A stretch of DNA of 62,569 nt, the filler included, from Basidiobolus meristosporus CBS 931.73 (Eukaryota; Fungi; Basidiobolomycota), in assembly GCA_002104905.1 (NCBI GenBank). It is 5 parts of 5 records of this genome, joined end to end, with 100 filler letters (N's around TTAATTAATTAA, not from the genome) between each part and the next. Parts side by side here need not be neighbours in the genome. Positions count along the whole stretch, not along the records: positions 1 to 13,704 come from MCFE01001198.1; 4 more parts are not named here. The stretch is one strand, 5' to 3'. Positions 1-62,569 of the stretch are shown piece by piece (the first letter of the stretch is position 1; each line of letters opens with the position of its first letter). The position numbers were made by a program, and so were the translations under genes. The notes under the pieces were generated by a model. The model worked only from the letters and a program-made list of their open reading frames with translations. It was not told where the DNA came from and made no database searches.

Positions 1-3000
1 GACAAGGTCGGCATGTGCATCATGTCTTTGTCAACTTTTATTGCCGGGTTTGTCATTGCCTTCCTTGCTGGCTGGAGAATGACTCTTGTGCTGTTAACAG
101 CAGTTCCCGTTATGGGATGTAAGTTGGTTGATTTCTATTGTACCCAGTAATGCTCTAACGTTTGTTTTCTTTAGTCTGCGGCGCTATGATGGCCAAATAC
201 ACCATGGAATCATCCTCAGATGGTCAAGACTCTTATGCCAAAGCAGGTGGTATGGCTGAGCAAGCTATAAGCTCTATCCGCACCGTGGTCGCTTTCAATG
301 GTCAGAATCGGGAAATCAAGCGCTTCGATGAGGTTCTCGCCGACGCGTACAAATCCGGCGTGAAAAAGTCGTTTGTCACCGGCGCTGGCATGGGCTCTTT
401 CATGTTTGTCTTGTTCTGTGCCTATGCCCTAGCTTTCTGGTATGGTGGCCAGCAGGTCAAGGATGGTAAAATGGATAGCGGTGCAGTATTGACTGTTCTG
501 TTCGGTACTATCATCGGTGCCTTCTCCATTGGCAACGTTGGCCCCAATATCGGTGTTTTGGCGAAGGCCCAGGCTGCTGCCTACACCATCTTCGAAACGA
601 TTGATCGTGTACCCTCCATCGATTCCTCCAACCCCAACGGTGAAAAGCCGGAAAATATCCAGGGTCACATTGTCTTGAAAGACATCGATTTCGCGTACCC
701 ATCTCGGCCCGATGTTCCTATTTTGAAAAAGATGTCAATCGAAGTCAAGCCCGGTCAAACGGTCGCCTTGGTTGGCCATTCTGGATCCGGAAAGTCCACA
801 ATCGTCGGTCTCTTGGAGCGTTTCTACGACCCTTTGTCAGGTTCCATCACTTTGGATGGGATTGAGATCAAGGATTACAATGTTGCTCATCTCCGCAACA
901 CCATCGGCCTTGTCTCACAGGAACCGGTGCTTTTCAACGCAACTGTCAAGCAGAACATTCTCTATGGCGCCAGAAAGGGCCAGACCATCCCCACGGACAA
1001 GGAGATCGAGACTGCCTGTCGCTTGGCAAATGCTCATGATTTCATTTCCAACCTCCCTAACAAATACAACACAATGGTTGGTGAGAAGGGAGCGCTTTTG
1101 TCTGGAGGCCAAAAGCAGCGCATTGCCATTGCCCGTGCTTTGATCAAGAACCCACGTGTTTTGCTTCTTGATGAGGCCACTTCTGCTCTGGATACTGAAT
1201 CGGAGCGCATTGTGCAAGCGGCCTTGGATAACGCCGCCAACGGACGTTCCACCATTGTGATTGCTCACCGCCTTTCAACCATTATCAATGCCGATCTGAT
1301 TTATGTCATGGATCGCGGGGTTGTTTTGGAATCCGGTACGCATGAATCGCTGATGGCTCTGAATGGAACGTATGCCGAGTTGGTTGCCAAGCAGCAACTC
1401 AAGACTCTCGCTGTCGAAACCTCACCCCAGACCACCATTGCCGATGACTGTACACAGCTTGAACGCAAGAGCACCCAGGGATCAATTCTTCGCCTCAAGT
1501 CCTCGCACACTTTGGACCATCCTGGCCCCACCGTCTTGGACATCCCTGAGGATAATGAGATGTCCGAGGCCCGTCGCAAGAAGGAAGCCGCCCGCAAATT
1601 AAAGAAACAAAAAGCCCCCATTAGTCGTACGCTTGTTTATATGCGTCCGGATTACTCCATTTGTATTCTCGGCTGCGTCTTTGCCATGCTCCAGGGCGCT
1701 CTTTTCCCAACCTTTTCCCAGGTGTTTGCTAAGGCACTTGACGCCCTCACAAGATCACAACAGCCCGACTACGATTTTACCGGGAATATTCGCCGATTCT
1801 CTCTTTATTTCGTGGCCCTGGCCGTTGCTGGGTTCATCGGGTTTTGCGGCGGTATGGCAACATTCATGATTGTTGGTGAGCGCATGACTCGCCGTATGCG
1901 TTCCATCTCCTATCGCGCCATCCTGTCGCAGGAGATGGGCTTCTTTGACAAACCAGAAAACAGCACTGGCGCGCTTGCCTCCCGCCTCGCCACAGACGCA
2001 CAGCAAATGTACGACATGGTCTCCCAGGTTATCTTGACAACCGTCTCCTCCCTGGCCACCATTGCCTGTGGGCTTGGCTTTGCGTTTGCCGCCACCTGGC
2101 AGTTGACTCTTATCATTCTTGCCGCGGTACCCATCATTGGATTTGCTCAGTACCTCGAATTGGCTGCATTGACTGGTTTCGGAGAAAAAACCCGCAAGGC
2201 CTATGAGAAATCGGGCCAGGTTGCCGGCGAAGCCATTGCCAATATTCGGACCGTTGCGTCTTTGGCGAAGGAGGACATGTTCGAAGAACGGTATTTCGAG
2301 GTCACCAAGGAGCCCCACAAGTATGCCATCAACAAGGCACTATTCGCCTCGATCGGCTTTGCCGTTTCCCAGGCGGTTGCCATCTGGTCGTACTCTATTG
2401 GTTTCTATGCTGGCTATCGTCTGGTCGAAAACTACATTATCGGCTGGGATGCCATGTTCAAATGCATGTTCGGGATCGTCTTCATGGCCATGTCGCTCGG
2501 CCACATCACCGCCGAATTGCCCAAGTTTGCCAAGGGCAAGCAATCTGCCATCAACATCTACGAGCTTTTGGACAAGGAGACTGAGATCGATGCCAACAGG
2601 GATGGCGCCATCATCAACAAGGTGACCGGGACCATGGGATTGGAAAAGGTCGACTTCGCCTATCCTACCCGACCCGATATCCAGGTCTTCAACAAGGTTG
2701 ATGTTGCCATCCGCCCATCACAGACCGTGGCGCTCGTTGGTCCATCTGGATGCGGCAAGTCGACCATTATCGCACTGATGGAGCGTTGGTACGACACCCT
2801 CGAGGGGCGGGCCTACGTGGAGGACTACAACATCAAGGATCTCCAACTGAACAACATTCGCTCGCATATGGCGCTTGTTGGTCAAGAGCCCGTCTTGTTC
2901 GATTTCTCGATCCGTGAAAACATCCTTTACGGTCTACCCGAAGGCGAAGGAACGCAGGAACAAGTCGAGGCAGCCGCCAAGCTGTCCAACATTCACAACT

Positions 3001-3362
3001 TCGTCATGTCCCTTCCTGACGGCTATGATACCTCGGTTGGTGACAAGGGATCCCAATTGTCCGGTGGCCAGAAGCAGCGCATCGCAATTGCTCGTGCTTT
3101 GATCCGTAACCCCAAGATCCTGCTGCTGGATGAGGCCACCTCTGCTTTGGACTCGGAGTCCGAGAAGCTGGTCCAAGAGGCATTGGACCAGGCCCGTTCT
3201 GGACGTACCACAATTGTGATTGCTCATCGACTCAGCACCATCCAGGATGCCGACTTGATTTTGGTTGTCAAAGGGGGCAACATTGTTGAGTCCGGTAAAC
3301 ACCGTGAGTTGCTAACCTTGGGTGGCGTCTATGCAGAGCTTTGTAAAAAGCAAAACCTGTAA
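1..3362 (+). CDS. ABCB/MDR (P-glycoprotein-like) full-size ABC transporter, 5' end outside the window; intron at 119..174
   Basis: TMD-NBD-TMD-NBD layout. Walker A GHSGSGKS and GPSGCGKS, signature LSGGQKQR twice, Walker B LLLDEATSALD twice. Bases 1..118 read DKVGMCIMSLSTFIAGFVIAF... and splice in frame through GTAAGT...CTAAC...TTTAG. Confidence 0.95.
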
Positions 3363-4221
3363 ATCGCACTGAACGGCGATTGGGATCACGGAGCAAACCA
3401 ATGAACTTGTAATATATCGAATCACTATAATATTAGCACGCACACCTTCAAGATAATTGATCTCATTTTAATAAATTCCAATTTGAATCGTACCACCGAC
3501 TTCTCCGCTGTATTCGCGGCACCGGTTGCCATTGGGTAGATATCCATCCGGTTTAGTGGAGCAATTAATACAAATTCGCAATACCATGCAAGCTTCTCTA
3601 TCCAATGAACGGCCGCATTGATGGCGCCCAAGAATTCCAAAACCATTGCTACGAAGGAAATCGGAGTTTGGGTTGCATCACTGATTTGTGGCAGCTATCG
3701 GAAGCGTTCACCCAATGCAGGAAATACGATGTTTATTATTATTGCTGATCATCCAGGCATCCAAACACTGTGTTCAAAACATGCGATACGAAGTATCCAA
3801 CAAAACCTTAATTTTGTTCGAACTCATACCTAGCTAGCTTGTGGGTAGTAAAGTTGGACTTGTAGCAAATTCAAGGCTGCCCATCTCTTTCTTTTCTTAA
3901 TGTATATTGGATAAACGACTGGTAACCGGATGCAATTCTCTTATATATGATAATGCTTGTTAGAAAAAGCTTGCTATTTGGCTGATTGACCCAGTTGATG
4001 AGATAAAACACTGTGTAGGCTACTCATTTAATGCTACAAGCCCATACTGTGTATGCGTGAGATTGATTGTCTACATGCACCATAACCAGGTGCACTAGCG
4101 AGATGTGCAAAGCATGAAAGCACATATTGGCCGATGCGCACCGACTTATTCGAGGCCTAGGTCTAATGGTCCGATAAAGCAGAATTTATCAAGCGAATGA
4201 GTGTTTGATATAAATATGACG

Positions 4222-4735
4222 CGCAATGGTGGTTGTGATATAACTAGAGGGGTCGCTGATGGGTTGGCAGATGTTCATACCTTTGGCTTCATTGAGAAGG
4301 TTGAAGGGCTTCAGGTTGACATTGAGGTAGTGCTTGTTGGGGAGTGCATAGATGATCTCCTATATATTGACATTCTGGCCCAATACCTCACCCATCTGGT
4401 CCACGGTGGCTTACACTGAGGCTGAGTTGTCTGTGGCAAAGGTGCTGAGGGTGATCTCACGAACACTGTTGGCAACATCATCGAATGGGATCTCCTGGAT
4501 CTTGGACTTCTCGGGGCTATAGGTCCACTTGGCATCGGCACTGGTGGAGAAGATATACATCCTGGAGGGTGGTGTACTCGTAGCGGTGGAAGTTGGTGAA
4601 GGCCGAGCCGGTGGACTTCAGGCGAGACTCAATAGACACCTGGCCACTACAAGAGACAGTAGTTTCGACACGTCTGGTCTCATCGCCATCACGGAGGAAG
4701 GAGTGAGGGTGGAGTTGGCCATCGATCTCAACTCA
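4222..4735 (-). pseudogene. Degenerate uricase, 3' ~60% of a copy of the 39940..40833 gene
   Basis: Aligns by eye with 39955..40490 (e.g. gtagtgcttgttgggga, gatcttggacttctc, actggtggagaagata, gagccggtggacttca), with many substitutions, deletions and no 5' end. Confidence 0.85.
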
Positions 4736-4759
4736 AATCTAATCTGATGTGTTCTCGTG

Positions 4760-5460
4760 ACAACAGACCGTGTACACTCCAACCACATCCGGGCCATCGA
4801 GCGTTCTGCTTACGAGCTTGGCAAACAGACAAGAACTCCCACGTTGTTCAACGACGTTGGACCAGAATCAATGTCAATAGTGAGCCACATCCTCACTCTT
4901 TCTATCGTAATGGCAGTGAGACCAGAGAGACCTGGGTCACTGTTGCCGCTGACAGCGTGAACATCAAGTCCGGATTGGAAGGGCTGCTGGGGTTGAAGGC
5001 TACTGGCTCCTCCTTCAGCAACTTTCATCTCTGTGAGAACACCACCCTTCAGGATGCCGATGACCGCATCTTCTTCACCACCGTCAATACCTCGATCGGC
5101 GTTGAGAACATTTCTTTCGACCGCATCTTCTTCACCACCGTCAATACCTCGATCGGCGTTGAGAACATTTCTTTCGACCGCATCTTTGTGGGAGTCCGCG
5201 AGACCACCTTGGATGTGTTCGCTCACGAAGACTCTACCTCCACTCAGGCCACCCTGTGCTGCACGGCTGGGTTAATCTTAAAGCGGTCCCCTGAAGTCCA
5301 GGATGTATACTATGCACTCCACAACAGTCACCACTTCACCACCAACCTTGCACACTCTAATCTCCCCAATGCTGGTTCGGAGATCACAATTATCTAACCA
5401 GTGACTGATTTCTATGGATACGCCGCTGCCACCATTGGTTGTGGTGGTAGCAAATTCCAA
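4760..5460 (+). pseudogene. Degenerate uricase of the second paralog type (like 41361..41646)
   Basis: Translates to RWTRINVNSEPHPHSF...LKATGSSFSNFHLCENTTLQDADDRIF...ETTLDVFA...YYALHNSHHFTTNL. It has a frameshift near 4825, an internal duplication, a premature TAA at 5395-5397 and no start. Confidence 0.85.
5062..5185 (+). repeat. Perfect 57-bp tandem duplication (two units plus a 10-bp partial) inside the uricase pseudogene
   Basis: gaccgcatcttcttcaccaccgtcaatacctcgatcggcgttgagaacatttctttc occurs at 5062 and 5119, encoding DRIFFTTVNTSIGVENISF twice. Confidence 0.95.
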
Positions 5461-6704
5461 TCTACCATTCCTTCATCCGTTGCGAAATTCATTAATTAAA
5501 TCTTTTTAAAAATTTCATCACCTACAGTATACAGCACGAATGCAATAAATAAGTACAGATGGCAATATAACATCTTTTGTGTGCAACAAGATCAGCATCC
5601 CAGGTTGAAATACAGTATTATTAATGCATAGAAGAATCTCAAGTTGCTCAATAACAGATACCAGTGTTGGAACATTTCCCATAATGACAATAGATGAGCA
5701 CTGAAAATTGCTGGAAGGGCAATGACAGTTCTCAAAGACAGAGTAATGAAATGGCTAGCTACTGGGAGGAGTTGGAGCTCATGTACTACTGGCAGCATCT
5801 GCTCTGAATAGCCATAGTGAAGGAGGCAAGGCAAGGTACAACAGCAAATGAGCCTGGTGTGGGCCAACAACACAAGGCAGAATTTAAGGCAAAATTGTAT
5901 ATTTGGTTCAGTTCTTATCAGAATGAGAAATGCTTGAGGGGGAGGATAAGACTATAAAATCCTTTTAGCAACATGGATGCCAAGATATACTGCAAATTAC
6001 AGAAGGGGAACTGGATATGAAGCACAGCAGTTATGCCAATACACTGATGAAGATGATGGAGTATAGAACTGGGTCAGCTGATCATATGATCTGGTCAACC
6101 AACCAGTGCTTACCTACATGATGCTCAATCAATAGTTCTCCACCAGAACCTTTGATGTAATAACTTATTGTGTGACATTGAGAAGGAGAACTCAGGAACC
6201 ATACTCCTGCAGCTTTGCTACCATTCCCACAATTGTAAGTAACAAAAGTGGCAAATATACAATGAACCTAGTCAGAGTGGCAGTGGTGGGACTGAATGTA
6301 GTGGAGGAGGGAGAATTGTAGGGGGGCATATACATGGTAAAGTGAAAAGCAAAATACAATAACTGCTGTTTGCAGTAATACACACACCCATGAAAGAAAT
6401 GTGACTAGAACTGGCAGAATGCTGGTGTAATACCTTCAAAAGTCTATACATTTATTATATCAAAGCTGCAGGTATTTCTCTCTGAGTATTCTTAAATAGA
6501 ATAGATACATGCCAAGATGTATAGACCAGAACATCAACAGAAATGAACATGAGGCTCAATATTGAAATTTGTTATGAGGGCTACAAAACCAGGCAGGGTA
6601 AGTCCTTGTTAGCAAGATTTAGCTCTGACAACACAATAATGATTCTCTCCATGAGCTGAAGAGCTACTGGTAATTAAGGAAGCAATATTGTGATGCATTG
6701 TATA

Positions 6705-7050
6705 TGTTGTAAGAGTTTTGGAGATATTGGATGTGATTGAGAGAGCAAGTATATAAGACAGTTTTCACTTAAAGATTTATTGAATGTAAAGATGGTATTT
6801 GTACTTTAACAAGGTTATGGCAAGATATGCATATAGAATAGGCTGGGATGGTCCTAAGAGCATGTTTGCAAAGTTTGGGGCTGTTTGGACTACTTTAAGA
6901 AATTTCATGTCCTGGCAACCTGATGTGTTGGTGAAGATATTCTAAGTAAATCCCAACAGGTAATTTGGTCAGTGTACTTTAAGATCTCTAGGCAATGCTT
7001 TGAGTGACTAAGTTAGGTGAATATTCAGGTGCAATTACAAAACTTACAAC
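6705..7050 (-). mobile_element. Old, diverged LTR of the copia family at 58337, apparently solo
   Basis: Reverse-complement match to the 58337..58685 LTR (tgttgtaagagttttggaga..., gcaaagtttggggctgtttggac, gtgactaagttaggtgaatatt). Confidence 0.85.
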
Positions 7051-8568
7051 TGTACTTGCTGAAATGCCCACAATTCTTATTGATATTGTAATAAGCCTAT
7101 AGCTAAGCAACTTGAATTAATCAGAGTTGTGACCAAAATAAGGTACAAACTCTTGCCCAAAAACTAGGATGTATGGAATGTACTGATTGATAAATAATAA
7201 AAGGCTGTGCCACTCCCAATAAGGCAGTAAAAGGTAAAGATCAAGCAAAAGACACTCTTAACTCATGGGTTTGAGGGAGCTTTTGATATGACATGAGTTT
7301 AGGACTAGCATATAGATATGACCAGTGAAACCTAAAGGTCAGCATTAACCTATGTCAAAATTGTTCATCAGGACAGTTGTAGCCCATAACTGGTTAGACC
7401 CAGCATTTTCTGCTCCGACTCTTTCTTAGCAATTACCTACAGCACAAGAGTAGTCATTATTGTCTAAATGCCCTCAAGCTTTGCAAACACACTACCTGGA
7501 CCCTCACTAACATATTTTGTGTGATCTTTACAAATGCCCGCATATGTTTATATTATTAACAAAGGTATCACTTGAAATGTTTTTACTAAAACCTTCACCG
7601 CGCTATTCTAGGAGTAACATATCATTATTTGAGCACAATAAGATAATTGAGAGTACTATATATTTGTCTTGTTCTCCAGATCACCTCCAAATAGCCCCTG
7701 GAATTTTGCAAAATACCCGATATTTGCTAGTCAAATGCCATATTATATATTCAGAAGAAACCATCCATCTTATCATGGTGACTATTTGGGTTTGTTCAAC
7801 CCTTGAGTTAGCGAGTACCTCTATTTTTATGAGTAAATGAAACACCTTCTACAGTCTCAAGATAACTTTACAAGGTGGGGATATATAATGGCAATCCGGG
7901 AATAAAGCACTGTCTCAAGGTGGGTACAGATGCTGTGCACACCTTGATTTTCAAGGAGGAGAAAGACACGGAGTCCAAAAGGGGAGAAATGAAACCGCTG
8001 GCCAATCATTTCCATTATTTGGTACTCGTGATGTCTGACGCATAGCATATGGCAATTAGTTACCGAATCGAGGGGTGATACGTGGGAGCGTATGTTCGAA
8101 ATCCAAGCTAAACAAAAATGGAATGCGCTGATAGGAGTTTCATCGGGTACCTGGCTACACGTTCACACAGCGCGCCATACAAAAACATCCAACTCAACCA
8201 AAATTTATATCAAGCCGAATCCGGAAAAACGGCCACGAGATCACATACTTTAGGTGGCCGTTGAAAACGATTTCCTGGTCGGTTCCATGGAGTTGTGACC
8301 ATCAAAGCATGCTGGTACGGCACACAATAAGTCCCAGAAAGTCAACGAAAAATAGCCATGTTTGGTAGTGATCAAACCCTTGAGTGTAAACATTGGACTG
8401 AAGATGTGATCCAGCCAGTACCGATTAAAACGTCGCTCAAAGAAAAAAATTCATATTTAATGGTGCATTTTTGTGTAACACGTTGCAGCTGTACTGTTGA
8501 ATGACGCTGTATTCACCTTGCACATGGTTACTAGCAGTGATATGAGAGTGATGAAGAGGTAAATGTGC

Positions 8569-9960
8569 TTAATTGAAGGTGGCAATAACAGAGACTGAGT
8601 CAACATCCAGGATGCATTTTTTAGGGATTTGGACGTTGCTCCAGCTGGGTTGCTTCTCCGACTGCTGGAAACACTCATAGAGCGGTCCACCAATTTGTTC
8701 ACCTTCCTTCATAGGCTTCTGAGTTTGCACTTCAACATGCAAATCATAGTCTTTACCAGCAGCGCTCTTGCCCTTATAGTCAAACAGGGCCGAGCCCGAA
8801 CTCCAAGCTGCCTCATCCCATAAATATCCTTGATTTTGGTAAGCAACCAAGAAATCATCGATATATATGTCTGCTGAGTCCCTAGTGCAGGTACAGCTAC
8901 CGGCGTTGTTGGCAAGTTTGAATTTAGAAAACTCCGGCCCTGAGTGCATATGGGACTTGGTTTTTACTCCTTCTGCCTTTGCGTTCTTCCTAACCTGAGG
9001 CCGGTGCTTTGTTACGGGGGCGTCATATTCCAGCTTAGATGAGCCTTTGCAGTAAGCATCGGTGGTACCGCAGTAGCCATAACTGGAGCAGCAGTAACCA
9101 GGCTGGCACTGATGCATCACATCTCCGAACCAGCCACAACGTCTATCAGTTTTATTTGCAACAACGATGTCTATTCCCAGATTATCGGCATCATAGGGAT
9201 ACCACTGCCACTGTTCGGGCTTGTTATTATATCCATGATAGCCAGCTGGACCGTTGATAGACATCCAGATCGCCGTCTGATTTTCTGTTAGACCAGAGCC
9301 CCATGTGCCGTCGGGCCCGGGATATGTGTACGTTATAGAGCCACCCAGTGCAGGGTACCAGTACTTGCTGCCTTCACGTCTGTAAGCTTGTTTACTCCAT
9401 ACGCCCACCCGTACACCATTGCTGATTCCTTGCGGATTTTCGAGAAACTGGTAGAAGTAGCCAAGACCGCTGTTTAAGTTGTCGTTGATAACACGCAATT
9501 TACCAAATTGCATCCATTCGCCATCAATACGTAGCTGGGCAGTGTAGACCAAATAATCACCATCCTCTTCATAGTCAATTCGAAAGCCGTAATCCACTCC
9601 ATCAAGCCATGGATAGAAATACTGCATATGGGATCCAGTGCCTTCGTTGCCAAAGCGACTAGTCACGCATTCCTTGCATGTTTCCACTATGGTTGCTTTT
9701 CCATTGTTGTTGTCCCAGAGAGAGAAGAGGAATACACGTTTGTTGGCCCATGTCTGCATTCCCATGTATCCGTTGTTCCAGGCGATGGCTGCCCAGTAAG
9801 TTTGGTTGGGACTAAATTCAGGAACAGACTTGACATCTGTCTTGAAAGAAATGAATTTACTCCCATTATCGGGGAGGCTGGCCCAGTTGTGCATTGCCTG
9901 AGAAAGCACCTTCACTGCGAACAGCGAGGTAAGCGAGAGGAAAAGGGCTGAAAGCTTCAT
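8569..9960 (-). CDS. Secreted 463-aa protein: signal peptide, DUF3472-like domain (aa ~35-240), hevein/CBM18 chitin-binding module (aa 275-304), basic linker, ~120-aa unknown C-terminal domain
   Basis: Intronless ORF with a hydrophobic N-terminus (MKLSALFLSLTSLFAVKVLSQA). Motifs TYWAAIAWNNGYMGMQ, RVFLFSLWD, FGNEGTG and YQFLEN resemble my recollection of the bacterial DUF3472 family. CGWFGDVMHQCQPGYCCSSYGYCGTTDAYC fits the hevein consensus. Confidence 0.8.
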   Translation of the reverse strand: MKLSALFLSLTSLFAVKVLSQAMHNWASLPDNGSKFISFKTDVKSVPEFSPNQTYWAAIAWNNGYMGMQTWANKRVFLFSLWDNNNGKATIVETCKECVTSRFGNEGTGSHMQYFYPWLDGVDYGFRIDYEEDGDYLVYTAQLRIDGEWMQFGKLRVINDNLNSGLGYFYQFLENPQGISNGVRVGVWSKQAYRREGSKYWYPALGGSITYTYPGPDGTWGSGLTENQTAIWMSINGPAGYHGYNNKPEQWQWYPYDADNLGIDIVVANKTDRRCGWFGDVMHQCQPGYCCSSYGYCGTTDAYCKGSSKLEYDAPVTKHRPQVRKNAKAEGVKTKSHMHSGPEFSKFKLANNAGSCTCTRDSADIYIDDFLVAYQNQGYLWDEAAWSSGSALFDYKGKSAAGKDYDLHVEVQTQKPMKEGEQIGGPLYECFQQSEKQPSWSNVQIPKKCILDVDSVSVIATFN

Positions 9961-12900
9961 GATATCTTGACGAAAGCACGGCCCTCAGCTGTGCTTTTAA
10001 AGTAGTTCCATTTTCCCAGGATAGAGATCACGTTTCGTTACCAACAATGATAGCAAGCCGAGAGTTCGACCTAATTTAGTAGCGTCTGGTTGAGTTAGCC
10101 TATTGTGGCAATTCAGGTAGTGGAATGCATGGATTCTAAATGGTAACCATTGGATATCCATGCAGCTTCTAGAAAATACCCAAAGCGTAATACTATCTTC
10201 CAAGGAGTTCGGAATCATGATCACGCTGGCCTTCAAATGTGGCTTATCCATAAGACTCTTCCTTTACAGCTTAGAAGAGCCTATACAGATGCTTACAACA
10301 TTGGGGGCAAATTGTCAGCTTCAGTCAGGGAAAGTCGGTATCCTTCACCAAGTGTCGAGGAGAAATTATAGAGTGGATGCAATGTCCTGGTGAGACAGTT
10401 TGGCGCAGCTAAATTATAATCCCAGCTGTTCCCGAATGTCAATGTGGTTTGGCATACCTCTAAATAGTCAACAGTATCGAGAATGCAGTAGCATTAGTGT
10501 TTTCACTGCATATTTCAGCAATAACTCAGACCTTTGGAATATCGATTAACCATACCGCTAATGGCATTTGAGTTACCCTAATAGATCCTACCTTCATGCA
10601 TGCTCCTCTAGAACTTCGCAATACCCGAGTGTGTACGGCTTAACAAATAACAATTAACACTTATACAACCTGGCCAATAGGTTGGCAAAAAATTCTCTTA
10701 GAGTATAGCATCATGAATCAGGAAAAATCAAAAAAGAAGAAAAACGTGCTAAGCCCCATTCTGAGCTGAACCAATGAGCATAGAGATTGCTTGGTTAGGC
10801 CCATGTAGCTAGCATTTGATTAGTACATGGAGGATCGAAGGGTCACGCGAGCCAGTTGAGTAATGCTCAAAGGCTGATCAAGTCTAATGATCATATGGAA
10901 GGTTTACTTGTCAGAAATAGCTTTACCTAACAATATGACTTGGGGATTGACCTGGACACTGGAGATGCACACTTGTGGAGCCTTCACATCTCCATGGGCC
11001 TTGATCTCAGCGCCCAGACCTTGGCCGAGAGTACAGGATGCTTATCATCCACGCAACTATCAAAAGCAAGTCTTTCTCGAGAGCACCAAACCACATACAT
11101 GCTATAAGAAGGATTTATCGAACGGAAGCAGCAGTGCTTAATTATCGCGCAATTGAAATAGTGAAGCCATGTCCCCATTTGCTGGTTGCAAGTAGTGGCA
11201 TCAGCAGTTATTGTAGATGGAGAGGAAAATAGAGTCGCATTGTCCCGTCATCTCAGACCTATAGTATTTTACATATCTGCTCTCGCTGGTATACCCTCTC
11301 CGGCATGGATAGCAGAAATGTGCATTATTGATACAATCTCAAACCAAATCTAGTGGTTCTGATCACATCGATCGTTATCTTGATACCAAATTTAAGCTCG
11401 ATGAATCAGAGACTTCTCATGCAACCGAGGAAATTCATAGATGCCGGGGCCAGCAATGCAGTACGGAACGTGTTTACTCAATCCACCCTAAGATTTGCAC
11501 CCCCAAGCCAGCTTTGATGACGATACTTTAGTTATGATCGGGGATTGTTGTGGCTCACTTACCAATGGGAACGCTAATCGCAATCGAAAACCTACTACTG
11601 TGAGTTTATCCATGATCTTACCGATCACCATCTTGATATTGCACGCAACATATACTTATACGGAACAATGCTAGTGTAAGGCTTTCTTGGAACACTTCTT
11701 GGCGGATATTCAGAAAAGCCATGGTTAAGAAAATGCTAGTTAGATATACCACATATAGTAACTGTTACCTAACCCAAAGTTATTCACTCTGATCATGCGG
11801 AGGGGATTTCAAATATAGCACTCAGTTCCACAGTGAACAAAATAGGTTCAATCCTCTCTCAGACCGAAATTTCTCTTGCGCAATGATATATTGGTAAGAA
11901 TCTGAAACCGCGCCTTCTATGGCCTGGAATCTCTCATCAAGGCCGACATTTGGCTGGAAAACAAAGCATGTGAACTGGAGCGATTCCATTTTTACATGTC
12001 TCGGGAATCCAGGTTGCTCAAGCACCGCTACCGATGCAGATCCCTTGGTCAGTGAGCCAATGGAAGCTTATCAGTTATTACTTCAAACGTCGCATTGTCA
12101 CCACATTTAGTGATCGTTCCGAGTGGCTTATGTGTGTTTAAGCGGCATAATGATGGTGTACAGTATTCCTAGAGCACCACACAAATGATATTTCGCGCTG
12201 CCAGAGCCTGAATTATCCTTAATTGATTATCCATACAGTAATTAACGGGGTCATTCTGAGTTTCAGTCTGATCGACCGCGCCGAACAATACATCGTTGCA
12301 ACTAATTAGAAGCATCCTATATGTGACACTTCTGGCGTTGCTTACCAAATTCCCCCTCCACTGAGGGCTGAGCTATATTCAAGTGAATTAGAGAACTACT
12401 AATGCCGGTTGATAACATCATCCCATTAAGTCATTGATACTTGGAACTTACCCTAAATTCCAGTCAAAGATACCTGGGGCTCCTGGACATTGTGAACTAC
12501 CCCTATCAATCGGGAGGTTCACTTTCTCCTTCTGCACTGACACTCCTGCCCTACTCTTGTCTCAAACACGCAGTGTGAGTGAATCTCCCCACCCAACAAG
12601 ACTCATCCACAATAAATTTTCTGAAGCTCTGAGCAGCTTTTTGTAGCAGCTCCTCCTGGGGTACACTATGATAACCAGTAAAATACACAGCCTGTGTGGA
12701 TACCAATTCCGACTGTATTGTACAGAAAGTATCATATAGGGAAACAACGCCATTAGAAGAGCTTTTTCATACATTACAAAAGCTGGTTAACATTTTGTTT
12801 CACTGATATTACTTGCTTGGCTTGACATCAATTGGCTGAATAGTTTGGGTAGCTCATAATGAAGGCTAGAACAACAATACTCAGGGTCTAGGTGTTAACA

Positions 12901-13380
12901 GGGTAAAAAACACCAACTGGTGAAGTCTTTATTGAAGTGACTCAAAATAAAGTAGCCAGTTGCTACACTATAAGCATTTTCATATGTGAATAAAGACAAG
13001 TGTCATTTTTGAAAAGCTCAGAAGAGAGATCACTAAGTTCCAGAGGAGTTAAATCAGAGTTAAGTAGTACTTGGGTGATAACTAAGGGATGTAATAATAT
13101 ATCCACAACTGCCACAAAGTTGGACAAATATGGATTGGGGCAAGTAAGAGTGCAGTATCATGACTGAGATTGCTCTACCATCAAGTGAAGTATACATTGT
13201 ATAGACAAGTGCCAAGTTTATTGTGTCCTGCACATGCTGAGCAAAATGATATGTCTCAGAATCAACAAGTCAATTATACATTTCTGATACAGTATAATTC
13301 AGTAAGTACCAAAAGCCTGGACCACTAGTTGCAATTAATATGGGTGTGGATAGGTGAACAAGATAAATGACAATTGTATC

Positions 13381-13704
13381 TGTTGTGAAAATTTGTATTT
13401 CCACCTAAATATTCACCTAACTTAGTCACTTGGATCATTACCTTCATATCCTAGAGAATACTGACCATATTCCTTGTTGGGATTTACTTGGAATATTTTC
13501 ACCAAAATACCAGGTACCCAGAACATCAAAATTTTCAAAGTTGTCCAAACAGCCCCAAACTTTGCACACATGTTCTTGGGACCTTCATTCACCTATTCTA
13601 CGTGTTTTTTATGCCAAGACCAGATAAGAGTATTAATACTACTTTTACATTCAATAAATCATTAAGTGAAAGCCACATAATCTACTTGTCCTCCTAATCA
13701 CTTC
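13381..13704 (+). mobile_element. Copia-family LTR, cut by the assembly gap
   Basis: Starts tgttgtgaaaattt and is highly similar to 58337..58660 (cacctaaatattcacctaacttagtcact..., ccaaacagccccaaactttgcacacatgttcttgggacc). Confidence 0.9.
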
Positions 13705-13804
13705 NNNNNNNNNNNNNNNNNNNNNNNNNNNNNNNNNNNNNNNNNNNNTTAATTAATTAANNNNNNNNNNNNNNNNNNNNNNNNNNNNNNNNNNNNNNNN
13801 NNNN
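13705..13804. other. Artificial contig spacer 1
   Basis: 44 N + TTAATTAATTAA (stops in all six frames) + 44 N. Confidence 0.98.
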
Positions 13805-14459
13805 ACTTCTCTTGTTCTAGTCTCTCTTTCTCCGCTTTCTTCTCCAAAGCTAAAGCTGACAGCAGCTCTTTCAATGTAGAGGCCAGGGAAAAGACCATCA
13901 CCATACCGATAGACTCTTCAGCCTGTTGTGAATAGGCGAGCAAAGTTAGTGACCTCGCGGAGGTAGTCTAGGATGCGGTCGATACGAACCAGAGTTTTGA
14001 GCTCCTCAGTAAATTTCTCGAGCTCCTCCGAAGAAAAATCTCCTTCAATCACCTCAATCTTGTATTCGGGTAGTTCATCCGGGTAAGTTGGTGTGTAGGT
14101 CACGTTTAGGTAGAGTGAGCCTAGTTGCGAAGATAGTAAATAAACGAGACTTTCCTTGAGACGATCCAGGGTAAACAGGATACATACATGGGAACTCTTC
14201 TACTTCCTCCTCGGGGTTAACTAAAATGCGGAAGGAGTGGGGTTCCGATTCAAGTTCTGTGTGAAAAGGCTTAGTGGTTGCCTTTTTAAAATGGCTTGAA
14301 AAAACGTTGGAACTCTACGAACCTTCGTATTCCTCTGGATAAATAGATTGGAGAGCCTCAATCTCATTCAACTGCTCTTCAGCGTAATCTACAACACGGT
14401 GCGTTTGGTTAGATGGAAGCGCCATCTGAAGTGAAATGTAGTAGGACCCTACCAGTCAT
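13805..14459 (-). CDS. RWD-domain protein (Gir2/RWDD1-like), multi-exon, 3' end lost in the gap
   Basis: Spliced translation MTDYAEEQLNEIEALQSIYPEEYE...VTYTPTYPDELP...AEESIGMVMVFSLASTLKE. It carries the RWD YPxxxP motif and GT-AG introns. Confidence 0.88.
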
Positions 14460-14778
14460 GATGAATATTCTGATGTCTAGTACAGTTCAGAAATAGAAGT
14501 GATCTGCTCAATGTTGTATTTCACCCAGCTTGACCACCACACGCTAACGCACACTGACTATTCTGGAGCAAGGCTTACTCGGATTGACATGTTAATCCCA
14601 TTTTTTTTCTGATCACCATTTTTTTCGATAATGGTATAGGCTTTAGCGAGTTTTTAATCAAGTTGACTCCCACATGCCGCTTGAGAATGGAGAGTTTTGT
14701 GCACACTACCTCATTGGAAATGTTGGGATCAATCAAAATGGCACGAGTTTATTATTAATTATTGTGCTGATGATGGCT

Positions 14779-15744
14779 TTAACCGAAGATAGGGCAGTCA
14801 AAATAGGTTCCGGGATCATTGAAACGGATGCCCTTGTCCAATTTCTTGATTTCATTCATATCCTCCTCGCTAAGTTTGAAGTCGAGATCAATGTTCTGCT
14901 CCAGACGTTCGTCGCTCACGGATTTTGGAATCACTGCTAGCTGACGCTCGTTGGCCCAGCGAAGGAGCACCTGAGCTGGAGTCTTGGAGTGTTTCTTAGC
15001 AATCTTGGTGATGATCTCGTGCTCCAACAAGCTAGGGATATCCTTGGCTCCATCAAATAAGGAGAGGTATGAGATGGATCCAAAGCTTGAGTAAGCGGTG
15101 ATGGCAATCTCCTTTCTGTGGCAGAATTCTACCAGTACATCCTGGGCCAAATAAGGGTGGATTTCTACTTGGTTGACAGCTGGCTTGATGCGAGCATATT
15201 TTAGGAGATCCATAAGCAGAGAACAGTTAAAATTGGCAACACCAATGTTCTTCACTAAACCGGCATCCACAAGCTCCTCCATGGCCTCCCAGGTTTCACG
15301 GATGCTGACATCGACGTAGGTTGGAAGCTTGTCGGTTTCGGGGTTGTAAAGCCACTCGGGTGGATAGCGAGTGTTGAAGTCAACATACTTCAAGGAAATA
15401 GGGAAGTGAATCAAGTAAAGGTCTAGGTACTCCAAGCCCAAATCCTTCAAGGTTCTCTCGAAAGCAGGGCGAACATGTTCTCTAGCATGGAATGTGTTCC
15501 ATAGTTTGGAGGTGACGAAGATATCTTCGCGCTTCACCACGCCAGAGCCGATAGCGGCTTTGATACCCTCTCCGACTTCAACCTCGTTGCCATAGTCACA
15601 AGCACAGTCAAGAAGACGATATCCCTTGCGAATAGACTTTTCAACAACTTCGGCGGTCTTGTCTTTGGGGATCTTCCAGGTGCCCAAGCCAACAAGTGGC
15701 ATGGCTTGGTTGGTGGTTTTGAGGTTAACTGTAGCTTTAGTCAT
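14779..15744 (-). CDS. Aldo-keto reductase, xylose reductase/GRE3-like
   Basis: Motifs GLGTWK, DCACDYGNE, SKLWNT, LYLIHFP, QVEIHPY and IPKS; the D-Y-K-H catalytic tetrad is present. Confidence 0.93.
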   Translation of the reverse strand: MTKATVNLKTTNQAMPLVGLGTWKIPKDKTAEVVEKSIRKGYRLLDCACDYGNEVEVGEGIKAAIGSGVVKREDIFVTSKLWNTFHAREHVRPAFERTLKDLGLEYLDLYLIHFPISLKYVDFNTRYPPEWLYNPETDKLPTYVDVSIRETWEAMEELVDAGLVKNIGVANFNCSLLMDLLKYARIKPAVNQVEIHPYLAQDVLVEFCHRKEIAITAYSSFGSISYLSLFDGAKDIPSLLEHEIITKIAKKHSKTPAQVLLRWANERQLAVIPKSVSDERLEQNIDLDFKLSEEDMNEIKKLDKGIRFNDPGTYFDCPIFG

Positions 15745-16277
15745 GGTGAATGGAACCAGATAAAAGTCAACTTGATGTGATATTCTCGATTATATACGGA
15801 GAAAATAAGTTGAATCATGCCATATATGCTTAGCAAACGTCACCTGGGCAGGAACCAATAACATGGGTAAACCGAACAATCGTGATGGGGTTCCTTGGGA
15901 GCTTCAATGCACCAACTGGGTGGATTCTTGGTGCTGTAGCACAAGTTGATCAAAATTTGACACGTTTGTATCGTCATTTCGCACTTAGGTAAGCGTTATG
16001 TATATATATATATATATATCATATTACGCAATGTTTACCTGGACAGACAAGATGCGTTTCTAAGATGTATTTAAGGCCTTAGAGCCGAGTGACTCCGATA
16101 TGATGCTACCAGTGTCAAGTGAAAGTGAAAGGAAACATCGATTGTCATTTCTATTGACCGGGTAATGTTTGAAAGTAAATGACAAATAAGCTAGTCTACT
16201 GAAACTAAATATCAATTCTATGCATTACAATAAAACGGAGTGAGTACAAGATAAATACGAGGGGGATTAATGACACT

Positions 16278-18250
16278 TCAGTTGGCACCAAGCTTGGTAA
16301 TGGTTTGGGCAAGAATCTCGGCACCCTTGTTGCCCTCGGCCCCGGCTTTCTTGATGTCCTTCACGCGCTTCTTGAGTGCAGACATGACCTTCTTTTGGCA
16401 AGCAGGTGACTCGAGCAGTGCGAGGACAACGAAAGAGCCGCCTGAGGTGCTGAAGTGAGCAATCTGTGATTGGACGGCATCGAGGATGGCTGGTCCGATG
16501 GTAGCTTCGCCATCAGTTTTGATCTCGCCAGATTTGCTCTTGTATTCCGATTGAATCAAGGTCTTGAGGGTACGGCTGGCGATGGTGTTCTCCAGAATGT
16601 GGTTCTCCTCGTCATCTTCGGCGATGAGGGTCTTCAAGGCATCGAAGAGAGCTGATTTGTCCCCAGCAGCGTTTCTGAATACCTCGAAGCAGACTTGACT
16701 GGGGAATGGCTCGCGGAGCATGGAGCCAAGGTTCTCGGAGACGTACTTCAAGAGGGCGGGGGAAATGGCGTTCAACAATTCCTTGGAACGAGCAGCGGGC
16801 TCCTTCTTACTGGTTGTGGCACGAACTTCATCGCCGGTTTGGAGAAGGGTGATGTTGTCGGGAGAGATGTACTTGGGAGATCTTCCGGCGAGAAGGTACA
16901 ACACGACACGACGACCGTACTTGTCATTGACAATCTCGTCCAGGGTGTTGCAGATTTCACTAATGATGTTCTTGTTGACAAGAACGGTATCATCGACCAC
17001 ATCAAACAATCTAAGAAGGACCATGTGGCCGTATTCCTCTTGGCAAATCTTCTGTACGAAAGGCTTGAATGACTTCACGATGACTTTACGATCCTTGGGA
17101 GTGGCGTAAAGGAGGCAGAGCATGGCAACTTGAGCACCATCCTTGGTGTGAAGAATCTCAGCAACCTGTTCCTTGATGATGGCGATCATCTCTTGGACGC
17201 CATTGGCATCGGTGTGTGTGAGATACTCGTACATGGCGCGGTGAACAATACTGTGATTGATGGTTCCTTTGTCCAAAATGGCCGAGATGGTTTCATTCAA
17301 ATGCTTCAAAATAGACTCCTTCTTCTCTGGCTTTTCCTTGAGGATGTCGTCCAACGATTTCTTATCGGCAGATTTGAACAGGGCAAACTCGGGTCCGTAG
17401 AACTCCTCAACCAAGGCGTGGCGCTGGGCAGAGTTGGCGAATTGTCCAAAAGCCTCTTCGATAATCTCCGAGGCCTCCTTGTGTCTAATCAGCTTGCGTA
17501 CTTTTCCGTAGAACTCCTTGATCACATGCTCACGATACTTGGGACAGTAGTGCAAAATCTTGATGACAATGAACTTTCCGTACATGCTCTTGGACAATTC
17601 CAAGTATCTGCCCTTCAGCTCGCTGGCGATTTGATTACGATGCTCAGGATTGCCATACTTCAAGCATGTTTGGATGACTCGAGAGGCGTCATGTTTGAAA
17701 ATCACCTGTTGACGACACAGATTAACCCTGTAAACATGCCATTGCTCATTTGGAAGTAACATACCTCAACGACACGACCCTTGACCAAGGCCATCAAATC
17801 CGAAATAAGTTTTTCTCTCTCGGGCTTGGGAACATCCTTACGGCGCATCTTTTCCCAAATCTTCTTGGCTTGTGACAAAATTTCGAAATGAGGCTTTTGC
17901 GCTTTACGCTCCAACTTTAAGGTCTTCTGTTTCTCGTGTGCCTCCTTAGAGTTTTGGCTGTTGGCAGGCTGCTGGTTGAGTTTAGCTTGTGGCTCGGTCT
18001 GCTCATCGGCCTCTTGAGCTTCTTCGATCTCCTCTCCATCGAACATGTCCTCATCCGAATCCTCCACTTCCTCAGTAGTCTCCTTGGTCACTGCCTTTTT
18101 CTTTTTGGGTTTGACTTCAGGTTCGTGTTGGGCAGCAGGCTTGACCTTCTTGGTAGCGCTCTTGCTTTTGGCATCTTTCACCTGCTTGGGTACTTTACCT
18201 TCTCCCTCATTCGAGGCCTTACGCTTTTTTTGGATTTGGTTCCCGGCCAT
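16278..18250 (-). CDS. PUF6: Pumilio-homology ribosome biogenesis factor Puf6/Puf-A; intron at 17706..17764
   Basis: Lys/Glu-rich N-terminus followed by IFKHDASRVIQTCLKYG, LSKSMYGKFIVIKILHYC and ILHTKDGAQVAM. The two ORFs join through a GTATGT...AACAG intron. Confidence 0.92.
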
Positions 18251-18574
18251 GATCACTTTGTGTGGTTAGGTTGTGCTGAGAACTGAATGGATTTCGAAAA
18301 TTGCTGGTTTGCCGCCGATAAAATGAACTCCAGTCTAACTAAGCGTTTTTTTTCTTTTTTTTTCAATTGGAATATAGGAAAAAAAAGGCGTGGATCTGTG
18401 AACTGGCATAGAATTCGGGACTTGGTTTAACTGCACCAGATGTTGTTTAACCGAAATCATCCACACGATGCATTGGATTGGAATTGAAATCCTCGATCAA
18501 AAAACTTTTACTGTTCTGGAGATGTGCAGTTTATCTAGACTAGAGGGCCATTTGTATCTTTCACTCCAGCTATA

Positions 18575-19018
18575 ATGTCCGCAAAGAAGCCGGCCGCCAC
18601 CGCCTTTCTGAGAATCCTTGTTCCAGCCGGTAAGGCATCCCCTTCCCCACCCGTTGGTCCTGCTCTTGGTCAGAGAGGTATCAAGTCCATGGATTTTTGT
18701 AAACAATTCAACGACCGTACCAAGGACATCGAGCCTGGTACTCCCATTCCCACCGTCATCACCGTGAAGCCCGACCGTACCTTCAGCTTCGTCACCAAGA
18801 GCCCACCAACCTCTTGGTTGCTCAAGCGTGCCGCCGGTGTGGAGAAGGGTAGCTCTCAACCTGGTGTTCAGATAGTTGGTAAAATCTCTCTCAAGCACGT
18901 CTACGAAATCGCGCTACGCAAGCAAAACGACGCCAACTTGGCCCACCAGGAGTTGAAGAATATTTGCGGCTCTATCGTCGGTAGCGCCAGGTCTGTTGGC
19001 ATCGAGGTTGTTCCTTAG
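18575..19018 (+). CDS. MRPL11: Mitochondrial ribosomal protein uL11m
   Basis: AGKASPSPPVGPALGQRGIKSMDFCKQFN, DRTFSF...KSPPTSWLLK and GSARSVGIEVV are uL11 hallmarks. Confidence 0.95.
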   Translation: MSAKKPAATAFLRILVPAGKASPSPPVGPALGQRGIKSMDFCKQFNDRTKDIEPGTPIPTVITVKPDRTFSFVTKSPPTSWLLKRAAGVEKGSSQPGVQIVGKISLKHVYEIALRKQNDANLAHQELKNICGSIVGSARSVGIEVVP

Positions 19019-19356
19019 ATTCGTGTACACACCCAACCTCCTAGATACACTTGGCTATCTCCGGGTTTCCATACTTCTAGATACTTTCCATCTGCATTCC
19101 ACTATTTCGCACTCTCTTCCCACTCTACCCCAAGATCACTCAAATAAACCGTTCAATTATGATGGTGTGATGGTCACATGGATGCTTTACTAAACTGCTC
19201 AGCAAGACGCTCGAAATACTTTGATAAAATGGACGGGAAGAACATTGGATTAACCGACGGAATCAAATGAAATTGTACAAAGTGGAGCCAAGTTATAAAG
19301 CTTGCAACTATAGGTTGGTAAATCAACTCATTCTACGTAGATGGGGCTCGCGCACT

Positions 19357-22142
19357 CTACTTCTCCAGCTGAGCGATCTGTTCTAGAAGAGACTTGGATT
19401 GTGAAACGAAGTCTAAGGGTGTCGCCTGTAGCACGCTATAACGGACTTTTGAGGTATCCTGTGGACTTGACGTGTTAGCGGCGAGTTAATGATGTGGAGA
19501 TATGTGGATCCTACTTACGTTGAATACTTCTTGCTTGGCACGGCACTTGAACATGTACTGTTGGAAGTTGGCTTGCTGAAACACAGCGGAGAAAGCGGCA
19601 GGGTTGATGTCCTATGGAGATTTGGTTAGTCAGACTCGCCTCTCTTTCCGGAATCCCTGGCATACCTTGAGTTGCATCAGCTCGCCAGCAGTTTTTCCCA
19701 AGACTTGGACACCGATATCATTGAAACATTGCAACCAGACCTGGCCGGTGTGATCGCTAACATTGATGGCCATGATATATCTGATGGGGGAGTTTAGAGA
19801 AAAGAACACGCATGGGATTCTACGAGGGTCAAGTTACCTATACTCAGGGGCGTCATAGCTGCGGTTGCACTTTTCACATCTCCAGCCTCCCGCGTCTTCA
19901 GTCACCTTCTTGTTGCACGAGTCGCTAGGGCAGGCTGGGTAGGCAAGGTTCTCCTGCTTCAAAAACACGACGGTGCCCTTCGCGAGGAAATAGTCCGGCT
20001 ATATGATTCCAAACGTTAGTTTGTGTCCACCGATAGCTTTGCATGACCAATCAATGACCTTGTCACCCATTCCGAGGTTCTCATCCTTGACCTGGCCGAA
20101 ATTCTTCAGCTCGTCTTTCTTGGCGGTGATTGGGGCTCCGTTGCCTCCCATCGAATTCGAGTAGCCGTGGAATTGGGCAGAGTGGCCCATCGAGTCATAC
20201 CTAGGCAAAGGCAAGGTGAGAACGGGATTCGTAATGGTGCAGCGAAAGCGTATACTTACCAGCCACGAAGGCGATGGGCCTCCGGAATATCTGGATCAAT
20301 CATCATTGAGCTAGAGCTGTACATGGAGAGGGAACGTCCTGGATAGAGCCGAGGCGTTAATGTTGAGGTATATCATGTATCAGCACAAGGAACATACCGT
20401 TGAAATCACTGACACGAACCCCTTTGAACGCAATAATGGGAGTGGAGGAAGCGTCGAACGATTCGGCTTGTTTACCCCAGAGTGTAAGACGAACCGAGAA
20501 TTCCGATGTATCGACAAGGGTCAGGTCCCGCTTCGATACAGGCTTCTGTGTTGCTTTCGAGAGAATCTGAGACAGCTCCTGAGCCTCTCTTACAACTCCA
20601 ATGACATCTATTCGGTCACGCTGTTAGCACTAGGTTCCATGCTTCCTTATGAACATCCACATACCAATGGTGCTATCCTTGGCTACGTCATTCAACTTGC
20701 TCAATTCAACAAAATTGTACCGGACTTTGGGTACATCTACGGTATCTACGCACTATAGGAGAGGATTAGTATCGTAGACTGGTCGGATAAACAAGGATTT
20801 TCGCTTACGAGGGAAACTTCGGTTCCATGGTCGAGGGATAGCTCGTATTCGTTCTGGATGGAGGAGAATTGTGGCTTGGCCATGGTCACTTTGGCCTTGG
20901 AGATGTAATAAACCTGCGTCGACCGATGGTTAGATGCTACGTGGAGATTGGGAGTTGTTCATCGGGTGTATATATACCTTGTTTTCCTCGAATAGGCTGT
21001 AGAATTGATCCACCTGGTCGTTAAAGGCAGTCGCCTTAATCTCACCCTAACGCACCAAAATTGAGTCGATTGTAAGCATGGGGAGTTCGGTTGGCTGGAC
21101 TTACACTCTCGTCTAGCAAGTTGACACTAAAGAGTTTTCCTTCACCACGGGCATTGTGCCAGTGTCTGATGTCGGATTTCGACGTTACTCGGACTCGAAT
21201 AGTCCATCTGCATGTATGTTAAACAAGAATACCTCGGCATTAATAGTCAATCTTGCTCTTACTTATTTTGATAGGGGCTGAGCCCTTTGATGGGGTAAAT
21301 AGCCCCGGCTGGCTCTCCAATAGAACGGGGTGGCATATTTGATGTTTGGCTGTTGCGGTCGATGTTAATGAGGGGTTCAGCTACAAGTTCAACTCCAACC
21401 ATTATTACTTATTAGGGGCCTTGTTAGGAACACCAGGGGGCTTGTTTCCATTAAATGGGTGGCTTTGACCCATATTATTCTGACCGTAACCAAAATTCTG
21501 AGGCTGTTGCTGCTGTTGTGGTTGCTGAGGATAAGGTTGGTTTGGTGTAGGGTTGACAGGGCTGGGTCGCTGTTGTGGAGAGTCCTGGTTTGATCCTCCA
21601 GTTTGAGCAGGAGCCGGTTCCATAGAGACGGGGTCACCAATCTTTTCCTCGGGTGTTCCTAGAGCCTCGACGTTCAGAACAATCACTATTCTATCAGGGG
21701 GTAAGTACGCAAAATTCAACAAATTCACAAGCTGATAAGCAAGTACCTTCTGTTTTGCACCGAGTTACAAATGTACTGCACCAGTTTGATCACAGTGTAT
21801 TTAGTGATCGCGCCGTTATTGATTAGCTCGTTCATTTGGGTACCAAGCATAGCTACGAAGCGAAAAGTCAGCAACGGTGGAAAAAGGAAAGAACGGAAGA
21901 TAAAGGTCACCTTGCATAAAGTGAGTTCCATCGGAAATGACAAGTCTGGTGAGGTTTGATTAGAAAGGGCGCGCGAGAGTGAGCTTAATGCAACATAGGT
22001 ACCGAAAACGCTCGGGCGTCGAAGGATTCTGGGAGGTTAACTTTTTGATGTTGATGATCTGTAAGACAGGATTTGCAGAAGCAGGCGAATCCTTGTTGTC
22101 TTCATAGATCGCCTTAATCGCGCCTTGTGTTAGCTGGTTCAT
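19357..22142 (-). CDS. RFA1: Replication protein A 70-kDa subunit, many introns
   Basis: Exons encode [13 protein letters not shown]...[40 protein letters not shown] and an end of ...[11 protein letters not shown] Gln/Pro-rich linker follows the N-terminal OB fold. Confidence 0.92.
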
Positions 22143-22576
22143 GGTATGCACTACGTTTATCTTCAACAAACAAACTAAAGAGACTTGTGATAGTGATAAC
22201 GTCCAATCAGTCTAAAATGGCCGTTACTCCTATTGCCAATAATATTATTTGTTTTGTTTTCATTCCCTGCGGCACAATTTTTTCTAGTAGTGGCTTATCC
22301 ATTGGAGTGCAACATTGTTGATGACATTCAGCTGCGAACTAATCGAATATGATTATGTTCCATGAGAAATTAAACCAAATACCCAGGTGCACCAAATTCA
22401 ACAAGGAGCGGGGTCTGCAATTGTATTGATTATGTCTAATGACCATTGTGTGGTATTCTCCATTCACATAGAATAACAATGATTTCTTTTTTGGTGAATA
22501 AACTTCCGAATATGTTGATTAGTGTAGACCAAAACTTGCACGGGGAAAGGACTTCTCCGTCTTCTGTCAACCCAGG

Positions 22577-23971
22577 ATGAAGTCTACCTCTAGTCTCGTC
22601 GACCCAAAAGACTCGGGCTTCGAAGGGCGAAACAGGATTTTTCTTTGGGGAAATATTGTCACCTGTGGTGATTTTTGGGCTTTCGGAGTAACCCTTCTGT
22701 TAATTCATGTTCCTGTAGTACTATTCGGTGTATTTGTGTAAGCTCTTGACCGTCATGGAAACTCTCGAATGCAACTTGAATTCGATTTCTAGGCTTGAAT
22801 ACTGAAGCTAACGGTTTATATAGTTGTCCTTTTGTATATAGTAACATTAGTCCCGCCGCGGTGTTCGTCTTCGCCTACATTTATCTTGTATCTATGGCCT
22901 CGTTATTAAAAACCTCTTGGACCGACCCAGGGGTACGTACCTTAAGACCCCCACCTTCACAAGCTTTGGTTGCGAATCTTCTTTTTTGCCTTCAATTCTA
23001 GATACTTCCTCGGAATTTAGACCCAATCCAGTCTTTGGAAACCTTTGGAGAACCCACCAACTCTGTAGACAGAGTGGAACAGCCCCGTTTCTCCGCAGCA
23101 TACCCTGGACTCAAGGATGTTGTGATAAACGGAGTCACAGTCAAGTTGAAGTTCTGTGATACTTGTCAACTGTATCGTCCACCGCGGTGTAGTCACTGTA
23201 GACAATGCGACAATTGCGTGGGTTAGTAAACTAAAGAGTAAACGATAATAGCTACAACTGACAACTTCCGCTAGAACACGAGGATCATCACTGCATTTGG
23301 GTCAACAACTGCGTCGGCCGACGCAACTATCGCTACTTCTTCACGTTTATATCGAGCATATCGATTATGTGCTTCTACGTACTAGGTTTAGTATAGCTCA
23401 TCTAGTTCTTTATTGGAGAATGCAAGTGAATGAAAGCGCAACCGGCGAGTATCCGTTTCAAGAAGTACTAGCCACCAAATTTGTCAGATATCCTTTTTTT
23501 CCGTAGACTAGCGATTGAGCGTCCTTCCATTCACGTATATGCATCATCCTTAACTAGCTTACTCTTATCCTGGCGATTTTTACGTTTGTCTTTGGGCTCT
23601 CCATCTTCGCCTTAACGCGTATCATTTTTATCTAATATCGAAAAATATGACCACATACGAGCAGGTATATGGCCCTTTCCCTTTCCCGGCCCATCTGATT
23701 GCTAACAGTTTCAACGCTAGCTACGGTCATCTGTCAACATCCAAGAAGCGTCGCACTCTTTCAGCTTGGGAAACATCCTTACGAACATATGCCGATTTGT
23801 CGCCCGCCCGAGCCCACCTAGGTAAATCATCACATGATAAGCTTCACAAGTAGAGTCGTTAATAACAATCCACCGGACCATCCACCCCAGCTACATCGAT
23901 TGGCACAAGGTATTCCAAGAAAGGCAGTCCAACAGCCGTCCATCACCTCGCGTGTTAGCCCAATTGTATGA
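22577..23971 (+). CDS. DHHC palmitoyltransferase, Erf2/ZDHHC9-like, multi-exon (start approximate)
   Basis: [66 protein letters not shown] and the TTYEQ motif, separated by GT-AG introns. Confidence 0.9.
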
Positions 23972-24129
23972 ACCCATAGAACCCCATTGATAATAGACTT
24001 GGTTAGCCGATTAATTTGCAAAAGATGTGGAATAAAAGATATTTAATTATGAGTCGACTATGGTTCGCGTTGAATATACTTTACAACGACCATTCCATCA
24101 TGGTGAAATGAAAATGGCAATCTTATGAT

Positions 24130-25843
24130 CTATTTCTTGGATTTGCTCTTGGAAGAAGTCACCTTCTCTTTTCTCTTCTTCACCGCCTTGGGGATCTTTG
24201 TTTTCCTTTTCTCGCGAGCCTGCTCCTTGGCTGCTTTTTTGCGTTCCTAGCAGTAAAGACGGTTGGTGTTAGGGGTGGGTTCGTGAGGGGCAGACGAGAG
24301 TCGTATATCACAAACCTTCTTCTCGTCTTTGTCTTCGAATCGCTTGCCACGGGGCTGATGATACTCTATTTCCCGCTCTTCGTCCTCGTCCTCGTCGTCC
24401 TCATCATCCTCATCCCCATCCTCATCTTCGTCACTGTCCATTTCGCTATCCTCGCTATCGCCATCGCTTTCTTCACTTTCGCTGGCGTTGACAAGATCCT
24501 CGTTGTCGAAATCCTTCAGACTAAGACCCGTGAGTTTTTGGTAGATGAGCTAAGGACGCAACATTAGACAAAAAAAACAAAGGGGAAACAAATGAGGAAT
24601 GTCGTACCGCATCGCCTTCACCCTTTTGAATCTTTTCAACATCACGCTCGATATCAAACACCTCGTCCAGATTACGGGGAATGTAGATTTGCTTGAACAC
24701 TTCCTCGTCGATATCGAACTTATTCATGACCTCTGAGTCATCATGTCTTTCGGTGACCATCTTCTGAATCTGGATTGCGGTGTGAGTATACAGCAGAGGG
24801 AAACAGTGGAAAAGCCGTAAAAAACCTTATCCAATTCGGCCTCGATTTCCTCCTCGGAGGATCCGATGTTGACGTCGGTGATGAAGTCGAACAGCTCACG
24901 AACGCTCATAACCGAGATCCCTCTCTTGCGGAAATAGTCCGTAACATTGGTACAGTCCATTCTCAAGAACTCCAAAGCGTGTGGATGGTCGTGCTCCACC
25001 GACTGGGAAACGTCGATGATATATAGTGTGCTCTTGTGATACCTAGAATTCCGGTTAGCGACATCCGAGAGAGCGCTTGGTCCAGCAGTTGAACTTCTTA
25101 CAAGATGTTATATTCGCTTAAATCACCGTGAACCAGGTGACACACTTGATAAAGCTTGCGCATGTCCTTAACCAACTGGTAGTAGAGCTGGGGATATTTC
25201 TCATCACTAACGACGGCATCCTTCAGACGAGGGTAGGCCCTATAATACGGCTTAGCTCACATACATCAATAATGGTTATTCTGCGCGATCATACCGGCCG
25301 TTCTTATCACCCAAAAATCCCATGACCAGCACATGCATCTTTAGCAGGATGGGTTCGGGACAAGGAATGCCAGCAGAATAAAGTCTTTTGAGATTACGCA
25401 TCTCCTTTTCGGCCCAGACTTTCACCATCTTACGGGGATTGTGTTTGCTGTAACCGTGTCTGAAACGGAACTCTCCAGTGACATATCTGTCACGATCCTT
25501 GAAGGTCAAGATGGATGTCTTGTAGATCTTGACCGCTCTGTTCTCCCCATTATCCGTGACCGCGTGATACACGTTGGCCTGAAAATCAAATCACAAAGTC
25601 AATTTGGGTACTTTGAAAAGAAGGTGGCCTAAGTTACTTCTTTTCCGGTACTGATGCAACCGTGAATCTCGTAAAACACTCCGCTGTTGAGAAGTTTGAA
25701 AAGAATGATACGTGTACGGCGGTCGAGCACTTGCTCGTTGGTGGCGCGATCCGCCTTGTCCGTGCGACGGAATTTGTCCTGCTCTATGCCCTCCATCTGT
25801 TTCAGAAAATACGTTGGTGTGTCGACGATGACACCTTAACCAT
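24130..25843 (-). CDS. RIO1: Atypical Ser/Thr kinase Rio1, multi-exon (start approximate)
   Basis: [85 protein letters not shown], then an acidic/basic tail ending SKSKSKK*. Confidence 0.94.
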
Positions 25844-26097
25844 GGTGCGGAAAAGAAAAAAAAGAAAAAAGAAAATCTACCACTTGATTAGCTGGTGGAT
25901 CTGAATTCGATTCGTATTGTGTCGGTTTATTGCAACAAGTAAAATAATATATAGCAGAAATTTACGATCCTCCCCCCTCAACTGGGATTGAGGGAAATAG
26001 GTACAAATGAATATACATAGCTATCCTGACAAATCATAATGTTCTATGGACAATTGATCACTCTATCTGTTGCAATGTACACTGTCATTCGGCTGGT

Positions 26098-26495
26098 TCA
26101 AAAACTGTTGCTACGAGACCAGCTGATAGACTTATTCTTGAGCTTTTGACTAAATGACTTGGTGAACTTGGCCATTTGCGCTTTACATTCGGTTTTGTGA
26201 CATTCGTCGTCCATTTCCACGTAGTTTTGAGGCACGCAATGAGGCTTCCCAACGGTGTGCGCAAAGAAACCTCTATAGCCTCCCTCCAGTACATACAACT
26301 CGGGATAGCTTAAATGAGGGTAGTTGACAGCATTCAATTCACGATCTAAGCTGCGCAAATGATGAGCCCTGAGACGAGATGAATGATTAGCTGGTGAATC
26401 GAAGGATTATGTAATCATAGTGACAATACTTACATTCTGGGTGCTCTATGAGAGGAATATTCACAATGGAAAACGATGATGGTTCGTTCATTGCT
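26098..26495 (-). CDS. Cdc25/Mih1 phosphatase, C-terminal rhodanese-domain fragment; 5' part lost in the gap
   Basis: IIVFHCEYSSHRAP contains the HCX5R active site, followed by LRSLDRELN...YPELYVLEGGYRGFF. Confidence 0.88.
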
Positions 26496-26595
26496 NNNNN
26501 NNNNNNNNNNNNNNNNNNNNNNNNNNNNNNNNNNNNNNNTTAATTAATTAANNNNNNNNNNNNNNNNNNNNNNNNNNNNNNNNNNNNNNNNNNNN
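26496..26595. other. Artificial contig spacer 2
   Basis: N44-TTAATTAATTAA-N44. Confidence 0.98.
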
Positions 26596-27580
26596 GTAAA
26601 AGAACGCGTCAGCATGTGGCACTACAGGCTGGTTCAGTTGGTTCAGTTGGAGCGATTCAGTGCAGCCAAGCTGCAGCATTGCACTCATCAACTAGGAGGC
26701 AAAATACTGACTACAAATACACAAGTAGCCAAGATGATAGTCAGCCAGGAAGTAGCATAGGTGTGCAAAGTGAGTCACTACCAAATGCTTCAGTAATAAT
26801 CCCTGTGAGAAAAAAGCCCAGGTGAAGATGATGCAATTGCTTTGAATTGCTCAAATTTGTAATGATCCCAATAACCCATTTTTTTTGCAATCCAAATTGA
26901 GCCATTGCAAATCAGTGATCATCAAATTTTTGATATAAATAATATCAAGGTTGTCTCACATTTGAGACAGAACCACTATAAATAAACACCCTGCATATAT
27001 ATATGTCATCTGTATTAACAGTGCAGCTATTGGATCTGTTTTGCACCTACACAATTGCTTGCGTGCCAGCTATGACACCTTGTCCAATCACTGGGATCAG
27101 GGATTTACTTGCTCAATGGGCAAAATGGGATATTTGATGGCAAATCAGGTAGCTTTTATTGTAGTCAATGAGCCAATTGGGGGCTGCCAGCTTCAGGATA
27201 CTTTTGGACCAATTAACCACTGAGATACCATCCAATTGGAGTGAGGGTAACCAAAATGGTAAGTATCAGTGTAGTTTATAGTGTGATACACATTTATTTC
27301 CATTTACATTAAAGAAACATATCCAAATACCGGATTTTACCTGCCATAATAGCGGTATCCAATTGCGCATGTGATGCAAACATTACAAGTTGGTGCAATC
27401 ATCCGTGCCAACCTCATCATGTCAGATTGTGCCATAGTGTGCAAGATTGTCCCACATAGTGCAAAATTGTCCAAGAACAATCCTGCCTTCTGGTAGCTAT
27501 AATATTGCGCCCAATTGTTCTTTACAACCGCAGATTGCGCCACATGCCCTGGCACGGTACAATGGAACAAGTCTAATATA
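26596..27580 (+). repeat. ~1-kb dispersed repeat, copy 1 (copy 2 at 55724..56690), probably TE-derived
   Basis: Colinear match, e.g. cagccaagctgcagcattgcactcatcaact, cttcaggatacttttggaccaattaaccactgagataccatcca and gtaaccaaaatggtaagtatcagtgtagtttatagtgtgatac. Confidence 0.9.
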
Positions 27581-27799
27581 TCTATTTCTGTCTGATAAGG
27601 ATCTACTGATTCATTTGCTGACTAATGTTACTGATATGATGGATAATACTGATTTACTGATAACCTAAACATTTAACTAATTAATTTGACTAAAAACTGA
27701 TCTAACTTAAACATTCAAGCGGCAGATCATAACAATAAATCAAGTTGCTGGTACTAACATATCCCAATCTCATCATGAATATTACTTTCAAGTCTGTCA

Positions 27800-30700
27800 T
27801 GGACATGGAGGACAGCCAGGAAAAGTTGGAAAATACTGAGGATAGATGTGCACATAGAGACACCTATGCCTATGGCAGAAGAAGCTAAGCAGCCCCAATG
27901 TGTGGGTAATTAGTTAAATAATGCAAAGCTGGGTTGGGTGCAACTAGCAGATAATGTTTATTAGGAAAGCTCAACCCAGGTATGCTGATTTTTTCTTAGT
28001 CACAAGGCAATTTATACACCATTCAATACAGAATTTGCACAAACAAGAGCCGGAAGGCACCTATAGGGGGGACTAAAATCCAGCCAGGAGAAGGAATATA
28101 CTGCTTAAATACCAAAAAATTCTTTGTGGATATTCAGGAGGTATTATGGCTAAAGAGGTTGCAATCTAGTATATGTTTGCAAGATATATATTCAACAAGT
28201 AATACTATGTTTATGGCAACTTTGCCAGTATTACACTAAAAGCCATAAAGTTGAGGTTATAGGGGTATTTCAAGTGCAGTGGGGGTGCACATATGTAGAG
28301 GTTAGTATGCAGGGGCCATAGTTTCTTTTGATTCAAACTCTATGTGGAACACCAAAGGTAGTAGTGGGTAAGCAAACAAAGAGGGGTGATTTTCCAGTGG
28401 AATATATGAATGGCACAAGGGGAGGTAGAAAAAGAAAATACCATTTGGCAAATTGGCACTGTAGCATTATACAGAGCTATCTCTATTCCATCATACTGCA
28501 GTATGTATGCCAGCAGAGGTTGGCAATGAGCCTGTCAAAACACCATCAAGTTTCTTGCCATATAAGGCAACCAGATGTATTGGCTAGTTGGGTCTACTTG
28601 AAGGAATGAAGCACACATTTAGACCACCAGAATGCCACGCAATTCCCATGAAAGACCACTAAAACACCATCAAGTTTTTAATTTTGTTGGCAGTGGAACT
28701 AGAAAAAAAGCAATTCAATCCTGTCATAAGATTGCTTGGAGAGTCAATAGCTCCAAGCCGCCAGCATTAGGATGTGGTGATTGTAGGATCCTGATGGCTG
28801 TTGAATTGAATCCACCTGCTGGACCAGATTATTTTTTATAGTGAGCAGGTGTAACATCAGTAAAAGTCTTCTTCTTGTCTAAACCCATGGTGCAATACCT
28901 TATGAGCTATCACTTGGCAATATTATTCTTTGGGAGACATCAAACCTACTGGAGAGATAGATCTGTTGCAACTTAAGAAGTGATTTGGATATAAGGAACT
29001 TATCAAGAAATACTGATAATAGTTGAACTGTTGTTTATTAATAAAGAAGCTCAGTATTTATACCTTTGTAGAAGTAATACAGCTGTAACACTAAGTAAGG
29101 AGGGTTTCTCAATATTCAGGAGCATTCTGTAACAGTTTCAGGGTTAGTACATAATAGTTAGTATTAGTGCTAATTTGATCCTGACTATAGGGGAATAATC
29201 ATAAGATCATAGATCTGAAGAAAGTGGCAAAGTTAGAGCTGTAAGTAAGTCCCACTGTGACCAAGACTAGTCCAGAATTGTTAAGTAAATTCTTAGCTGT
29301 AGAATGATACCAAATAGTCCAATATTTCAACAAGATCAGTGTAAGCTTTGTAGCTCTCACTGCTTTTCTTCCAAGTGGATAGCAGGAGGGGTTTGTAGTG
29401 TATTTTTAGCATATAAAAAGTGTGTGTTTTGGTCATCTTCCAGCACATCCTAGTTGCCTTCAATTGCATCTTCCAGCCCTTAATACCATTGCCATGCAGA
29501 CCCTTCCCTGTTAGTCTTGGGTATAGGTACTGGAACAGGTTAGTTCAATTTGAAATTAAGCTACAACTGAAGTTTGAAAGCAAATCAAGCAATTTGCATG
29601 CATGAAAAGTAAGAATATTGTTTGTGCCAGGAAGTAAGGAGTCTGAAAACAAGGCAATAGCTAATCAATGTACACAAATGTAGGAGGTAACTAAGTTTCC
29701 CAGATCCAATAGTGGGCAAATTGGCAGAGAACCAATCAAAAGCCACTTATGTATAGCTGTGATGAGAAATTTTGACCAAGTTTTTTATGAAACCTAAGTG
29801 CAATTCTTTTAGCAGTCATGGCACAGTGTCCCACAGCATCTAACCTCTTAGTCACAGGACTTAAATTTTGTGATGGCCTTTTGATGGGAGCATCACTGAT
29901 ATTTTTCATAGGGATTAGCTACACTTCAGTGAGGTAGATGACTTTACAAAGAATGGCATTTTGTCTACCACAGCCTCTATGTCCTTCATTGTAGACAGAG
30001 TGGAGATCCTACTGATAGACAAAGCAATAACATCAAGAACAACTGGAGATTCAAAGGAAACAACTCAGTATGTATACTTGATAAGTAAGAGTATTGATTG
30101 TGTTTGGAAGTAAGGAGTGCTAGAAAGAGGCAATAACCAATCAATGCACATAAGCATAGGAATAATTGAGTACAAGGATTGGAGAGTGAGAGAATTGGCA
30201 GAGAACCAATCAAAATTCACTGAGGTATTGCATTAAGAAATGCTCTGATCAAGTTTTTTGTGAAATCATAGGTGTGATTTTATTTCCATAGTCTTTGCAA
30301 GATGTCCTGGGAGCATCAATAGTTCTTAAGCATGGGTTTAAAACTTTTTGACTGCCTTTGGATAAGATTGTCACAGTTATTTTGCATTTGGGTCCAGCAA
30401 TAGCTTGGATTGAATCATAAGAAAGCAGTGAGAGTTTGCACTATAGGAGACTGTATAACTGTGAGTCAGGAGTATCCCAGAAGTTATCACTCTAATATCA
30501 CAAGGCAGAAGATCACAACAAATTGGAAGTAGCCAAATTTACTTTATCAAAGACCTTAAGAAAAAAATTGAGAAAAGGCCAGCATAACACCAATATAATG
30601 TCAGCGGAATCCAAAGTTTCTCAAAGACAACAGCTCTGAATATCTCAGGTACTAGCTGTTGGGCTCACCAGCAGATATATTTTCCTTACAGAGACTAGGC

Positions 30701-31870
30701 CAACTATTAATCATACCAAACTTGGTGTTTCGCTCATCCCTCCTTCTGCCAAAAATTGCAATTGAAAATTGGAGGAAAAAGCACCAGCTGAACATTAGCA
30801 AGCTACCATTGAAATGCTAGCAGTATATTGGCTGAAAATTAGGTGAATTCCAAGTTTGAGATTTTTCATATGGAAGCAGTTCAAATGCTCAGTCTACAAG
30901 TATCCAAACTTAGTATATGCCTATTCAGTCCACATTGATGAGCCCCAGAAGTAGAACCGGCCATAAATAGCTGTCAGACAAATTGTTGAAGATTGGCAAT
31001 GACTGCAAACATCAAGCCTGGATAGAAATTCAAACTTGGCATTTGGTCAAATACAAAATCAATCAAAAATTAATTAGATGGTGATTGGACTTCAAGATAA
31101 GGTACAAGGCTGATGGTACAAGTGAAAGATGAAATCAAGATTTATTGTCAAAGAATAGTCTCAAAAAAAATGACAAGACTATTCTGAAGCCTTTGTCCTG
31201 GTAGCTAAGCTTAATTCCATAAGATTGGTATTTGCTATTGCAGCCAAATATATGTTTTTTACTCATCAACTAGATGTAAAAGCTGCATTCTTGAAAGGGA
31301 AACAGTCACCCAAGTTTGAAATGAACTATGAACTCACACTTGGAATCCCTGTGTCTCAGAAGCAGTACTGTGGACTGCAGGATTTTCTTTAAGCCCAAAG
31401 GTGCAATTCCTGCTCTATTAATGCCATATATGAATAATTTCATTATAGTCACAAATAACCACAAAATATTATAAGTTACTAAATCCAGCCTATCTAAGCC
31501 CTGAGAGAGTAATTAAGAAAAGGTCAGTTGAATCCCATCATAATATCTGGTGAATTCTAAGTGGCTCATATCCAACACTCTCAATATCTCAGGTACTAGC
31601 TGTTTGTCAGACAAGCAATTGGATTTTCCAAGAGGAGACTAGGCCAACCAGCTTTCATACCAGACTTAATATCAGCTGTGCACTACTACCATCCAAAATT
31701 CCAGTTTGAAACTTGAACAAAAAATTGGTTGAGTACCAGCAAAATACCATTAGAATACTGGCTGAATATCAGATGAGATCCCAGTTTGAGATTTCTCATA
31801 TGGAAGGAGTTCAAAGTGTTCAACCCAGGGGTGCTCAGTAACCACATAGGGATAGAGTTCTCTGTAGACA
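27800..31870 (-). mobile_element. Highly decayed non-LTR (LINE-like) retroelement relics with internal duplications, interleaved with a copia relic
   Basis: AT-rich, CpG-poor and stop-riddled. Minus-strand peptides VLEDDQNTHFLYAK (like GDRNTKFFHA) and PNAGGLELLTL (like GGLGL) recall LINE ORF2. Diverged internal repeats at ~29640-29900/30100-30400 and ~30635-30890/31580-31820. Confidence 0.4.
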
Positions 31871-33067
31871 GAAGTACCTAGACTATCACCTGAGTCAGCC
31901 TAAATATTTTCATGATATGTATAAGTAGCAAATTCAAGACTGTAAGCTAGCAACTACCCCAATGGAGAAAGACATTTACTTGGTCAAACCTCAACCAAAT
32001 CAAGAGTGCCAGGTACCATCTGATAACCAAGACTTCACTTACCAGTTATGATTGGCAGCCCCATGTATGTTATGCTAGGCATATTTCCAGATATCTCAAA
32101 TTAAGAGGGAGCTATCAGCCAGCATAATTAGAACTATGAATCTGATCAGTTGAGCAGATTTTTAGGTACCTAAAAGGAACTGCTGATATCTACTATGTGC
32201 TAAGGCTACACCTATAAGCACTCAGAACAGGGTCTTTTGGGATACTCTAATGCTGATTGGGGAAAAATTTGGAAGGCAGAAGATCCATCATGTAATACAT
32301 CATTCTGGACCATACTGGAGTAATGTCATGGAATTCAAGAATGCAAACAACCATTGCACTTTCCACCACAGAGGCGGAGTATATGGTAGCCTGTGAGGCT
32401 ACAAAAGAAGCAATGCAGCTAAGAAAGCTCTTTAAAGACATAGGCTTATGTTAAGTAGTACTTATTACTTTATTTCAAGATAATCATGGATGTATACAAA
32501 TAGGTAGAAATCCAACTAATGATGCTAGAACTGAGCAAATAGATATTGCGCGTCACTACATATGAGAAGCTATAGAGAATAGCTTAGTTAACTTAGTTTA
32601 CTACTCTGCAGATGAAATGATTGCACATATATCTACCAAGCTGTTAGCTAGAGACAAATTTGAATATCTTGGGTCACAGTTAGGACTAGTCAGTACAAGC
32701 ATTTAGCTGAATGGGAGTGTTGCAAAAATTTGTAATTCCACCTAGATATTCACCTAACCTAGTCACTTAGATTATTACCTACAAACCTTAGAGAATGCCA
32801 GCCAAATTCCATATTGGGATTTACTTGGAATATCTTCACCAAAACATCAGGTACCCAGAACATCAAATTTTGATACATTGTCCAAACAGTCCCAAATGTT
32901 GCACTCATGCTCTTGTAGTCTTGCTAAGCATATTCTGTGTGTTTGTTTTGCCAAGAACATATCAAAGTATAAATACTACTTTTACATTCAATAAATCATG
33001 AAGTGAAAACCACATAATCTACTTGTCCTCCCAATCACTTCCAATGTTTCCAAAAACTCTTACAACA
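30900..33067 (+). mobile_element. Decayed copia element: RT and RNase H remnants, PPT and 3' LTR (32718..33067)
   Basis: 30900-31298 matches 61035-61450 (atgcctattcagtccacattgatga) and 31880-32700 matches 61830 onward. The RT middle is replaced by unrelated sequence. Purine tract gaatgggag precedes the TG...CA LTR. Confidence 0.88.
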
Positions 33068-33611
33068 ATCATGACAGTCAGCTCCACAGGCTGTAATCTA
33101 AGTGACTCAGTTCATGGGCTATTTAGGTGCAAGTACAAAGCTTACAACAAATAAAGTAGCTGAGTGCTGAATAGGAGGGAGTATTCTATTGCTCCATAGC
33201 ATATCAAGAATTGATAGATATGCACTTTACTAAAACTGTTAAAGCAACTATGTGAGTAAGCAGTAGAGGAGAATGGAGAGATGAATGCAGTGGCAATGTG
33301 CTTGTAGGCAGGCTGATACTTCCCAACCGTTTCATTCATCCTATAATTCCACAGGGCATGAAACATGCCCTTCAAGCTCAGTGGTGAAACACTATTTGGC
33401 AACATTGATCTGGTGTGGAATTGTAAAGTGCGATTATAAAAGAGGCAGATTCTCTATGCTAACATACAGGCTACAATTTCCGAGTGGTGGCATGGCCAAG
33501 TGGCTTACATCAAATGCTGGCTTAGTTTCCGTCGACCAAACGACCATGATAGCATTGCAATGAAGAGAAATGCGGTTTGATTCTAGTGTTTATTATGAAC
33601 CGGTGGTATGG

Positions 33612-34948
33612 TTAAGCATGGATATTGCATCCAAGAGTTCTTTGAATTAGCAGACCCGCTACTCGTTTCACATCACACTCCATGAACACCTCCACCCGAT
33701 TTAGGGACACAGTCCAGTTGCTGGGATCCGCTTGGTTGGTCCCATCCTCGACGACGCTGCTCGCAACCCCCTCTTGCATCGACTTGGACCAGAAGCGACG
33801 ATCCCGGACACACATGCCGCGTGTGATATGACCTTCATCCTCCACCCGGATGTCAAGCCATTTACTCACCCAACCACCTTCAACGAGCGCATCGTTGGTG
33901 ATGTCCACGAAACCCGCCATACAGCTAGGATCGTGAAGTTGGATGGAATCCCAGTTGAATTTGGCCTTCATATTGGAGGCAGGATGTTGGAGTAACTGGG
34001 CGAAAAAGGCCCCTGCTGGCGTCCGAAGGGTCCCGATCGGGTCCTGGATAGTCTTACTCGACAGGGACACCGATCCGGTCAAATCAGTGGGGAAGAGACG
34101 GATGTGGATGGGCAAGGTGGTCTCCACTTCTTGGTACTTTCGGTGGATGTCTGGGTGGAAGCCACGAGAGGCGTTCATCACAATGGCCGCCGCGTGTGGG
34201 TCGGCGTAGAAGTTGAACTCGGCCACGGCGGTCACGTTTCCGGGCACGTCCACTGCACCGCCCATGATACAGATCTGCTTCGCGCGGCCCATAGTCACCC
34301 TGTCCTTCTGCAGGGCCAACGCGATGTTGGTTAGCGGGCCAAGCGCCACGATAGATACGGTGAATGGTGGGTTCGACTTGAGCTGGTGCAGTATCTCGTC
34401 CACGGCGTTACGACGGGTGGCTTGGTAGTACTTCGGTAGGTGCTGGGGATCTTCACCGAGGTTCACGGCCATCTCGTCGGACTTCTCGGCAGCCTTCTTG
34501 AACCAGATATGCTTCCACTCCTCCGGGGCCAAGTCGGGCATGCTTTCGTGGATATTTCCCAGGCCATCCTGACCATGGAAATACTCGGCGGAAAACGGTT
34601 CGCACTTCATAGGCTTCTCGGCACCTAGATAGACGCGGTTAGGATTGTCTGGCAACGAAACTGGCAGGGTGATGTGGGGAAGGTTTGCCGCCTACCAAGC
34701 GCAATCACCGGGACCTGTTTCTCGAAAACCCCGAGGCCCGTTTTCTGCCTGTGTAGGCGCTCTTCCTCCATCACCTTCAGTAAGGCGACCAGATTTTTGG
34801 AACTGTTCTCAAGGCAGGTGTTCCCGTGGGTTAGGGTGCAGGCAAGTATTTCTAAGTTGGGTGAGGTGATGGCATACGCAATAGCCAGAGTGTCGTCGAT
34901 ACCAGGGTCGGTATCGATGATCAGCTTGGAAGGTTGAGGGATGGACAT
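33612..34948 (-). CDS. Inosine/uridine-preferring nucleoside hydrolase, paralog 1; intron at 34625..34695
   Basis: Ca-binding DTDPGIDD, HGN, FHGQDGLG, GPLTN, MGG...GN...AEFNFYADP and LHDP. Confidence 0.93.
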
Positions 34949-36426
34949 TTGGGGAACCTGGTTCTTGGGTGGAGCTTTTATCTGCTCCGACTGGGAGTAT
35001 TTTCCCCCTATGGATATACACTGGAACATTTACTCAGCATGAGTAACCCGCCATCACCGCTGTAATGAGGATGGCTGTGCCCATTTGATCATAACATCCT
35101 AATGGAGTAGATATTCTATACATTTCCTGATTGTTTAGGGCTGGCAATATATATATGTGTATATGATTGACGGGTCATCCATTTCCCACGGTTTATTTCA
35201 TGAAAATTGTCATATTGGTGTGGTCAGGTAAACAAGGCCATTTCCTTTGCAGGCCCTATGAGCCAAATGCACCAACTAGTTTGAATCCCCTCTTTCCCCC
35301 GCCAGCCTAACCTTGTGGAGATTGAGTCTATTGACTTTACCAAGCTTCCCCTTGTTTCCGGAAAGTCCCGATATTGCGCGTCAGCGACAGCCAGAGCTGT
35401 GTGCGATGCTTGTAAAGACTATATGGGAGCCACCCAACCACTTGTTTGCCCACCCAGGTGGCCCATGTTCATCGCTCCTTGTGAACTGCATGATAAAGGC
35501 TCCAGTCCAAGACAGCTTGGCCAGGATTTTTAGCGAGATCAAAGGTTGACCAGCCCAGAATCCCCAGTTGAAACCGGTTTGGTCAATTGCTCTTGGGCCA
35601 CGTGAGCAGCATCCACAATGGAATCGTGACAGCGTTTGATCCTTGACGCATGGGCTAATGTGCACCATCTTTCTACTTGGAATCTCATCTTACAGTCCGA
35701 TGACGAGAACGCACGGCGCATAGCTAGGCCAGGATGTCGAGCTGTTCCTCGGGACAATATGCGTAAGTCTGGATGGACCCGGTGCTAAACAGCAACCTAC
35801 CCCTCAACGCATGAGCGATGCATACGATGTGCAAGAGGCGCCAATGCCCACTCACTCTGACCGAATCGCATGGGACACCCACCACTGGCCGATTTTAGCA
35901 AAGATGGAGACTGGTGGCAGGGCAGTGACAGCTGGACATCGGCTTTTCTTCCACTAGGAAGCTGGATGCGAGCCAAGCCGATCCGATGTAGGAAAGCAAT
36001 CCACCTTCCATCCGATCCCCATTGGTCGCTCATGTGATTCCAAGGTTCTCCACCCAATTGAGAAGAGTCTGCCCTGGGCCGTATGATTGGCTCAATGTGG
36101 GGGGTCGTTGATTGGAGCATATGGAATCAACCCAAACGATGTCAGAACATCTGGAGCACTGCATATGGTTGCTAGATCATCTGCCAGCATTCTGTGGGTG
36201 GTGGGGGAGGATGGGAATGGTCTGCGGAGAATAGTGAGTGATTGAAATGTTCCATGCACCAACCTCACAACTGCGCCGATGTTCAAGTGATGAGAATCCC
36301 ATTTCAATCCAAATTTATTATATAAATCGACCAGGTGGGTTCACATTTGGAAGTCCCCATCACTGCTTTGCTCGTTTTCCACCCATCCCCACTTCTCCAT
36401 AACCACCAGCATTCCACTACTTTACC

Positions 36427-37946
36427 ATGACCCAATATTCACCTGTCAAAGACAGGGAGTTGCCCGAGGAGGTTGATGTCGAGCGTCGCCACAGCGATGC
36501 CTCGCCCCTGTTGGGCCAGGGGTCTTCCTCTTCGCAAAAAGCCTTTCCGGTCGCTGACGCTCCCCAAGCGACGGTTTTCTCCTCCTGCATCAATCTGGCG
36601 AATACCATCTTGGGAGCGGGGATGTTTGCCATGGTTAGTTTTCAAGTATTGTCCGCTGTCACGAAACCGAATTGTAGTCTAACCAAACCCACCCCAGCCC
36701 TCCGCCATCGCCTCCGTGGGTTTGTTGATAGGTTCTGGCTTGATCGGGTTTTCGGGCTGCGCCTCCGGGCTTGGGCTTTATCTGCTTGCACGTTGCGCCA
36801 GCCGGGTCGACGGACGTAACGCCTCCTTCAACACCATCTCGCTGTTGAGTTATCCTGACGCCGCGATCTGGTTCGACTCGGCCATTGCCATAAAGTGTTT
36901 CGGTGTGAGCATCTCGTACCTGATTGTCATTGGGGACCTGATGCCCGAGGTGATGGATTGGTTCGGTGTGGGTTCGGCGTACAAATTCCTGCTTGACCGC
37001 CGGTTCTGGATCACGGTGTTTATGCTCTTCATAATCCCACTCACGTTCTTAAGGAAGTTGGATTCGTTAAGGTACACAAGCTTCGTTGCGCTGAGCGCGG
37101 TGGTATATCTGCTGATCATCGTGGTGTACCACTATGTGGACCCCGAGCGACCTTCTCCACCACCGGAAGAGATTCACTGGGTGAACTTCAGTGAGAAGTT
37201 CTTGGCTCGGTTCCCGATCTTTGTTTTCGCCTTCACCTGTCATCAAAATATCTTCACCGTGTACAACGAGCTTCACGACAACTCGGACAGACAGGTGAAC
37301 TCGGTCATCTACTACTCCATCGGGGCGTCTTTTCTGGTGTACCAGACGGTTGGCGTCCTCGGGTACTTGACGTTTGGTGACCACGTGTTGGGCAACATCA
37401 TCAAGATGTACGACAACGGCTTGGTGTTAACTATCGGCCGATTCGCACTTGTCATCTTGGTCATGTTCTCTTACCCGTTGCAAGCGCATCCCTGTCGTGC
37501 ATCGGTCGATAAGGTGTTGAACGTGGCGTTCCATACAAATCTCGAGGTCCCACAATATGAGGAAGAAGACGGCAAGCCCGATGATACCCCACAGCCTCAC
37601 TCATACGAGATATCGAACCTTCGGTTCTTCACCATCACGCCCATCATCATTGTAAGCACCTACCTGATCGCCATTTCCGTGTCGCAGTTAGACTTGGTAA
37701 GCCCACAAGTATCCATCTCAAGTGAACCATTAGATGATTAACCCTTTACTGGTCGACTAGGTCCTTTCCTTTGTTGGCTCCACAGGATCGACCGCCATCT
37801 CGTTCATCCTCCCTGGTCTCTTCTACACCAAGATTCATCAGAACGACCCATGGAACCTCACCCGGATCTTGGCCGTGATGCTCCTCGTTTACGGGGTGTG
37901 TGTGATGACCATTTGCCTTAGCTACAACATCTACCACTTGTTTTAA
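36427..37946 (+). CDS. Aa_trans (AAAP) amino-acid transporter, Avt5/6/7-like; introns near 36634..36697 and 37697..37760
   Basis: INLANTILGAGM, AIAIKCFGVSISYLIVIGDLMP, FVFAFTCHQNIF, SYPLQAHPCR and VGSTGSTAISFILPG; about 11 TM segments. Confidence 0.92.
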
Positions 37947-38128
37947 AGGACCATCCATGTCGGTCCAACCACCCCACCACCCCTTCACCTCACCACGTCT
38001 GTACCTTGCCATCCGATTAACCAGATACTGATTGTTATACATAGTTCGAATGTTAATATTTAATTAAATTAGCCCACATTTAGTTCCACTACCTCTTCCG
38101 ACAATGATACAAACTTCGAGAGACCCGT

Positions 38129-39462
38129 TTATGCGTGAATGTTACAGCCAAGCGTCCTTTCGATCAGCAAACTGGCCGCCCGCTTCTCGTCACACTTCAG
38201 GAACACCTCGACCCGGTTCAGCGATACGGTCCAGTTGCTGGGATCCGCTTGGTTGGTCCCATCCTCGACGGCGCTGCTCGCAATACCCTCTTGCATGGAC
38301 TCGGACCAGACTCGACGGTCCCGGACACACATGCCGCGTGTGAGGTGACCTTCGTCCTCCACCCGGATGTCGAGCCATTTGCTGGCCCAACCGCCTTCGA
38401 CAAGAGCGTCGTTTGCGGTATCCACGAAGCCGACCATGCAAGTTGGATCATGAAGCTCGATGAAATCCTGATCGTAATGGGACTTCATGATGGATGCGGG
38501 GTACTTGAGGAGCCTGCTGAAGAAATGGCCCGCCGGGGTCTCGAGGGAGCCGATGGGGTGCTCGATGGCGGCGTTTGGTAGGGATACGTTGCCGGTCAAG
38601 TCGGTGGGGAAGAGACGGATGTGGATGGGCAAGGTGGTCTCCACTTCTTGGTACTTTCGGTGGATGTCTGGGTGGAAGCCGCGAGAGGCGTTCATCACAA
38701 TGGCCGCCGCGTGTGGGTCGGCGTAGAAGTTGAACTCGGCCACGGCGGTCACGTTTCCGGGCACGTCCACTGCACCGCCCATGATACAGATCTGCTTCGC
38801 GCGGCCCATAGTCACCCTGTCCTTCTGCAGGGCCAACGCGATGTTGGTTAGCGGGCCAAGCGCCACGATGGATACGGTGAAAGGTGGGTTCGACTTGAGC
38901 TGGTGCAACATCTCGTCCACCGCGTGGCGATGGGTGGTTTGGTAGTACTTTGGCAGGGTCTCGGGGTCTTCGCCGAGTTGCTTGGCCACCTCATCCGACT
39001 CTTCAGCCGCCTTCTTGATCCAGATTTGCTTCCACTCCTCCGGCACCAAGTCGGGAACACTCTCGTGAATATTTCCCAGACCGTCTCGACCGTGGAAGAA
39101 TTCGGCGAACAGGGTATCGTGCTTCAACGGCTTCTCGGCACCTAGACAACACCGGCCAGAGGTTAGAAAGGGAGGCAAGAGGAACCAAGATGCACCACTG
39201 AACACTTACCAAGCGCGATCACCGGAACATGTTTCTTGAAAGTTCCGGTGCCGAGTTTCTCTCTGTAGAGACGCTCCTCCTCCATCACCTTCAGCAAGGC
39301 GACAAGGTTCTTGGAGCAGTTTTCGAGGCAGGTGTTTCCGTGGGTAAGGGTGCAGGCCAGGATATCGAGGTTGGGTGAGGTGATGGCATATCCGATGGCT
39401 AGGATGTCGTCGATGCCGGGGTCGGTATCGATGATCACTTTGGATAGCTCGGAGTTGGTCAT
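38129..39462 (-). CDS. Inosine/uridine-preferring nucleoside hydrolase, paralog 2; intron at 39142..39209
   Basis: Same motifs as paralog 1 (DTDPGIDD, FHGRDGLG, GPLTN, AEFNFYADP, LHDP) with the intron at the same position. Confidence 0.93.
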
Positions 39463-39939
39463 TTTCTTGAAAAAATATTATGGTGGTTGCGGTGGGCTCA
39501 TCGAGCTTTTATTTTACCATCGCCATGTCCAGGTATGCGGCAATCAAGGCTCCACTTCCTCAGGCTCCCCCGGTGGATCACCCAAAATCACCCTTCATCT
39601 GTACAAATCCGGCAGGTCCATTCAATCTGGAATACTTCCTGAAGTTAAATGCATTTGAATGTTACCGGTTTTGGTGCCGGGTTCACTGCGATGTCAATCC
39701 CACTCATATATTAGGTTACACTCAAGGATCCCATGAGCAACCCGTTTCAACCAATCTTTCTTTGCTCCCGACTGAAACTAGCAAATTGATCGGTTTGGGT
39801 GGAATTTTCCTACAGAACAAAGAAATTTGCGCGCACGAGATCTAGGTTTAATTGGGTTTATTATGCTGAGCTGGATGTTCAAGTGTTGGTGATGAACGAT
39901 GAATGCAATTTAATTACGGGTCAACATTGATTAGTCAAG

Positions 39940-40833
39940 TTACTGGCGGCGGGCAATGGTGGCGGTGATGTAGCCAGAGGGGTCACTGATGGGTTGGAAA
40001 ATGTCCATGTCCTTGCCCTCGTTGGGGAGGTTGAAAGGTTTCAAGTTAACGCTGATGTAGTGCTTGTTGGGAAGAGCATAGCTGATCTCGGTGACATCCA
40101 CATTCTCGGCCAAAACCTTCTCGCCCATCTTGTACATGGTGGCTTGAACAGAGGCAGAGTCATCAGTGGCGAAGGTGCCGAGGGTGATTTCACGAACGCT
40201 GCCGGCGATCTCGTCGAAAGGAATCTCCTCGATCTTGGACTTCTCCAAGTTATAGGTCCATTTGGCATCGACACTGGTGGAGAAGATACGGTCGGTGGCA
40301 TCTTGGAGAGTGGTATTCTCACAACGATGGAAGTTGGTGAATGAGGAGCCGGTGGACTTCAACACAAGAAGGTCCTTGAGGCGAGACTCAATGGACACCT
40401 TTCCATCACGGGAGACAGTCAACTCAACACGTCTGGTTTCGTCACCATCTCGAAGGAAGGAGTGGGGGTGGAGTTGGCCATCGATGTTGACACGGGTCCA
40501 GCGGTGTTGGACGAGCTTGATGTATACATGGTCAACATGGGAGTATCTGTTGATGAAGTGTTGGCCGATCTCGTAACCGAAACGCTCGATGGTTTGAACA
40601 TTATCAGACTTCTTGGCAAGAACATAGACGGTGTTCTTGACAGTGTCAGTGGGGACGACAACTGAGTTGTCAGCCTCGGTGTAGGAGGTCTCGAACTTGC
40701 CATCGAGGAGGACTTGAGCGGTGAGCTCAATAACATCATGCCAGTTCTTGGTGTGACGGATGACCTTGGTGACGCGCACCTTGGTCTTACCGTAGGCTTG
40801 TTTCTTCAAGTAGGCACCAGAGTTAGCAGACAT
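39940..40833 (-). CDS. Uricase (urate oxidase) paralog A, 297 aa, intronless
   Basis: YGKTKVRV, VVPTDTVKNTVY, LKSTGSSF, TTL..DRIFSTSV, SASVQATMY and LPNKHY; catalytic K, T, R, Q, N and H residues are present. The true ATG is at 40833 because the listed ORF starts at a TTG. Confidence 0.95.
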   Translation of the reverse strand: MSANSGAYLKKQAYGKTKVRVTKVIRHTKNWHDVIELTAQVLLDGKFETSYTEADNSVVVPTDTVKNTVYVLAKKSDNVQTIERFGYEIGQHFINRYSHVDHVYIKLVQHRWTRVNIDGQLHPHSFLRDGDETRRVELTVSRDGKVSIESRLKDLLVLKSTGSSFTNFHRCENTTLQDATDRIFSTSVDAKWTYNLEKSKIEEIPFDEIAGSVREITLGTFATDDSASVQATMYKMGEKVLAENVDVTEISYALPNKHYISVNLKPFNLPNEGKDMDIFQPISDPSGYITATIARRQ

Positions 40834-41360
40834 AATGTTGGATAGAAGACTGACAATATTGCTCAACCCCAACTGAGAGAGTGGGGGGATTTATATGAAT
40901 CGTTCGGTTTCACATCATTCTAGATACTCTCATATCAACATCCATCTCTATTTTGGTGAAGATTCATCTTCGGCCAAGTTACACAGGCAGAAGCACGGAG
41001 ATTGTGGGTACTTTAGATCTGCGCAGTACTGATAATCGATTCAATCTTGTGTCATTTCCCGCACCATCAATGAGAAATCTGCCTGTGTCCAGATAATCAA
41101 TTCCATCGACCCTCGTGAACTGGATAATTCTCTTTAGCCGTGGATGCACGCAAATCTGGTGACATAACCATGGCTAGGATATCTCCTGCAGTGTGTTGTT
41201 CCCATTTCCGAAATCCTTCTTCGAACTCAGTATACACATTGTGGTGGATATTGATATTGGATGCTGTATGGTGAATGAACATTAATTTATTTGCAACTTA
41301 GAGATCACAGTGAATGCATGCTTAATGATAAGTTAGGGTTGTTCCAAAAACTTGGTCCGC

Positions 41361-41646
41361 TTAGAACTTGTTTCCACGACGACCAATGGTGGCAGTAATG
41401 TAGCCAGAGAAGTCGGTGACTGGAGAGAAAATGGTCATCTCTTGGCCAGCGTTGGGGAAGGTTGAAGGGGGCAAGGTTGGTGGTGAAGTGATGGCTGTTG
41501 GGGAGTGCGTAGTACACATCACGGACTTCTGGGAAACGCTTCAAGATCAGCTCAGCCATGCGGTACATGGTGGCCTGGACTGAGGCAGAGTCATCAGCGA
41601 ACACATCAAGGGTGGTCTTACGGACTCCATCAAAGATGCGGTCGAA
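41361..41646 (-). CDS. Uricase paralog B, 3' fragment (5' part in the gap), with a +1 homopolymer frameshift near 41453
   Basis: FDRIFDGVRKTTLDVFADDSASVQATMY...YYALPNSHHF. Removing one C restores LPNAGQEMTIFSPVTDFSGYITATIGRRGNKF*. Confidence 0.85.
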
Positions 41647-41746
41647 NNNNNNNNNNNNNNNNNNNNNNNNNNNNNNNNNNNNNNNNNNNNTTAATTAATT
41701 AANNNNNNNNNNNNNNNNNNNNNNNNNNNNNNNNNNNNNNNNNNNN
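41647..41746. other. Artificial contig spacer 3
   Basis: N44-TTAATTAATTAA-N44. Confidence 0.98.
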
Positions 41747-42615
41747 CCGAAAATCTCGGGCTCCTTTTCGGCAGAGAGGTCGATACACTTGGCGTAGCAG
41801 CCACCCTCGATGTTGAAGATGCCATCATCCGACCAGCAGTGCTCATCATCACCGATCAACGAGCGACGAGGATCAGCCGAGAGAGTGGTCTTGCCTGTGC
41901 CGGAGAGACCGAAGAACAGGGACACATCCCCATCCGGGCCCTCGTTGGCACTCGAGTGGAGCGAGAGCACGCCAGCCTTTGGCATCAGGTAGTGCATCAC
42001 CGTGAAGATGCCCTTCTTCATCTCACCGGCATACTGTGTGCCAAGGATGACGAGCTCGCGTCTCTCGAAGCTGATGGCGACACTGGTGGTGCTGGTCATT
42101 CCAGAGGTGTATCTGTTGGCGGGGAACTGGCCGGCGTTGAAGATGGTGAAGTCGGGCTCGCCAAAGTTCTCGAGCTCCTCCTCAGTGGGGCGGATGAGCA
42201 TGTTTCTCATGAAAAGTGCGTGGTAGGCACGAGCGCACACAACACGGACCTTGATGCGGTACTTGGGATCCCATCCTGCGAATCCGTCAAACACATACAG
42301 TCTCTCGCGAGTGTTCAGGTAGTCCACCGCACGCTCATGGTTCACTCGGAATACTCGCTCCTCCAGGGGGATGTTCACTGGGCCCCACCAGATCTCACCG
42401 TCGGTGGACTTCTCTTGGACCATGCGCTTGTCCTTGGGGCTTCTGCCGGTCTTGTGTCCTGATCTGGTGACCAAGGCACCGCTGGAGGCCATGACGGTGC
42501 CAGGCTCATAGTTGAGAGCGTGCTCGTAGAGCTGAGCAACGGAGAGGTTGCGCAGGATAGGCTTGCTGTAGTCGATACCAGCTTCAGGAGCCAAGTGGAA
42601 ATCGGTATGGGTCAT
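41747..42615 (-). CDS. PCK1: ATP-dependent PEP carboxykinase, tandem copy 1 (3' half lost in the gap)
   Basis: Nearly identical to copies 2 and 3: [33 protein letters not shown] and LIGDDEH. Confidence 0.95.
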
Positions 42616-42668
42616 TTGTAGTTAGGCTTGGATATGATTATGAGTACGATTGAACCACTTTTGATATC

Positions 42669-42847
42669 TTTTATACAGCAACCATAGGCGTTGCCACCCT
42701 CCCACCCTCCGTTCTTGCCGTATCACAATACCAACTGAACCTATTCACCAATTGTCTGAATGGCAATACTTCTTACTATGGCAGTATTGTAATGGCTTAA
42801 TATCTAGACCTCCGCCTCCAGATCCATATTTTTGCACCCGTGATTCA
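42669..42847 (-). promoter_or_regulatory. Conserved PCK promoter blocks, repeated upstream of all three copies
   Basis: A TATAAAA box (plus strand ttttata) lies ~55-60 nt upstream of each ATG (42669, 44927, 47208). A shared block aatgg/ac..aata.ctag.cct..gcctc occurs at 42791, 45054 and 47320, and invariant cgtgattca at 42839, 45103 and 47369. Confidence 0.6.
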
Positions 42848-43274
42848 CAGCGGTTTCAGTTGCAGGTTATTTTATTTCCAATGCATTATATACCAGAATG
42901 TATTCCAATAAGGTAATTTTGCTCCAGTATATAGTATTCTTACCAGAGTTACTCCTAGAATGGTAATTATATCGGTGAAAATTCAATCGATTACAGAAAC
43001 TTGTATACAACAGTTACCAGCGTAATTACCAAGGGCTCACACGATCAAGGTATATGTATATGTTGTCCTCGACTAGTTTCGTTATCTTTTCACGAAATTG
43101 GAATACCCCATGATTTAATCGAGATTATGTGGATTTTGAATGAGTTTATATAATAAATGATTTAGCAACTATAAACAATATGTACGGATGCGTGGGAAAG
43201 TGAGATTGTTGAGAATGGAGGTAACTTTGATAGTAGTTTTCAAATATGCTTGACTTATGTACACCGTAAAATGC

Positions 43275-44873
43275 TTATACTCTGGGACCAGCGGCAATGA
43301 TTTCCTCAGTGGCCTGGTCTTGATAGATCTTGAAGTTCTCCTGGAATAGTCCGGCTAGCTTGCGAAGCGTGCTCTCGAACTCCTCCTTGGGCCCTTGCCA
43401 TGAGCTGACTGGGTTGAGGATGACATCTGGCACCTCGCTGCAGGTCTTGGGGATCATGAGGTTGAACACTGGGTACGCCTCGAACTCGACCTTCTCCAGC
43501 TCACCCGAGTGGATGGCGTTGATGATGGCACGTGAGTACTTGATGGAGATTCGCTCGCCGACTCCATAGGCACCTCCGTTCCATCCGGTGTTGATCAGCC
43601 ACACGTTGGTCTTGTGCTCCTTCATCTTCTCCGCCAACATCGAGGCGTACTTCACTGGATGCCAGGCCAGGAATGGCTGGCCGAAGCAGGCCGAGAATGT
43701 CGCCTGTGGCTCGGTGACTCCCTCCTCGGTACCGGCAATCTTGGCCGTGTATCCGGAGATGAAGTGGTACATGGCTTGCTCAGGGGTGAGTTTGGCAACT
43801 GGCGGGAGCACTCCGAACGCATCACATGTCAGCAGAAGGATGTTCTTGGGATGACCGCCAACGCAAGGAATCTTGGCGTTGGGGATGTACTCGATGGGAT
43901 AGGCACACCGGGTGTTCTCTGTGATCGATGAGTTGGTGAAGTCTACCACTCTGGTTTCATCATCGAGGACAACGTTCTCGAGGACTGATCCGAACCGGAT
44001 TGCCCCGAAAATCTCGGGCTCCTTTTCGGCAGAGAGGTCGATACACTTGGCGTAGCAGCCACCCTCGATGTTGAAGATGCCATCATCCGACCAGCAGTGC
44101 TCATCATCACCGATCAACGAGCGACGAGGATCAGCCGAGAGAGTGGTCTTGCCTGTGCCGGAGAGACCGAAGAACAGGGACACATCCCCATCCGGGCCCT
44201 CGTTGGCACTCGAGTGGAGCGAGAGCACGCCAGCCTTTGGCATCAGGTAGTGCATCACCGTGAAGATGCCCTTCTTCATCTCACCGGCATACTGTGTGCC
44301 AAGGATGACGAGCTCGCGTCTCTCGAAGCTGATGGCGACACTGGTGGTGCTGGTCATTCCAGAGGTGTATCTGTTGGCGGGGAACTGGCCGGCGTTGAAG
44401 ATGGTGAAGTCGGGCTCGCCAAAGTTCTCGAGCTCCTCCTCAGTGGGACGGATGAGCATGTTTCTCATGAAAAGTGCGTGGTAGGCACGGGCGCACACAA
44501 CACGGACCTTGATGCGGTACTTGGGATCCCATCCTGCGAATCCGTCAAACACATACAGTCTCTCGCGAGTGTTCAGGTAGTCCACCGCACGCTCGTGGTT
44601 CACTCGGAACACTCGCTCCTCCAGGGGGATGTTCACTGGGCCCCACCAGATCTCACCGTCGGTGGACTTCTCTTGGACCATGCGCTTGTCCTTGGGGCTT
44701 CTGCCGGTCTTGTGTCCTGATCTGGTGACCAAGGCACCGCTGGAGGCCATGACGGTGCCAGGCTCATAGTTGAGAGCGTGCTCGTAGAGCTGAGCAACGG
44801 AGAGGTTGCGAAGGATAGGCTTGCTGTAGTCGATACCAGCTTCGGGAGCCAAGTGGAAATCGGGATGGGTCAT
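43275..44873 (-). CDS. PCK1: ATP-dependent PEP carboxykinase, tandem copy 2, 532 aa, intronless
   Basis: Complete ORF with all PEPCK-ATP motifs ([40 protein letters not shown]). Confidence 0.97.
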
Positions 44874-45555
44874 TTGTAGTTAGGCTTAAACGTTAATCTG
44901 AGCGCAAGTAGAGTCTACAAGTTCCCTTTTATACAGTTATTTTATGCATTAACTCTGTCACCATTTTCATTTGTACTGTATTATACCACAATACTGATAA
45001 ATTCTTTCCACCGTTAGTCTGGATGGTAACGCTTCTTACTATGGCAGTATTGTAATGACACAATACCTAGGCCTCAGCCTCTTGAACCGTATTTTCGGGC
45101 CTCGTGATTCATTGTTGTTTCAGTTGAATGGATCTTAGTTCTCGCAAGCAATATATTCCGGAATATAAAACACAGGAACATTTTGGTTTCAAGTTGGTGT
45201 CACTCGTTCTAGTATTAACCCAGGATTGCAAATTACACAGCCTTGTTCGATCCAATGCCATTAGAGGTGGGCCTTGAAATTTAACAGTAACAAACGTAAC
45301 TACCAAGGACTTGTACGATCGTTGCATATATATATATATTTGTTGTCATTAACTAATCTTCATATACTGGCTTGAACAAATAGTACCCCATACTAGAATT
45401 GTAGATTTATGGAATCTTAATGAGTTTATATAATTGATGATTTAGCAGCTATGAACATTGTACACGGATGTGTGAGCAAAATGAGGTTATTTGGGTAGGC
45501 CAAAGCTTGAATAATGGTTTTCAGTTATGCTTGTATTATCTACACTATAACTTCC

Positions 45556-47154
45556 CTAAACTTTGGGACCAGCGGCAATGATTTCCTCAGTGGCCTGGTC
45601 TTGATAGATCTTGAAGTTCTCCTGGAATAGTCCGGCTAGCTTGCGAAGCGTGCTCTCGAACTCCTCCTTGGGCCCTTGCCATGAGCTGACTGGGTTGAGG
45701 ATGACATCGGGCACCTCGCTGCAGGTCTTGGGGATCATGAGGTTGAACACTGGGTACGCCTCGAACTCGACCTTCTCCAGCTCGCCCGAGTGGATGGCGT
45801 TGATGATGGCACGTGAGTACTTGATGGAGATTCGCTCGCCGACTCCATAGGCACCTCCGTTCCATCCGGTGTTGATCAGCCACACGTTGGTCTTGTGCTC
45901 CTTCATCTTCTCCGCCAACATCGAGGCGTACTTCACTGGATGCCAGGCAAGGAATGGCTGGCCGAAGCAGGCCGAGAATGTCGCCTGTGGCTCGGTGACT
46001 CCCTCCTCGGTACCGGCAATCTTGGCCGTGTATCCGGAGATGAAGTGGTACATGGCTTGCTCAGGGGTGAGTTTGGCAACTGGCGGAAGCACTCCGAACG
46101 CATCACATGTCAGCAGAAGGATGTTTTTGGGGTGACCGCCAACGCAAGGAATCTTGGCGTTGGGGATGTACTCGATGGGATAGGCACACCGGGTGTTCTC
46201 TGTGATCGATGAGTTGGTGAAGTCTACCACTCTGGTTTCATCATCGAGGACAACGTTCTCGAGGACTGATCCGAACCGGATTGCCCCGAAAATCTCGGGC
46301 TCCTTTTCGGCAGAGAGGTCGATACACTTGGCGTAGCAGCCACCCTCGATGTTGAAGATGCCATCATCCGACCAGCAGTGCTCATCATCACCGATCAACG
46401 AGCGACGGGGATCAGCCGAGAGAGTGGTCTTGCCTGTGCCGGAGAGACCGAAGAACAGGGACACATCTCCATCCGGGCCCTCGTTGGCACTCGAGTGGAG
46501 TGAGAGCACGCCAGCCTTTGGCATCAGGTAGTGCATCACCGTGAAGATGCCCTTCTTCATCTCACCGGCATACTGTGTGCCAAGGATGACGAGCTCGCGT
46601 CTCTCGAAGCTGATGGCGACACTGGTGGTGCTGGTCATTCCAGAGGTGTATCTGTTGGCGGGGAACTGGCCGGCGTTGAAGATGGTGAAGTCGGGCTCGC
46701 CAAAGTTCTCGAGCTCCTCCTCAGTGGGGCGGATGAGCATGTTTCTCATGAAAAGTGCGTGGTAGGCACGGGCGCACACAACACGGACCTTGATGCGGTA
46801 CTTGGGATCCCATCCTGCGAATCCGTCAAACACATACAGTCTCTCGCGAGTGTTCAGGTAGTCCACCGCACGCTCATGGTTCACTCGGAACACTCGCTCC
46901 TCCAGGGGGATGTTCACTGGACCCCACCAGATCTCACCGTCGGTGGACTTCTCTTGGACCATGCGCTTGTCCTTGGGGCTTCTGCCGGTCTTGTGTCCTG
47001 ATCTGGTGACCAAGGCACCGCTGGAGGCCATGACGGTGCCAGGCTCATAGTTGAGAGCGTGCTCGTAGAGCTGAGCAACGGAGAGGTTGCGCAGGATAGG
47101 CTTGCTGTAGTCGATACCAGCTTCGGGAGCCAAGTGGAAATCGGAATGGGTCAT
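45556..47154 (-). CDS. PCK1: ATP-dependent PEP carboxykinase, tandem copy 3, 532 aa
   Basis: Complete ORF. Its listed translation differs from copy 2 only at residue 4 (S vs P) and the penultimate residue (K vs R). Confidence 0.97.
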
Positions 47155-48100
47155 TTGTAGTTAGGCTTAAACGTTATTCTGAGCATTAGTGGAGTGCGCA
47201 AGTTCTATTTTATACAGTTACAGGCCTCGACATCTCGGAACCATTGGTTTATTTTATTTCACAACATAAATATAGGGTATCAGCCTGGATGGCATTGTTT
47301 TTTACTAAATCATCATAGCAATGGCTTAATATCTAGGCCTTCGCCTCCTTAACTATATTTTTCGAACTCGTGATTCACGGAGGTTGTGGTGTAGATTACT
47401 GCCAATCAAAAAGGCATCCCAGAATATGGAGCCCTGCGGCAATTCCTGTATACTACTTCCATTCCAGAATTAACCCAGAGTTGCCATTTGCCTGACCCAG
47501 ATGGGCCGAAAGAATATTAATCAGCTGAGAATATTATGAAACATAGGCTTAAAATTGTTGGCTGTAATACCGGATTACTGCGTACAAGCAATTTATGAAA
47601 GCCTCTAGCCACCAGGCAAGTTGTGTTGAAACTCGTCAGCCACGCCGCGACCGAGGTCGGTAGAGTCTGGCACCTCAGTGAGCAACTAGAATGTTATCAA
47701 TACCTGTCAACACATGAGTTCGAGTATGACGATGCCGGCCACTGGCTAATAACCATTCCCATACCCCACATTGTAGATTTCTCCTTTAAGCTCGGCAAGT
47801 ACGGATGACTGCCGGCTCCATGTTAGCAAATAAAGTATTGCCAATTTTACAGATTGGTGACATAGAATCGAGCCTTACAACGGATGAATATATCACCGAA
47901 AAATGAAGAGTAATTTAGTTTAATTAGTTTACAACCCGAGTAATTTATAAATATTGCAGGGTATATATGCATCATCTAATTAGATAGGTGAATAGATTAG
48001 TCTAATGGTAAACAGAGTGATGAGCAGAATTCTCAAAAATCATGTACAAAAAATGAGGATTGCGGTGGCGTTAATAAACGTCAGATTTGAAAGGCGCCAA

Positions 48101-49505
48101 CTAGAGGTCACGGACCAGACTTCTGACTGCATCGATGGTTCCAATGATACAACTGATCCAGCCGACAATCATCGTGATCGCACAAAGAACCAAATGCATC
48201 CAGCCTACATTTCTCCATCCGAAAAGCTTCAAGAAGAATGCTACTGGGAAGACAAAGATAATCTGGGTGTTCATCAAAGCACCAATCAAAGACATGAAAT
48301 CACCAATGGCGGGAACGAACATAGCAACCAGGCAGAACACCACGATTAGTGCGATTCTTAGGAGCGTGCGGAAGATAAACTCTTTAGCCTTGCCCATGTA
48401 GTTGGGATCGATCTTCAGATAATTCTCGATATCAAGCGAGAAGTTGATCAACAGAATGGGGGCAGTGAAGAGGATATGGAGGGTAATGGCCACACGAGCA
48501 GCAATGGTAAGCCCATTCATGTAGAAATTGTTGAATACCGGCGATTGGGTGGATTGACCATAAGCCAGATAACTGAAAACACCCGCTGCCATGTACATCA
48601 CCAAGGTAGTGAACATGGCTGCAGAAAGGACGGGGGTCCAAGCCTTCCGGTTGCGCATATTCAACTCTACAGAAGGAAACACCGGGCTTCCACCAAACGA
48701 CAAACTAATGGATGCTAGGGTAATGGGAAGACCCGACCCAATGATAAACTTGTGCTCGGTGTTAGCAGGACCGAGAGGTCCAGCATGATCATTACGATTC
48801 GAAATACCAACAATTGTAATGACAATTACGGTAAACAAGGTGGTGATAACCCCAAATACACTAAAATAGGAAAGAGTTAGTTTGTTACCCGAAATACAGA
48901 TTTGAAACCCATTAGACTTACGCCAACAAGTGCACCTCCTTCATATTCTTGAAGATCAAGAAGGGGACACAAACGACTGCGGCGGAGATGATGGTCCATA
49001 CTTTTAGGTTGATATCAGTTCCGGCATAATCGACCAACTCTTTCAGATTCGTGGCAATCAACATGATGAAAATACAACCGACACCAAAGTAAAACCACAT
49101 TACGAAGCACTGCACAACGTAATAACCCGGTTTGCCGAAGGCTGCCTCTCCGACTGCACTATAGCCGCTTAGACGAGTTTTCTTGTCGTGGTATAGGCAG
49201 AGGATGATAAGATGTCCGGTATAGATGCAAAGTAGACAGCAGAACACGGTGATGATGGTACCAAACCAACCACTCTGGGTGAAAGAGAAGCCCATCTGCA
49301 AGACGCCAGTTCCCGCAATAACGCACCTATCGATGGGAATTTGGAATCACGTAAATATGGGATGTGATGGAAAGAATCAACGCGAAATAGCTGCTTACAC
49401 AATGTTGAAAAAAGCAGCGAAGTTGGAGGATTGACCCTCCTCGGTGCTGGCCACCTCCACTATTTCACTGGAGTTAGTGAACTCGTTGCTCAATTTCTTC
49501 GACAT
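48101..49505 (-). CDS. Aa_trans (AAAP) amino-acid transporter, Avt1/plant-AAAP-like; introns at 49327..49398 and 48861..48921
   Basis: AAFFNIVCVIAGTGVLQM, SFGGSPVFPSVELNM, YLAYGQ and DFMSLIGAL; multiple TM helices. Confidence 0.9.
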
Positions 49506-50807
49506 ATATTTCGGCAAAAGAGATAAAAATTGCTGTCTATTAATATTGGCAACACTAGGCCCACCCGGGCTCTTATATCTGCACCAGGTCGTCATCACGA
49601 TTGGTCAAAGAGCTTAGTAAAAAAACCCATATAAGTGCTGTCTAAAAAGGGAAGCGTCAAACATTGGTAAAGAACGTGAATTAGGAAGCGTTAAACCCAA
49701 TGGTATCCGTTGTCTGATCGGCTAGTGGTTGAAGAAGCAACTCTCCGTCAAATCGGGTAATGTATCCACACTAATGTCAAGTGGCCTAACGCACTGGTTG
49801 GGGATCCACTTACCAATTAGTGTTAAGGCTTTCATTCTAGAAGGCTAATATTTATCGCTCAGATTCGCCCGACAAATCAAGTACAGACGTACCAATTACC
49901 AATGCGATAAATCGCTCAGCTTGATCGAATGACCCGCTGGATTGTGATACGGCGCTAGCTATTTTCAACCTGTGAGCCACGTTGTAGACATTCCCTAATA
50001 TAAGTGATATACACTGAGAGTGCTCTATTTCCTGGTAAAACATCTCCATACATCGATGGGTCATAATAACTCATTCTCCATCTAGGAAATGCTACGATTG
50101 ACTGCAAAACTAGCGCATCTGAATTGAATCCTTATCCAGGAAATGCTTTGTCAGCAAGGCCTGTGCATCGGAATTGTCACCATGTCCAAGAAACACTACC
50201 ATGACTGGCGAAAGAACCTCACCTCACACGAGCAAACCTCTGTGATCACTGTAGCACCCAAAGATACACTCTGCGGCAGTTGTGTGAATTGAACCGAAAA
50301 CAATACCTGGTTCGAGGTGCGATTGATATTAAGCTTAATTGCAAGATATAGGTCAAGCTTCCCGTTTACTCCAAAAGATGCATCCGAAAATAATCTCGCC
50401 ATTCAGAATGGTGTTGGACTCTACTATATGGGTATTAAAATTTACCATTTACTGGGGACGAGTTCAATTATAAACATTTTTGCGCTATCTTTGCGCTATC
50501 TATGTTGGTATCCAGGCCTTGGTCCTAAATATTTTCCCTACTGTTCTTGATGGTGAGATCACCTTCATTATTTGGAAAGCCGATAGCTGGTTCAAGAAGG
50601 TAAGAGTAATCATGACTCATGTTAATGACCTCGACTGTTTTGGAATGTCTGGATGGATTTATTATGTTTCGGTTTAATCGAGAACTTATCCAATCTTGTC
50701 TAAATTTGACCATCATCGATGTTTCCAGTGGCAAGTTTAGTTGCGTCAATAGATGATTAAATATAGGGAGAATTGAGTAGCTCAACCTCTCCATCACTAC
50801 GGTTTAT

Positions 50808-51538
50808 CTATTTATGCTTCTTAGAAGAGATGGCTTTTTGTGCCACAGCCATGCCCCGATAAATGGCTCCCCAAGATTGGTTGATCAAGACAATCGGGAT
50901 GATGGTCCAGAATGCGTTCATGACAACGAAGTAGAACCAAAAGTAGAGAGGATGAGGATCACAATGTGGGGAGCCCTCAAACAAGGTGGTAAGATAGTAC
51001 AGCACACATCCGTAGAGTTGGCAGATGGAGACCGAGATTTGAGCAACATGGCGGCCTGGAGAGTTGGTGTAAATGGCATAAGCAGTATAAAAGGCTAAAG
51101 GACCATCAATGAACTACGATAAAGACAGGTTAGGTTCGGAGAGCGCTCGCGATATTCATAGTGGAAAATACTTACTGCGGTGATTCTCTCCATGTTGACG
51201 ACAAAGGAGTCGCTGCTTAAATATCTTGAATCTCCCTTGGAGTACTCCTTCCAAACCTGGCCCAAGATGGCTTGGTCACCAGCAAGTGAGGAATGAAACA
51301 CGGCGAAATAACCTTCGAGGAACATATGGATGAAGCCACAAATAACACACCACATGAAGATCAGTCTATCTCCAGCGCTAACTCGCTTTCTGAAGATGAT
51401 GATGCCGGCAGCCAAGAGAATGACACCGAAAGTGGAAAACAACACCGTTAGAATGTAGTCCATTCCTAAAGTGTTGGCAACATAGTGTGGTAATAGGAGA
51501 TCTCGAGGGTAATACGGGTGGTTAACTGGTGTGGCCAT
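50808..51538 (-). CDS. EBP: EBP-type 3-beta-hydroxysteroid delta8-delta7 isomerase; intron at 51114..51175
   Basis: HPYYP, ICGFIHMFLEGYF, WKEYSKGDSRY, MERITA, YFWFYFVVMNAFW and a C-terminal KKHK ER-retrieval signal. Confidence 0.92.
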
Positions 51539-53360
51539 CCTGAATAGCTGCTAAGAGAGGTGGGCTCGAGGCGATAAAAGCGGAAGGATAAGTAATGAGA
51601 GGGTAGAATTCTTTTATTCACCCGGTTCAAGCCCACCAAACCTCATCATACCTTAGTAATATTAGGAAAATCGGCGGGTAGAGTTCATACTATTAAGAGG
51701 ACAATCACTACCGGTTGCTCCAGAATTACGGGTTGGTATTGGTTGGAATATCCCACAGAGGGGCTCTAGAATATGGAAATGCCAGGACCCAATGATTAGC
51801 GAAGTATCGGATTAATTAATTTTCACAAATCATCGGTGAATATTGATGCAATTAAGCAGCGAGTCAAAGCAACCGCGATGGGCCATATCTTAGACGCATC
51901 TTCTCTAGCAGAATTCATGTTGTGAGACTGAAATACACCTATGAGTAGCGCGTTTTGGGTGGTTGTTGATGGTGGTGAGTGTGGTAGAGTATGGGCTTGT
52001 TCACTCGCATGTTGGTGATCAAATTGTACAGGGCAATTGTACAGGGCATTTATGCAAAACAGGCTGTAGTTAGAGGCTTATGCCTGATAAGCATGGAGAT
52101 ATCCATAACTAGGTATTGCCTATCATTTGTAGCTATTTGCAATAATTACAAGCCATCACTCCGATGAAAATAGGAGACTGGCTATGCCACAAATGGACAG
52201 CATCCCAAGCACACTTCAAATGACCATTCCAGTAATGTCACTCGTGGTTAGCCCGCACACAACCATCTTATGTTCTTGGAGCACCATTTGCCTGAAGACG
52301 GTAATGGCAGATTAAATGATTTGGGCAGGTTGTCAGAGACAAAGAATCGAACAAACTCTATTCTCATTACAAGAGGTTACACAATATATGTCCGGTGTAG
52401 TATATCAATACTATAGATAAAACAAGAGGAATTGGAGATGAAACGACCAAGTAACACATTGCCCCCAAAGGATTTCATTTGGATACAGATCTTGTGCAAT
52501 TTCATTAAAGCCAAAGGAATTAAGCGCACCTGAAGTACACAGTAAAACATACAGGCTGTACCATTCAGTACACTCATGCGAAAAGGAAAGAAAATGAATG
52601 AGATTGTGCTTTTCAAACTTGTCACATACCTTGATGCGCCTAGGATTTGTCCACACTACGCTTTTCAGGTGGCCAATCACAGGAGAGGTTGGCCCACCGA
52701 TTTGATTACGCTTAATTATGTCCCAATTGGGCTTTTAGCAATCCTTAATATCATCGAGGAGATTGAATTGGTCAATCTTATTTATTTAAGGAAAGCGTAA
52801 ACAAAACTCGATGTTGGCTAACTGGGGAATGGTGCTTGGGGGACAGGTTTAGAGAAGCGTTAGCACTAAAAGCCACACACCAGGCGACGAGGAAGAGAGA
52901 GGCGTGCATACTTGCTGTGGACTAGGGTTTTTGTTGGCAGCTTCCCCGGATTGACTAGATTGAAATTTTCTTTTCATTAAATATCCAATTTTAAGGTACT
53001 CGAGTTGGCAGTGAATGGGTGATAATTAGTGACCCCACTTATCATAGGTCATGAGAATGGTAATATTCCCTTGATGTCGAGATCCATCAGGCTTTAATAT
53101 TTACGAGTGAATCACGCACCTGACTCTGTTGCAAGCTTGTGCACAACTTGCAAGATTTCTTTTCCTTTTCCCTTTCCCTTTCCCTTCTTTTTTACTTAGG
53201 GTGTCGGAGCATACTTTGTGCATTTTGGTTCTTTTCTAACTTTCGTTTGGGGCCCATTTCTTCGCCCCCCGCTTTTGTCTTTTCTATCCAAAAGGTGTTC
53301 CTTTTTAGCCCTCGACCGCCCTTTTCTTATTATTTATCACCTAATGACTTCACTGGGAGT

Positions 53361-53951
53361 ATGAACAGTGCTCGATTTTCCTGTCTGGATACGAAGAAAT
53401 CCCAGGAGGTTGTAGATAAGGCTCGAGCGGACCAACAGTTGAAAATACAACAGGCCGCTCAAGAGTTTCTCGAGTCAGTCCTCGGGCACCCACTTCCCCA
53501 CGGTGACCTTCACCAATCCCTACGTGATGCGTTTTGTTGTGCGAGTAAGAATGAAGTGTTTACTTTCGCTCTTTTCGACGGTCTACTTATCCCGCAAAAT
53601 TAGAATGTTGAACAAGCTCAAACCAGACGCAATCCCACAAGTCAGTACGAAAAGATGCTTCCTTTTCAGGTTAGAAATTGCTCTCCCCCGCACTTCTCTT
53701 CCACGTGCACGTCTCAAAAATTGCCAGGGTTCGTTAACGCTCCTTGAAATAGATGCAGAACATTTCCCACTTTTTGGAAGCGTGTAGCAAACTAGGTTTG
53801 CAGAAATTCGATCTTTTCGAGACGGTGGACTTATACGAGAAAAAGAACATGCCCAGGGTGAGTTGGTTGACGGTCTCTGGTCCACTGGCCAGACCAAACT
53901 TATTGAACCTTGCTTCCTTCCACCAGGTTATCTTTACCATCCTTAGCATCG
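53361..53951 (+). CDS. Calponin-homology (CH) domain protein, 5' fragment with two apparent homopolymer frameshifts
   Basis: AAQEFLESVLG...DLHQSLRD(G)VLLC, MLNKLKP and MQNISHFLEACSKLGLQKFDLFETVDLYEKKNMPR|VIFTILSI. Three GT-AG introns; cut by the gap. Confidence 0.8.
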
Positions 53952-54051
53952 NNNNNNNNNNNNNNNNNNNNNNNNNNNNNNNNNNNNNNNNNNNNTTAAT
54001 TAATTAANNNNNNNNNNNNNNNNNNNNNNNNNNNNNNNNNNNNNNNNNNNN
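53952..54051. other. Artificial contig spacer 4
   Basis: N44-TTAATTAATTAA-N44. Confidence 0.98.
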
Positions 54052-55723
54052 ACATCCAGCCAAACAGGAATCAGTATTCTAAAACCTGTGTAACATAGGG
54101 ATACCATATATGGTATGGAAATGGTAGGGTTGGTGACACGGGTTGATCATGTGTCAAGGGTACTGGTACCTGCCTAATATAGAAGCACTTATAGCTAGTA
54201 ATCTTACATAAAGTGAGGGGTAACTTATGCAATATGGTAAGCAGGTGTGATAGTCAACCAGTGTATGGGATAGTACTGATTGGGTAAAACAAATGGGATA
54301 AAACTAAAATGAGTGTAGTAGAGATATAGGGAAGTAGAAAATATGGGAATGAACACATCTGTCAGTGGGTGTTGCTGTCACCCCACTACATTGTCATGCA
54401 GCTAGCAGCATATCATCCAGAGAATGACCTGATTCCAGCATGTGTTAACAGTTGCATGGCATCCACATCCAACAATGCTACCATTGCAATGTGTCCAAAT
54501 TGTCAGGAATCCACTACCGTTAAGGGAAAACATTGTTCCCATTCCACATATATTTTGGTAATACCCCATCTAAAGATGCTAATGTAGTCCAACAAATATT
54601 GCTAAGCTATACAGTACTGCACTCAGTAGACTTGTTCTGTTGGCCAATCCCATTAGTTTTCATATATATTTCATATAAGACCTTGTTGATGCCAATACAC
54701 TACTGTATAAGTATCCAAACTCTTTACTATGGTCCCTACACCAAGTCTCAACTCATCTTTAGTACAACCAAGACAAAACTCATCCCCCAGCTGACAAGCA
54801 TGGTCCAGACCAGGGAAGTTGATGTTGGATCCATTTGAGTTCTTGCCAATTGATTTGAGTATGGTCCAAGTGTCTATGATAAGCCTTCATACAGATATTT
54901 GAGCACTACTCATTAATCTAGCAGAGCTAGATACCTCAGAGAGTCAACAGAGATGGAAGAACCTGAGTAGAAAGCTGTGGCATGAGTTCTACATCAAGAT
55001 GCCAGCTGACGTATGTACAAAGATATATACCAAGACAAGTTTTGAAATTGAGAATGAGCTGAGAGTGAGGGGATTTGATGAGGAAGCTACATGGGAACAA
55101 TTTTATGTCCAATTTACTCAGTATAGGCCTGGCGCGTCCATGCATTCCTCAACTTTGGGAACCAAAGAGATTGGAACAAGTTTTGGACTAAAATGACTAA
55201 TATACTATGTGATATATTAGTAGAGCTAAGTGGCTTCTGAGAGCAGTATACACAGGACTCATCCAGGCAATAGTTCCAAAATATCAGACAGAGGGTAAGT
55301 GAACACCTTGAGGAATCAAAAGGTGAGCTTCAAGAGGAAGAGTGCAGACTGCAAGCAACAGCATCCAGATTGCACCAGCACACCTTGCTTGATTCCTTGG
55401 AATCCCTTGCAACTTTAGCGTGCCAGCATATTTCAGTCCAACCTATGTCAACACCCTTCACAAGAGCACCCCCCATTGAGTCAACATGCATTCTTCTGAG
55501 CAAACCACCAGAACTTGCCCAACTGCTCATTTAGACACAAGTCCATTTGAGTGGGCCAAGTTGCATCAGCAAGCAGAAATACATTGAACTCAGCCAAGGG
55601 TCATGCTGGTGCACCAAGTCACACCTGTGTGTGCCATTACACCTGACCATCAGCAAGTTACTTCTGGTGAGCTGACTGATGATGACCCATATGAAGTGCC
55701 TTCACCACCAGAGCCTTTAACAA

Positions 55724-56690
55724 GTAAAAGAACACCTCTGCATATAGCACTGCAGGCTGGTTCAGTAGCATCATCTGGAGCAATTAAGCACAGCCAAGCT
55801 GCAGCATTGCACTCATCAACTGGGTGGCAAAATACTGACTACTAATACTCAAGTATCCAAGATGATAGTCAACAAGAAAGCAGTTTAGGTGTGCAAGGTG
55901 AATTGCTACCAAATGCTACAGTAGTAGTCCCTGTGAGAAAAAAATCTAGAAGATGATGCAATTGCATTGAATTGCTATTTTTTGTTGTGATCTAAACAAC
56001 ACATCCAAATCAAGCCATTGCAAATTTGAGGTCACTAAATCTTTGATATAAGTAATATCAAGATTGTCTCACATTCAAGACAGAACCCCTATAAATAAGC
56101 ACCCTGCATATATAGACATCATCTGTAACACCAGTGCAGCCATTTGATCTGTTTTGCACCTATTTGATTGGTTGCATGCTAGCTTTGACCATGTCCAATC
56201 ACTAGGATCAGGGATTTACTTGCTCAAAGGGCTAAATGAGATATTTGATTACAAATTGGGTAGCTTGTTTATTGGTCAAAGAGCCAATTGGGGGCTGACC
56301 GCTTCAGGATACTTTTGGACCAATTAACCACTGAGATACCATCCATTAGGAGTGATGGTAACCAAAATGGTAAGTATCAGTGTAGTTTATAGTGTGATAC
56401 TCATTTACTTTCATTTACATTTAAGAAACATCTCCAAATCCCAGATTTTACCTGCCATATTAGCATTATCCAATTGTGCACATGATCCAAACATTTCAAG
56501 TTGATGCAATCATCTGTGCCAACCTCATTGTGTCAGATTATGCCATAGTGAGTGAGATTGTCCCACATAATGCAAAATTGTCCAAGAGCAATCCTGCCTA
56601 CTAGTAGCTACAATATTGCGCCTAATTATTCTTTGAGACCACAGATTGCACTGCACACCCTGGCGCAGTGTAATGGCTCAAATCTAGTAT
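55724..56690 (+). repeat. ~1-kb dispersed repeat, copy 2
   Basis: Colinear homology with 26596..27580; it lies directly upstream of a DNA-transposase relic. Confidence 0.9.
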
Positions 56691-56759
56691 CAATCAAGCG
56701 CAAACATATCCAATTTATTTGATGGCAAACATTATAAACAGTCAAGGAGCAAAGGCTAC

Positions 56760-57722
56760 TTTGAAGGTATGTATGACCACACCATTGCCTTAGCACTTGA
56801 TGGATTCTCATTAAACAAGCACTCTACCAGTAAATCCTGCTGGCCACTGATTCTCATCAATATGAATCATCCACCCATCTTATGGTATCAGAGCAATAAT
56901 CTACTGGTAGTCTCACTGGTATCTAGGCCTGAATCACCATGCAACCTAGATAGCTACCTGTACACATTGCTGGATGAATTTTGTTCTCTTTCCAGCAGGA
57001 TAACAGTATATGGCCATCATTTAAAAGCGCCTATTATTATCTGCATTGGAGATACCCCAGCCATCAGCAAGATAGCAGGTTTTTCTGGGCACAATGAATG
57101 GTATTGCTTTCCAATGTGTGAGATTCAGGGGATTTACTCCATAACCCACACACATTATTATTACCCAAACACCAGTACCAAGAAAATCATCTTCCCATAG
57201 AGAGAACATACAGAAGTCACCATGCAATTGCTGGAAAGTTGGGAAGCTTTAAGCCATTGGCCAGAATATGGAATCAATTGAAAACCAGTGATACTTAAGA
57301 TAGAGCATATCTGTTGGAGCAAAAGCTTTCCACTGGGAGCAATGCATTTGCTTTTCAATAATACCCTATCCTGATAACCACATTGTACATGGGGCATTTC
57401 AAGCTAAATGAGCCCTTAAAATACTGGAGAAATTTGAAAGAAATGGCAATATATTACACAGTATCTGCTACCCTAGGTACTTCTCAAGGCTCCAATCAAT
57501 ATTCATACTCATATGCAACAATACAAAAGTAAAGACTAGATGAACTGAATAGGTATTTATTCAGTGGCATTCTGCAGCCATTCCTAGCAAGAGTACATTG
57601 GAAGCATTGGGAGTCATATATGGACATTGTGGGGATACTTATTGAGAAGTGGATCACTAATGCCAACTTTACACATCTACAGCTGTTGTGCAAGGAGTTT
57701 GTGACAGGATTTGAGCAGCTAT
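56760..57722 (+). mobile_element. Decayed CMC/EnSpm(CACTA)-like DNA transposase, interrupted by a copia insertion
   Basis: IALALDGF...SCWPLILINMN, NLDSYLYTLLDEF, IGDTPAISKIAGFSGHN, and later HWKHWESY...CKEFVTGFEQL ending exactly at the LTR. These motifs are typical of fungal EnSpm-like transposases; stops and frameshifts are present. Confidence 0.7.
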
Positions 57723-58336
57723 TGTTGTAAGAGTCTTGGAGATATTGGAAGTGATTGGGAGAACAAGTAGATTATGTGGTTTTCACTTGATGATTTATTC
57801 AATGTAAAAGTAGTATTTATACTTTTACATGGTCTTGGCATAAAGCACACATAGCATAGGTTAAGGAAGGTCCCATGAGCATGTGTGCAAAGTTTGGGGC
57901 TGTTTGGACAACTTTGAGAAGCTTCATGTTCTGGGTACCTGATATTTTTGTGAAAGTATTCTAAGTAAATCCCAACAAGGAATTTGGTCCGCATTCTCTA
58001 GGATTTGAAGATAATAATCTGAGAGACTAAGTTAGGTGAATATTTAGGTGAAATTACAAATACTTACAACACTCTCACTCAGCTAAATGTTCATACTGAT
58101 TAGTCCTAATTTTAACCAAAGATATTCAAACTTGTCTCTAGCTAATGGTTTGGTAAACATGTCTGCAATCACTTCATCTGAAGGACTGTAAACTAAGCAA
58201 ACTAAGTCATTCTCTATAGCTTCACATATGTAATGCTGTGTATTATCTATGTGCTTAGTTCTAGCATGAAAAGTTGGATTTCTACCTAATTGTATACATC
58301 CTTGATTATCTTGAAATAAAGTAATAGGCATTTTTT
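57723..58336 (-). mobile_element. 3' end of an older copia element: RNase H tail, PPT and 3' LTR (57723..58071)
   Basis: Minus-strand PITLFQDNQGCIQLGRNPTFHARTKHID...IADMFTKPL, then gagtgagag and a 349-bp TG...CA LTR. Confidence 0.92.
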
Positions 58337-61300
58337 TGTTGTAAAAATTCGAATTTTCACCTAAATATTCACCTAACTTAGTCACTTAGATCATCACCTT
58401 CAAATCCTAGAGAATACTGACCAAATTCCTTGTCGGGATTTACTTAGAATATTTTCACCAAAATACCAGGTACCCAGAACATGAAAATTCTCAAAGTTGT
58501 CCAAACAGCCCCAAACTTTGCACACATGTTCTTGGGACCTTCCTTAACCTATTCTACGTGTTTGTAATGCCAAGACCATGTAAAAGTATAAATACTACTT
58601 TTACATTCAATAAATCATTAAGTGAAAACTACATAATCTACTTGTTCTCCAAATCACTTCCAATATCTCCAAGACTCTTACAACAGGTTATGAGCCCCAA
58701 GCAGTCACTCTCTGCAATGTCTACTGCTGCTATTACTGGAATTTTTCCCTCTGCTGAAAAGTTGGATGGATCTAACTACCAAGTGTGGAAGGTGAAGATG
58801 AAGATGCTGCTACAAGAAAGAGGCCTTTGGGATATTGTCATGGGAGAAGAATGCCCTCCAAAAAACGTGGGAGAGGAAGCCTTAAAGTACCAGAAGAAAG
58901 AACAAAGTGCCTTTAACTGCATTTGCCTTAATGTCAAGGACAAATTGCTAATTCAATGCTCAAGAGCAAAAACGGCAAAGAATGCCTGGAAGGCATTAGA
59001 AGACACCTACCAGTCATGTTCAGCTGCCAAGAAAATGTATCTGAGAAGAAAATTCTTTACTACAAAGATGCTGCCAGGAGAAGAAATGAAAAATCTAATT
59101 AACAGAATTACCCTGCTGGTAGATGAGATGGAATCTGTGGGCGTACCAACTACTAATGAGGATGTGATAGTTACCATCCTGAATAGCCTGACAGACAAGT
59201 TTCAGGGCCTTGTATCAGCCCTAGAGTCCAGAACTGAAGATTTGACCTTAAATTACGTATATGGAAGGCTCCTGGATGAAGAATTAAGAAAATCAAGCGC
59301 CAATAAGAAGGAAGAAGAAAATGCTTTAATAAGCAATGATAACCAACAAAGGAGGTACCCAAGACCCTACAAAGGCAACAGCAACCTATTTTGCAACTAC
59401 TGCAAAAGGAAAGGACACACATCAGACCGGTGTCTCAAAAAGAGAGATTATCAGCAAAAGAAGCCTGAATATGGAAATGCTGCAACAACTGAAGATAGAC
59501 TACTCATATCTGCACTAAATATGACCACAAACAAGGATTCTCAGACGTGGTATATTGACTCTGGAGCTTCTCAACACTTTACACACCAAAAAGAACTTTT
59601 TACCCAATATCAAGAAATTCCAATTAAGAAGGTTTTCATGGGTGACGATAAAACACTTGATGCAGTGGGAGAAGGAACTATCCAAGTAAACCTTAGAAGC
59701 AGTGAAGGAAGCCATACACTGACCTTTAAAGAAGTACTCTATGTACCAGAAATAGCCAAGAACCTACTCTCTGTAAGCAAGGCCACAGCAGAAGGACTCA
59801 GTTTCAGTTTTAACAATTCTGGATGCAGGATCACTGATCAAAATGGTGCTCATATTGCTTCAGGCATCAGAGATCAGAATCTATACAAGTTGACTTATAT
59901 TCCATCATATCTGGAAGCCATTATAAGTAACTTAAATGAAGAAACACCAATGCTTTGGCACAGGAGATTTGGGCACATCAATTTTGATTATTTGTGTAAA
60001 ATGATCAAAGATCAGTTAATTTCTGGAGTGAAAATTGATCCCCCAGCTAATTTGGAGCACTGTGAAGCCTGCATATATGGGAAACAAGCCAGACAACCGT
60101 TCAAGAGCTCTGGGTTAATCAAAACTAAGAAAAAATTAGATCTAATTCACTCAGATCTGTGTGGACCTATGCAAAATTTATCCTTAGGCGGGATGAAGTA
60201 TTTGATCACTTTTATTGATGATTATACAAGATACACATGGGTCTACTTCATGGAGAGAAAGGAAGAAGCTCTGTCTAAGCTCAGGGAGTTTAAAGCCATG
60301 GTGGAGAGAGAAACTGGTGAAAAAATCAAGAAAATACGCTCTGACAATGGTGGAGAATATACCTCAAAACTCTTCATCCACTTCTGCAAAATTCATGGGA
60401 TAAAGCAAGAGACTACTGTACCATACTCCCCACAGCAAAATGGAGTAGCAGAACGAGCTAACAGATCAATAATTGATATGGCAAGATCTATCATCCATGA
60501 TCAAAAATTATCCTATGATTTTTGGGCAGAATCAGTTGCCACTGCTGTATACCTTAAAAATAGGAGTTATAACAGAATACTTCGTGATTCTACTCCATTT
60601 GAAGCATGGTATGGATACAGACCAAGTGCAGAACATCTAAGAATATTTGGGTGTACAGCACATGCCAAAAAACTGGCCGGAAATCAGTCAAAATTTGAGC
60701 CAAAAAGTGTAAAATGCATATTTTTGGGCTACTGCAATGAGAGTAAGGCATACAGACTCTACAATACCAAAGCAAAGAAGCTTATCAAGTCCAGGGATGT
60801 GTTGTTTGATGAAAATTCAAAATTTTCACAAAAAATGACATCAGATGATGACGAAAATTTGATCTCAAGTCCACCAATTGTCAGGATTGAATCAGAGCAA
60901 AACAATGAAAACTTTTTCACTCCAGAGGACTCTACAACCGTGGTTCAGCCAGAATCAGTGCCCAGGAATATCCCAGAAGTGATCATTCCAGTATCAAATG
61001 CCCGGAGATCCAATCGGACAAGAAATAGCCCAAATTACTATATCAATGAGGGCACAAACTTAGCCTATGCCTATTCAGTCCATATTGATGAACCCCAGAC
61101 TGTAAAAGAGGCCCTAAATAGCCCTCAGACGAAGTTTTGGAGATCTGCAATGACTGAGGAATATCAGGCACTGATGGAAAATCAAACTTGGGACTTAGTC
61201 AAATTACCAATCAACCAAAAATCAATTGGATGCAGATGGGTCTTCAAGACAAAATACAAGGCTGATGGTACAATTGAAAGATACAAAGCAAGACTTGTAG

Positions 61301-62569
61301 CCAAAGGATACTCTCAAACAAAAGGACTTGACTATACTGAGACCTTTGCACCGGTAGCCAAGTTTAATTCCATCAGATTAATATTGGCTATTGCAGCCAA
61401 ATATAAGTTTTTTATTCATCAAATGGATGTAAAAACTGCATTTTTGAATGGAGAACTTGATGAGGACGTGTATATGGACCAGCCTGATGGGTTTGTTGAC
61501 CAAGATAACCCCCATTTGGTCTGCAAGCTTAAAAAGTCACTATATGGTCTCAAACAATCACCGAGAGCCTGGAATTGCAAGATAGATTCTTATTTGGAAT
61601 CTTTGAGTTTCAAAAGGAGTAATGCTGACTATAGTATATACTATAAGCCAGATAGAGCAAATCCAGTTCTATTAGCTCTATATGTGGATGATCTTATTAT
61701 AGCCGCCAATAACCTAGAAACATTGGAAGAGACTAAATCCAGCCTATCTAAGGAGTTCAAGATGTCCGATCTAGGAGAACTTAGTTACTACTTAGGGATT
61801 AAGTTCTCCATAGACAGAAGTACCCAGACTATTACCCTAAGCCAATCCAAGTATATTCAAGATATACTAAAGAAGTACCAAATGGAAGACTGTAAACCGG
61901 CAGCTACCCCAATGGAGACAAACCTTAACTTGGTCAAAACTCAACCAAATCAAGAGAGCTTGGTGCCATCTGAAAGCCCTGACTTTCCTTACCAATCTAT
62001 GGTGGCAGTTGGATATATATCATGCTTGGAGCATATCCAGATATTTCATACTCAGTGGGAGTTGTCAGCCAACATAATCAGAATTATGGATCTGATCATA
62101 TTGCAGCAGTTAAGCGGATTTTTAGATACCTAAAAGGAACTGCTGATATCTGCTTAAGATACACTTATAAGGATTCAGAACAGGATCTTGTGGGATACTC
62201 TGATGCTGATTGGGGACGAAATTTAGAAGACAGAAGATCCACCACAGGATACACCTTTCTTTACTGTAAAGGAGCCATTTCATGGAATTCAAGAAAGCAA
62301 CCAACCGTAGCACTTTCTACTACAGAGGCAGAGTATATGGCAGCCTGTGAAGCTACAAAAGAAGCAATGTGGTTAAGAAAGCTCTTTACAGATTTAGGCC
62401 TATGTCAAAAAACGCCTATTACTTTATTTCAAGATAATCAAGGATGTATACAATTAGGTAGAAATCCAACTTTTCATGCTAGAACCAAGCACATAGATAT
62501 TAGACATCATTTCATACGTGAAGCTATAGAGAATAACTTAGTTAGCTTAGTTAGCTTAGTTTACTGTCC
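58337..62569 (+). mobile_element. Young Ty1/copia retrotransposon: 5' LTR 58337..58685, PBS, single gag-pol ORF from ATG 58717; 3' end outside the window
   Basis: CCHC knuckle CNYCKRKGHTSDRC, protease WYIDSGAS, HHCC, integrase SDLCGP/SDNGGEY/NGVAER, RT QMDVKTAFLNG/LYVDD, RNase H GYSDADWG/EAEYMA/DNQG. One 1-nt frameshift near 62004. Confidence 0.97.
58686..58697 (+). promoter_or_regulatory. Primer-binding site complementary to the anticodon stem-loop of initiator tRNA-Met
   Basis: GGTTATGAGCCC directly follows the LTR end (..acaaca). It is the reverse complement of GGGCUCAUAACC in eukaryotic tRNA-iMet. Confidence 0.85.

Follow-up and report, generated by a model that had tools for sequence, protein, structure and literature searches.

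What would a fungus do with a secreted protein in which a domain of the bacteria-dominated DUF3472 family is joined to a hevein-type chitin-binding module and a cysteine-containing tail, and how did these parts come together? The question is raised by a gene of Basidiobolus meristosporus CBS 931.73 located in a window of 62,569 nucleotides (the whole stretch of DNA that was analysed, five parts of the genome joined end to end). An earlier note on this DNA described a chimeric secreted protein and proposed that a horizontally acquired bacterial domain had been fused to a fungal chitin anchor. Its most likely role lies outside the cell, where the protein would be anchored to chitin and would bind or cleave glycans.

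Gene structure and genomic context

The gene is an intact, single-exon open reading frame on the minus strand that runs from ATG to TAA and encodes 463 aa (ORF listing and translation; Table 1). In the public annotation of GCA_002104905.1, the gene on contig MCFE01001198.1 has the same extent and also a single exon, in agreement with the intronless ORF described in the earlier note. The three-part secreted architecture that the note had read from the sequence is likewise recovered by Pfam and by direct reading of the N-terminus, where the leader has small residues at -3 and -1, the classic form of a signal peptide. This leader is conserved in the paralogue P0002 (K493DRAFT_302503) and at the unannotated true start of a second paralogue, P0003 (K493DRAFT_312269). 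GC3 is uniform at 0.50-0.52 over the three modules, with no compositional mosaic.

The contig carrying the gene is 13.7 kb long and terminates in a repeat. The gene is flanked by AT-rich DNA (39-41% GC) with few ORFs and with dispersed repeats of about 330 nt, an inverted pair of which lies either side of the gene and two copies of which also occur in locus L003 (77-94% identity). These flanks agree in part with the TE-rich accessory DNA that had been described for the locus, but the nearest genes, for an ABCB-type transporter and a fragment of a uricase, do not.

Table 1. Coordinates of the gene, its modules and neighbouring features, counted along the window
Feature	Position	Strand	Remarks
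Complete single-exon gene	8569..9960	-	463 codons plus TAA; stop codon 8569..8571
Signal peptide (predicted), aa 1-22	9895..9960	-	Basic N-end, hydrophobic core, S-Q-A before predicted cut; direct reading
DUF3472 / BPSS1860-family domain, aa 23-262	9175..9894	-	Pfam clan CL0004, concanavalin-like
Glu106, motif F-G-x-E-G-T-G	9643..9645	-	E in 88/88 aligned sequences
Glu174, motif F-L-E-N	9439..9441	-	E in 88/88; aligns with Glu->Ala position of PDB 8pn3/8pn5
Arg184, near-invariant site residue	9409..9411	-	R in 87/88
CBM18 / hevein chitin-binding module, aa 274-305	9046..9141	-	Six Cys; Pfam above cut-off
Basic Lys/Arg-rich linker, aa 306-350	8911..9045	-	Calculated pI ~10
C-terminal 4-Cys alpha+beta domain, aa 351-463	8572..8910	-	Unnamed family, found only in Basidiobolus
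In-frame indel of ~400 nt relative to P0002	8575..8973	-	Most of linker and C-terminal domain; blastn and global alignment, L001/L002
Dispersed repeat, ~330 nt	6705..7050	.	One arm of inverted pair either side of gene
Dispersed repeat, second inverted copy	13378..13704	.	Contig ends within repeat

The DUF3472 domain

The assignment of the N-terminal domain to DUF3472, already made in the earlier note, was confirmed by an HMM search: PF11958 matches aa 14-257 with an E-value of 1.1e-40 (140.4 bits, where the gathering cut-off is 24.8, covering positions 7-255 of the 269 in the model). DUF5077 was not detected in the protein by the Pfam search. The placement of the family in clan CL0004 is taken from the supplement of PMC11291939. 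Among known structures, the domain is matched by PDB 4qhw (E 2e-6 with the single sequence, 8e-38 with a profile) and by 8pmu (E 4e-19). The entries 4qhw/4qhx (Bacteroides, uncharacterised) and 8pmu/8pn3/8pn5 (659 aa) share E-G-(S/T)-G and F-x-E-(N/D) with the fungal domain but, unlike the protein described here, are multi-domain bacterial proteins.

Conservation was assessed in an alignment of 88 sequences from Basidiobolus, metagenomes and bacteria. Y65, Q69, W82, E106, W118, W149 and E174 are conserved in all 88, and this set together with D83 and R184 is 98-100% conserved and fully present in the protein. In the aligned column of Glu174, 8pmu reads Q-E-D where 8pn3 and 8pn5 both read Q-A-D, and these E-to-A variants point indirectly to catalysis in DUF3472. 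A literature search found no published enzymatic activity for any DUF3472 member, and no publication or stated function for 8pmu/8pn3/8pn5 or 4qhw/4qhx. The one functional study of the family that was found reports adhesion rather than catalysis, describing BPSS1860 as a surface-exposed attachment factor (PMC7998038). A single-sequence AlphaFold2 model of the whole protein has a pLDDT of 34 and is unusable for the fold of the N-terminal domain or for the geometry of Glu106 and Glu174.

The chitin-binding module

Pfam Chitin_bind_1 (PF00187) matches aa 274-305 with 33.3 bits, above its cut-off of 27.8 (E 5.9e-8), and the match spans positions 1-31 of the 38 in the model. The six cysteines lie at 275, 285, 290, 291, 297 and 304, and the core from Cys275 to Cys304 occupies 9049..9138, exactly where an intact 6-Cys hevein motif with its sugar-binding residues had been placed in the earlier note. 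The sugar-binding positions comprise the aromatic triad Tyr294/Tyr296/Tyr303 and Ser292/293, and the stretch S-S-Y-G-Y-C-G-T-T-D-A-Y aligns with the matching part of pokeweed lectin-C and hevein. Of the canonical eight cysteines (four disulfides) the last pair is absent. Among PDB entries the module also aligns to the 6-Cys peptide Ac-AMP2, with which it shares the known truncated hevein-like form.

A recurrent C-terminal domain found only in Basidiobolus

Over its last ~113 aa the protein carries a genuine domain that recurs in other proteins, so far only of Basidiobolus, and that is its most novel part. The earlier note had spoken here of an unknown Cys-containing domain, and the description stands: cysteines 356, 358, 430 and 449 form the pattern C-x-C...C...C, none of eight family members has a Pfam match at E up to 10, and no sequence match was found in the PDB. 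An exhaustive phmmer search of 1.84 billion representatives gave convincing matches solely in B. meristosporus and B. ranarum, with E-values from 1e-36 to 6e-16, and scans of metagenomes, queried with either the complete protein or the C-domain alignment, returned no match. Weak phmmer matches to a GEVED protein of Tahibacter and to two proteins from metagenomes were discarded at hhalign probabilities of 7% and 0.7%. The domain recurs twice each in P0010 and P0017, in P0011 and P0013, and joined to DUF3472 in P0012; its occurrences thus include both stand-alone copies on Ser/Thr-rich secreted proteins and fusions with DUF3472. The copy studied here, which lacks its own Met and leader, keeps all four cysteines and the motif residues of the family at 32-42% identity.

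An AlphaFold2 model of the domain is alpha+beta (pLDDT 83, pTM 0.77), with the pLDDT minimum of 68 over its first ten residues (aa 340-349), which belong to the C-terminal end of the linker. A protein-language-model lead (score 0.90) to a galactose-binding-like or CBM30 beta-sandwich was rejected on the alpha+beta fold of this model. The six best structural matches, from two independent aligners, all belong to the LDL/Y3/Gnk2-DUF26/KP4 group, on which the top Foldseek matches agree (best E-value 0.02). The matches are weak (Z 4.3-5.3, in a range below 8 where the score can reflect a common arrangement only; TM <0.45; rmsd 2.6-4.8 over 82-95 residues). The predicted fold thus resembles, weakly but coherently, a group of small lectins recognised as carbohydrate-binding (PMC6368629). 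LDL (Lyophyllum decastes lectin), Y3 (Coprinus comatus), Gnk2/DUF26 and KP4 are small, secreted, disulfide-rich alpha+beta proteins, and the C-terminal model is like them in its overall alpha+beta sandwich, its size, its disulfides and its extracellular setting. However, identity to them is only 4-12%, there is no Pfam match (e.g. to Stress-antifung), and the cysteine pattern is not C-x8-C-x2-C; at such low Z values common ancestry is not established.

Paralogues and the history of the modules

The earlier note did not know the architecture from any described protein. The pairing of DUF3472 with CBM18, however, is catalogued in the same genome in two uncharacterised paralogues, P0002 and P0003, which UniRef lists as proteins with a chitin-binding type-1 domain. 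Like the protein described here, both have a signal peptide, DUF3472, a 6-Cys CBM18 and a single exon; they are 84% (P0002, 330 aa) and 69-71% (P0003) identical to it and form a well-supported subclade with it. They stop right behind the CBM18, whereas the gene in the window adds 133 codons for the linker and C-terminal domain. Relative to P0002 this amounts to one in-frame indel, after which homology resumes at the stop codon and continues through the 3' flank, the flanks being colinear on both sides; a lone in-frame indel followed by a 3' flank that stays colinear speaks against a chimeric assembly. An intron was also considered and rejected, as the segment is in frame, conserved and confidently folding, and splicing at the only plausible GT/AG pair does not restore the short form. 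The C-terminal domain is an in-frame cassette, cleanly present or absent, and it is dispensable for at least some functions of the family, because close paralogues lack it.

The closest counterpart to the other half of the architecture is B. ranarum K7432_017932 (P0012), in which DUF3472 is followed by a Ser/Thr/Lys-rich linker and then by a C-terminal domain 41-42% identical to the present one. It differs in lacking CBM18, in belonging to another DUF3472 sublineage and in being truncated where its 1.6-kb contig ends. The C-terminal domain is thus attached to DUF3472 in two distant paralogues, and these two copies group apart from the others in a tree of the domain. In a DUF3472 tree with 70 bacterial and metagenomic rows, the seven Basidiobolus copies form one long-branched, internally deep clade (SH-aLRT 99); the tree is unrooted, has Basidiobolus as its only eukaryote and does not include the relatives in Actinomycetota to which the Atlas points. 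Fusion with CBM18 took place a single time, in the common ancestor of the present gene, P0002 and P0003.

Origin of DUF3472 in Basidiobolus

The view of DUF3472 as mainly bacterial, put forward in the earlier note, was borne out, the family being bacteria-dominated and patchy in eukaryotes. A bacterial-genome scan with a six-sequence alignment led by P0007 confirmed 550 bacterial DUF3472 loci, a set that contains the bacteria nearest P0007 rather than those nearest the fungal proteins, and the closest Atlas clusters are mostly bacterial. The nearest relatives reached outside Basidiobolus are bacterial, at 27-37% identity, while motifs particular to Basidiobolus are absent from the 185,579 species of the bacterial-genome scan. 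Word-index searches with the whole protein, the N-terminal domain and a four-sequence profile returned only Basidiobolus paralogues, one bacterial and one metagenomic protein; distant bacterial kin drop out of such searches because E-values are scaled to 5.8 billion sequences. No other fungal homologues appeared in these word-limited and profile searches, although chytrid members exist.

Horizontal transfer of DUF3472 has been published for centipedes, venom proteins included (PMC7864903), and chytrid xenologues are given as Cluster_414 in the supplement of PMC11291939, in the accessible part of which the Basidiobolus copies are not among the xenologues. These eukaryotic members, published as derived from bacteria, differ from the protein described here in having neither CBM18 nor the C-terminal domain, and many centipede forms carry an N-terminal DUF5077 that it lacks. 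Given that the family is dominated by bacteria and that transfers into centipedes and chytrids have been published, a bacterial origin of the Basidiobolus domain is plausible. Any transfer would be old, as the Basidiobolus clade is long-branched and deep inside, and a single old acquisition followed by expansion would fit the seven-copy clade. The fusion itself has parallels in early-diverging fungi, where 100 of 829 xenologues carry fused domains, a Chitin_bind_1 fusion included, according to Ciach et al. 2024 (PMC11291939). Such CBM fusions to bacterial-type domains after transfer represent the same evolutionary pattern, although in Basidiobolus the transfer is only a candidate.

Possible functions

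On the basis of the observed architecture, domain identities, residue conservation, paralogue relationships and indel, we consider that this intact gene probably encodes a secreted modular protein that works extracellularly on a chitin-containing surface, where it would bind and probably cleave glycan. The signal peptide would export the protein and the 6-Cys hevein module would tether it to chitin, in the fungus's own wall, in other fungi or in arthropod cuticle. Beside this anchor, the predicted concanavalin-like beta-sandwich of DUF3472, with Glu106/Glu174/Arg184 and its Trp/Tyr residues, would bind and probably cleave a glycan, and the disulfide-stabilised alpha+beta C-terminal domain may add a second, lectin-like binding function. 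The DUF3472 gene, a member of a bacteria-dominated family and plausibly of bacterial origin, would have expanded in the Basidiobolus lineage to at least seven copies. A stronger version, in which the C-terminal domain founds a new, Basidiobolus-restricted family of small disulfide-bonded lectin-like or killer-toxin-like domains, DUF3472 is an unclassified glycoside hydrolase with Glu106 and Glu174 catalytic, and the whole is a chitin-anchored enzyme, with a domain of bacterial descent at its base, directed against other fungi or at arthropod cuticle, is unlikely to be right in all its parts.

The main alternative is a non-catalytic adhesin or multivalent lectin in which all modules bind and hyphae or spores are stuck to chitinous or glycan surfaces. 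It is possible, if rather doubtful. BPSS1860 of Burkholderia pseudomallei, the namesake of PF11958 in the newer Pfam release, lies at the surface, and attachment to host cells falls by ~90% in its mutant (PMC7998038); CBM18 and a lectin-like C-terminal domain are both binding modules, and the literature offers no hydrolase activity for the family. BPSS1860 has a signal sequence and is secreted or at the surface like the present protein, to which it is related by Pfam family, and it is the sole member found with a functional phenotype; however, it is bacterial and has neither CBM18 nor the C-terminal domain, and what it does in adhesion to host cells may not apply to the fungal protein. Against the adhesin stands the invariant Glu/Glu/Arg/Asp set over 88 distant sequences, as would be expected of an active site rather than of a site in a lectin. 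One of these residues was replaced in the E-to-A variant made by those who deposited 8pmu, and CBMs are usually appended to enzymes.

The model of the earlier note, a recent bacterial acquisition turned by its chitin anchor into a toxin-delivery effector of the zymocin/Hce2 kind, appears quite unlikely. It draws on the bacterial dominance of DUF3472 in genome loci and nearest Atlas clusters, on the transfers published for centipedes, venom proteins included, and chytrids, on the lack of introns and of further fungal matches in word and profile searches, and on KP4 killer toxin being among the weak fold matches. The depth and long branch of the Basidiobolus clade nevertheless make any transfer old, no close bacterial donor emerges (27-37% best identity, Basidiobolus motifs in 0/185,579 species), the modules form no compositional mosaic, and the tree, unrooted and with Basidiobolus as its only eukaryote, is neutral on nesting within bacteria. 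The zymocin/Hce2 likeness itself found no support in the Pfam search, in which GH18, Hce2 and toxin families gave no match at E up to 1. It is very improbable that the C-terminal extension is non-functional (a product of read-through, a remnant in decay or a fault of the assembly) and the 330-aa DUF3472-CBM18 form the working one, even though the closest paralogues, P0002 and P0003, end directly after CBM18 and the contig is short and ends in a repeat. The 133 additional codons are open in frame, the family's cysteines and motif residues are retained at the divergence given above, the domain folds confidently, both flanks are colinear with the paralogue loci, and the DUF3472 pairing recurs in B. 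ranarum.

Implications

The protein is one more version of a pattern already known rather than a system of a new kind, and no major concept is changed by it. Hundreds of bacterial genomes, centipede venoms and a Burkholderia virulence factor contain DUF3472, yet no published biochemistry was found for it; a fungal member linked to a chitin anchor limits the range of ligands to consider, and the conserved Glu/Glu/Arg site offers directly testable mutants. The C-terminal domain, clean and lineage-restricted, is useful for following the birth and shuffling of modules in early-diverging fungi. Basidiobolus is a gut symbiont of herptiles, amphibians included, and an occasional human pathogen, which gives its secreted surface-binding proteins ecological and medical relevance.

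Domain organisation and genomic setting

The window protein (463 aa) carries a putative signal peptide at aa 1-22 by direct reading, and the secreted three-module design reported in the earlier note was recovered in its factual part (ORF, leader, DUF3472 and hevein module). DUF3472, which that note had proposed for the N-terminal part, was confirmed by Pfam (PF11958, aa 14-257; 140 bits, cut-off 24.8; E 1.1e-40), and the intact six-cysteine hevein motif lies exactly where it had been placed (Chitin_bind_1/PF00187 at aa 274-305, E 5.9e-8, 33.3 bits against a cut-off of 27.8). The hevein module aligns to pokeweed lectin-C, hevein and the six-cysteine peptide Ac-AMP2, and retains the Ser/Tyr/Tyr/Tyr positions that in hevein stack on GlcNAc. 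The Pfam scan gave no other credible match in the protein, leaving aa 306-463 uncovered.

An exact-protein look-up showed that the window runs reversed relative to the deposited contig MCFE01001198.1 of GCA_002104905.1. Values of GC3 are much the same in all three modules (0.50-0.52) and lie below those of the neighbouring genes (0.62). The suggestion of TE-rich accessory DNA held only in part: the gene flanks are AT-rich and ORF-poor, with a repeat pair, but the neighbouring genes encode an ABCB transporter and a fragment of a uricase. The four copies of the ~330-nt repeat share 77-94% identity and may represent a MITE-like or LTR-like element; the contig end falls inside one of them. A second short repeat is shared with L009, the contig carrying the C-domain genes P0011 and P0013. 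The transporter's public gene call (about 13..3362) begins just ~12 nt from the contig start. Inside the uricase ORF, 19 residues are repeated exactly in tandem, and another short gene call resembling uricase lies beside it; the gene appears to be rearranged or fragmentary.

Features of the window gene, its surroundings and related loci
Feature	Location	Strand	Remarks
Window gene	8569..9960	minus	ORF list; public annotation has a single exon of identical extent on MCFE01001198.1 (13,704 bp)
Hevein core, Cys275 to Cys304	9049..9138		six cysteines
Dispersed repeat, ~330 nt	6705-7050 and 13378-13704		inverted pair, 6.3 kb apart, around window gene
Further copies of ~330-nt repeat	L003 96-443 and 4431-4765		P0003 locus
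Second short dispersed repeat	11337-11754; L009 11772-13188		70-88% identity
ABCB/MDR-type full transporter	13-3362	+	two ABC_membrane and two ABC_tran domains
Uricase-like ORF, 216 aa	4747-5397	+	Pfam Uricase, E 2e-24, two stretches
P0002 copies	L001 1226-2218 / 6001-6993; L002 1227-2219 / 6001-6993		head-to-head inverted, 3.8 kb apart
P0003 upstream extension	L003 5872-6000		encodes same signal peptide as window protein
P0007 loci (L005-L007)	GCA_019826065.1, GCA_019825985.1, run SRR15291762		

A C-terminal domain restricted to Basidiobolus

An exhaustive phmmer search with aa 320-463 against 1.84 billion representatives gave four convincing matches, all in Basidiobolus; three weaker matches were ruled out by profile comparison. 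P0010 (E 1e-36) has a signal peptide and carries this C-domain twice, with a Ser/Thr-rich linker between the copies, and its near-copy P0017, from the same 90%-identity cluster, has the same layout. Both are 335 aa long, with consecutive accessions (ORX92354.1 and ORX92355.1) on one 103-kb contig. Their linkers are long and Ser/Thr/Ala/Pro-rich (mucin-like), and by sequence composition these proteins may be wall-associated glycoproteins. In P0011 and P0013 a Ser/Thr-rich region precedes the C-domain, and in P0012 from B. ranarum, whose ORF is still open where its 1.6-kb contig ends, a DUF3472 domain (Pfam E 3e-20) lies upstream of it without CBM18. Eight copies align well, sharing a C-x-C pair, a D-F-L-x-A-x-Q-x-x-G-Y-x-W-D helix motif, L-Y-E-C-F and the last Cys. 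No member matched Pfam at E up to 10, the profile found no match among PDB sequences, and two metagenome scans found nothing.

AlphaFold2 modelling from the small family alignment was confident (pLDDT 83, pTM 0.77). In the model a long helix follows the first three strands, and two strands, another helix and three final strands come after it. Foldseek returned no match below E 0.001, its top rows being DUF26/PDLP ectodomains, ginkbilobin-2 and KP4. In a second, independent comparison with all representatives, the best match was the alpha-galactosyl lectin of Lyophyllum decastes (LDL), at a low score (Z 5.3, rmsd 2.6 over 82 residues). PDLP8, PDLP5, Gnk2 with mannose, the Coprinus glycan-binding protein Y3 and Zt-KP4 ranked with it, also at low scores, and generic PAS and FKBP folds ranked below. 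LDL, Y3 and DUF26 have been grouped by structure as small secreted proteins that bind carbohydrates (PMC6368629). Since the scores are low, 'lectin-like' would serve as a lead from the model rather than as a classification.

Assembly of the gene

The paralogue P0002 (330 aa, 84% identical to the window protein) occurs four times, each of two contigs having one inverted pair. The two contigs are laid out almost identically, and this arrangement could reflect either segmental duplication of recent date or haplotypes left uncollapsed. Other B. meristosporus paralogues are P0003 (69-71% identity), P0004 (45%, without CBM18) and P0006; P0005 and P0012 belong to B. ranarum. The public P0003 model (278 aa) is N-terminally truncated, its ORF extending upstream in frame to an ATG at L003 position 5872.

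The window and P0002 loci are 83% identical in DNA from 160 nt upstream of the start through codon 329, after which a block of ~400 nt is present in the window only; homology restarts at the stop codon and continues into the 3' flank. Most of the linker, together with the C-domain, therefore forms a clean in-frame cassette, and the colinear flanks around it argue against a chimeric assembly. The C-terminal extension lacks both a separate start codon context and a separate leader. In the C-domain tree the two DUF3472-attached copies split from the Ser/Thr-linker proteins with moderate support (86/88). This would fit an old linkage of DUF3472 and C-domain with later losses, gain and loss being indistinguishable here.

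A maximum-likelihood tree of DUF3472 (unrooted, with seven Basidiobolus domains and 70 bacterial or metagenomic rows) placed the Basidiobolus domains in one group (SH-aLRT 99). Within it, the three CBM18-bearing proteins form a single supported subclade (99), with P0004 as sister (96); hence CBM18 was fused once within the Basidiobolus lineage.

Origin of the DUF3472 domain

DUF3472 is clearly a bacteria-dominated family. When 185,579 species were scanned, 550 loci were confirmed; most of the top 80 come from Planctomycetota, and some from Verrucomicrobiota, Abditibacteriota and others. The nearest Atlas clusters are mostly bacterial and Actinomycetota-rich. P0007, the nearest relative outside Basidiobolus (profile search; 271 aa, a single DUF3472 domain and a Lys-rich tail), is surrounded by bacterial housekeeping genes (peptidase M14, radical SAM, TyrRS and CvfB). 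Transfer of the family has been published for centipedes, whose venom has DUF3472 proteins inferred to be bacterial in origin (PMC7864903), and, in a supplement, for chytrids (PMC11291939); many genes resembling bacterial ones are known in B. meristosporus (PMC7466969). However, the horizontal acquisition proposed in the earlier note is unlikely to be recent: identity between Basidiobolus and bacterial domains is just 27-37%, no bacterial genome among the 185,579 species has the Basidiobolus motifs, and the fungal clade is internally deep. An old single acquisition is plausible from these sequences, with chances about evenly balanced and no better, because the tree is unrooted and its eukaryotic rows are those of Basidiobolus alone.

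Function

The DUF3472 domain is homologous in sequence to the unpublished structure 4qhw from Bacteroides (E 2e-6 with a single sequence, 8e-38 with a profile) and to 8pmu, 8pn3 and 8pn5 (E 4e-19), entries titled just 'DUF3472 domain-containing protein' for which a literature search found no paper. When aligned, 8pn3 and 8pn5 have Ala in place of the Glu of 8pmu in the F-L-E-N column (F-x-E-(N/D) in the family), equivalent to Glu174 of the window protein. Depositors usually direct such variants at catalytic or key ligand residues, so these would imply unpublished work in which DUF3472 is regarded as possessing an active site or a key binding site. Among 88 aligned sequences (the window protein, seven relatives and 80 bacterial homologues), Y65, Q69, W82, E106, W118, W149 and E174 are invariant (88/88) and D83 and R184 near-invariant, and the window protein retains them all. 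DUF3472 is assigned to Pfam clan CL0004 (concanavalin-like lectins/glucanases) in the supplement of Ciach et al. (PMC11291939).

The best-supported reading is that the window protein would be extracellular, chitin-anchored and glycan-directed. We lean towards a catalytic DUF3472 domain because its acidic pair is invariant, because engineered Glu-to-Ala structures have been deposited, and because CBMs are as a rule attached to enzymes. A purely adhesive role is a strong rival by analogy with BPSS1860 of Burkholderia pseudomallei, after which a newer Pfam release names PF11958: this protein is surface-exposed, and its loss drops host-cell attachment to about 10% (PMC7998038), the only functional study of DUF3472 that a literature search found. 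The likeness to zymocin/Hce2-type toxin delivery was not upheld, the Pfam scan showing no GH18, Hce2 or toxin family match.

The protein is more structured than the sequence-only note saw. Its architecture had been suggested to be unrecorded, but the DUF3472+CBM18 core is already catalogued, although uncharacterised; the new elements are the Basidiobolus-restricted C-domain and its cassette-like presence. Early-diverging fungi are known, as set out in PMC11291939, to combine bacterial-type domains with host binding modules fused later, and the window gene fits this pattern of a bacterial-type domain expanded in such a fungus and subsequently joined to host binding modules.
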